Part shown: piece by piece, positions 1 through 64,000 of the stretch
How the letters are laid out: every line of letters begins with the position of its first letter
How positions within the stretch are numbered: the first letter of the stretch is position 1
Origin: Octopus bimaculoides
Taxonomy: Eukaryota
DNA: 64,000 nt
Direction of reading: 5' to 3'
Assembly (NCBI RefSeq): GCF_001194135.2
Contig: NC_069008.1
Coordinates: 15,208,963 to 15,272,962, forward strand
Notes under the pieces: model-generated
Databases searched by the model: none
Seen by the model: the letters and a program-made list of their open reading frames with translations, nothing else
Told to the model about the DNA's origin: nothing
Translations under genes and position numbers: made by a program

Positions 1-29
1 CTTAATTCCATTTCTGGTGTATGTAACAA

Positions 30-1190
30 AAATTTAGTTTTAGATATTTTATGTGAAGGTAATTCTAAGTAGTAACACTAATTACAATCATCCTAACATT
101 CCCGGTGCCAAGTTCCACATGTTCAAAGCGAGCTTATAAGTCTTCCTGTCTGTCGAGCAACAAATAGCCCCAACGCGATTACACGACAAGCTGGAAGCGA
201 AGCGAACGATACTGGCTCAATTAGACTTTCATTCACAAAGAGTATGCAATGTATCAATATATGTGAAGGAGCGAAAACAGGATGAAGCGGTGGACGGAAA
301 GCAAAGGAAGCTTGTATGGATATCAACGCCATTGTTTACAACCAGTGAAAACACATGGAAACGAACACATATAGGAACTCACACAAATGTACAGTTGTGT
401 GTGTAGGTAGGTAGATAGAAAGATGTGTGTGTGTATACATACACATAAGCGCATATATGTACGTATGCAATTAGCTCCTTTCTGCTTCTGTTGGCCAAAT
501 AAATTGATAAATTGATGGGGCCTCAGACAAGCAGAAACTACCATGCAATTGGCTCCTTTTTGCTTTTGTTTGCCAAATCCATTGGGGCCTCTAACAAAAA
601 ACAACTGCTTTGAAAAGAAAGCAATGTAAAAAATGAAACATATACAAACAACACCTGCTGTGTGTGTTTTCAGGCTTTATTGGACATGACTCCCCCCAGA
701 TATAAAAGAGCAGTTTTATATCAAGAAATACAAAATCTGAAACAAATTGCTTCTATTAAGTATGTCAAACTGCTGAAAAAGAAAGCCTAAAGAAAGGATC
801 CAAAATGAGTGGAGTAGTTATTGCTGTAGCCAAGGTCCAAAAACACTCACTCTACTTTAGATGGAGTTTAAAATATTTGTTGCTACGAATTTTCACTCTG
901 ATACATATCAGGATGAATACAAACAAGCCTCGTTTACGATCTACTTTCTGGAGAATGATTTACCAGATATCACGGTGAATGAAGCGAATTTCCCCCAAAG
1001 GGAAAAGAATGGTGGGGTACAGAACTGGGAGTTCCATAATCAGGTCAAAATTGATAGATATACATTTATATCTATATATAACCCAGTGACGCTACCGAGT
1101 AATACACGCTAATTAACCAGTTAAGAATAGACTAAATGTACAAGGGAGATAACGCGTGCTAGCTGTCAAATACTTCGCATGAGTGATACG
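30..1190. repeat. Segmental duplicate of ~4755-5900 (module upstream of the promoter)
   Basis: Colinear near-identical blocks, for example attttatgtgaaggtaattctaagtagtaacact and tgctgtagccaaggtccaaaaacactcactctactttagatggagtttaaa. Offset ~4.7 kb. Confidence 0.85.
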
Positions 1191-2177
1191 TTTGGATGAT
1201 GCTTTTAACAAACAAACATTTTACACTTCAAAGGTTGTAAATATGAGTATTGGTATATATATATATATATATATATATGGTACTGCTTCTGCTTCTGCAC
1301 NNNNNNNNNNNNNNNNNNNNNNNNNNNNNNNNNNNNNNNNNNNNNNNNNNNNNNNNNNNNNNNNNNNNNNNNNNNNNNNNNNNNNNNNNNNNNNNNNNNN
1401 NNNNNNNNNNNNNNNNNNNNNNNNNNNNNNNNNNNNNNNNNNNNNNNNNNNNNNNNNNNNNNNNNNNNNNNNNNNNNNNNNNNNNNNNNNNNNNNNNNNN
1501 NNNNNNNNNNNNNNNNNNNNNNNNNNNNNNNNNNNNNNNNNNNNNNNNNNNNNNNNNNNNNNNNNNNNNNNNNNNNNNNNNNNNNNNNNNNNNNNNNNNN
1601 NNNNNNNNNNNNNNNNNNNNNNNNNNNNNNNNNNNNNNNNNNNNNNNNNNNNNNNNNNNNNNNNNNNNNNNNNNNNNNNNNNNNNNNNNNNNNNNNNNNN
1701 NNNNNNNNNNNNNNNNNNNNNNNNNNNNNNNNNNNNNNNNNNNNNNNNNNNNNNNNNNNNNNNNNNNNNNNNNNNNNNNNNNNNNNNNNNNNNNNNNNNN
1801 NNNNNNNNNNNNNNNNNNNNNNNNNNNNNNNNNNNNNNNNNNNNNNNNNNNNNNNNNNNNNNNNNNNNNNNNNNNNNNNNNNNNNNNNNNNNNNNNNNNN
1901 NNNNNNNNNNNNNNNNNNNNNNNNNNNNNNNNNNNNNNNNNNNNNNNNNNNNNNNNNNNNNNNNNNNNNNNNNNNNNNNNNNNNNNNNNNNNNNNNNNNN
2001 NNNNNNNNNNNNNNNNNNNNNNNNNNNNNNNNNNNNNNNNNNNNNNNNNNNNNNNNNNNNNNNNNNNNNNNNNNNNNNNNNNNNNNNNNNNNNNNNNNNN
2101 NNNNNNNNNNNNNNNNNNNNNNNNNNNNNNNNNNNNNNNNNNNNNNNNNNNNNNNNNNNNNNNNNNNNNNNNNNNNN

Positions 2178-3231
<1,054 letters not shown>

Positions 3232-3335
3232 TCACTCTTTACAAAGAATTTGCTTTGTACATCATTTTCTTTCAGTCTTAAAATATGATAAATATTGAGC
3301 ATGTATCTTCAGTTATCCCACTGTCATATGATATT

Positions 3336-4477
3336 CTGAAATAATAAAGAAACATCAGTGTAAAATATGGAGGCTACTTAAAAATACAGATTCAAAAGTG
3401 GAAAATTTACGTTTCTACATGAATAAACATTTACCTGAATGACTGTTTAGCCCTGAGGCGTCTCTGAGCAGAAATATGTTAGACATTTCATTCAGCCTGT
3501 CTCTCTAGCATTGTATATCTAGGACTACATCATCCAACACAGTCTTCAATATTCATAAATGAAAGGTGAAATTTAAGAGAAATGTGCTGTCATTTCTAGT
3601 TGGTCATGTGAAGCAAATTATGTGTTTGAAAATCTTACAATATAGAATATAAATCATCTCCCTCTCTCTCGTTTTCAATTGTTTCTTATACTATTTTCAT
3701 TGATTCCACTATTTCTGACTTTGTCTCCATTTGCTTTCTCAATAAATATTCTTTAATTCCAGTCATTACCTCCCTAACCATAACACACACACAAAATTGA
3801 TAGAAAGGACAAGAATAATATTATAAGATAATATCTTGCTTTGTAATTTTTATCCTTTTCTTTTTCTTTCTTTTTTTTTTTTTTTTTGCTTTTGCTGTTA
3901 AATACGCTTCTGTTTCATATATAAAGGAATTTACGACTCTGAAAAAATATTTTGTTTCTAAAACCTGCAAAAATTGGCTCAGACGTGGCTTTGTGGTAGG
4001 AACCTTTGTTCCCAACTAGATGGTTCCAAGTTCTGTCCCACTGTATAGCACCTTGAACAAGTTATGAGAAAACAAATTACGAATGGTTTCGGCACACATC
4101 TGTACTTATATCAATTAACAAACATTCTATAAATTATTGGATTCTGAATATTTCAGTGATTGGAGTGTACTTTAGAATATTTCTGCAACTAAAACACACA
4201 ACAGACTAACGCGGCAACGATGGAGAGTGTAGAATGGAGCTTGCACAGGCAGAAATAGCAGCCAAATCTCACACAGATCATAACCATCTCCCTTCCATAA
4301 CTGAAAAATGGCATTGAAATCTTGCACAAACCATAGATACCCCTCTTACATTGCTAGAAATAGCAGCGAAATCTCGCACAAATCATAAACATCTCTCATG
4401 CATAAAAGATGAAGACAAAATAAGAAACAACGTCTACAGAATTAAAAGATTAAATGGTTTCATTGTGTAATACTTAC
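3336..4477 (-). other. Predicted 5' UTR intron 1 of gene A (representative of all ten units)
   Basis: Donor GTAAGT and acceptor cactgatgtttctttattatttcag. Homologous acceptors at 9126, 13107, 17308, 22876, 28818, 34408 and 53142 (-), and 38717, 45171 and 57396 (+). Confidence 0.72.
4248..4410 (-). repeat. 52-bp repeat, 3 units, gene A intron 1
   Basis: Three gaaatagcagc(c/g)aaatct-like cores, the middle one degenerate. Confidence 0.75.
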
Positions 4478-4608
4478 GGATATGTTTCATAAAAGACAGA
4501 GTTGTTATATAATGTGTGTGTAATATGTGTTAAACGTACTTTCAGTGTGTGTGTGTGAAGTAGAAAAGAGAAATTCATGTACCATAGAAAATTCTTTAAA
4601 TACCAATT

Positions 4609-4633
4609 CGGAACTACAATTACTGCGCATGCG
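4609..4633 (-). promoter_or_regulatory. ETS-like + NRF1-like composite promoter element, gene A
   Basis: cggaacta (ETS variant), then tgcgcatgcg 15 bp from the ETS start; ~130 nt upstream of the GTAAGT donor at 4472-4477. Confidence 0.7.
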
Positions 4634-5469
4634 TATTTTGTAATTTTTTTTTTTTTTTTTACATCAAACACATGGGAGTTAACTCTTGTCAGTACTTTTC
4701 AGCATAATACATTTCTCGGTCTGTCTCTGTCACAAAAATTTTCTTGAACTGGTTTTAGGTATTTTATGTGAAGGTAATTCTAAGTAGTAACACTGATTAT
4801 AATCATCCTAACATTCCTGGTGCCAACTTCCACGTGTTCCAAGCGAGCTTATAAGCCTCCCTGTCTGTTGAGCAAATAGTCCCAACGCGGTTACACAAGG
4901 AGCTGGAGACGAAGCAAATGACACTAGCTCAATGAGACTTTCATTCACAAAGAACATGCAATATACCAATACATGTGAAGGAGCGAAAACAGGATCAGGC
5001 AGTGGACTGAAAGCAAACGACCGAGGTTTGTTTGGATAGAAGGCCATTGTTTACATCAGTGAAAACACATGGACACGAACAGATATACAAACGTACAGTT
5101 GTGTGTGTGTGTAGGTAGGTAGGTAGATAGAAAGATAGATAGATACGTGTATGTATACAAACACATAAGCGCATATATGTACGTATGCAATTGGCTCCTT
5201 TCCTGCTTCTGTTGGCCAAATAAATTGATAAAGCTACAGATGAGGCCTCAGACAAGCATAAACTACTTTGAAAAGAAAGCTATGTAAAAAATTAAACGGA
5301 CAAACAAAATCTGCTGTGTGTGTGGTTTTAGGCTTTATTGGATATAACTCCTCCCAGATATAAAAGAACAGTTTTATATCAATTTTCCAGTAAAGAAAGA
5401 ATCCACAATGAGTGGACTAATCATTGCTGTGGCTAAGGTCCAAAAACACTCACTCTACTTTAGATGGAG

Positions 5470-5585
5470 TTTAAAGTGTTTGTTGCAATGAATTTTCAGA
5501 TTGATACACTTCACAATGAATATAAACATGTCTCGTTCATAATCTACTTCTGGAGAATGATTTACCACAGATATCACAATGAATT
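5470..5585 (-). pseudogene. Relic terminal zinc finger of an H/I-type gene (second copy at ~860-975)
   Basis: Minus strand reads cattgtgatatctgtggtaaatcattctcc ([10 protein letters not shown]), then sequence homologous to the relic finger and 3' flank of gene I (~51320-51400). Confidence 0.65.
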
Positions 5586-6319
5586 AGACAATTTTGGCCA
5601 AAATAGAAAACAAATGGCACAAATAAAGTAAAAGGAACTGGAAGTGTATTGTGATCAGCGATATCCGATAATCAAGTAAAAATTGATAGAAATAACCCGG
5701 TGACGCTATGGAGTAACACACGCTAATTAACCAAATAGTAAAGACGTTTTCGATCTACTTTGGATTCTTTGCCATCAAATTTGATTGCAAAGAATCCAAA
5801 CTAGATCGTAAACATCTATACACTAAATGCTCAAGGGATATAATGCGTGCTACCTGTGAAATATTTCGCATAAGAGATACATTTTGATGGCACTTTAAAT
5901 GGTCCTAAGAAAACTCATCTCAGGATTTTTGGCCGTAGGCAGCTCGCTGCAAAGCAAAAGATGAGTTGCTCCCACCACTTTGGTATATAATTGTTTCAAC
6001 CAATAAGGTGTAAAACAATTGGATCTATTTAATTTCATATGCAAAATCAGCCCCTTTTGATTCTGCTCAGATTGATTTCTATTTTTGTGTATCGCAAATT
6101 AAAGAATCTGATGTTATTTGTAATTAAATTTGGGTAATTTTAGCCAATCAGCAGACACTAACAGCTTGTTACCATGACAACCACACGTTTTGCTGTGTTG
6201 ATTCTTTACATCACGAGATTCAATTCACTTGTGTCTTGTTTTAATAAAATTTGACTGAAGAACTGAAAGCCATGAATGTTCCATCCTGGTTTTCTGTCTT
6301 TGTATCGTCCATCTGCCTG

Positions 6320-6441
<122 letters not shown>

Positions 6442-7419
6442 GAGAAAGACAAAATTTAAAGAGAAACTAATTTTGATTAAAAGATTTAGAACCATAGTAC
6501 TTGTTTTTGTATTTACCCTAAGTATGTTTCGTCTGCATTTGAAGTGTGTAAATATATAAATTTTCTACATTTCAAAACATTAATCTGTTTTCCTTTCTGG
6601 TAATTAAAATTTACTGTTATGAGGTAAACTACTACTTGTTGTCCATCATGTAGGTATCTTTGATCATAGTAGTTTATTACTGAGTGACTGAAGGAAAAGG
6701 AAAGAGCATTTACCATTAAAACTTGCCAAGCAGAAATGGGACAGCTACCAAGCAGAGAGGGAGACATATTTGTACATCTCTGGTAGCACTAACACAAAGT
6801 ATGTTGCCTGTGTCACAGATGCCAAGTAAAAAACAATTCCATTTAGTTTTCTGTATTTATAACAATTCCATAGCTAAACTAGGTCTAGTAACAAAGGATA
6901 TTTCGTGGGTTAACAAGGTTCAATTGAATTTAACACCAGATGTTGATGATGAAGAAAACCAATCTGAATTGAATGGAGCTTGACACAGGAAGTCAACACC
7001 TGACTCTGATAAATTTCCAAGAGCGAATCCAGAGAACAAAGGGGAAGGGAAAAAAATCCTCCAGAAAAATTCAGGCTGAGGTTTCAATCCCTGGTCAAGA
7101 AGCTGGCTTCAGGTATACAGGAAGCAAAACATATTAATATACTTTAAAAGCAAACAAAATATATTTATATTAGAAAAACGCCATCTGTATGTATTTATTC
7201 ATCAAACAAAAAATGTGTCAATACATTAATAGTGTTTCTCTCTGGCACAAAACCAAACTGCATCTCATCTTGGCTATCTCTTTTCCTAATGAATTGCGCT
7301 ATGACCCCTGACAAAACCGGGATGAAGTTGAAAAGGATGACACTCTCCTTGAGAAATATTTTCTTCCATTTTCGTAAGATAATTATAATCTAGACCTTTT
7401 GCCAAGTTTAATATAAAAA

Positions 7420-7898
7420 TGAAAATAGTCTGTTGTGGAGCACTAAACTATACTTATGCTCCATGTTACTCCTTTACACTATCTTTTGTCTTGTACTCAA
7501 GGTCATTCTTCGTTTTCGTTTGTGATCCCTTTGTTTTGTACTGGAGGTTATTACTTAAGTACATATTTGACAACTTTACCATGTCCCTCACAATGAAAAA
7601 AGCCATAAATTATGTTCTTGTTGAAGATATTTAATGAGTGAAGCATTGAAAAACTAATAAGAAATATACAGTAAATCATGGAAGTGACATTCAACAAAAG
7701 CCATGTATAGGGTTGCCAGGAGAAGCAGTTTCAGATTAGAGGTCCCTAATTGATGGAAAAAAGAATGGAAGAGGGGATGGCACTGCAAGAAAATTTTAAA
7801 AGAAAAGAACTGAAATTTTTGGAAAAACATTTCCGCAATCATGATTTCCATCACACGAATATTAAGAAGAGAAAAAGTTTACAGAAAAAACACACAAA
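7420..7898 (-). terminator. Type-1 3' module with candidate ATTAAA poly(A) signal (gene B; copies after C, E, F, partly G, and the orphan)
   Basis: Shared module with cactcATTAAAtat on the sense strand at 7630-7635, 11575-11580, 20586-20591, 27208-27213 and 42343-42348. Confidence 0.6.
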
Positions 7899-9060
<1,162 letters not shown>

Positions 9061-9780
9061 TCATTTTCTTTCAGATGATAAATATTGAGGATGTATCTTC
9101 AGTTATCCCAATGTCATATGATATTCTGAAATAATAAAGAAACATCAGTGTAAAATATGGAGGCTACTTAAAAAATACAGATTCAAAAGTGTTTTACACT
9201 TACTGTACTTTTATTATTATTATTTTTTTTTTTTGCTCGGGTCAAACACTGAAGTTTAACATCGTAATCTACGCCGTTTTAAAGGTATATAAATAAAATT
9301 TCATTAAAAGATATCCATTTTCCTAAAAATTACGAGGGAAAAAATTGGATCCTGTGAATTTTCCTAAAGTCCTCTCCCCTCTTTGGAGCAAATTTTTGTT
9401 TTCATATTTCTTTAATACACATTTTTTTCACATCTATTACACTTTTCTGTTTTCGTCACCGTGAGTTAAAGTAAACATTAACCGCCATCTCTTTGCCATA
9501 GCTAGAAATAGCAGCTAAATCTGGCAGAAATCATGGATATCTCTCATCCATAAAAGATGCGGGAGACAGAAACAATCGACACGTCAAAAACCGAACGTCT
9601 ACAGAATTAAAAGATTAAATGTTTTCATTGTTTAATACTTACGGAAATGTTTCATAAAAGAAAGAATAGTTATAAAGTGTGTGAATTATGTGTATTGAGA
9701 AAAGTATCAAAAGTGTTTGTAGAAGTTAATTGAAACAAATTCCTGCTCGAATTATACTTCTATCAAAGTGAAGGTAAAAA

Positions 9781-9805
9781 CGGAAGTACAATTATTGCCC
9801 ATAGG
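9781..9805 (-). promoter_or_regulatory. ETS + degenerate NRF1 element, gene B
   Basis: cggaagtacaattattgcccatagg; donor at 9637-9642. Confidence 0.6.
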
Positions 9806-9879
9806 TATCGTTAAATAAAACACATACGGGAGATAACTCTTGTCGCAATGTTTCAATTTAATGCAATTGTTTTTCCTAT

Positions 9880-11200
9880 CTGCTCGTATTTGGGAGATTC
9901 TTTCATTTATTCTCTGCATTTTCATAATAGCACTTCCAGGTCTCTTTCTTTTCAGAAGCACTGAGTGCAAACATGCCACTATCCTACACACATTTCTCCC
10001 CCAGAACTCAATGTTCTCTGGTACACTGCCTCACAAACCAGAACACTTTAGGCCTTCAGTCCTTGTATAATAGAACATTGGCAAACCTCTCTCTGAATCT
10101 TCCTCATCACTTAATGACTATCTTCCATACTGGCATAGGTTGAATGGTTTGACAGGACTTGGCAAACCAAAGAACTGCACCAAACTCTGTTGTCAGTTTT
10201 AGCATTGTTTCTACAGATGGACGGCCTTCCTTAAACCAACCACTTTACAAAATGTACTGGGTATTCTTTATATGGAACAACATTTGTGCTTTCAGCATGA
10301 CACCAGAATCAGTGGGTTCATCAAGTAGCTTGTAAGAAAAAACAACCCTTGGATGGGAGAGGGAATGATATCGAGGTGGCTTTGTGCTAGTTGAAAGGTT
10401 AAAGTATAACAGAGTGATAGAGATAGGTGCCATACTACGGAGGAAATAGTCAGCTACTCCAGTAGGAAAAGGGAAGACAGCAAGGAGAGAAAGACAGAAA
10501 CAGATGGTACTGGAAGTGCACCAGGAGCTACACACAGGAGATAGTGGGGGAATGTGAGCAATACTGGGGGGTGGGGGTAGAGGTGAATATTTCAAGAGGA
10601 TTGAAGATGTTTAGAGATAAAGAGGAGGTGACTGTAGCAAGTGACAGTGAGAGAAGTAGCCTTGCCCCAGCCAATGGCAGGTCTGAGAGGACATGGAAAA
10701 TGTATGGGTAGGCATATGAAAGAGAGTGGCAGAGGCTGCAGCAGGTGGGGATCATGGGTGGATGAAGGGGGAATGTTGAAAAGATAGGTTGTGAGAGATT
10801 TTTGACAGAGGGAGGGATACGGCATGGCTGTAAAGGACATACTTGTATATATGGCCACAATTTGGCTTAGATTGTGTTTTCAAGCACAATAAATCACCAG
10901 ATGTCTTGGTCCCTTGTTGTCTCTTCTGTGTGGCTCAAAATCTGAAGATAATTTCTCACATCTTCCTGGGTCTACCTCATGCAAAAATTCTCTCCATAAT
11001 TAGATAGGCATTTCTTTATACAGCTGCTCTTCTCCATATGCATCACATCATCATACCAATAGTCTTCGATCTTCTACACCAAGCAGGGTCATTTTCCTAA
11101 AGGATTGGTAATTTATTTGCTTTCCTAATTCATTAGGATTTAGGTCTTTGCTAAAATAATTATAAGGCCCTTTGACTTTAGACCTCTCTAAATTTATTAG
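9880..11200. repeat. Intergenic block duplicated at ~26100-27160
   Basis: Shared colinear text, for example tcaatgttctctggtacactgcctcacaaacca and ggatacggcatggctgtaaagga. Confidence 0.8.
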
Positions 11201-11390
11201 AGATTGTGCTATAACAAATTCATCAGCAAAGAGGAGCCTCAAAAGGCAACCGGTCTTCAATTCCTCTAATATGTCCTTGAGGATCAGGATAAACAAGAGT
11301 GGGTTGAAAACCAATCCATGGTGAACTCTTAGCTGCACACTAAATTCATTGCTGTACTCATAGCCAATTTTCATCTCAATGACAGCCCTG
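10940..11390 (-). mobile_element. Decayed RTE-like LINE reverse-transcriptase fragment (partial second copy ~26940-27150)
   Basis: Translation VHHGLVFNPLLFILILKDILEELKTGCLLRLLFADE resembles the GVxQGSxLSPLLF...LLYADD motifs of non-LTR RT. Confidence 0.7.
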
Positions 11391-11858
11391 CAAAATATAC
11401 TTATGCCCCATGTTTCCCCTTTGCAGTCTCTTTTGTTTTGTACTCAAGGTCATTCTTTGGTTTTCCTTTGTGATCCCTTTGTTTTGTACTGGAGGTTATT
11501 ACCTATGTACATATTTTACACCTTTTACTGTAACCCTCACAATGTAAAAGAAATAAATTATGTTATTGTTGATATTTAATGAGTGAAGCATTGAAAAACT
11601 AATAAACAATATACAGTAAATCATGGAAGTGACATTCAACAAAACCCACAAGCAGGGTTGCTAGGAGGAGCAGTTTCAGAATAGAGGTCCCTACATTATA
11701 GAAAAAGGAACAGAAAAAGAGCATGGCACTGCAAGATAATTTTAAAAGAAACGAAAGAAATTGAAATTATTGAAAGACCATGTTCACAATCATAATTTCC
11801 ATTACATGAATCAGGAATATTAGAAAGAAAAAAAAGTTTACAGAACAAACCACACAAA

Positions 11859-12944
<1,086 letters not shown>

Positions 12945-14186
12945 TATTTTTCTCCTTGAATCACAATGTATATATATATTGTTCTTGTTTTCCTTCTTAT
13001 AGTTTACTCTTACAAAGAATATGCTTTGTACATCATTTTCTTTCAGTTTTAAAAGATTATAAATATTGAGGATGTATCTTCAGTTATCCCAATGTCATAT
13101 GATATTCTGAAATAATAAAGAAACATCAGTGTAATATATGGAGGCTACTTAAAAAATACAGATTCAAAAGTGGGAAATTTACCTGAACAACTGAACTTAT
13201 AATTTGACATTGTTGTTTAGCCCCGAGCAGAAATACAATTAAAAACATTCTATCTTGTTTTTCTCTTTAGCATTGTATATCTAGGATATAATAATGCACT
13301 CATTTACAATTGTGACATGGTGTGACTGTGAGGAAACAGAAATGCAAACACACACAATTATGTTTTCGAAAAATCATTGTTTTACCCAAAACTACAATGT
13401 TATTTTGTGTTTTTATCATTTTATTCCTGTTACACTCTTCCAGGCACTTCTTCTCCCCTATTATGTAGGAACCCCTAACTTACCATCTTGAGTATTACAC
13501 ATGATTAATGCTTCAAAAATAACACCAGTTGTAGGCATTAGAATTTATCATTTTAGAGAAATCAGGGAAGGGTTTAATGTGAACAGTGTAATTTCAAATC
13601 AGGTTCAGGGCTACCCCACAGATAATCTGAAATTGATGTCAGATCACTAAGAAGCAACCTTCAACTTTAATACTAATATCTGTCGTAATTTTCATTGTAT
13701 TAAAAGATATTCATTTAATTTCATTCCAGAAAGGAAATGCAGAGTAGTCCTCAAAATTTAATTTTTTGCAACAAGATTGTAATCTACATCATAAAAATTT
13801 ATGAAGAAAACCCAATCAGCATATCTACACAAATGTGTCCACCGTCCCAAATTTATTTCCTCAGAACTTTCAGAAAAATGGATATTTATTAGTGAAATTT
13901 TTACAAATACACTTCAGATAGTGCAGATTCTGATCATATCAGAAATTATGAGGGAAAATTGTTTTAGATTCATTTATTTTTCGTTTGAGTAATAGAAAAG
14001 GTTTTTCAGAAAGATCCCAATGGTGGAGATGTGCTAAGAACAACAGCTAAATCACTCTCTCCATTTTTTCAATAGTGAAACCATATTCAATACCGTATTT
14101 ACGAATTTGTTTCTCTCATTATAGTACATGAGATCTTTTTTAAAACCTTTTTCTATTTCTTGAACGAAATATAGATGAATCTTACA

Positions 14187-14483
14187 CCTAGTACACTATT
14201 TGTTCTTCCATTTTTGTGACGGGAGTGGGTGGAGATAATTCACAGGATCCAGTAATCCCACTTTGACAGCCGATCACAAAAATGAAAAAACAATAGTGTG
14301 ATAGGTGTAAAACATGTAGTAAACGAATATGAAAAAAAAAAAAAAAAAAATGCGCGCTGGCGAACGAGAGAGAGGACTCGGGAAATTCAGACCTTGACCT
14401 TTAAACTCCAGTGTTGCTGGATCGTGTGAATTATCCGAGTCTGCAACCGGTTACAAAAGTTGAAAAACAAATAGTGTACTAGG
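14187..14483. mobile_element. MITE-like element with long imperfect TIRs
   Basis: cctagtacactatttg...gataattcacaggatccag versus ctggatcgtgtgaattatc...caaatagtgtactagg, plus an extra internal arm copy. The right flank is a gap. Confidence 0.45.
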
Positions 14484-15441
14484 NNNNNNNNNNNNNNNNN
14501 NNNNNNNNNNNNNNNNNNNNNNNNNNNNNNNNNNNNNNNNNNNNNNNNNNNNNNNNNNNNNNNNNNNNNNNNNNNNNNNNNNNNNNNNNNNNNNNNNNNN
14601 NNNNNNNNNNNNNNNNNNNNNNNNNNNNNNNNNNNNNNNNNNNNNNNNNNNNNNNNNNNNNNNNNNNNNNNNNNNNNNNNNNNNNNNNNNNNNNNNNNNN
14701 NNNNNNNNNNNNNNNNNNNNNNNNNNNNNNNNNNNNNNNNNNNNNNNNNNNNNNNNNNNNNNNNNNNNNNNNNNNNNNNNNNNNNNNNNNNNNNNNNNNN
14801 NNNNNNNNNNNNNNNNNNNNNNNNNNNNNNNNNNNNNNNNNNNNNNNNNNNNNNNNNNNNNNNNNNNNNNNNNNNNNNNNNNNNNNNNNNNNNNNNNNNN
14901 NNNNNNNNNNNNNNNNNNNNNNNNNNNNNNNNNNNNNNNNNNNNNNNNNNNNNNNNNNNNNNNNNNNNNNNNNNNNNNNNNNNNNNNNNNNNNNNNNNNN
15001 NNNNNNNNNNNNNNNNNNNNNNNNNNNNNNNNNNNNNNNNNNNNNNNNNNNNNNNNNNNNNNNNNNNNNNNNNNNNNNNNNNNNNNNNNNNNNNNNNNNN
15101 NNNNNNNNNNNNNNNNNNNNNNNNNNNNNNNNNNNNNNNNNNNNNNNNNNNNNNNNNNNNNNNNNNNNNNNNNNNNNNNNNNNNNNNNNNNNNNNNNNNN
15201 NNNNNNNNNNNNNNNNNNNNNNNNNNNNNNNNNNNNNNNNNNNNNNNNNNNNNNNNNNNNNNNNNNNNNNNNNNNNNNNNNNNNTTCATTGTTTAATACT
15301 TACGGAAATGTTTCATAAAAGAAAGAATAGTTATAAAGTGTGTGAATTATGTGTATTGAGAAAAGTATCAAAAGTGTTTGTAGAAGTTAATTGAAACAAA
15401 TTCCTGCTCGAATTATACTTCTTTCAAAGTGAAGGTAAAAA

Positions 15442-15466
15442 CGGAAGTACAATTATTGCCCATGCG
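15442..15466 (-). promoter_or_regulatory. ETS + NRF1-like element, gene C
   Basis: cggaagtacaattattgcccatgcg; donor at 15298-15303. Confidence 0.65.
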
Positions 15467-15754
15467 TATCGTTAAATAAAACACATACGGGAGATAACTC
15501 TTGTCGCAATGTTTCAATTTAATGCAATTGTTTTTCCTGTCTGTCTCCATAATAAAACTTTTCTAGAACTAGTTTCAGATATTTTATATGAAGGTAATTC
15601 CTAGTGATAACACTGACTCTCCTTATCATCCTGATTTCACCCCTAATTCTGAAACTAGAATTAGTACTCATTCTTTTAATCACGGGCCCGAGAAACAATG
15701 AAGATTTTTAACTTCTACTCTCTGATGCAGCATGGGACAAGGTTTCTACAGACA

Positions 15755-16057
15755 GTTGACAATGATATGGTTTCTCTCCTGTATGAATACATTTATGTCT
15801 AGTTAAGTCACTACTTACAGAGATCGATTTACCACAGATATCATTGTCATATGGTTTCTCTCCTGTATGAACACACGTTTGTGTGCAGGTATCACAATGA
15901 CACAGCTTCACTCCTGTATGAACACGTCTGTGGGCAGTTAAAGAACCATTTTTAGAATATGATTAACCACTGGTAGCAGTTACATGGCTTCTCTCCGATA
16001 TAAATATGTTTATGTAAAGTCAAGGCAGTACTGCAGGAGAATGATTTACTGCAGGCA
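15755..16057 (-). pseudogene. Degenerate finger tail of gene D beyond its stop
   Basis: About 4 broken finger units (CSTALTLH, KNGSLTAH, VSSDLTRH) with further indels. They end abruptly at ~15755 against the upstream module of gene C. Confidence 0.75.
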
Positions 16058-17146
16058 TCAGTGATGTTGTTTCTCTCCAATATGAATAGGTCTGTGTGCA
16101 GTTAGGCGACTACTGTCAGAGAATGATTTACCACAAATATCACACTGATATGGTTTCTCTCCTGTATGAATACGTTTGTGTCTAGGTAAAGCACTACTAT
16201 CAGAGAATGATTTACCACAGATATCACAATGATGTGGCTTCTCTCCTGTGTGAGTACGTTTGTGTGTAGTAACGTGAATACTTCTAGAGAATGATTTACC
16301 ACAGATATCACAGTGATAGGGATTCTCTCCTGTATGAATACATCTGTGTGCAGTCATGGCACTATTGCAAGTGAAAGATTTACCACAGATATCACAATGA
16401 TAAGGCTTCTCTCCTGTATGAATATATCTATGAGCAGTTAAGTGACTATTTTGTGAGAATGATTTACCACAGGTATCACAGTGATATAGTTTCTCTCCTG
16501 TATGGTTACGTTTATGTGTGGTTAAGTGACAATTCTTAGAGAATGATTTACCACAGATATCACAATGGTATGGCTTCTCTCCTGTATGAGTACGTTTGTG
16601 TGAAGTCAAGGTATTACTGTCAGAGAATGATTTACCACAGGTAATACAGTGATATGGTTTCTCTCCTGTATGAATACGTTTATGTCTAGGTAAAGCACTA
16701 CTATCAGAGAATGTTTTACCACAGATATCACAATGATATGGCTTCTCTCCTGTATGAATACGTATGTGTGTAGTTAAGTCACAACTGCGAGAGAACAATT
16801 TACCACAGACATCACAGTGAAATGGCTTCTCTCCAGTATGAATACATTTGTGTTTAGTTAAGTGACATCTTTGAGAGAATGATTTACCACAGATATCACA
16901 ATGATATGGTTTCTCTCCTGTATGAGTACGTATGTGTGTAGTTAAGTCACAACTGCGAGAGAACGATTTGCCACAGACATCACAGTGAAATGGCTTCTCT
17001 CCAGTATGAATACGTTTGTGTTTAGTTAAGTTACTTTTTTGAGAGAAGCATCTTTTACAGACATCACAGTTATATGAAGACTTTCTTATCTCTTTTATCA
17101 TGTCTTCATGAGAAATCAATTCTTCAACCTGCTCACTCTTTTCCAT
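16058..17146 (-). CDS. C2H2 zinc-finger gene D, 12 fingers, ended by a TG-slip stop
   Basis: Open frame from MEKSEQ with 12 canonical fingers. The stop arises from cactgtgat reduced to cactgat at ~16060. Confidence 0.9.
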
Positions 17147-17754
17147 TATTTTTCTCCTCAAATCACAATGTATATATATTGTTCTTGCTTTCTTTCTTAT
17201 AATTCACTCTTTACAAAGAATTTGCTATGTACATCAATTCTTTTCAGTCTTAAAAGATGATAAATATTGAGTATGTATCTTCAGTTATCCCACTGTCATA
17301 TGATATTCTGAAATAATAAAGAAACATCATATTTTACAATATGGAGGCTACTTAAAAAATACAGATTGAAACGTGGAAAATTTACATTTCTACAGAAATA
17401 AACATTTACCTGAACAACTGAACTCATAATTTGACAATGTTGTTCAGCTCTGAGGCATGTCTAACTGAGCACAAATATGATTAAAGACATTCTATTCAGC
17501 CTGTCCTCTCAAGGATTGTATATCTCGGTCTTCCTCATCAAATGCAGTCTTCAATATTCATAAATGCAAGGTGAAATTTAAGGGAAATGTGTTCCTATTT
17601 CTACTAGGTCATGTGACCACAAAGAAGGCTATGAAGAAATGCATGTTGTTCCTGCAGATTCTGCAAATTTTTATCACAGATCAAACAAAAATTAATATTC
17701 ATAAATGAAGAAAAAACAACTGAATTCAAGAAACAAGAAGCATTAACAAAACAT

Positions 17755-18110
17755 AAGTGGTCTGGCAGTGGTGAAGTTTGATTCCCCACCATGTGATTTG
17801 GGGTTGGGTCCTACAGTGCAGCACTTTCAGTAAGTGTCTTCTACAATAGCATCAGTGAAACCAAAGCCATCTGAGTGGACTTGGTTGATGGAAACTGAAA
17901 GAAGACTGTCATGTGTGTATGTGAGTGTATTCTTGTTTTGACATTCTGTGATAGATGTAGACAAGCATCAACATGTCATTTGATTCTCATCTTCCAGGGA
18001 AACATGTCTGGACATGGGAAAATATTACCTTGCTTGGGTGCCATTGTGGGTTGGTGACAGAAAGGGCATTTGTCCTTAACATGAACTCTGTTTGACCCAG
18101 GCAGACATAG
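17755..18110 (+). mobile_element. Old SINE copy in gene D intron, with homologous pieces in E (~23320-23390) and F (~29160-29400)
   Basis: Decayed head (ggtcctacagtgcagcactt...gatggaaactgaaagaag) and a shared downstream block (gatagatgtagacaagcatcaacatgtcatttgattctcatcttcca). Confidence 0.6.
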
Positions 18111-18584
18111 AAAACTACTGTTTTAAATGATAATAATGATTTATATTCTCCTTATTGAGTAGCATATCTATTGATATATCTGTAGACTCAGCTACATATC
18201 TGTCTGTCTCTGTTTAAATAATTATCATTTCTACTTTCCCTTCATTTCATGTATATATCTACCTGTTTTTATAACACCAATAATTTAAACAATGAAAAAA
18301 AAAAATCCCAGAATATAAGACTGTCGGTACCCCAGCATGACCATAGCCTTTTGTCAAGAACATGTAAAAGATAGAAGTGTATGATCCACAGCTATTTGCT
18401 AAGGTTATTTCCCATTAATTTAACTCTCAATCGATACACCTTTTAATTTATAGATCTTCACGACATTGTTTTATGTTAAACATTTCAACTGTGCCTGTGT
18501 TTTGAACACATGAATGCAGAATATTATATAACTTCTACCTTCCTCCTCATTCTCTCTAATAACATAGACCTACACACATCACAG

Positions 18585-18616
<32 letters not shown>

Positions 18617-19390
18617 TATATATTTTATATTTTATATATTTTATATTTTATATATATTTTATATATATATATTTTTTTTTTTTCACTTTTCTTGAAATTC
18701 CGATATAACCGTAATCTACACATTCTGAAAGTTGTGAAGAAACTAAATCGACGCGTGTGAATTTATAGAAACCTTTTTTCCCCAGGGAAAATTTATTTTC
18801 ACAAATTCTGATGTAATCGGAATCTACACCTCCTGACAGGTATTTGTAGAAAATTTCCTTTCAATAAATACATTTTTCGGAAAGTTATGAGGAAACGAAT
18901 TGCTGATGTATTAGGCATACATCAGTAGCTGTACCAAGAAACAAACATTCGATTAATTATAATTAAGTACAGGTTTCTAAACTCAAAGTGTTGTAGTATA
19001 TTTCAGGATATTTCTAAACTGAAGTGTTCTAGTATATTTGAGGATATTTCTCAAACTAAAACCTGCAACAAACTAACGGGGCAACAATAGAGAATGTTGA
19101 AGGTAGCTTCCAGGTAGAAATAGCAGCTAAATCTTGCACAAATCATAGACATCTGCTATCATTAAAAGATGACTGAGAAACAAAATGATACGTCAAAACA
19201 GAATTAAAAGATTAAATATTCTCATTGTTTAATACTTACAGAAATGTTTCATGAAAGAAAGACTTGTTATAAAGTGTGTGTATAATATGTATTAAACGTA
19301 CTTTAAGTGTGTAAGTTTGTGTGTACTTGTAAAAGTTAAATAAGAGACACTGACGCACAAAACAAATTTGTTTCAATGTGCAAGTGAATG

Positions 19391-19415
19391 CGGAAGTACA
19401 GTTAATGCGCATGCG
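19391..19415 (-). promoter_or_regulatory. ETS + NRF1 element, gene D
   Basis: cggaagtacagttaatgcgcatgcg; donor at 19234-19239. Confidence 0.72.
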
Positions 19416-20883
19416 TCTCGTTTAATAAAACACATATGGGAGGTAACTCTTGTTGGAATTTCTAACCGTAATCCAGTTTTTTATATTTCTGACAAAAATT
19501 TTCTTCGATAAGTTTTAGGTATTTTATATGAAGGTTTCACACTTAATTTTGAAAGAAGAATTAGTTCTCTTTCCTTTAATCATGAGCTCTACAAACGATG
19601 ATGATTTTAATTTCTACTTTTCGATGATGCATGGGTAAGAGTTTCTATCGTCTGCTGGCATACCTCGAGACAACAGCCACATGTTCCAAGCGAGCTTGTG
19701 TCACTCTCCGCCGAGCAACAAATATCCCTCTCTTGATTACATGAACTGGAAATCAAATGACACCAGCTCAATGAGTCAGGATGCAGGCAAATGACAGAGG
19801 TTTGAATCGAATGAATGGATGGGTGAGGTGAGTGTTTCTTTAAGAAAAATTAAACTTTAAAAAGATATATTTCCCAGATTCGTAATCCCTATTTTTCTAC
19901 ATGGATAACAAAAATATTCGTAAAAATGTTACAAATCAAGAAATTGCTGTGGGAACGAGGGAAAATTTCCAATGATTCCATGCTATGGGGGGGGGGGNNN
20001 NNNNNNNNNNNNNNNNNNNNNNNNNNNNNNNNNNNNNNNNNNCCGGTTTTCCCATCCCCTCTTTTTTTCGAATAAAAATAAGGGGTCTGCTGCATATTAG
20101 GAAGTCAGAGTACTTGATTCCATGCAGAAAATGAGGGTGGGGGTGAAATTTCTGACGCTTCTACCTTACCCCACCCTGTTTTTGGACCCCAAAAATGGTT
20201 TTGTAGTATATTAGATCACCAGAACTTATTCAACATAAAAAAATTTTTCAATGATTCCAGATGGGGTAGGGGGTCCGATTCACCCTTTTTTTCCAAACAA
20301 AAATAAGGAGTTTGCAGAATATTAGGCAGTTAGTGTACTTGATTCCACGCAAAAAAAATATTTTTTCTTTGATTGTAAACTAGACCCTTGTTAAATTGAA
20401 TATAAAAAACAATTTTTCAGAAAGTTATGAGAAGAGGCTGTTGTGGAGCACTAAACTATAGTTATACCCAATGTCTTTCGGTTGTGGCCACTTTGTTTTG
20501 TACTAGAGGTTATTTTGTACATATCTGACAACTTTACTATATTCCTGTCAATGAAAAAGCCTTAAATTATGTTATCATTAACATATTTAATGAGTGAAGC
20601 ATTTCAAAATTAATAAACAATAAATTAAAAAATTAAAATTAATAAAATATAAATTGTGGAAGTGATAATCAACAAAGAACCATGTGTAAGATTGCCAGGA
20701 GGAGGAATTTTCGAATAGAGGGCCCTACATTATGGAAAAGGGCATGAAAGTAGGGGAATGGATGGGGAGAAAATTAGGCAAGAAAGAAAAAAACAAAATC
20801 TTCAGGTTCATTTCAGAGTCATAATTTCCATTATTTAAATCACAGGAATATTATAAAATCGTTTACAAAAGAAACCATACAAA

Positions 20884-22771
<1,888 letters not shown>

Positions 22772-25156
22772 TCACTCTTTACAAAGAGTTTGCTTTGTAC
22801 ATCAATTCCTACCAGTCTTAAAAGATGATAAATATTGAGGATGTATCTTCAGTTATCCCAATGTCATATGATATTCTGAAAACATAAAGAAACATCAGTA
22901 TTAAATATGGAGGCTACTTAAAAAATACAGATTTAAATGAGGGAAATTTGCATTTCTACAGAAATAAACATTTACCTAAACAACTGAACTCATAATTTTA
23001 CATTATTGTTTAGTCCTGATGCATTTCTAACTGAGCAGAAATATAATTAAAGACTTTCCATCCAGTCTTTCTCTTTAGTATTGTATATCTAAGACTACAT
23101 AATCCAATATAGTCTTCAATGTTCATAAATGAAAGGTGAAATTAAAGAGAAATGTGCTGTTATTTCAAGTTAGAATGTGAAGGAAACCGTGTTGTTTTTG
23201 CAGGTTTGCAGGTCTTACAATTATTTTGCCGCAGATCAAACAAAAATAAACATTGATGAATGAAGAAAAGACAACTGAATTCAAAGAAAACAAAAAAAAT
23301 TAATAAAAAATGTAACTGGTCTGGCAGTGGTTAATAAGATTGATTCCCAAGCATGTGATTCTAGGTTCAGTCCCACAGTGCAGCACTTTGAAATTCTGTT
23401 ATTTTATCAGAACTGTACTTTTAAATATAATTGAAATGCACTTAGAAGTTATTGCCTAGTTATCTTGTCCTAATATGTTTAAGATGAAAATTGAATTAAA
23501 AATATAAAACTTATTCAAATATATAACAACACTTTTCACTGTTAAACTATGACCAAATCTCAGCCTAAGTTATTTACCAATTGAGATTATTTTCATTTCA
23601 TTTCAGTTACCCATCTATTAATATATCTCTTAACCTGTATATCTATTGATATATCTGTAGATTCACCTACATATCTGTCTGTCTCTGTTTAAATAATTAT
23701 TTCTACTTTCCCTTCATCTCATGTATATATTTGTCTGCTTTTATAACACCAATAAACATTTAAACCTAATAAGAAAAAAAAAACATTCCATAAAGAAAAC
23801 AGAAGACTTTGAGTGCCCCAGCATGGACATGGCCTTTTGTCTAGAACATATAAAAGATAAGTGTACGATTGACTGATATTTGCTGAGGTTATTTCCCATC
23901 AATTTAACTATCAATCGAAAAATCTTTTAATTTATAGATCGTCATGACATTGTTTTATTATGCTGAACATTTCAACTGTGCCTTTGAACACAAGAATGCA
24001 GAATGATATAGAACTTCTACCTCCCCTTCACTCTTTCTAATTATATAAAACTTCTACCTCCCCTTCACTCTAATTATATAGTACTTCTACCTCCCCCTCA
24101 CTCCTCCATCCCCACCCACTTTCAAGCGGGCTTTGTTTTATTTTCTTTCCTGACTTCGCTATTTCACTTTGTCTTTATCTCCAATTCTTCCCCTCCCCCA
24201 CAATCTCTTTATGAATATATCTCTCCATCTGATTTATTGTCTTTCTTAGTGTAACAGATAAACAGAACAGAGTAACAAGCGGTATATTATTGTGGATAAA
24301 GCCCTACTTTGACATTTTCATCCCTTTTGTCCCGTTTTTGTTGTTAATTTTCTTCCTTCATACAATGGTAATTATGACGTTGAAAAACCATTGTTTTTCC
24401 CCAAAACTACAATTATGTTTTGTTTTTATAGTTTTATTCCCCTTCACCTCTTCCACACACACTTCTCTACTGATGTCGGAACGTCTGCCTTACCATCTTC
24501 AGTGTAACACATGATTAATGCTTTAAACAGAACACCAGCTGTAAGCATAAGAATTTATCATTTTAGAGAAATCAGAGAAGGAGTTAATGTAAACAGTGCT
24601 GGAGTAATTTGTAATTAGGCGCAGGGTTACCCTACGGATAATCTGAAACCGATGTCAGATGACTGAGAAGCAGCCTGAAATCTTTTAATTTTATTCCAGA
24701 AAGGAAATTGTGGAATAGTCCTCAAATTTTTATCTATGAACAAAATTGTAATCTACATCATAAAAATTTATGAGGAAACCAAATCAGCATATCTACACAA
24801 ATGTGTCCACTGTCCCAAATTTATATCCTCAGAACATCCAGAAAAATGGATATTTTTTGAATGAAAGTTTTACAAATATGCTTAAGATAGTGTAGATTCT
24901 ACTCATATCGGAAATAGTTGGGATAATTTTGTCTGCAGGTGGGGCGAGAAGTTTCGGAAAATTCACACAAATCAGCGTTGTTTCCTTCTTAAATTCAATA
25001 CTTACAGAAATGCTTCGTACAGGAAAGACTTGTTATAGAGCCTGTGTATTATATGCCCATCAAGTATGTGTGTGTCGAGTTGATAAACATATCAGAAGTA
25101 TTCGTAGAAGTTAAGACACACTTCGGAACGAGATGAACTTCCTTTAACATTCAATA

Positions 25157-25182
25157 CGAAAGTACAAATTAAGGCGCATGCG
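25157..25182 (-). promoter_or_regulatory. Degenerate ETS + NRF1-like element, gene E
   Basis: cgaaagtacaaattaaggcgcatgcg (16-bp spacing); donor at 25000-25005. Confidence 0.62.
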
Positions 25183-27560
25183 TATCGGTTATTCGAAACA
25201 CGGGGGGGTAACTCATGTCGGTACCTTTCTGCTTCAAGCAACTCTTCGTTTATCTGTCTCTCTATGTAGCAAAGATGTTCTTGAACTAGTTTCAGATATT
25301 TTATGTGAAAGTAATTCCTCGCAATAACACTGACTATAATCCTGGTTTCACACCTAATTCTGAAAGCAGAATTAGTACTCATTAGCTCTAGAAACGATGT
25401 TGGTTTTAATTTCGACAGTTTTCTATCGTCAGCCACTGGTTCCAAGCGAACGCATAAGAGTCCCTCTCTGTCGAGTAAGATACGTTTTCACGAGGCTTTT
25501 AAGAAACAAACACTTTACACATTACATGTTGTAAATATAAACAATGGTAGAACCATAGTACTTTTTTTTTTTAACCGTATGTTTCGTCTGCATTTGAAGT
25601 GGGTAAACATGTAAATTTACAATTGGAAACATCAACTTGTTTTACTTTCTGATAATTTAAAACTATTACTTCAGATTGAATGTTGTCAAGATAAAATATA
25701 ATTAGAAGTACATTCATAGGCATTGTCGTGGCTGTGTGGTCAGGAGTTTGTTTCGCAACCACATGGTTCTTGGTTCAGTCCCTCTACTTCAGCATTAAAC
25801 TGAATCTCATCTATCTCAAATCTCTAAGTAAATGGGTTGAGTCTTTCAGTGACTTTCATAACCTGCTCCTGTAATTTGATATCTCTGTATTTACTACTAT
25901 AGTATCTCTTTATACCAGTCTTTGGGTATGATGCCTTCCCGTACAACCCTAGGTAGAGGATGACTACACCATATCCTACTCTGCCAAATATTTTAAGAAT
26001 TTCAGAGATAAATCCTGATGGAGAAGGGGTTTTCCCACGCTTTATGATAATTGCTTTACTTATAACATTGCTGTCAACAAGAATAAAGGTACTCTTTGCG
26101 AAGTAGGAAAATTCTCTTTCCCAAATTCATTCTCCATATTTATGAGCCTTTCATAATAGCACTTCCATGTCTCTTTCTTTTCAGCACTAAATGCAAGCAT
26201 GCTATTATCATTCTGCACACATTGCTCTCTCACATCTCAATGTTCTCTGGTACACTGCCTCACAAACCAAAACACCTCATGTCTTTGGTCCTCACATAAT
26301 AGAATATTGGAAAAACTTTGAAGACAAGGACCCCTTGGTTTGAAGAGACACTCATACTAAGGGAGGTTGCCTTGTGCTAGTTGAGAGGTTAAAGTGTAAT
26401 AAAGATATAGAGATAGGTGCCAAACTAGAAAGGAAACACTTGGCTACTTCTGTAGGAAAAGGAAGGAAATCAAGGAGAGATGAAGAGAAATACACCAGGG
26501 AATAGTGGGAGGAATCCAAGTGGTACAGAGGGGTTAGAGGGGGATATTTCAAAAGAATTTCAGGGAAGATGTGACTGTAGCAAGTGACAGTGAGAGATGT
26601 AGGCTTACCCCAGCCATGGCTATGTTAGGTCTGTGAGGGCATGGAAAGTGTGTGGGTAGGCATGTGAATGAAAGTGGCAAGGGCTGCAGCAGGTGGGGGA
26701 GGGGGGGCTCTTAAAAAGATAGCTTGTGGGAGATTTTTGACAGAGGGCAGATATAAGGAGGGATACGGCATGGCTGTAAAGGAGATGCTTGTATATATGG
26801 CCACAATTTTGCTTAACATGTATTCTCAGGTGCAACAAATCACCAGATATCTTGGTCCTTTGTTGTCTCCTCTGTGAGACTCAAAATCTGAAGATCATTT
26901 CTCACCACTTTGTCCTACATCATCCTGGGTCTACTTCTTGAAAAGATCCTCTCCATAATTACAGATAGGCACTTCTTTATGCAGATTCTCTTATCCATAT
27001 GCATCACATGACCATACCAGTGCAATCTTCTATCTTGCACACCAAGCAGGGTCATTTTTCTTTAGGGATTAGTAATTTATTTGCTTTCCTTTTTCTTAGG
27101 ACTCAGGTCTTTGCTAAATTGACTCTAAGGCCCTTTGACTCTCGACCTTGCTTCCACACCTGATTCTTGTCAACAAAAAAGCCATAAATTTTGTTGCTGT
27201 TAACATATTTAATGAGGGCATCATTTAAAAATTAATAAATAGTAATATACAGTAATTAATATACAGCAAACTGGAGAAGTGATATTCAGCAAACACATGT
27301 AGGGATACCAGGATGAGCAGTTTCCGAATACAGGTCCCTACATTATGGAAAAGGGCATGGATAGAGGAGAGGAGAGAAAATTTATAAAGAAAGAAAAAAA
27401 CTGAAATCTTTGGCTATACATTAGTTTCAAAGTCCTAATCTCCTTTACTTAAGTCAGACGAATATTACAAAGAAGACGTTTACAGAAAAAAAACCATAGA
27501 AACTGTAATACGAGTACGTTTATGAGAAGTCACAGTGCTACTGTGAGAGAATGAGTCACT

Positions 27561-28658
27561 TTAGATATCACACTGAAATGGTTTCTCTTCTGTATGAATA
27601 CTTTTGTGTATATTTAAGTCACTAACAACAGAGAATGATTTACCACAGATATCACAATGATATGGCCTCTCTCTAGTATGAATACGTCTATGGACAGTTA
27701 AATAACCGTTTTGAGAGAATGATTTACCACAGATATCACAGCAATATGGCTTCTCTCCTGTATGAATACGTTTGTGACCAGTTAATGTACTACTCTGGGT
27801 GAATGATTTACCACAGATATCACACTGATATGGTTTCTCTCCTGTATGAATACGTTTGTGTGAAGAAAGAGTGCTACTGTCAGAGAATGATTTACCACAA
27901 ACATCACAATGATGTGGCTTGTCTCCTGTATGAATACGTTTGTGTACAATTAAAGCACTGCTATCAGACAATGATTTACCACAGATATCACAATTAAATG
28001 GTTTCTCTCCCGTATGAACACGTCTGTGTTTTTTTAGCTCACTATTTTGAGAGACTGCTTTACCACAGATATCACAATGATATGCTTCCTCTCCAGTATG
28101 AAGACGTTTGTGTACAGTCAAAGCAGAACTGACAGTGAATGATTTACCACAAATATCACAGTGATATGGTTTCTCTCCTGTATGACAACGTTTGTGTGCA
28201 GATAATGTACCATTCTCACTGAATGATTTACCACAGATATCACAATGATACGGCTTCTCTCCTGTATGAATACGTCTGTGAGCAGTTAAATGAGCACTTT
28301 GAGAGAATGATTTACCACAGATACCACAATGATACAATCTCTCTCCTGTATGAATACGTTTGTGTCTAGTTAAGTGACAACTGCGATAGAATGATTTACC
28401 ACAGACATCACAAGGATATAGCTTTCCTCTTGTATGAATATATTTGTGTACAGTTAGGCTACGTTTCAGAGAAAATGATTTACCACAGACATCACAGTGA
28501 TACAGATTCTCTCTTGTATGAATATGTTTGTGTTCAGTGAGGTCACTTTTTCGAGAGAAGGACCTTTTACAGACATCACAGTCATATGAAGACTTTCTTA
28601 TCTCTTTTATCATGTCTTCATGAGAAATCAATTCTTCAACCTCCTCACTCTTTTCCAT
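27561..28658 (-). CDS. C2H2 zinc-finger gene F, 12 fingers
   Basis: Open frame from MEKSEE with 12 fingers. A 13th finger is cut by TAA at its second Cys codon, with helix relic HSSTVTSH after it. Confidence 0.92.
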
Positions 28659-29881
28659 TATTTTTCTCCTCAAATCACAATGTATATATATTGTTCTAGC
28701 TTTCCTTCTTATAATTCACTCTTTACAAAGAATTTGCTTTGTACATCATTTTCTTTCAGTCTTAAAATATGATAAATATTGAGGATGTATCTTCAGTTAT
28801 CCCAGTCATATGATATTCTGAAATAATAAAGAAACATCAGTGTAAAATATGGAGGCTACTTAAAAAATAGATTCAAAAATGGAAAATTTACTTTTCTACA
28901 GAAATAAAGATTTACCTGAACAACTGAACTCATAATTTCACATTATTGTTTAGCCCTGAGGCATCTCTTACTGAGCAGAAATACGATTAAAGACATTCCA
29001 TCATGTTTTTTTCTTTAGCATTGTACATCTAGGCCTACATCACCTAATACAGTTTTCAATATTCATAAATGAAAGGTGAAATTTTAAGGAAATATGCTGT
29101 TATTTCTAGTAGGTCATGCCACTACATAGAGAGCTATGAAGAAAACTATATTGTTTTTGATTTGGAGTTCAGTCCCACAGAAAGAAGAAACCGAATAAGT
29201 GTTCTTGTTATGAGATTCCATGATAGATGTAGACAAGCATCAACATGTCATTTGATTCTCATCTTCCATGGAAACATGTCTGGTCATGTGAAAATATTAC
29301 CTTGCTTGGGAGCCAGTGGGGGTTGGTGACAGGAAGGACATCTGGCCATAACAATTCTACCTCAATGAATTCTGTCTGACCCAGGCAAGCATGGAAAAGT
29401 ACCATTTCTAATGATGATGAGTAAATTATATTCAGTTTATGGAGTGGCTTTTCTTGTCACTGACTCATTTTGCCAAATATCATCACCTAACTGTCCAACT
29501 TTTAATGATTGCATAGGTCAGACCCTCACCTATTTCCAAGTAAATGAATATTCTCCAACAGCAGAAGATGTTTACGAAAGAGACAGGGGAGAAAAAATGA
29601 CACTGTTTGCATAATAATGTACTCATTTACAATTATGATATGATGTAAATGTGAGGACACGCAAATGCAGACACACAGATATATGTAACTAATGGGCTCC
29701 TTGAAGTTTTTATATATCAGATCCACTCACAAGATTTTAGTCAAAAATGGAAGATACTGGCCTAAGTTGCCATGCAGTGGGACTGAACCCAAGACCATAT
29801 GTTTGGGAAGTAAACTTCGTACCCACACTAAACTAATTATCTATGTATATTTTAATAATATTGAATTTTCTATATATTTTT

Positions 29882-30390
29882 CACCATCATCATCGTTTAA
29901 CGTCCGCTTTCCATGCTAGCATGGGTTGGACGATTTGACTGAGGACTGGTGAACCAGATTGCTACACCAGGCTCCAATCTGATTTGGCAGAGTTTCTACA
30001 TCTGGATGCTCTTCCTAACGCCAACCGCTCAGAGAGTGTAGTGGGTGCTTTTACATGCCACCGACACGAGGACAGTCAGGTGGTACTGGCAACGGCCACG
30101 CTCAAAATGATGTATTTTACGTGCCACCTGCACAGGAGCCAGTCCAGCGGCACTGGCAACGATCACACTCGAATGTCTTTACACGGGCCACCGGCACAAA
30201 TGCCAGGAAAGCGACGCTGGGCACAGGTGCCATCACAATTTCGCTTGCCCCAACAAGTCTTCACAAGCCGAGGTTCGTGTCCAATGAAGGAAACGACGTT
30301 GGGATGGGTGCCAGTTGTCGAATTTAGTTCGATTTCGATTTCACTTGCTTCAACAGGTCGTCGCAAGCGGAGTTTGGTGTCCAATGAAGA
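29882..30390 (-). mobile_element. 3' end of an RTE-like LINE with (GAT)n tail
   Basis: Reverse complement of the ccaacccatgctagcatggaaagcggacgttaaacgatgatgatg tail and 3' UTR also seen at 49547-50383. Confidence 0.8.
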
Positions 30391-31154
30391 AAAATGGTTC
30401 ATATTTGGTTGATTAAAATTGTAATGGCAAGTATTTATTGACCTTTTTCTTTCCTTTAAAAATCGCGGACAACCCAATACATTCCGAAAGGTATTTGTTG
30501 TAAATTTCATTACAAATATCCCCATTTTTCTAAACGTTGTGAGGAAACTAAGTCGACATGTGTGAATTTACCAAAACTTTGGCGAAAGTAAAGAATACAT
30601 ACACTCGGCGGTTCGGGGTCTTACATCACCTGACGGGTATTTGTAGAAAATTTCATTTGAAAAAAATCTATTTTTCAGAAAGTTATGCGGCAAAGAATTG
30701 CTGATGCGTTGGACACACATCAGTCGTTATACCAAGAAACACACATTTGAAAAATTAGGATCTGTTCAGTCCCATAAATTATAGCAAAGTGTTGGCTGGA
30801 GTCTATTTCAGAGTATTTTTCGAACCAAAACACACAAATTAACGGGGCAGCGATAAAAAGTGTTGGAGGTGGTTTCCACAGGCAGAAATAGCAACAAAAT
30901 CTCGAACAAATTATGGACATTTCTCATCCATAAAAGATGAGAAAGATACAAAGAATCGACACGTCTACAGAATTAAAAAATTAAATATTTTCATTGTTTA
31001 ATACTTACGGAAATGTTTCGCACAGGAAAGAGTTGCTACAGAGTGTGTATATTATATGTACTCGAAGTGTGTTTGTAAAGCTGAGAAACGTATTGAAAGT
31101 GTCTGTAGAGGTTAATTAAAAGACACTGAGGAAGGAAACAAACAAACTCCGATG

Positions 31155-31179
31155 CGGAAGTACAATTAAGGCGCATGCG
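31155..31179 (-). promoter_or_regulatory. ETS + NRF1-like element, gene F
   Basis: cggaagtacaattaaggcgcatgcg; donor at 31003-31008. Confidence 0.72.
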
Positions 31180-32711
31180 TATGGTTTATATGAAACACAT
31201 ATGGGAGGTAATTCTTGTCGGTACCTTTCAGCTTAAAGCAATTTTTAGTCTGTGTATAACGAAATTTTCTTGCACGATTTTTAGATATTTTATGTCAATG
31301 TAATTCCTAGTAATGACACTGACTGTAATCCTCAAACTCATCCTGGTTTCACACCTAATTCTGAAAGAAGAATTAGTTCTCTTTCCTTTAATCATGATCT
31401 CTGGAAACGATGATTTTAACATCTACGTTTCGATGGTGCAAGGGTAAGAGTTGTCTATCGTCAGGTGACATTCCGGGTGCTAACAGTCACCTATTCAAGC
31501 GAGCTTATAAGTGACCCTCTCTGTCGAGCAACAAACATTTAGTGTTCTGTATTTATAACAATCCCATAGCTAAACTAAGTCCCAGCAACAAAGGATATAT
31601 TCCGTGGGTTAACAAGGTTCAACTGAATTTAACGGCAGATGTTAACGAGGTGGAAAGCCCATTTGATTTCAATGAAGTGTGACACAGGAAAGTCAAGAAG
31701 TTACCTTTATTGTATTCATGAAGCAAAATATGCCAAATATGCTGCTTTGTCACTTCCATTATAGTTTTGAAAAAATAACTGTTAAAATCGAACAGCACTC
31801 TTCAAAACTTGCACTAAAAATAAGAAGATAAAATTAATACCTGCTTTTATGGCAAGTTGCTGCAGGTAGTTTATACCATCCCCCTCTAACATTTAGTTCA
31901 TGCAATTGGAAAAACCGGATTATGGGTTGACCCAATAGAATATAAATCATCTCCCTCTCTTTCAGTTGCGTTTCTTTTATTTTTTTCATTGATTCCACTA
32001 TTTCTGAGTTTGTCTCCATTTGCTTTCTCAATAAATATTTCTCCATTCCAGACATTACCTCCCTAACCATAAGCATAACACACGCCCAAAATTGACCAAA
32101 ACAACAAGAATAATATTATAAGATAACATCTTGTTTTGATATTTTTTTCCTTTTATTCTTTGTTTTTGCTGTTAATAGTTTTGTGTTTCACATAATGGAA
32201 TTCACGACTGAAAAATTATTTTATTTCTGGAAAACGCACGTAAGGAAGGAGAGCAGTCTCTACATTCGTGTGCTACCCTTTTCAGGAAGATGTTGAGGTT
32301 GATTCACTCACATCAAAAATTGCAACACTGTTTCACCTGAACTCTTCTGGAGTGGAGGATGAGATTTTTACACTACAGGCTGACATTCAGCTGTAATCCA
32401 GGGCCCATGGACAGTTCTGGAACTTACTCACAGAGGAGAAGTACCCCAACATGAAATATTTAAAAGTTTATAAAGAATAAATATACAGAAAATTATGTGA
32501 AGAGTTGCCTAGATGAGGAGTTCCAGTACAGAAGTCCCTAATTCATAGGAAACAAAATGGGCATGGGGGTGGGGTGGCCAAAAGAGTGCAAAAGACAAAA
32601 TAAGGAAAAAAGGAATTGTTGAAAATACATTATTTTCAGTCATAATTTCCATTACATAAAACAGGAATATCCAAAAGTAAGAAAAAACAAAAATACCAAA
32701 AGCCATACAAA

Positions 32712-34052
32712 CTACCCATTTCCTTTCTCTCCAGTATGAATACATTTGTGTTTAGTTAAGTGACTACTGTAAGAGAACAATTTACCACAGACATCACAGT
32801 GATAAGGCTTCTCTCCTGTATGTGTACGTTTGTGTGGAGTTAAGGAACTATTTTGAGAGAAGGATTTGCCACAGATATCACAGTGATATGGTTTCTCTCC
32901 TGTATGAATACGCTTGTGTTTTATTAAGTTACTATTTTGAGAGAATGATTTATTACAGATATCACAGCAATGTGTTTTCTCTCCTGTGTGAGTACGTTTG
33001 TGTAAAGTCAAGGCATGACTGTCAGAGAATAATTTAGCACAGACATCACAATGATATACCTTCTCTCTTTCATGAGTACGTTTGTGTGAAGTCAAGGTAC
33101 TACTCTCAGAGAATAATTTATCACAGACATCACAGTGATATGGCTTCTCTCCTGTATGAATTCGTTTGTGTTTAGTTACATCACTACTGTTGGAGAATGA
33201 TTTACCACAGATTACACAGTGAAATGGCTTCTCACCTGTGTGAAAACGTTCATGTATAGTTAAATGACTATTTTGAGAGAAAGATTTACTACAGATATCA
33301 CACTGATATGGCTTTTCTCCTGTATGAATACGCTTGTGTGTAATTAAGTGACCACTCTGGGAAAATGATGTACCACAAATATCACAATGATATGGCTTCT
33401 CTCCAGTATGAATACGTTTATGTGCAGTTAAGTGACTACTTTTAGAAAATGATTTAACACAGAGATCACAATGATATGGTGTCTCCCCAGTATGAATATG
33501 TTTGTGTGTAGTTAAATTATTACGTTTAGAGAAGGAATTACCACAGATATCGCAGTGATAAGGCTTCTCTCCTGTATGAACACGTTTGTGTACAACTAAG
33601 TCATTATTCTGAGAGAATGACTTACCACAGACATCACAATGATAAGGTGTCTCCCCAGTATGAATACGTTTGTGTGCAATTAATTTATTACTTTGAGAAA
33701 ATGATTTACCACAGATATCACAGTGATATGGCTTCTCTCCTGTATGAATACGTTTGTGTGTAGTTAAGCTACCACTCTGAGAGAATGATTTACCACAGAT
33801 ATCACAATGATATGGCTTCTCTCCTGTATGAATACGTTTGTGTACAATTAAGTCAGTATTTTGAGAGAACGATTTACCACAGATATCGCAATGATAAGAC
33901 TTTTCTCTTGTATGAATACATTTGTGCATAGTTAGGTGACATTTCTGAGAGAAGGACTTTTTACAGACATCACAGTCATGTGACAATTTCCTTATCTCCT
34001 GTATTATGTCTTTAGGAAAAGTCAATTCTTTAAGTTTCTCCCTCTTTTCCAT
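32712..34052 (-). CDS. C2H2 zinc-finger gene G, 15 fingers, 446 aa
   Basis: Intact ORF with leader [10 protein letters not shown], 15 fingers, ending EKGNG*. Confidence 0.95.
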
Positions 34053-34799
34053 TATGTTTTCTTCTCAAATCCCAATGTGCATATTTTTTCTTGCTTTTGT
34101 TCTAATATTTTATTCCATACAAATATTTCTACAGCTGTATTTCTGTCCAGGGTTGACTTTGTCGAACAACTCTTTTGTAATTTTATTCAAGTTTAATCAG
34201 AGCTCAAGCTCATTTTGCTGACATTCCTGTCACTGATGCGCAGAAATTTTGCTAATAATCTCAGCTCAGAACAAATACTGTAAACGAATTCTACCACAGC
34301 TTTATAGAAACAATGCTATAGATCTGTTCAGTATAAAATTTTCCTTTAGTTTTTGAAAGATAAATACTGAGAATGTATCTTCTGTTATGCCAATGTCATC
34401 TGATATCCTGAAATAATAAAGAAACATCAGTGTAAGGTATAGAGTCTACTTTAAAAATAAAGATTCAACAATGGAAAAGTTACATTTCTATCGAGATCAA
34501 CATTGACCTCAACAACTGAATTTTTTAATTTATTAAAATTTAAATCACAGAATCTTGTGTGTAGCTTACATGTTTGTAAACCAGACCTACACCTTCACAT
34601 TGTATAATATTATTTAGGTTAAACTAGAAAATAGTGGACAATAACATTCTTCTTTCTCCAGACATATATGAAATTGCTGTTTGGCCTGAAGACAACTCTA
34701 ACTGAGCAGAAATATGATTAAAGACATTCCATCTATGAACATCCTGTCTTTCTCTCTATCATTGTATATCTAGGATTACATCATCCAATACAGTGTTTA

Positions 34800-35270
34800 G
34801 CGAATTTCTGCTTTATGCATGGCATATAACCCCTCATAATGTTTTTTCATATTTTGGAATTCCAAGAAAAGTTTCATAAATTTGTATTCCGCACATGGGA
34901 ATTCATATGTTTATGCAAAACAAAAATAAAAAAAAAAGTTTCAGTGTTTGATTTAAGGGTTGTTTAGCACCTCATACCATCCTCATTTGTTTGTCACTTT
35001 GACAATGTTAATAGTTTTCAGTATCTCTCTCCCCAGAAACATACTTCATGGTCTACCGCTGGGATTTTAACCTAAAATTTGAACTGTCCCTATTTTAAAC
35101 TGCAATTTAAAAATGAAAAAAATTTTTTTAATTTTAAAAAATTTCTTTTACATAGACTTATGAATTTTCATATGCAGAATACAAATTTGCAAAAATTTTC
35201 TGAAAATTCAAAAAAATTTTAATAGTTATGAGGGGTTATATGTCATGTGTAAAGCTGAATTCTGCCCAGT
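34800..35270. mobile_element. ~470-bp MITE-like insertion in gene G intron
   Basis: ~40-bp imperfect TIR (gctttatgcatggcatataacccctcataa). The homologous site in gene A (~3530-3590) is empty. Confidence 0.6.
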
Positions 35271-35420
35271 TTTCAACATTTATGACTGAAGGATATTTAA
35301 GGGTAATGTGCTGTTATTTCTAGTAGGTCCTGTGAACACATAGCTGTGATCAAATTCAAGTTGTCTTCACAGATCCTACAATTTCTATTACAGATCAAAC
35401 AAAAATAGTTTCATGCACTG

Positions 35421-35860
35421 TTTGGCTGCTATTTCTAGCTATGGAAGAGAGTTGTCTATGGTTTGCATGAGATTTGGTTGCTATTTCTAGCTATGAAAGA
35501 GATGTCTTTGATTTGTGTGAGATTTGGCTGCTATTTCTAGCTATGGAAGAGAGATATATATTATTCGCACGAGATTTGGCTGCTNNNNNNNNNNGGAAGA
35601 GAGATATATATTATTCGCACGAGATTTGGCTGCTATTTCTAGCTATGGAAGAGAGATATATATTATTCGCACGAGATTTGGTTGCTATTTCTAGCTATGG
35701 AAGAGAGTTGTCTATGATTTGGGCTAGATTTGATTGCTATTTCAAACTATGGAAGAGAGATGTCTAGAATTAGCAGCCAAATCTTGCATAAGTCATAGAC
35801 ATCTCTCTTCCAGAACTAGAAATAGCAGCCAAATCTCGCACAAATCATAGACATGTCTTT
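35421..35860. repeat. 52-bp tandem repeat: 7 units followed by 2 inverted units (gene G intron 1)
   Basis: Consensus GAGATTTGGCTGCTATTTCTAGCTATGGAAGAGAGATGTCTATGATTTGTGC with a 50-52 bp period. Orientation flips at ~35765. Contains a short N gap. Confidence 0.88.
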
Positions 35861-36464
35861 CCCATGATGTATAGGTCACTTCTTTAGACTTTTCAATGTT
35901 ATCCATCATTGATGCTATAAATATATTACAAATTGTAAGCATCATAATTTATCTTTTTAAGGAAATGAGAGAATGTGAACAGTGCAGGAGTTAATTTGAA
36001 ATTAGGTTCAGGCTACCCTAGAGACAGTTTGAAATCCATTTCAGATTACCAAAAGTAATGTTTGTAATGCAAAGCGTGAAATCAATTGATATTGAAATAT
36101 ACATTACTTACTGTATGTATTCAACGCAAAAGTAAGCCTATTTCTCATGTATATACAGAGAGATATGATATTTGCATACAAGCACAATTGTAATATATGA
36201 GTATGTGGAAGCAAAATCGATGTGTATGGAATATAATCAGTACCAACTTCATCCAGAAGTTTATTTGAGAACAAATTTTATAGAAAGTTATGCGAAAACA
36301 AAATTGCTAGTGGGGGGGGGGGGGACACATTCTTAGTTATACCAAGAAACAAACATTTGATGAATTATAATAAGGTATCGGTTTCTAAACATTTCAGTGA
36401 TTGGAGTATATTTCAGAATAATTCTCAGACTAAAACACACAACAAATCATAGTCATCTCTGACC

Positions 36465-36625
36465 CATAGCTCGAAATAGCAGCCAAATATTGCACAAATC
36501 ATAGATATCACTCAATCGTAACAAGAAATAGCGGTTAAATCAAGTACAAATTACAGATATCTTTCTTCTATAGCTAGAAATAGCAGCTAAATCTCGCACA
36601 AATCATAGACATCTCTCATTCATAA
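36465..36625 (-). repeat. 52-bp repeat, 3 units, just inside gene G intron 1
   Basis: Three gaaatagcagccaaat-like cores. Confidence 0.8.
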
Positions 36626-36790
36626 AAGGTAGAAGAGACACAAAGAATCGACAGGTCAAAGACCCAATAGTGTTGAAATATGGAATATTTTCATCAATAC
36701 TTACGTTATTATTTTATAAAGGATACTGTAGTTATAATTATATAAAAGTGTGCTAATTACGAGAAGTTAGATGTATTTTGCAGCACAATA

Positions 36791-37232
36791 CGGAAGTGCA
36801 TTTAATGCGCATGCGTACCTTTTATATAAAATATTTTCGCGAAATCTTGTTATCTCCCTTTAATAGATGCTTGTCCCCCCACCACAATCGCTTGACAACC
36901 GATGTCGGTGTGTTTACCTGCCCGTAACTTGGAAGTTCGGCAACAAGCAACCGATAGAATAAGTGCTAGGCTTACAAAGAATAAAACCGTGGTGAAAAAC
37001 AAACTGGAAAAATTCAAGTCAAATCAGAGAAAATTCAACAGAGTCCAGATCCGAAACTCTTTCTCACGGTCGAACTGTCTTCTGCAAATAACCCCAGAGG
37101 TGCTATGCCGGTATGGACACAAGAAAACAAGACAGCATAAATACAAAAAATCAAAACATAAAGGGAATTAACAATCGTTAGCTACTGAAAACCGTGTTCA
37201 AAAAATGCGCATGCGCACTATGCGTACTTCTG
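36791..37232. promoter_or_regulatory. Divergent promoter region of the G/H pair
   Basis: G element cggaagtgcatttaatgcgcatgcg at 36791-36815. H element tgcgcatgcgcactatgcgtacttctg at 37206-37232, in the opposite orientation. Donors at 36699-36704 (-) and 37374-37379 (+). Confidence 0.72.
36868..36985 (+). mobile_element. SINE fragment between the G and H promoters
   Basis: Matches the 3' half of the 44005-44398 SINE (gcttgacaaccgatg...gatagaataagtgctaggcttacaaagaataa). Confidence 0.7.
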
Positions 37233-37480
37233 TTTCCATTTTGGCATCAAATTATTTGTGTCAGGTGCTTGAGGTTATGAATACATTTATAATGCTTTAT
37301 AATACACACTTGTTATACATTGTTCACCTACTACGCTCGCTTGTAACAACTCTGCCCTTTATAAGACATTTCCGTAAGTATTAAACCACGAAAATATTCA
37401 GTCTTTTTAATTCTGTAGACGTTCTGTTTTTGACGTGTCGATTCTTTGTCTCCCCAATCGTTTATGGATGAGAAATGTCC

Positions 37481-37770
37481 GCGATTTAGGTACTATTTCT
37501 TGCTATGGAAGCGAGACGTCTATGCTTTGTGCGAGATTTGGCTGCTGTTTCTAGCTATGGAAGAAAGGAGTCTATGCTTTGTGCGAGGCTTGGCTGCTAT
37601 TTCTAGCTTTGGAAGAGAGATTCTGTGATTTGTGCTAGATTTGGCTGCTATTTCTGCCTATGGAAGAGAGATATCTGTGATTTATGCGAGATTTGGCTGC
37701 TATTTCTAGCTACGGAAGAGAGATGTCTATAATTTGTGCGATATTTGGCTGCTATTTCTACTTATGGAAG
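37481..37770 (+). repeat. 52-bp repeat, 6 units, just inside gene H intron 1
   Basis: Cores start at ~37481, 37533, 37585, 37636, 37688 and 37740. Confidence 0.88.
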
Positions 37771-37974
37771 CTACCTTCTACATTGTCCATCGTTGCCACA
37801 TCAGGTTGTTGTGTGTTTTAGTTAAAGAAATATTCTGAAATACACTCCAACCACTGAAATGTTCAAAAACCAATACTTTATTATAAATTTTCGAATGTTT
37901 GTTTCTTGGTGAGACTTGTGGCGATTTGCTGTACTTGAGAAAACATGTTGAGCTAAGTAAAATCGCTGTCATAG

Positions 37975-38163
37975 GCCATGTAAAATGCATTTGTGCCAGT
38001 GTCAAGTTAAAAGCACCCAGAACACTCTGTAAAGTGGCTGGTATTAGGAAAGGCATCCAACCATAGAAACCATGCCAAAACTGACAGTTGGAGTCTGGAC
38101 AGCTCCTGTCAAACCATCCAACCCATGCCAGCATGGAAAAACGGACGTTAAATGGTGATGATG
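37975..38163 (+). mobile_element. RTE-like LINE 3' tail fragment in gene H intron 1 (related pieces ~10125-10310, ~46330-46452)
   Basis: ccatccaacccatgccagcatggaaaaacggacgttaaatggtgatgatg tail. Confidence 0.7.
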
Positions 38164-38987
38164 CCTTATAGAAAAGAAAAAAGTTGCTTTTATCTTTTTT
38201 TTTTACTCCCGTGATTCATCCAGTGGAAATTATGACTGAAAAAAATATATCTTTAACATCTTTTTCACATCCAAAAAGTAATTTACATTTTAATTTTTTT
38301 GACACCTTTCCCATTTCCATGCCCTTTTCCTTTCCCATAATGTAGGGAGCTCTTTACCAAAACTCCTCCTCCTGGCAACCCTACTCATGGTTCTTTGATT
38401 AATATCACTTTCCAACTTTACTGTGTAGTTATTTATTAACATTTAAAGGCTTTACTCATGGAATATGTTAACAAGTAACATGGGTTATGACCTTTTCATA
38501 CCCAGGAATACAGTAAAGTTGTCAAATATGTGCATTAACAACCTCCAGTACAAAATGAAAGTGACTGCATTGTAACATGAGCCATAACTACAGTTTAGTG
38601 CCCCACAACAGAATGCTTCTCATAACTTATCAATGGAATATATATAAATTTTCCACTGTTGAATCTGTATTTTTAAAGCAGCTTCTTTATCTTAAACTGT
38701 TATTTCCTTATTATTTCAGAATATCAGACGACAGTGGGATAACACAAGATACATCCGCAGTATTTATCATTTAAGACAATGTTATAGAGAACAGATATAT
38801 AATACTGTTTCTATAAACCTATGATAGAATTCTAGTAAAATATTTGCTCTGGCCTGAGATTATTACCAAAATTTCCATACATATCTGACAGGAGTGTTGA
38901 GAAGATGCATTTGCATGCAAATTAAACTTGGATATATATATATATATATATATGCACACACACACACAGTGATTTGAGGAGAAAATA

Positions 38988-40310
38988 ATGGAGAGATGTG
39001 AGAAACTCAAGGAATTGATTTTACCTGAAGACATGATAAAAGAAAGAAGGAATTTGTCCTATGACTGTGATATCTGTGAAAAGACATTCTCTCTGAAAGG
39101 TAACTTGACTAAACACAAACGTATTCATACGGGGGAGAAGCCATATCATTGTGATATCTGTGGTAAATCTTTCTCTGGAAGTACTGCCCTGACAATACAT
39201 ATACGTATTCATACAGGAGAGAAGCCATATCGCTGTAATATCTGTGACAAATCATTTTCTCAAAATATTGACTTAAATAAGCACATTCGTATTCATACTG
39301 GGGAGAAGCCATATCACTGTGATATCTGTGGTAAATCATTCTCTCAAAGTGCTGTTTTAACTACACACAAACGTGTTCATACGGGAGAGAAGCCATATCA
39401 CTGTGATGACTGTGGTAAATCATTCTCTCGAAGTTATCACTTGACTTCTCACAAACGCATTCATTCGGGAGAAAAACCATATCACTGTGATATCTGTGGT
39501 AAATCATATTCTGAAAGTAGTATCTTAACAAGACACATGCGTATTCATACAGGAGAGAAGGCATATCATTGTGATATCTGCAGTAAATCATTCTCTGTTA
39601 GTAGTCACTTAACTAGACACAAACATATTCATACAGGAGAGAAGCCATTTCACTGTGATGTCTGTGACAAATCATTCTCTGCAAGTAGTGACTTAACTAG
39701 ACACAAATTTGTTCATACAGGAGAGAAGCCATATCATTGTGATATCTGTGGTAAATCATTCTCTGTAAGTAGTTACTTAGTTGAGCACAAAAGTTTTCAT
39801 ACTGGAGAGAGGCAATATCTCTGTGATATCTGTGGTAAATCATTCTCCAAATTTGGTACATTAACTAGACACATTCGTAGTCATACAGGAGAGAAGCCAT
39901 TTCACTGTAATATTTGTGGTAAATCATTCTCTGGGAGTAGCGACTTTACTAAACACAAACGTGTTCATTCAGGAGAGAAGCCATTTCACTGTGATATCTG
40001 TGGTAAATCATTCTCTCAAAGTTATAACTTAACTTGTCACAAACGTATCCACACAGGTGAAAAACCACATCATTGTGATATTTGTGGTAGATCATTCTCT
40101 GCAAGTAGTAACTTAACTTCTCACCAACGTATTCATACAGGGGAAAAGCCATATGAGTGTGGCATCTGTGGTATATTATTCTCTCAAAGTAGTGACTTAA
40201 CTAAACACCAACGTATTCATACAGGAGAGAAGCCATATCATTGTGATGTCTGTGGTAAATCTTTCTCTGAAAGTCGTAAGTTAAATAAACACATATCTAC
40301 TCATGTATAA
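38988..40310 (+). CDS. C2H2 zinc-finger gene H, 15 fingers, 440 aa
   Basis: Intact ORF with leader [10 protein letters not shown] and 15 fingers. Confidence 0.95.
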
Positions 40311-40514
40311 GGGTAACCGTGTGCCTTTTAGCCATGCCAATAACAAATCCACTCAATATGTCTCCCATTTTTTAGGTTGTTTGAGATTTACTGATGCCAA
40401 CCCCTTTTTATTTACTTCTTACAGTATGCCAGGACATGATTTACTCTCAAAATTTCTTTTACAAAAAGTAAGAATAAAGACATCTATAACTACAAATGTT
40501 TTTAGATAAGAAAG

Positions 40515-40620
40515 GAGTTTGATAACAGCCTCCCAACACTATATTTTATATCACTACAACCATGTATACATTGGTGAGATAACATACCAATGTAGTATTT
40601 TTAATAAAAGTAATTTCTTC
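40515..40620 (+). terminator. Type-2 3' module with AATAAA (gene H; inverted copy after gene I at ~50935-51040)
   Basis: cagcctcccaacact...ggtgagataac...ttAATAAAagtaat. AATAAA at 40603-40608 (+) and 50947-50952 (-). Confidence 0.6.
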
Positions 40621-40822
40621 TAGACTTTGAATTTGTTGTGCAAGAATTTACATGTGGAATTGTTTTGAAACCAATCTGTTGCCTTCTCAATGTTAAATAA
40701 GGAAATATTTTCAGAGATAATAAGCGTCAATAACTTCAGAAAAAGAAGCTAAATATAGACAAGCAACAACTAGTGAATATGCTTATAGGCTTTATTCATC
40801 ATGACTCCTCAGAATATCCATA

Positions 40823-41107
40823 TATATTTGTAGTAACGCTGAGCGCACGCGTAGTCTCACGCATGCGTGGAATTTAACATCCAAGCTTTCCCGCTTTATT
40901 CTGTCTCTTTCTTGCTGGCCAGCGATTGAGCAAGGACGTGTCTAGCTGTCTCTCCATCTTTCGAACTCACGCTAGACAGCTCACATCAACGTACACCGAA
41001 GACGTCTCAACAATCAAGAGTAAAGATGTATATTTTCCACCATGAATAAATGTTGTTTGTGTTGATAGTTTGGAGTTCTGCGTTCCGTTCAATTCTAATT
41101 TAATATA
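40823..41107 (+). mobile_element. Possible solo LTR
   Basis: CpG-rich ~285-bp island with tatatt...aatata ends and an internal AATAAA at ~41046. No TSD found. Confidence 0.3.
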
Positions 41108-41649
41108 GGAAAGTCAGGTGTACATCTAATGATGTATAACCCACTTTCCTATATATTTCTTGTGAGTATTTGCGGAAATGAGAAAAGATTTATTTAATTT
41201 GTCGTTGGAAGTAAATAGTTGCAAAATGTATTCTTAGAGGTCAGTGATAATGTCACTGTGCAGCCATAAACACAGAGATTATAGAAGGAAGTGTTACTTG
41301 CTTCCATAAGATATGTCATCACCATCATTCAGTATCTGCTTTCCCTGCTGGCATGGGTTGCACAAGAGAGGACATGGATGGTGGGTCATAGGAAAGGGTG
41401 TGGGAGGGGGGGGACACTTTCATAAGAATGTGAATGGGAGTAAGCAGGTAGAAGTTAATGCGGTGGAAATGATGGAAATACTAGTTTATAGATAAGATGC
41501 ACACTAACATTGCACATCCAGCAGAGCATAACAGCTTCACTCCTCTGGGCTCAGTGCCCATATCTTGCTACCATGTATCTACACAAGCATCATACAATTT
41601 GCATTTTACTTGGAAAGAGTGACCTTTCATTGTCAACAGAGTTCTTTGA

Positions 41650-41790
41650 TCACTGAAAGTGGATGGGAGACCCAGGAAGACGTGGGATGAAGTGGTAATG
41701 ACTGATCTCAGGAAGCTAGACCTCACAGAGGAAATGACCAGGCATCGAGATGCCTGGCGATATGAAGGTCTTTAGCAGACCCACCCACAC
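41650..41790 (+). mobile_element. Older RTE-like LINE C-terminal fragment (related piece ~57060-57245, minus strand)
   Basis: Translates as GRPRKTWDEVVMTDLRKLDLTEEMTRHRDAWRY. Confidence 0.65.
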
Positions 41791-42239
41791 TTAACAAGAA
41801 AACTCCTCACATACTCTATTTCATCTCAATAATCACGTAAAATGATTTATTTGTAAACTGGGGGAAGGTAGAATATCATTTTTATGTGATCCTTGTTTTG
41901 AACGCAACTACAGTTTGGTGTCCCACCCTTGAATTTATTTCCTCATAACTCATTAAAACACACATTTTTAAATGACAGTTTGCAGGAATAAGTTTTTAAA
42001 TGTCTAGATTTCTTTAAAAAAACTGTGAAAAATGCTAAAGTTAAGGACGCTGAAAATAACAAAATTGGAGTGGGGTTGAAAAAAATTGGAAATCCCACCA
42101 AAAAAGTTTTCCTAATTTCTTAATGAAGATAATCATTATTTAGTCCCTCAAAAATTCATCTCTGCAAAGTTTAATTAACAAGAATATCTCTTTTTCAGAA
42201 AGTTAAGAAACAGCCTAATGTGGGGCACCAAACTGTAGT

Positions 42240-42550
42240 TATGCCTCATGTCATTTCCATGCAGTCCCTTCTGTTTTGTACATGTTCCACAACTGCCTTC
42301 CTACATATAGAAAAAAGCATAAATTATGTTATTCTTAACATATTTAATGAGTGAAGTGGCAAAGTGATATTAGTCAGGGATCCATGTGTAGGGTTACAAG
42401 AGGCAGTTTCTGTACGGAGGCCCTAAGATTAAGGGAAAGGAAAAGGGCATGCAAGTGGGGTGAGAGGAGCAAAAAAATTAACAATTGTAATTTTCACTAT
42501 ACAAGAATAAGAAAAAAATGAAAAAACAAAACAAACTACCCATTTCTTTT
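42240..42550 (-). pseudogene. Orphan ZNF 3' end (last codons KRNG* plus type-1 3' module), no gene body
   Basis: Minus strand reads AAA AGA AAT GGG TAG, like the ends of G (KGNG*) and E (KRNE*). It is followed by the shared 3' module with ATTAAA at 42343-42348. Confidence 0.65.
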
Positions 42551-43699
42551 CTTGCCCTTGAGGCATGGGGCTTTTATTCCAAAATACCATCTACCAGGAT
42601 TGGTAAACACAAATAAATACAGTGCATTGTCATCATATTTCAATTCAAATGAAAATCAATTTCATATACACACACTCAAAGATGTTGCAATTAGCATTAA
42701 ATAATTGATTTCATAAAAATTAAATAATAAATATGAGCATTTAACTGGGTTGAATGGTTGGGTAACGAGAAAGTGTGCCTCCAAAGCAAGTTTTGGGTTT
42801 CGTCCCTCTGCAATGCATCTTGGACAAGTGTCTGCTATTATAACCTTGGGCTGGCCAATAGTCACCTAACAGTCAACCAAAACCATTACTTTGCTATGAA
42901 ACAGGTTTGTGTTAAAACGATGATAATGTTCTGCAAAAGAAGAACCTGCTAAGAAAGGCCAAGTCATGAAGAACAAACAACTGTTATCATTATCATCATT
43001 TAAACATTCCCTTTTCTATGCTTGCTTGGGTCAGACAAGATTTAAGAAGAATTATTGTGGTCACATGCCCTTTCTATCATCAACCCTCACTGGTTTCCAA
43101 TGAAGATAGTAGACAAATGACAGGTTGATCCAACATATGATATCAAAACGAGAACACACCCACACAACACTAACAGTTTTCACCTATGCAATCCACTCAC
43201 TGTTGCTTTAGTAGAAGACACTTGCTAAATGCACTGTATTTTTGGACTGAACCTAAAATTACATCTGGGTAGCAAACTTATGAAGACATGCCTCTTATAT
43301 TTTTTGTTAATGTTTTTTTCTTTCCTACACTTGTCTTTTCTTTGTTTGTCAATGTTTATTTTCGAATTGTAATAAAAACTGTAGAACCTATGAAAACAAC
43401 CTGGTTCTTATCATAGCTCTCACAGGACCTAGAAGAAATAACAGCCACATATTTCAAATTTTTCCTTTGCCTTTTAAAAATTGAGCACCAATTTTAAATC
43501 TGTAGCCCTAGACATACAATCCTACAAAGACAGGATGTTCATGAATGGAATGTTTTTAATACGTCTGCTCAGAGTTGACTTGGAGCTGAACAACAAATTC
43601 AAATTATATTTCTGGAGAGAGAAGAATGCTGCTGTACATTATATTCTCTGGTTTGATACCAGGCAGAGTCAAAAGTCTTTTCAGATTTCCACTGATATT

Positions 43700-44945
43700 T
43701 TTGGCAACTTGTATATCATTCATTTGATATAACTTGTCCAATCATTGCTGAATTGTTCATTCTTTGTTTTAGAACTTTAATAATGAGAGGTGAAAAAATT
43801 GCAATTAGAGCCATTTTGCACTACCTGTAGGAAAAAGAGTGAGTGTAAGGGCAGCAGTAAAAGAAATTAACGATGTGGAAGGCTGAGAAACTGTCAATGA
43901 ACATGTGGCACAAAACTGGTCCAGATGTTTTAAGAAAGGTGACCCCAGCCTCAAACACAAGATGAGACCTTGCTTGAAATGGTTCAACATTCAAGCACCT
44001 GTATTCTCTTTTACTCTTTTACTTGTTTCAGTCATTTGACTGCGGCCATGCTGGAGCACCACCTTTAGTCGGGCAAATCGACCCCAGGACTTATTCTTTG
44101 GATGCCTAGTACTTATTCTATCGGTCTCTTTTGCCGAACCGCTAAGTTACAGGGACGTAAACACACCAGCATCGGTTGTCAAACGATGTTGGGGGACAAA
44201 CACAGACACACATATATATATACATATATATACGACGGGCTTCTTTCAGTTTCCGTCTACCAAATCCACTCACAAGGCTTTGGTCGGCCTGAGGCTATAG
44301 TAGAAGACACTTGCCCAAGGTGGCACGCAGTGGGACTGAACCCGGAACCATGTGGTTGGTAAGCAAGCTACTTACCACACAGCCACTCCTACGCCTATGT
44401 TATTGTTAGCAGAATTTAATTCTTCACAAAGCACTATTAGCTGACACCTCTACAAGTTCAGTCTTGTGAACAGATGCTGTCAAGAAGTTCCTTATGAACT
44501 GACCAATGACCAGGCTCAACATATGAACATTTGCTAACAAATTCTTGAGATGCCTGTTTTTGCAACTGAATTGTAACTGGAGATGAAAAATGAATCTATT
44601 TTCATAATCCTAATAAGAGAAATCAGTCACTTCATTCCAGAATCTGTTGTCAAAGAAGAGTGGTTTGAACAGGTTGAGGGGATGTTGCACTTTGAGTTTG
44701 TCTCAGCTGCAGTACAAGATGCTTTGAAAGCCTGCTACTCGGCATTGGTCAATTGAAGACATGCACTCCTACATGACAATCCCCTAACATTCAAGTTAGG
44801 TGCAAATTTGAGGGGCTGGAACCCCAGTTCTTGCATCAACAGATTACAACCCAAGTGTGGAACAATAGCAACAGACAATAGAATATGGGATATATTTTGC
44901 CAAATAAATGCTTTTTGCATGTAATTTGTTAGGGCTATTAATTAT
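43700..44945 (+). mobile_element. Decayed mariner transposon split by a SINE
   Basis: Relics KEINDVEG*ETVNEHVAQNWSRCFKKGDPSL (HTH region), VPYELT (WVPHEL motif), IVTGDEK (first catalytic D), HDN and YSPDLAP-like motifs, with stops and frameshifts. Confidence 0.78.
44005..44398 (-). mobile_element. Full-length tRNA-derived SINE inserted into a mariner
   Basis: Minus strand has an A-box-like TGGCTGTGTGG, a B-box-like GGTTCAGTCC, a central (TA)/(TG) tract and an aaaagagtaaaagag tail. Confidence 0.82.
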
Positions 44946-45119
44946 AACTTGAAATTTAAAAAAACTCTCCACTCATCCTGGCATATATAATGTTACACAA
45001 TATGGAAGTGTAGCTGTAGTTAACAAATATGTCTGATTCACCCAAGTTTCTGTAACCTGAACTTTGATAAATGAAAAAGTTCAGGTAAATGTTTTTCTCT
45101 AAAGAAATACAATAAATCT

Positions 45120-45990
45120 TCCACTTTTGAATTTGTATTTATTAGAAGCTGTTTTCTTCCTTCATTATTTCAGAATATCAGATGACATTGCCATAACTGA
45201 AAATATGTCCTCAGTAAATCATTTTCTAAATACTAAAGGAAAATATTATACAGAACAGACATATAACACTGTTTCTATGAATCTATGGTAGAATTCCTGT
45301 GAAATATTTCCTCCGAACTAAGACTATTAGCTAAATTTCTGAACATCAATGACCCAGGTATCTATAAGAGGAGCTTCTGTAATGATTGAACAAACTTGTA
45401 AAAGTGTTGTTTAAAAAGACATACTCAGCAGAAATAAACTATAACAAAAAATATATATATATGATATGAAAAGGAAAATTGTGGAAAGAAGAAACTTTAA
45501 AGAATTGAGTTTTCCTTAAGATCTGATAAAAGAGATAAGTTGCCATATGACCGTCAAATCTGGAAAAAGTCATCTTCTCAAAATACTGTCTTAAATAGAC
45601 ATGGATGAATTTATATAGCAGTGTCTTTATGAATGAGAAAATTCATAACATACACCTTAAACTCCACCTAAATTTGGGTGTTAGCCTAGTGGACTTGGGG
45701 GCCATGGCAATAACTATGCCAATCATTGTGGCTCACTTTTTTAGGGTGTCAATCACAGCAGGCTGCCCTTTCTTAATGCCATAACCTGTTAGTAACCTCT
45801 TACAGTATGCAGAGATATGGTCTAGTCATAATTCCTTCCATTAAAAATAGCAATAGTAAATGCATTCACAAAGGCAAGGAGAAACATTTGTAACAACAGC
45901 CTCCCAAAACTCTAGTTTATATCGTACCAAAAACATCTACATTGGTGAAATAATACACCTTTGTGACATTTAATACAAGCAATTTGTTTC
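45120..45990 (+). pseudogene. Collapsed ZNF pseudogene: acceptor, 5' UTR, leader, one broken finger and an H/I-type 3' flank
   Basis: tttcag|aatatcagATGACATTGCCATAA at 45171-45196, long 5' UTR like H and J, decayed leader (aaagaattgagttttcct), finger relic (atgaccgtcaaatctggaaaaagtc). Segment ~45885-45985 matches the H 3' flank at 40515-40620. Confidence 0.72.
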
Positions 45991-46599
45991 AGATTTTGAA
46001 TTGTGCAAGAGTTCTGATCTGAGACTATTGTTATATTGGAAAGGAATTATAATTGATAAAACCTATAAACACACATTCAATCTTGGACAAGTGTGTTAAT
46101 TTTTCTTCCCCAAGCAGCTGATGTTGACTGAGCAACTCAATGCTAAGATTCACCAATGAGTACCATTATTTTTTGTTAATTTAATAACTCTTCCCTTACA
46201 GAGTAATAATGCAAAAAGGGCTCAGGAACAGATAGTGAAAGACACTAGGCAAACTTGGGCATTGCAGGCTAAACCCAGCCATCACCTTGCTACTTCAAGA
46301 ATATTCAGACATTTAAATATTGATTGCTTGAATATTACATTACAAATCTGCCAAATGAGATTGGAGCCTGGTGGCGCCTCCTGGTCCACCAGTTGTCAGT
46401 CAAATAGACCAACCCATGCTAGCATGGAAAGCAGACGTTAAACGATGATGGTAAACTCCTCTTCAATGTGGCCTGAAAGAAGACCAGTCTTTGTAGCATA
46501 GGAGCTGCATCTATATAACATGGCTGTAATGGTGTTGTTTAAAACAAGAATCTCTGAAGAGGGGTCACGTTACAGAATAATGTGGTGGTTAAACCTTTT

Positions 46600-47360
46600 A
46601 AAGGAACAACAATTGAAGGGTGCAAGAGGAAAGCTTGATGTAGCAGTTGCAGTAAAGAATTTCATAGTTTATAAGTTCTAAGAGCAGCCATGTTAATGAT
46701 GATGCCATTGTTAAACAACAAATTTGTTACTCTAGTGAGTGTCTACTCTCCAACCAGAGGTTCCTCTGAAGATGAAAATCTAGCATTTTTTATATTTCAT
46801 TAAAGAAGTTTGTTTGCAAAATTCCTTGTGCCGATAATATTGTTATACTTACTGTCTTCAGTGCCGGAGTTGGCAAGGATTACCAAACCTAGGCATACTT
46901 TAGAAAGTAATGGCTTATTACTGTTGCAAATATACTGGGAGCTGGAGTTGTGCATGGCAAACACCATGTACCAGAAAGCAGATAAATAGAAAACAACCTA
47001 GATGTGTTAAGGCTTGAAGCAGTGGTATAGAATTGAATTTGTTCATATTTGTTAGGTGTGAAGTTCATGATGTGTGTGGTGTCCTCATTATGTGGGGAGC
47101 TGAATACTGGACTGACCATCATCTCGTTCATACAAATGTAAAGTAAGTTTGTTATAAAACTGAAAATAAGATTCATTGGTTTGACCATTCCAAAGATGTT
47201 GTGACTTGCCTGAAAGATGATGCTATTAAAGAAGAATTCAGAGAAGAAGATGGACAATGTTGAATTCAAAGACTTGTGCAAAGAGTTCAAAATGCTGGTG
47301 ATTGGTATTTGAAAAGATGTTCTGCTATAGGTGCAGGGGAGGCTGTGGTTTGCTTTCAAC
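46600..47360 (+). mobile_element. Possible decayed LINE AP-endonuclease region
   Basis: Relic LVSVYSPTRGSSEDENLAF resembles the SxYAP...EEKxxFY motif; many stops. Confidence 0.35.
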
Positions 47361-49509
47361 AGAAGGTTTCAAGTTCAGTCCCACTGCATAGCACCCTAGG
47401 TGTCTTCTACTTATACCTTGGGCTGCCAAGCTTTTTGACAGATGGAAACTGAAAGAAGCTCATCTTGTTTATATGTATGGACTCTATTGTTGCTTTGACC
47501 AAAAAGGGTTCAGCAAAACACAGAAAACCATCGTCCTTTGGCCATCTATTTGCAGAGTCAAAGCTAAAGATGTCCAGTAGCACTCTCAACTTGTCCTTGT
47601 GGCTTCTTTCCCTATCACCACCGGATTTTGAAGAAAGTGTGATAATGTTGCTACCTTGGTTTGTTGAACAACTTGCATGACAAATATTATAATAGTGGGC
47701 ATGGTTTGTGCACAGCCAGTCCCTTCCCCCTCGTTCATCAAACTTGTATTAACTTGGTGCAACAACCACCACAAGCCCAGTGCTTTTCAGGATTCTAAAG
47801 AGTTGAATGGTCTCTTCTCTATTGGTGCGTCTGTCAGTGACCTTCTTTCCAAAGCAATTCCATGATATGCTAGTTAACCAATAGCTGGGACCCTTACAGG
47901 TGCTACTACTCCGGGTCAGAGTAGACCTGGGAACAATAGTGGCTAAGAGGTGGTTCCACACTCCTCAAAACTCTGAACCAGGGCCCCAGTACCAGATGCA
48001 GTTTACAGTCATACCCAGGACCACTACATAGCAACTGCAGATAATTCAACATTCTTTTTAAGTGCACCTTTAGCATACAACAAAACTCTATTACTGAGGG
48101 CATGGTCAATTTTAAGTGCTGATACTAAGCCCACCTGAGTTTCTTTAAATCTGATAAACACAATAAATCTATCTCACTAGTTAACCACATACAGAACCTT
48201 AAGAAAAACAATGTACCATATAATATCATTTGGTGTATCATAGATATTGGTGTTCCATACCAGGACAAAAATTACCCATGTTGGTTATGTTTAACAAAAT
48301 ATTAACAAATTCTATTACTTGATTCACTATTATTATTAAATAAACGCAACGAAGCATTTACCATCTGTGTCCACAGATTCTTTAAGATGTTCCAATTTTA
48401 TCACAAATCTAAATGTAGTGCTCTGAATCTCTCAACATGTCTCACCTGCATAAAGTAGATGTACCTCTTATACTTTATTAAGCTCCACCTTATTAGTCAC
48501 CTCTTCTTATGAATATTTTTCTATGTACCTATCTGACATCTTTATTCACTTCCTCTATTTTACATTTACCACTTTTGAACTCTGTACTATTCCATAATTT
48601 TAAATTTCATTATCTATTTTAATTGGAATTACAAGTTTGACTAAATATTCTTCTCTAGTGATCACATAGCATATTTTAGCTTCTACTTTGGATATTCTCT
48701 GCCAATGTACAAGATTTAAGATCTTTGTGTTTTTACTCATTTGCTACTGCTAACCTTATGCATACCTTTCATTAAACTAACAATTTTAAACCTTAATTCC
48801 ACATTGTTACAATAAATAATTTCTTTCGTTTGATAACTACCAACACATACATCTTAAGCTCACTCTACTGTAGTCAGATGATTTATAACCCTATACCTGC
48901 GTAACTCCTCAACCTTCTTTACTTAACATAACCCTTTCTGTCACACCCACATCACGCAAACCAATATACCAGACTGTAGTAGACAATGCATATACTAGAA
49001 AGAGATATTTCTTCTGTGATTCCTGTATTTCTTGCTAACACAATAACTGCGTTTGGTGGAGGAAGAGAATATTCAACATTTTACAAATTTGCCACATAAG
49101 CCATTCCAAGTTTTCCAAAGAATATTGCTGCATTAACATATTTTTTGTGAATTAGTGATTTATTTACACATTTCACTATGTATTTAAGTGAACTACTAGT
49201 CTCTAACAAGTGTTGATATATTAAACAAGAAGACAACTGGAATTTTTCCTATTACATCTTTTTAATTTATAACTAGTTTTATAGATATAATAATGAAATA
49301 CGTTTTAAACATGAATATATAGACAGAAAATTGTATATATTTTGTAGGACCAATTTAACTTCACAACAAATCAAATAAAAACAATAAAAATTCATTACAT
49401 ACCAAACAAACTTAATTACCAGGCAGCTATTTGTCGCTACAATGCTTGAAATCATCTGATCCCATCCCTTGCTTCTTAATTAAATTTCAATGTAAAACTA
49501 TGTGAATAA

Positions 49510-49546
<37 letters not shown>

Positions 49547-50383
49547 TGTGTAATGTCAGTGTAATGTGAAATGCATACTCGACAGTATAAGTGCCTTGAG
49601 AAAAAAGTTGGACCTAAGAAGCATCAGATGTGGTGTGCAAGAGAGACTACTGCGCTGGTATGGTCATGTGGTGAGAATGGATGAGGATAGCTGTGTGAAA
49701 AAGTGTCACACCCTAGCGGTTGAGGGAACCTGTGGAAGAGATAGACCTAGGATGAGGTGGTGAAGTACGACCTCTGAACATAAGGCCTCACCGAGGTAAT
49801 GACTTCTGACCGAGACCTTTGGAAATATGCTGTGCTTGAGAAGACCCGGCAAGCCAAGTGAAACCATAACCTGTGGCCGATGCCAGTGGTGTAACCAGCC
49901 CACTTAGGTGTACCTTTCTTTCATTGGACACTAAACTCTGCTTGTGAAGACCTGTTGGGGCAAGTGAAATCAAATTCAATGACAGCACCGCATGACTGGC
50001 ATCTGTGCTAGTAGAGCGCTAAGAGCACCATCCGAGAGTGATCGTCTCAGGCCGCTGACTGGCCCCCGTCCCAGTGGCACATAAAAAGCACCATTCGAGC
50101 GTAATCGTTACCAGCATCACCTTACTGGCACTTGTGCCGGTGGTACGTAGAAAACAACATTTGAACGAGGGTGTTGCTAGTACCGCCTGACTGGCCCTCG
50201 TGCCGGTGGCACATAAAAGCACCTGTTACATTCTCGGAGTGGTTGGCATGAGAAAGGGCATCCAGCTGGAGAGACTCTGCCAAATCAGATTGGAGCCTGG
50301 TGCAGCCATGTGGCTCACCAGTCCCCAGTCAAACCGTCCAACCCATGCCAGCATGGAAAGCGGACGTTAAACGATGATGATGA
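49547..50383 (+). mobile_element. 5'-truncated RTE-like LINE inserted in a (TA)n tract
   Basis: C-terminal ORF2 relic RLLRWYGHVVRMDEDSCVKKCHTLAVEGTCGRDRP, then 3' UTR and gatgatgat tail. TA repeats on both flanks. Confidence 0.82.
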
Positions 50384-51455
50384 TATATATCTTGCACCGA
50401 TGAAGACAAGATTTCAAATATACATTTAAGATGGAAAAAGCAATTATTGAAAGTTTGTTGTATATTCCCTTCCTTCATCAAACATGTCAATTGTACAGTG
50501 ATGATATAATTGATCTCAGAGAGTACATTTCTCAATAGTTTACCAACAATATCAAATCAATCTTTTCTCAATTCCAGAAATATGTTATATGGAATATTTT
50601 GAAAAGAACTTTAGTCAAATTTGGAAAGAGCCATAATTAATAATAAAGTTTATAATAACACTCACTGATTGTTGTCTGCATTTCACATCCTTTCTTTTAT
50701 CAAAACCTGTTGATGTTTGCTTATGTTACATCAAAATTTATTTCTCACTCACCATTCAGAACATTACAGATTTAGTGTAGCAAAAAATACTTTTAAGAAG
50801 ATAAACAAACATCAACTGCTTTAGCAAAAAAAAGTGAAACATTAGATAACAGCAAGTGAGTGTGTTTATATATGCTTTATTAAGTATGACTCCTCCCAAA
50901 TATTGGATTCAACACAGTTTCAGTTCAAAACCTGGAAGAAATTACTTTTATTAAGAATATCACAGAGGTAAGTTATCTCACCAGTGTAGATAGAGTTGTA
51001 GTGATATTATAAACTGTAGTGTTAGGAGGCATTACCAGACACTGTTGTGTTGCCTTTCCTGTTTGAATACATTGACTGTTATCAATGGGTGTTTTGCAGG
51101 TCATTTTTCATATCGGAATTTTAGTAGTGAATCATGTCCCTGCATGTTGTGAGAGGTAACTAAAAGGGTTGGCATCAGAAAAAGTTGAACAGATGTAAAA
51201 GACAGCCTGAAAAAGGCAGCTACCATGAATAGCTTAGTTCTTGGTAAGGCTAAAACCAACAAAGCTATCACAACAATAGATAAAGCTTAAAATATTGGCT
51301 GTTATCGTTATGAATTTTCATATTGATACAATTACACTTCAATATGAATAGATACATGTTTAGTTAACTGACAGCCTCCAGAGAATGATCTATCACAGAT
51401 GTTACAGTGATGTGACTTGTTTCGTGTTTGAATACATATGTGTTTAAGTGGGTCG

Positions 51456-52796
51456 CTAATTTGAGGGCTTTTCTCCTGTGTGAATACGTTTGTGAGAAGT
51501 TAAGTTACTAATTACAGAGAATGATTTACCACAGATATCACAATGATGTGGCTTTTCTCCTGAATGAATACGTTTGTGAGAAATTAGGTTATGACTTTGA
51601 GAAAATGATTTACCACAGATATCACAATGATATGGTTTCTCTCCTGTATGAATATGTTTGTGTTTTGTTAAATTATTACTTTGAGAGAATGATTTACCAC
51701 AGATATCACAGTGATATGGCTTCTCTCCTGAGTGAATTCGCTTGTGTTTAGTATAGTCACTACTTATGCGGAATGATTTACCACAGATATCACAATGAAA
51801 TGGCTTCTCACCAGTATGAATACGTTTGTGTCTATTTAACGCACGGCGTTTGAAGAATGATTTACCACAGATATCACAGAGATATCTCTTTTCCTCTGTG
51901 TGAATACTTTTGTGTTCAGCTAAGTGACTACTTAAAGAGAACGATTTACCACAGACATCACAGTGAAATGATTTCATTCTTGAATGAATACGTTTGTGTT
52001 TAGTCAAGTTATAACTTTGAGAGAAAGACTTACCACAGATATCACAGTGATATGGCTTCTCTCCTGAATGAATACGTTTGTGCTTAGTTACTTTATAACT
52101 TTCAGAGAATGATTTACCACAAATATCACAGTGATATGGCTTCTCTCCTGAATGAATACGTTTGTGCTTTGTGAAGTCACCACTACCAGAGAATGATTTA
52201 CCACAAATATCACAGTGGTATGGTTTCTCTCCTGAATGAATACGTTTGTGAGTAGTTAAGTGACTATTTGCAGAGAATGATTTACCACAGACATCACAGT
52301 GAAATGGCTTCACTCCTGTGTGAGTATATTTGTGAGTAGTTAAGTTACTGCTGACAGAGAATGATTTATCACAGATATCACAACGATACGGCTTCTCTCC
52401 TGTATGAATACGCTTGTGAGAAGTTACATGATAACTTCGAGAGAATGACTTACCACAGATATCACAGTGATATGGCTTCTCACCTGTATGAATACGTTTG
52501 TGTGTTGTTAACACATCATTTTGAGAGAATGATTTACCACATATATCACACTGATATGGCTTCTCCCCCGTATGGATACGTACATGCCTAGTTAATTTAA
52601 TACTTCCAGTGAATGATTTACCACAGATATAACAGCAATATGGCTTTTCCCTTGTATGAATACATTTATGAGTATTTAGGTTACCTGCTTGTGAGAATGA
52701 CTTTTTACAGGTATCACAGTCATATGACAATTTACTTTTCTCTTTTATCATGCCTTCAGGAAAAACCACATCCTTAAGTTTCTCACTTTCTTCCAT
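51456..52796 (-). CDS. C2H2 zinc-finger gene I, 15 fingers, 446 aa
   Basis: Intact ORF with leader [10 protein letters not shown] and 15 fingers. A relic finger lies after the stop (~51340-51455). Confidence 0.95.
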
Positions 52797-53921
52797 TATT
52801 TTTCTTCTTAAATCACAATGAATATTTTTTTTTTTCTTGCTTCTATTCTTTGAGTTTATTCCTTACAAATACTTCCACTGTTATATTTCTGTCCCGTGTT
52901 GCCTCATATAAATTTATGCAATTTTCGTTAGCACACAAATTCATCTTTTAGCACTCCAGTCAGAAACATATATTAATTTTGGTGATGGTTTCATTTCAGA
53001 ACAAAGAGTTCAAAGGAATTCTGCCAAAGATTTATATAAACAGTGTTATATATCTCTTCTGTATAACATTTTTCTTCAGTCTTCAAAAGATGATAGATAA
53101 GGAGCATATATCTCTTGGTATCCCAAATGACATCAGATATTCTAAAATAATAAAAAAAACAACAATGTAAGTTATAGGGGTTACTTAAAAAATTCAACAA
53201 TGGAAAACTTACAATGGTTTTACAGATACAAACTGTAGAAGCAAACATTTAAGATTAACAATTGAACTCATTAATTTATTCAAGTTTACAGGGGTGTGTT
53301 GAAAAGTTCCTGGGTTTAAGACAGGCATGTGCCATTAGTAATTACTCAGGGTAGGAAGTTGGTAACCTTTATGTAGTAAAAAATAAGCGAAACAGGTGCG
53401 TGACTGAGCTGTAAGCAGATTTCTATCTGCCTTTATAGCACATAAAGAAAACGTTGTTTGTAGGAATGTACATGGCATGTGTACTACAGCAGTTCTATGC
53501 GTAGCTTAAATACCAAGATTGAAAAGCAGAGGAAAAATTATGCTTACCTCATCGACAAAAAAATAAAATATTTTGCATTTTAATAATCAGAGTAACCTTC
53601 ATAATTTTATTGAATTAGTTGCATATTTTGCCATAAAAGGAAAATGCTGCTATCGATCTATTTTATTCAAGGTAGGCAATGCCTACCTTGCCTAACTAGA
53701 TGGCACATCCCTGGTGTAAGAGTATCACGAAAGGCCTTTTATTTTTCACCACTACTGTAATTTGTATCACTAAAACGAATGAGAAAAAGCCAAGGTGCGA
53801 GAATTACCTTTGCCTTCCTCCTCCCCTCAATTTGATTTTTTTTTGTTTTTTGCAAATCTAATTTCCCACATAATCAACAGCATCTGAGACATATAATTAG
53901 AAAATTTTATTTAAAATTATT

Positions 53922-54491
53922 CGGTACTACTAAAGCAGCGCGGACCCGAACGCGCAGTCGCGCGTCCGCGCTAGCTAGTCTTGAGTGGTCGATCCTAACC
54001 CTAACCCTGTCCCTATCCCTAACCCGATCTATTTTAAAACGGGGGCCACATTTTTCATTAATGTTTTACGTNNNNNNNNNNTTATCTATTTTGTGTTATA
54101 GAACAGAAAAATATTTTTGTATTCGAATTTATTTCATGTAAAAAATTGTCTTATTTCGATAATTTCAACCAATCACTGACAAGTATTCAGTTGTTTACAT
54201 TTACTCCTTTGGCTCATTAAGCGATGTAAAGCGTATTTAATCTCCATACCTTCGTTTTATTTGCTTTTTTCATTTTAAATTTGCTTTAACCCTAGGGTTA
54301 GGGTTAATTCTACCAGTGTTCCAAGTTTCAAAGTGTTTCGTTAATGAAAAATGTGGCCCCCGTTTTAAAAAAGATCCCCCTAACCCGCGTGTGCAAATGA
54401 ATACGTGTTTAGGGTTAGGATCGACCACTCACGACTAGCTAGCGCTGACGCGCGACTGCGCGTTCGGGTCCGCGCTGCTTTAGTAGTACCG
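53922..54491. mobile_element. Fold-back element with ~85-bp CpG-rich TIRs ending in telomere-like repeats
   Basis: cggtactactaaagcagcgcggacccgaacgcgcagtcgcgcg...gatcctaaccctaa and its reverse complement at ~54409-54491. Flanking aattatt is repeated on both sides. Confidence 0.8.
54025..54377. mobile_element. Merlin-type MITE copy 1, nested in the fold-back element
   Basis: ~37-bp TIR (g)gatctattttaaaacgggggccacatttttcattaa. 8-bp TSD ccctaacc at 54017-54024 and 54378-54385. Confidence 0.78.
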
Positions 54492-54563
54492 AATTATTAA
54501 TTTTTCAGAAAGTTATGAGGAAACAATTTACTAGTGGTTTGGGAACACATCAGTAATTATATC

Positions 54564-54691
54564 TACAGGGTGTCCAGAAGGTCTGGGTACGTAGAGTAAA
54601 TAAAATCATAACATAAACAATTAAATATAAGAAATAATTTCTTAAAGTACGTGTTAATCCATATGTACCCAGACTTTGTGGACACGCTGTA
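54564..54691. mobile_element. 128-bp Tc1/mariner-type MITE (TA ends included)
   Basis: 27-bp TIR tacagggtgtccagaaggtctgggtac versus tacagcgtgtccacaaagtctgggtac (3 mismatches). Paralogous modules (18915-18950, 30715-30750) lack it. Confidence 0.8.
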
Positions 54692-55043
54692 GACACAAAC
54701 ATTCGATAAATTATAATGAAGTATTGCTTTCTGAATGTATTTCACAATATTTCTCAAATTAAAACAGACAACAAACGCGGCAACGATGGAAAGTGTAGAA
54801 GGTAGTTTCCATATTTAGAAACAGCCAAATTCCGCACAAATCAAGGATAAGATAGAAGAAAGACGTCAAAACCGAACGTCTACGGAATGAATCAATGTTT
54901 AATACTTACGAAAATGTTTCATAAAGGATAGTGTTGTTATATATGAGTGTATCTGGTAGTCGAAAAATTCATTATAAATATTAGCAGTTGATGGACAATA
55001 CTTCACGCAAAGGACATAAACTATTCCGCAATGAAGGTCCAAG

Positions 55044-55141
55044 CGGAAGTACGTGTGGTGCGCATGCGTATTTTTTCATTTTTTTTCAGCACTTGTCTCT
55101 CGTTGATCTCTTCTATAACCTCTCTGGCAATTTTTGAGGGG

Positions 55142-55192
<51 letters not shown>

Positions 55193-55195
55193 CAC

Positions 55196-55227
<32 letters not shown>

Positions 55228-55927
55228 GTGTGTGTATGCTAGTATTTATATTTGACTGCATTGACCATCCTATCGGATGTTATAGTTCACTCACCATGCC
55301 CCTCCATTTCTCTCTTGACAGTGCCATTCTTTGCCAATTTGGCCCAAATATTTTACCTAAATCGTGATGTCTGCATTTAATCATTCTGCGAAAGTTATGG
55401 CTTAACTGGACATGTTTGTATGCCTATGAGAACGTAACTATATAAATGTAACAATTCATAATAGACACTAAAACATTCGCCTAAATTCGGGTTAGTTTTG
55501 AAGGTTTTTAACCACAGCAACAATTAATCCACTCATTGTGGTTCTGTTCTTTTAGGGTCATGTTTAAATCTGGTTGACTTTCTTGACGCCAACCTCTTTA
55601 CTTGCCTCAAACAGCATTCAGAAATATGTATAACTGTCAAAATTCCTTCTCGTAAAAGGAAATGACAAAAAAATTGTAGTAAAGCTGCTTGGTAATAATG
55701 GCAGACGTGGCTAGCAAATCATCATATGACCTGTTTGACAGCATTTTTATTGTTCTCTTCGGTTTTTCTGAATTCAGTGTGCACATTACGTCGTGAGCAA
55801 TTTCTTTTATAACAACTATACCAGAAACTGAGTTCGTGAGAAGCGTGTTCCGATAGTTGTGAGACAAGAGTTGTCTGCCTTAAATATTTAAGAGAAAACA
55901 AACGCATGCGCATTGGACGTACTTCCT
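55044..55927. promoter_or_regulatory. Divergent promoter region of the I/J pair
   Basis: I element cggaagtacgtgtggtgcgcatgcg at 55044-55068. J element cgcatgcgcattggacgtacttcct at 55903-55927. Donors at 54904-54909 (-) and 56062-56067 (+). Confidence 0.72.
55141..55236. repeat. (TA)n/(CA)n microsatellite inside the I/J divergent promoter region
   Basis: Compound TA and CA tract. Confidence 0.92.
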
Positions 55928-56149
55928 ACTGATATCCGGTTAAATGTCCAGTGAATGAATTTCTTTTAATCAGCTGATTATAATACGAACCTACAACGCA
56001 TTTTTCAACTGCCAGACACACACATATATAATAACAACACTAGCCTTTGTGAAACATTTCTGTAAGTGATAAGCAATGAAAGTATTCATTGCTTTTAATT
56101 CTGTAGACGTTCGCTCTTTGGCGCGACGATTCTTTGTGTCTTTTCTATT

Positions 56150-56255
56150 TTATGAATGAGAGATGTCCTTGATTTGTGCAGGATTTGGCTGCTATTTCTA
56201 ACTATGAAAGAGAGATGTCTATGATTTGTGCGAGATTTGGCTGCCATTTCTAGCT
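56150..56255 (+). repeat. 52-bp repeat, 2 units, gene J intron 1
   Basis: gatttggctgctatttctaac and gagatttggctgccatttctagc cores. Confidence 0.78.
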
Positions 56256-56681
56256 GTGGACGTCTACACTCTCCGTCGTTACCACTTCAGATTGCTGTGT
56301 GTTTTAGTTTAAGAAATATTCTGAAATGTTCAGAAACCGATACATTTTTTTATTTTTTTATATAATTTATGGAATCTTTGTTTCTTTGTATAACTACCGA
56401 TTTGTGCCCATTCCATTAGCAGTTTGTTTCCTCATAACTTTCTCCAAAATGGATAATTTTAAATAAAAATTACTGAAAGTACGTTTCAGATGATGTAGAT
56501 GAGGATTTTGTAGGAATTTTTGGTGAAAAAAAAACAAGGTACGATTGAATGGTGATTATGGATAATTTATACACGTCGACTTCTTCGTACTTGTGGATTT
56601 AAAATTATGATGAAAAATAAGGCGGAGTGTCGCATCCACATCTAAATTGGATATTATCCATGTTGAGGGGAATTTTTTGGC

Positions 56682-56842
56682 ACTACTTAAATACAGAGGT
56701 CCCGATTCAGCATGTAACGTTATGAAAGGGAAGGTTAGGGTTACGATGTCGTTGCACGTCCACACAGCTTACATTTAAAATGTTTTGTACGTAACACCTG
56801 TATTTAAGTAGTTCTGTTAAGGGACCTCTGTATTTAAGTAGT
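56682..56842. mobile_element. 161-bp element with a perfect 22-bp inverted repeat
   Basis: actacttaaatacagaggtccc / gggacctctgtatttaagtagt, with internal ggttagggtta. No TSD seen. Confidence 0.5.
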
Positions 56843-57646
56843 ATCGATTTTTTTTTTCAAATTATCTTCACCACGCATTTGAAAATGATGTGGGTGGCGA
56901 AGCCTTTTATAAAAAGTTAAGAAAATCTGATTTCTACCCGCTTTTACGACACCGAACACTATTACAATTTTTGAGTAACATGTAACCGTCGTAAGAGGAT
57001 GAAAGTAAATGGATATTGCAGTACACTTGGCCATTTTTATGAGGAATGGGCCACAAGTACTTTTCACCACCAGAGAGATGAGTCTTAACGCTTCTGCTGC
57101 AGAGTGCAGGTTTTCTTGAGTACAACGAGGTGCCAGGCATCTCAGTCTTTGTCATATCACCTGGAAAGTTCAGCATCCTGAGTTTGCTCTTCAGCACTTC
57201 ATACCCTGTCTTCCAGGATGTCCCACTTCCACATGTTCCATCTACTTTTTAGAGATTAGCACTTCTTTATGTAGCTGTGAGACATACAGCTCAGTTGTTA
57301 GGGTATATCTTTAATTCTACAGATTATCTCAATAGAAACGAATCTGTATGTTTTAAGTAGCCTCCACATCTTACACTGTTGTTTTTCTATAATTTCAGAA
57401 CATCAGATGACACTGACATAACAGAAGAAACCTCCTCAATATCTACCATGTTTTAAGGAATAAAAGAAAATATTATATGAAACAGATGTATAACATTGTT
57501 TCTACAAATCTGGTAGAATTCCTGTGAAACGTTTGCTAGACAAAAGTAGCAATGGACAGAAATGCAGCAGTAGAAGTATTTGTGAGTAATAAAGTATAAA
57601 AACAAAAGCAAGAAGAATATATCAACTGTGATTTGAGAGGAAAATA

Positions 57647-59146
57647 ATGGAAAAGAGTGAGAAGATTATAGAATTGATTTCCCCTGAACACATGATAAAA
57701 CAGAGGAGATCATATGACTGTGATATCTGTACAAAGTCCTTCTCTCAAAAAAGTGACCTAATTATACACAAACGTAGTCATACTGGAGAGAAACCATATC
57801 ATTGTGATGTCTGTGGTAAATCATTCTCTGACAGTAGTAATTTAACTGCACACAAACGCACCCATACAGAAAAGAAACTACATCATTGTGATATTTGTGG
57901 TAAATCATTCTCTAACATTAGTCACTTAACTGCACATAAGCGTATTCATACAGGAGAGAAGCCATATCATTGTAATATTTGTGGTAAATCATTTTCTATA
58001 AGTAGTCATGTTACTGCACACAAACGTACTCATACAGGAGAGAAACCCTATCATTGTGATATTTGTGGTAAATCATTCTCTGGAAACACTGCCTTAACAA
58101 AACACAATCGTATTCATACAGGAGAGAGACCATATCATTGTGATATCTGTGATAAATCATTCTCTCAAAGTATTCATTTAACTACACATAAACGTATTCA
58201 TACAGGAGAGAAACCATATCATTGTGATATCTGTGGTAAATCATTCATTGCAAATAATTACTTAACTAGGCACCAACGTATTCATACAGGAGAGAAACCA
58301 TATGACTGTGATGTCTGTGGTAAATCATTCTCTTATAGTTCTGGCTTAACTAAACACAAAAGTATTCATACAGGAGAGAAGCTATATCACTGTGATGTCT
58401 GTGGTAAATCATTCTCTCAAAGATCTCACTTAACTAGACACAAACATATTCATACAGGAGAGAAACCATATCATTGTGATATTTGTGGTAAATCATTCAC
58501 TGAAAATAGTTACTTAGTTATACACAAACGTATTCATACAGGGGAGAGGCCATACCACTGTGATATCTGTGGTAAATCTTTCTCTGAAAATTCTGCCTTA
58601 ACTAATCACAAACGTATTCATACGGGAGAAGAACCTTATCATTGTGATATCTGTGGTAAATCATTCTCTCGAAGCAGTAATATAGCTAGACACAAACGTA
58701 TTCATACAGGAGAGAGGCCATACGAATGTGATATCTGTGGTAGATCATTCAATGAAAATCGTGATTTAACTAGGCACAAACATATTCATTCAAGAGAGAA
58801 ATCATATAACTGTGATGTCTGTGGTAAATCATTCTCTAACCGTAATGCCTTGACTTCACACAAGCGTATTCATGCAAAGGAAATGCCATATCCCTGTGAT
58901 ATCTGTAGTAAATCATTTTTTGAAAGGGGTCACTTAATTGCACACAAGCGTGTTCATACAGGAGAGAAACCATATTGTGATATTTGTGGTAAAGCATTGA
59001 CTCATAATTATCAGTTGAGTAGGCATAAACGTATTCATACAGGAGAGAAACCATATCACTGTGATGTCTGTGGTAAATCATTCTCTCAAAATAGTGACTT
59101 AATGAAACACAAATATATTCATACAGAAGAGAAAGGAAAAGGATAG
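57647..59146 (+). CDS. C2H2 zinc-finger gene J, 17 fingers, 499 aa
   Basis: Intact ORF with leader [10 protein letters not shown], 17 fingers, ending EKGKG*. Confidence 0.95.
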
Positions 59147-59168
59147 TTTCTGTAGTTTGTTGTTTGCT

Positions 59169-59655
59169 ATACAAAGAGGTATCGAAAAGTACCCAGACAC
59201 ATTCTGTGGGACAAACTCATTCGGCTACTAGAAGCCACTTTGTATGACCCTCGGGCATCAGTCTACCGACTGGCATCTTCTGGTCATGTCATATTGCCGC
59301 ATGCTGCGTCCTTTGCATTGAATTTTGCAATGGCTGAAATGAAGGAACAGCATGCTTCCATGAAATTCTGTTTTCTGCTGGAGAAAACGGTGGCCAAAAC
59401 AGATGTCATGCTGCAAACAGTTTACAAGGAAGCTGCTATGAGCAAAACACAAGTTTACAAGTGGTTTTCACACTTTAGGAATGGCCACTTGTCGCTTGAA
59501 GACCAGCCTCGTTCAGTGTGACTGTCAACCTCCTGAACAAATGAAAATTCAGGAACTGGACTTGGAGGACCGTCACTGAACAATTGAAGAACTTGTTGAT
59601 ATGACTGGTGTGTCCTAGCACTCCTGCCAATGAATTTTGAGCAAGGGATTGCAAA
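59169..59655 (+). mobile_element. 5' part of a decayed mariner just after the gene J stop
   Basis: TIR-like tacaaagaggtatcgaaaagt, then MAEMKEQHASMKFCFLLEKT...YKWFSHFRNGHLSLEDQPRS. Runs into a gap. Confidence 0.8.
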
Positions 59656-60508
59656 NNNNNNNNNNNNNNNNNNNNNNNNNNNNNNNNNNNNNNNNNNNNN
59701 NNNNNNNNNNNNNNNNNNNNNNNNNNNNNNNNNNNNNNNNNNNNNNNNNNNNNNNNNNNNNNNNNNNNNNNNNNNNNNNNNNNNNNNNNNNNNNNNNNNN
59801 NNNNNNNNNNNNNNNNNNNNNNNNNNNNNNNNNNNNNNNNNNNNNNNNNNNNNNNNNNNNNNNNNNNNNNNNNNNNNNNNNNNNNNNNNNNNNNNNNNNN
59901 NNNNNNNNNNNNNNNNNNNNNNNNNNNNNNNNNNNNNNNNNNNNNNNNNNNNNNNNNNNNNNNNNNNNNNNNNNNNNNNNNNNNNNNNNNNNNNNNNNNN
60001 NNNNNNNNNNNNNNNNNNNNNNNNNNNNNNNNNNNNNNNNNNNNNNNNNNNNNNNNNNNNNNNNNNNNNNNNNNNNNNNNNNNNNNNNNNNNNNNNNNNN
60101 NNNNNNNNNNNNNNNNNNNNNNNNNNNNNNNNNNNNNNNNNNNNNNNNNNNNNNNNNNNNNNNNNNNNNNNNNNNNNNNNNNNNNNNNNNNNNNNNNNNN
60201 NNNNNNNNNNNNNNNNNNNNNNNNNNNNNNNNNNNNNNNNNNNNNNNNNNNNNNNNNNNNNNNNNNNNNNNNNNNNNNNNNNNNNNNNNNNNNNNNNNNN
60301 NNNNNNNNNNNNNNNNNNNNNNNNNNNNNNNNNNNNNNNNNNNNNNNNNNNNNNNNNNNNNNNNNNNNNNNNNNNNNNNNNNNNNNNNNNNNNNNNNNNN
60401 NNNNNNNNNNNNNNNNNNNNNNNNNNNNNNNNNNNNNNNNNNNNNNNNNNNNNNNNNNNNNNNNNNNNNNNNNNNNNNNNNNNNNNNNNNNNNNNNNNNN
60501 NNNNNNNA

Positions 60509-60821
60509 ATGGTGCATCTCATGTGCCACCCGCACAAGAACCAGTCCAGGGGCACTGGCAACGATCTTACTTGGCTTGCCGGGTCTTCTCACGCACAGCA
60601 CATTTCCAAAGGTCTCGGTCAGTAGTCATCGCCTCGGTGAGGCCCAATGTACGAAGGTCTTACCTCACCACCTCAGCCCAGGTCTTCCTGGGCCTACCTC
60701 TTCCACGGGTTCCCTCAACTGTTAGGGTGTGGCACTTTTTCACGCAGCTATCCTCATCCATTCTCACCACATGTCCATACCAGCGCAATCGTCTCTCTTG
60801 CACGCCACAACTGATGCTTCT
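60509..60821 (-). mobile_element. RTE-like LINE fragment, same family as 49547-50383
   Basis: Reverse complement of the ORF2 C-terminal region (tggacatgtggtgagaatggatgaggatagctgcgtgaaaaagtgccacacc). Confidence 0.8.
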
Positions 60822-61184
60822 AATATATATATATATGGATAATCAAGCTGTTTGCAAGGAATGACCAAGAACTAAATGTCCAATAACTCAAATGATAGGT
60901 ATTTTAACTAATCACAACGGATTAGAGTGGTAAGAATATAATAAACCAACTTAATATTTTCAAATAAGCAATAATAAAAATTGGTCTCGCTACAGCATCA
61001 AAAAGTGTCAACCACCCCTAGATAATTGCCTAAGAAAAAAATAAGGGAGTCACAATGAGTAGATTAGTTGCCGTGGCTAAAACCTACAAAACTAGCCCCA
61101 ATTTAGGCTGAGGTTTAAATGCTTATCATTGCTACCAAATATCACATTTATACACTTACGTTCTCATGTGAATACAAACATGTG

Positions 61185-61330
61185 AGATGTCTACAATTTG
61201 TTCGAGACTTAGCTGCTATTTCTAGCTATGAATGAGAGATGTCTGAATTGTGTGGGATTTGGCTGCTATTTCTAGCTATACATTGTCGCCATGTTAATTT
61301 GTTGTGTGTATCTTATTTTGAGAATTCTTC
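61185..61330 (+). repeat. Orphan intron-1 module with 2 units of the 52-bp repeat
   Basis: Two cores followed by tacattgtcgcc...ttgttgtgtgt, as in the H and J introns. No ETS/NRF1 element seen upstream. Confidence 0.65.
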
Positions 61331-61621
61331 TCGGAACGCTTTTTTGGAAACGCATCTCTCTAATTAAATGAAATGCAAAGAAAAAAGTTTTGAAAAGGGA
61401 AAGGCACTCATGGAATCTAAACAAACCTGTCGGACGATACAATTTATTTTTAGCAATCAGGTATTATTAATGATACGAGGGGCCTGACAATATCGTTTGC
61501 AAATTCTTGATTGTTTTTAATCAGATTTTTTTTTTACTGTGCACAGTGCACATGGTGGTGCACGGGCTTTACCTTCGCCCATTTTTTGATATTGTGATAT
61601 ACGATAGAAATAATTATAAAA

Positions 61622-61842
61622 AGGCGGCGGCGAGCTGGCAGAAACGTTAGCAACCCAGGCGAAATGCTTAGCGTTACGGTCTGAGTTCAAATTCCGCCGA
61701 GGTTGACTTTGCCTTTCATCCTTTCGGTGGCGATTAAATAAGTACCAGTTACGCACTGGGGTCGATGTAATCGACTTAATCCGTTTGTCTGTCCTTGTTT
61801 GTCCCCTCTATGTGTAGCCCCTTGTGGGCAATAAAGAAATAA
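61622..61842 (+). mobile_element. tRNA-derived SINE, second family
   Basis: A-box-like tggcagaaacg, B-box-like gagttcaaatt, body gcctttcatcctttcgg...ataagtaccagtt...ggggtcgatgtaatcgact. Confidence 0.8.
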
Positions 61843-61903
61843 TTCTAAAACAATAGAGTAAATATGTTCAAGATGTACACAAGTTTCGTACATTTATTTT
61901 TGT

Positions 61904-62522
61904 GGATCTTTTTTAAAACGGGGGCCACATTTTTCATTAATGTTTTACGTAGTGTTTTTGGTACCGAAAGACTTTCAAACTTCGTATACTTATCTATTTT
62001 TGTATTCGAATTTATTTCATGTAAAAAATTGTCTTANNNNNNNNNNNNNNNNNNNNNNNNNNNNNNNNNNNNNNNNNNNNNNNNNNNNNNNNNNNNNNNN
62101 NNNNNNNNNNNNNNNNNNNNNCGATAATTTCAACCAATCACTGACAAGTATTCAGTTGTTTAAATTTACTCCTTTGGCTGATTAAGCGATGTAAAGCGTA
62201 TTTAATCTCCATACCTTCGTTTTATTTGCTTTTTTCATTTTAAATTTGTTTTAACCCTAACCCTAACCCTACGGTTAGGGTTAATTGTTTCAGAATCGTT
62301 TGTTTATGTAGTCGGCACTTAATGTATATCGGCTGAATGGACGTCAGTGATTGGTTGAAATTACAGAAATACGACAACTTTAACATGGAATAATTTATGG
62401 ATTTCTTTTTTTTTTAAGAAGACTAAGAGAAAAAGATGTTTTATATGACACATTCTACCAGTGTTTCAAGTTTCAAAGTGTTTCGTTAATGAAAAATGTG
62501 GCCCTCGTTTTAAAAAAGATCC
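61904..62522. mobile_element. Merlin-type MITE copy 2
   Basis: TIR ggatcttttttaaaacgggggccacatttttcattaa. 8-bp TSD atttttgt at 61896-61903 and 62523-62530. Internal taaccctaaccctaaccctacggttagggttaa. Confidence 0.82.
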
Positions 62523-62817
62523 ATTTTTGTTTTGAGTTTATAGAGAAAATAAATTATAAAAATGAAAAATATATATAAACATATATATAAAGGGGCAAAT
62601 TCTTTTCACTTTAATGTTTTTGTTTGTATTAAATTTCGATTTGCACATGTCCGTCAATTCGCTACGATCTCTTTTAAGTTAATAAAATCAAAAATTCAAA
62701 TTTTTTTTTCCATATTCATAATCCCCGACATCTAAAAACATAGGAATCCGAAAAAAAATTATTCAAAAAACTGCATTTTTCAAGGAGAGGTGCGAAATTT
62801 CATTAGCCCCAAAATAA

Positions 62818-63357
62818 TCATACAACATATAATTCAGTAGCTATTTGATTCCAAAAATTGAAGAATGCTTCATTTCCAAATCTCTGACTCCACATTAATT
62901 CTGCATGTGCACCATCCATTTCTGTTGGATGTTTTAAAAAGTGGCTTTCACAAACATCACGACAAAACTGATTCCAATCTGCATATGTTGCACATATGGT
63001 TATCTCACATTGCACCATTACTACTTCTCTATCAAGACCTTTGCCTTTTCCAGCACCGATGCACCATAAATATGTAAATGCTATTATTTGCCAAATTTCC
63101 AATTTACTTCTTTCAAAAAATGAACCCTTTCTTATGTTTATAGTTTTCCGACAAACACTACATCTCCAAATTACTTTATCAATTGAGCGAGAATAATTTC
63201 CTTTAACACATGGCCATCCACAACAAATTTCTTGTCTTGATAATAAACCATATCTTCTACACCAGATAATGGCCTTTTCTGTTGTTCCCAAATCTCTTCC
63301 GAGGCGGAATAAGGTCATGGAATTAAAAGCTTCATGCTCAGGCACAAAATTTGCCAT
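62818..63357 (-). mobile_element. Internally deleted Merlin/IS1595(ISXO2)-like transposase ORF, 179 aa
   Basis: N-terminal WRCSVC...IRKGSFFERSKL and DWNQFCRDVC motifs and a C-terminal E-x-MW...AF...I...Y motif, typical of this family as I recall it. The DDE core is absent. Confidence 0.7.
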
Positions 63358-64000
63358 AGTATCCGTTATAAGCTGAATTGAAAGAAACAGATTTTGAAAC
63401 GATATTGTCGGGTCCCTCGTATCATTAATAATACCTGATTGGTAAAAGTAGATTACTGCCCTTGTTTATATTCCACAAGGGCCCGTTTCTGTTTTGTTTT
63501 GATATAACGAAGGAAAGTGTTGTATACAGTGCTCTGCTGCACTACAACTAAAAAAAAAATGTATAGGCAAGACTTCCTTTTGTACCCAAACACCTTTTTA
63601 TATATATTTTTTTCTACACAAACCCCCATTTTCGGCTACGGAGAATACGAATCTGCAAAAAAATTGGCAAAAATCGGCATTTTGAAATTAATCCCCACAC
63701 CCCCACCCCGCTAATTTCTTTTTGTGTTTGTTGATAGAAAATTTCATGTTTCATGGTGAGCAACCTAGTTAAATGCAGGAGCTTATATACGGCTAGTCAC
63801 TCTGCTAGAAATAGCCATCAAATCTGTCTCAAATCACATTGTATTATCTTAATAAAGGATACATTAGACAACCTAACTTTTGAAAAAACAAAAACAAAAG
63901 ATGTGCAATGTCTTTGTAGATCTGCTTGATTAGGGATGACCTAGGGCTAAGCAATAAGAACAACAATAGTAACAATTACAAGGAAGTCAGTATTGAATGC

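What the first reader, a model, noticed from the sequence alone, without database searches (positions are those of the whole stretch)
35421..37770. A 52-bp repeat forms variable-copy arrays just inside intron 1 of nearly every gene
The unit GAGATTTGGCTGCTATTTCTAGCTATGGAAGAGAGATGTCTATGATTTGTGC sits ~70-120 nt downstream of the donor in sense orientation. Copy numbers: A 3, B 1, D 1, F 1, G 3 (plus a separate 9-unit block), H 6, I ~1, J 2, orphan at 61185 2, E 0; C is hidden by a gap. A lone core (gctagaaatagccatcaaatct, ~63804) occurs in an unrelated repeat context, suggesting the core is transposon-derived. Inference: an expandable binding-site array, possibly recognised by the ZNFs themselves, would link transposon recognition to feedback control of the cluster. 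This is my best candidate for an undescribed system here.
Basis: partly seen in the sequence, partly recalled or inferred. Interest (0 to 1): 0.78.

Follow-up and report, generated by a model that had tools for sequence, protein, structure and literature searches.

The report
Inherited intron minisatellite in octopus ZNFs
A 52-bp tandem repeat sits just inside the first intron of most genes of this Octopus bimaculoides zinc-finger cluster because it belongs to a 5' gene module that was copied with every gene duplication. A short core of the unit is unusually well conserved, also in O. sinensis, so it may be a regulatory site, but nothing shows that the zinc-finger proteins themselves bind it.

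Summary
The 52-bp unit occurs at the stated places and copy numbers (A 3, B about 1, D 1, F 1, G 3.5, H 6, I about 1, J 2, orphan 2, E 0, C in a gap). Each array starts 48-91 nt after a conserved GTAAGT donor. The window is Octopus bimaculoides chromosome CM046628.1.

The repeat is found in "nearly every gene" by common descent. It lies inside a 5' module alignable in all paralogues: NRF1/ETS-like promoter, non-coding exon 1, donor, repeat, downstream intron. The same module with 1.5-4.5 units occurs at seven sites in two O. sinensis loci. ZNF loci of other subfamilies lack it.

Units are old. Identity within arrays (0.76) equals identity between arrays and between species. A core, TGCTATTTCT, changes 3-6% against 17-21% for the rest of the unit, in both species. 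This suggests a constrained site.

There is no support for recognition by the cluster's own ZNFs (crude recognition-code test, best p 0.14 of 141). There is no support for a transposon origin.

The "9-unit block" is a fold-back of 7 antisense plus 2.5 sense units. It holds the assembly gap, so its copy number is a lower bound.

Verdict: an inherited intronic minisatellite, possibly a cis-regulatory array. Modest interest.

The parts
4247..4403 (-). Gene A intron-1 array, 3 units
9500..9551 (-). Gene B, 1 unit plus a partial one
15285..15465 (-). Gene C promoter, exon 1 and donor (15303). The intron runs into assembly gap 14484-15284, so the array is unread.
19112..19163 (-). Gene D, single unit
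25005..25181 (-). Gene E promoter to donor. The intron diverges right after the donor and holds no unit.
30880..30931 (-). Gene F, single unit
35421..35766 (+). Extra block in gene G intron 1: at least 7 units antisense to G, including identical variant units (…ATATATATTATTCGCAC)
35585..35594 (.). Assembly gap inside one unit. Ten N stand where 12 nt would keep the period, and the flanking units are identical, so the unit count is a lower bound.
35764..35866 (-). About 2.5 units sense to G, joined head-to-head to the antisense block (fold-back junction). The junction region folds as a long hairpin.
36442..36623 (-). Gene G primary intron-1 array, 3.5 units
36704..37374 (.). G/H head-to-head promoter region and the two non-coding first exons. 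NRF1-like GCGCATGCG at 36807 and 37207, ETS-like GTACTTCCG, donors at 36704 (-) and 37374 (+).
37453..37770 (+). Gene H intron-1 array, 6 units
54810..54861 (-). Gene I, one damaged unit (3-nt deletion in the core)
56152..56260 (+). Gene J array, 2 units
61176..61279 (+). Orphan array, 2 units. It is followed by a degenerate copy of the module's post-repeat flank. The upstream part is replaced and no ZNF exon is attached.
63793..63825 (-). Weak solo unit remnant (82% over 33 nt) without module flanks

Best explanation
The 52-bp repeat is a minisatellite built into the conserved 5' module of one Octopus C2H2-ZNF subfamily.

The module reads: NRF1-like plus ETS-like promoter motifs, then a non-coding exon 1 of roughly 110-175 nt, then a GTAAGTATT donor, then about 75-90 nt of conserved intron, then the repeat, then at least 250 nt of further alignable intron.

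Shown:
- The whole module was copied with each tandem (and head-to-head) gene duplication. That is why almost every gene has the repeat at the same place and in the sense orientation.
- In the one-copy state the unit is bounded by a short direct repeat (ATGGAWG…ATGGAAG).
- The module and its arrays are also present in O. sinensis.
- A core of the unit (TGCTATTTCT, and to a lesser degree the two GATTTG) is several-fold better conserved than the rest.

Inferred:
- Copy number drifted between 0 and 6 by replication slippage or unequal exchange between units.
- One replication template switch created the fold-back block in gene G.
- Each unit carries a site for a sequence-specific factor that is not yet known, acting on the DNA or on the nascent intron RNA. 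The array then acts as a promoter-proximal cis-regulatory element whose strength scales with unit number. The 52-bp period is about five helical turns, which would place successive sites on one face of the helix.
For: Homology on both sides of the repeat in 8 window genes. Mean pairwise identity among window paralogues:
- promoter 0.79
- exon 1 3' end 0.74
- first 49 nt of the intron 0.85
- linker 0.69
- half-unit 0.80
- core 0.82
- post-flank 0.68, then 0.55

Constant offset from the donor, 74-91 nt (48 in I, which has a deletion).

Boundary structure: the array opens with ATGGATGAGAG…, repeats [GAGATTTGGCTGCTATTTCTAGCT ATGGAAGAGAG…], and closes with ATGGAAGCTACC.

Other species and loci: the same module and arrays occur in O. 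sinensis L002 (two arrays) and L005 (five arrays of 1.5-3 units). They are absent from ZNF loci of other subfamilies, L003 and L007.

Age of the units: identity within arrays 0.763, between arrays 0.762, against O. sinensis 0.756, permutation p 0.39. The arrays are old and are not being homogenised.

Position-specific conservation: chi-square p = 5e-7. Core mismatches are 7/220 against 156/924 in O. bimaculoides, and 8/140 against 125/588 in O. sinensis (Fisher 6e-9 and 5e-6). The conservation profiles of the two species correlate (rho 0.62, p 1e-6).

Solo cores: copies 20-28 nt long with 1-2 mismatches persist in unrelated flanks in O. sinensis and O. vulgaris.
Against: - Gene E has no unit, gene I has a deletion in the core, and B, D and F carry one unit. 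A given copy number is therefore dispensable.
- The conservation contrast could be inflated, because units were located and aligned through the core. It could also reflect uneven mutation rates, for example the CpG at positions 28-29.
- The O. sinensis loci are not proven orthologues. The best non-TE matches are about 81-83%, so the two species' unit sets share ancestry.
- No expression, chromatin or binding data could be consulted.
- The sense-strand array RNA has no special structure (z = -1.2).
- The exon/intron assignment is inferred from sequence only.
Confidence: 0.55

Rival explanations
1. Purely neutral minisatellite. The repeat is inherited junk in intron 1. Copy number drifts, and the apparent core conservation comes from alignment anchoring or uneven mutation. 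It has no function.
For: Presence by descent. Copy number ranges from 0 to 6, with complete loss in E and core damage in I. Overall unit identity (0.76-0.82) is not higher than that of the first 49 nt of the intron (0.85) or the promoter (0.79). No structure in the sense RNA.
Against: The core changes 3-6% against 17-21% for the rest, independently in two species, and the two conservation profiles correlate. The arrays have persisted although their units are about 24% diverged. Near-perfect solo cores survive in flanks that are otherwise unalignable.
Confidence: 0.35
2. The array is an expandable binding platform recognised by ZNF proteins of the same cluster. This would give feedback control or heterochromatin nucleation, linked to transposon recognition.
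For: A constrained core and a multimerised arrangement near the promoter. As precedent, mammalian KZNFs often target satellites, promoters and other KZNF genes, and KZNF feedback loops have been described (PMC10547256, discussion). A VNTR controls ZNF558 in cis (bioRxiv 10.1101/2020.08.18.255562).
Against: Recognition-code PWMs were built for 7 intact proteins, as 141 sub-arrays of 4, 6 or all fingers. None matched the unit better than random window segments (best uncorrected p 0.14). There is no evidence that the unit comes from a transposon. These genes carry no recognisable repressor domain upstream of the fingers, only a leader of about 35 aa.
Confidence: 0.05
3. The unit is a fragment of a transposable element, or of a satellite carried by one, that landed in the ancestral gene's first intron. 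The solo cores would be other remnants of that element.
For: Solo cores with unrelated flanks at L002:22693 and L006:25532, which share an extra TTGAAG 5' of the core, and a weak one at window 63805.
Against: No terminal inverted repeats, target-site duplications or flank homology among the solos. Every array of at least 1.5 units in about 278 kb from three species sits beside remnants of the 5' module or its partner. Metagenome hits to the core are unrelated chance matches.
Confidence: 0.1
4. The arrays act through double-stranded RNA. Inverted arrays would give hairpins processed into small RNAs or edited by ADAR. The candidates are the fold-back block in G, and the G/H and I/J arrays facing each other across head-to-head promoters.
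For: The junction 35596-35880 folds at -113 kcal/mol, z = -11.8. Rfam gives only generic miRNA-precursor-like hits on it.
Against: All Rfam hits are far below gathering scores (43.8 against 195, 38.8 against 80, and so on). Only one gene has the fold-back. Ordinary sense arrays are unstructured. The G/H and I/J arrays lie on different transcripts.
Confidence: 0.05

Closest known systems
Intragenic or promoter-proximal minisatellites (VNTRs) that act as cis-regulatory elements (general class; from established knowledge)
   Same: Head-to-tail units of tens of bp inside an intron near the promoter. Copy number differs between copies. A short conserved motif in each unit could serve as a multimerised factor site.
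   Different: Here variation is shown between paralogues and species, not between alleles. No effect on expression has been measured. The same array is shared by a whole tandem gene family.
The VNTR downstream of human ZNF558, which switches the gene in cis (bioRxiv 10.1101/2020.08.18.255562)
   Same: Tandem-repeat copy number next to a C2H2-ZNF gene, proposed to set that gene's expression.
   Different: The ZNF558 repeat has 7.46-kb units in 24 to more than 70 copies. It lies downstream of the gene and is heterochromatic (H3K9me3). The octopus unit is 52 bp, in 0-6 copies, inside intron 1, and its chromatin state is unknown.
KRAB-ZNF proteins binding satellites, promoters and other ZNF genes; KZNF feedback loops (as summarised in PMC10547256)
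   Different: No binding is shown or predicted here. The octopus proteins have no KRAB domain, only a short leader. In my recollection, the mammalian sites at ZNF genes lie mainly in the 3' finger-coding exons rather than in intron 1.
Tandem repeats enriched beside octopus C2H2 genes, reported in the 2015 octopus genome paper (recalled from memory; the paper is not held)
   Same: An association between tandem repeats and expanded octopus ZNF genes.
   Different: As I recall, that repeat has a 70-90-bp unit and lies in the flanking regions. Here the unit is 52 bp, at a fixed position in intron 1 of one subfamily. Two later papers on cephalopod C2H2 genes do not mention an intronic repeat.
Intron-mediated enhancement signals: redundant short motifs in promoter-proximal introns (known from plants and nematodes; from memory)
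   Same: The position (first few hundred nt of intron 1), the sense orientation and the additive repeated motif. GATTTG occurs twice per unit and resembles the plant GATYTG core.
   Different: The resemblance is recalled, not tested. No such signal is known in molluscs.

Membership tests
Minisatellite / VNTR | Head-to-tail tandem units of about 10-100 bp | tested here: met
   TRF finds period 52, with 1.9-6.7 copies and 70-88% matches. Units are shown in register.
Minisatellite / VNTR | Copy number varies between copies or alleles | tested here: met
   0-6 units among paralogues and 1.5-4.5 in O. sinensis.
Sequence inherited by gene duplication (part of the duplicated unit) | Homologous unique sequence on both sides, at the same offset in the paralogues | tested here: met
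   The offset from the donor is 74-91 nt, and the flanks are alignable for at least 250 nt.
Constrained cis-regulatory element | Slower evolution than the neighbouring non-coding sequence, reproduced in a second species | tested here: met
   Core 3-6% against rest 17-21% changed in both species. Profile correlation rho 0.62. Caveat: the units were aligned through the core.
Constrained cis-regulatory element | Measured effect on expression or splicing, or an occupancy footprint | not testable with these tools
   No RNA or chromatin data were accessible.
   Crude recognition-code scan: best p 0.14 of 141 tests. Experimental binding was not testable.
Transposable-element-derived repeat | Dispersed copies sharing flanks or termini (TIRs, TSDs) | tested here: not met
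   The solos share only the 20-30-nt core. All arrays lie at module remnants. Only about 278 kb was sampled, so this is not a genome-wide test.
miRNA precursor (Rfam families MIR8007, MIR774, mir-266 and others) | Score at or above the family's gathering threshold | tested here: not met
   43.8 against 195, 38.8 against 80 and 35.7 against 80 bits, all on the fold-back hairpin only.

The most novel reading that the evidence does not exclude
Each 52-bp unit, about five helical turns long, is a docking site for a protein of this same ZNF subfamily. On this reading the arrays form a cluster-wide, dosage-tunable feedback or heterochromatin-nucleating system at the 5' ends of the genes. That would be an invertebrate, KRAB-independent counterpart of ZNF-on-ZNF regulation in mammals.
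Probability: 0.05. Interest if true: 0.75.

Novelty: new member of a known kind. Interest (0 to 1): 0.35.

Why it matters
Octopus genomes hold well over a thousand C2H2-ZNF genes whose regulation is essentially unknown. This locus gives a compact, conserved 5' module whose parts can be tested directly: a bidirectional NRF1/ETS-type promoter, a non-coding first exon, a highly conserved intron start, and a multimerised core of about 10-20 nt. If the core is a factor site, natural paralogues with 0, 1, 2, 3 and 6 units form a ready-made dosage series. If it is not, the case is a warning. A feature seen in "every gene" of a tandem family counts as one observation, not ten.

Tried and rejected
I did not try to get round this.

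2. Three protein searches to collect subfamily members. Full-length queries were swamped by vertebrate ZNFs. Only five octopus proteins led to usable loci, and one look-up found nothing.

3. Orthology between the window and the O. sinensis loci. No long collinear matches were found. The best non-TE identity was about 81-83%, so the comparisons are treated as paralogue-level.

4. Metagenome scan for the core. The 14 hits were all unrelated microbial sequences.

5. Rfam. Only sub-threshold miRNA-like hits on the fold-back.

6. A second small intron ending at the conserved TTTTAG after the array. Rejected, because the AG is lost in genes F and I.

7. Coding potential of the 179-aa ORF near the weak solo unit. 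No Pfam hit.

8. The 2015 octopus genome paper could not be read. Its statement on flanking tandem repeats is quoted from memory only.

9. A MEF2-like reading of the core CTATTTCTAG. It misses the YTAWWWWTAR consensus at the conserved C. This is a recollection, not a test.

Full report
**What the window is.** The protein encoded at 38988-40310 lies on assembly GCA_001194135.2, chromosome CM046628.1, at 15.24-15.26 Mb. A paralogue that NCBI names as Octopus bimaculoides lies on the same assembly. The window is therefore an O. bimaculoides C2H2-ZNF cluster. It has 35% G+C and eight assembly gaps. It holds ten ZNF exons, visible as 84-bp-period arrays. Each opens with a conserved leader of about 35 aa, MEKSEK…SYDCDVCK. 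The cluster ends just beyond the window, where a DAO-domain gene follows.

**Checking the observation.** The 52-mer is present far above chance. Units written out in register give A 3, B about 1.4, D 1, F 1, G 3.5, H 6, I about 0.8, J 2, orphan 2 and E 0. For gene C the promoter and donor survive at 15465 and 15303, and the intron then enters the gap 14484-15284. The arrays begin 74-91 nt after the G of a conserved GTAAGTATT (48 nt in I, which has a deletion). That donor lies 110-176 nt downstream of an NRF1-like GCGCATGCG and an ETS-like GTACTTCCG motif. The exon and donor assignment is inferred from this conservation only, because RNA reads were not available.

**The block at 35421-35866.** It is 7 units on the + strand, antisense to gene G, joined head-to-head to about 2.5 sense units. 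The gap the scan program flagged (35585-35594) lies inside one unit of this block. The units before and after it are identical variants, and 10 N stand where 12 nt would keep the period. The gap size is therefore nominal, the sequence on both sides is in repeat phase, and the unit number is a lower bound. The region is non-coding.

**Why nearly every gene has it.** I oriented the 5' regions of eight genes on their promoter motif and aligned them. This shows one homologous module: promoter, non-coding exon 1, donor, about 75-90 nt of intron, the repeat, and at least 250 nt of further alignable intron. Mean pairwise identities among window paralogues are as follows:
- promoter 0.79
- middle of exon 1 0.51
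- 3' end of exon 1 0.74
- first 49 nt of the intron 0.85
- linker 0.69
- half-unit 0.80
- core 0.82
- post-repeat flank 0.68, falling to 0.55

The repeat is thus one segment of a duplicated gene unit. Its presence, position and sense orientation in each gene follow from descent and are not ten independent observations.

**How copy number changes.** The array opens with ATGGATGAGAG… and closes with ATGGAAGCTACC. In the one-copy genes (D, F) the unit is bounded by a short direct repeat. This is the usual substrate for slippage or unequal exchange.

**The orphan array.** The array at 61176-61279 is followed by a degenerate copy of the post-repeat flank. It is a relic of another module.

**Other loci and species.** The same module and arrays are present in O. 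sinensis. L002 has a head-to-head pair of about 4.5 and 4 units, with the donor at 4127. L005, on another chromosome, has five arrays of 1.5-3 units, two of them separated from their donor by insertions. ZNF loci of other subfamilies lack it: L003 (O. vulgaris) and L007 (O. bimaculoides, another chromosome) have none. L006 (O. vulgaris) has only a solo core. No long collinear matches link the window to the O. sinensis loci, so I treat them as old paralogues or diverged orthologues.

**Age and constraint.** Unit-to-unit identity is the same within arrays (0.763), between arrays (0.762) and against O. sinensis (0.756); permutation p = 0.39. The arrays are therefore old and are not being homogenised. 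The one exception is the identical variant units next to the gap.

Change is very unevenly spread along the unit (chi-square p = 5e-7). I tiled the arrays against the consensus and analysed the species separately. The core TGCTATTTCT differs from the consensus at 7/220 sites against 156/924 elsewhere in O. bimaculoides. In O. sinensis the figures are 8/140 against 125/588 (Fisher 6e-9 and 5e-6). The per-position profiles of the two species correlate (rho 0.62).

Copies of the core 20-28 nt long, with 1-2 mismatches, also occur singly at L002:22693 and L006:25532. Their flanks do not align with each other or with the module. Matches of that quality are not expected by chance in about 278 kb.

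Three caveats apply. Units were located and aligned through the core. The two species' units share ancestry. Uneven mutation cannot be excluded. With those caveats, the pattern is that of a short constrained site repeated once per unit.

- I extracted helix positions -1, 3 and 6 of every finger of seven intact proteins. I built crude recognition-code matrices for all sub-arrays of 4, 6 or all fingers, and compared their best score on three tandem units with 300 random window segments. Nothing stood out (best uncorrected p 0.14 of 141 tests).
- A transposon origin has no support. No shared termini or flanks were found, and metagenome hits to the core are chance matches.
- The sense array RNA is unstructured (z = -1.2). 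The fold-back junction forms a long hairpin (z = -11.8). It attracts only sub-threshold miRNA-like Rfam hits.

**Most likely mechanism.**
- Shown: a minisatellite inherited within a duplicated 5' module, old and variable in copy number, with a conserved core, and present in at least two Octopus species.
- Inferred: copy number changes by slippage or unequal exchange, plus one template-switch event.
- Inferred: the core is a site for an unidentified sequence-specific factor, so the array works as a promoter-proximal regulatory element whose strength scales with unit number. Whether it acts on DNA or on the nascent intron cannot be decided here.

I put about 0.55 on this functional reading and about 0.35 on a purely neutral minisatellite. 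I put about 0.05 on recognition by the cluster's own ZNFs.

**Comparison with what is known.** The class, regulatory or neutral intronic VNTRs, is familiar. A VNTR that controls a ZNF gene in cis is documented for human ZNF558, but with 7.46-kb units downstream of the gene. Mammalian KZNFs are known to bind satellites, promoters and other ZNF genes (PMC10547256). Two recent papers on cephalopod C2H2 expansions do not mention an intronic repeat. The 2015 genome paper, which I recall as reporting 70-90-bp tandem repeats beside C2H2 genes, could not be read. I therefore class this as a new member of a known kind. It is of modest interest, and its main value is as a compact, testable regulatory module and natural dosage series.

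Noticed in passing
window 4625, 19407, 25174, 31171, 36807, 55060 (- genes); 37207, 55903 (+ genes): Every gene has the same promoter signature: an NRF1-like palindrome GCGCATGCG followed about 8 nt later by an ETS-like GTACTTCCG, 110-176 nt upstream of the donor. G/H and I/J are head-to-head pairs sharing a region of about 400-850 bp.
   Followed up: partly
window 37374-37422 and the equivalent stretch in each gene: The first 49 nt of intron 1 (GTAAGTATTAAACAATGAAAATATTTAATCTTTTAATTCTGTAGACGT) is the best conserved piece of the whole 5' module. Its pairwise identity is 0.85, higher than exon 1, and it is also conserved in O. sinensis. This suggests a second constrained element, for example for splice-site definition.
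   Followed up: partly
window 35596-35880: A fold-back junction between antisense and sense units in gene G's intron forms a hairpin with a stem of about 100 bp (z = -11.8). It could yield double-stranded RNA, and together with the identical units it probably caused the assembly gap.
   Followed up: partly
window 7899-8880 (B), 11871-12850 (C), 20884-22729 (E): The ZNF exons of B, C and E have frame breaks; finger sequence reappears out of frame as …TNVFIQER…. E is also split by a gap. These are likely pseudogenes or assembly errors.
   Followed up: no
window 61626-61782; L002 around 20000-29200; L003 13600-13960: A SINE-like element (ggcgagctggcagaaacgttagc…) is repeated many times in the O. 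sinensis and O. vulgaris loci. One copy lies beside the orphan array.
   Followed up: no
window 62818-63357 (-): A 179-aa ORF with cysteine-rich motifs and no Pfam match lies next to the weak solo unit. It may be part of a mobile element, but this was not established.
   Followed up: partly
L002 22693-22714; L006 25532-25559: Near-perfect solo copies of the unit's first 22-28 nt occur in O. sinensis and O. vulgaris. They share an extra TTGAAG on the 5' side but nothing else. Their origin is unexplained.
   Followed up: partly
consensus unit positions 37-52: The core GCTATTTCTAGC is a near palindrome (GCTA-TTTC-TAGC). It is one mismatch from the MEF2-type YTAWWWWTAR consensus, which I recall from memory. 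GATTTG occurs twice per unit, and the 52-bp period is about five helical turns.
   Followed up: no
L007 14830-14885 and 15850-15910: An inverted duplication of about 60 nt flanks a ZNF exon fragment and a SINE in another O. bimaculoides cluster. Its 16/20 match to the core is at chance level.
   Followed up: no
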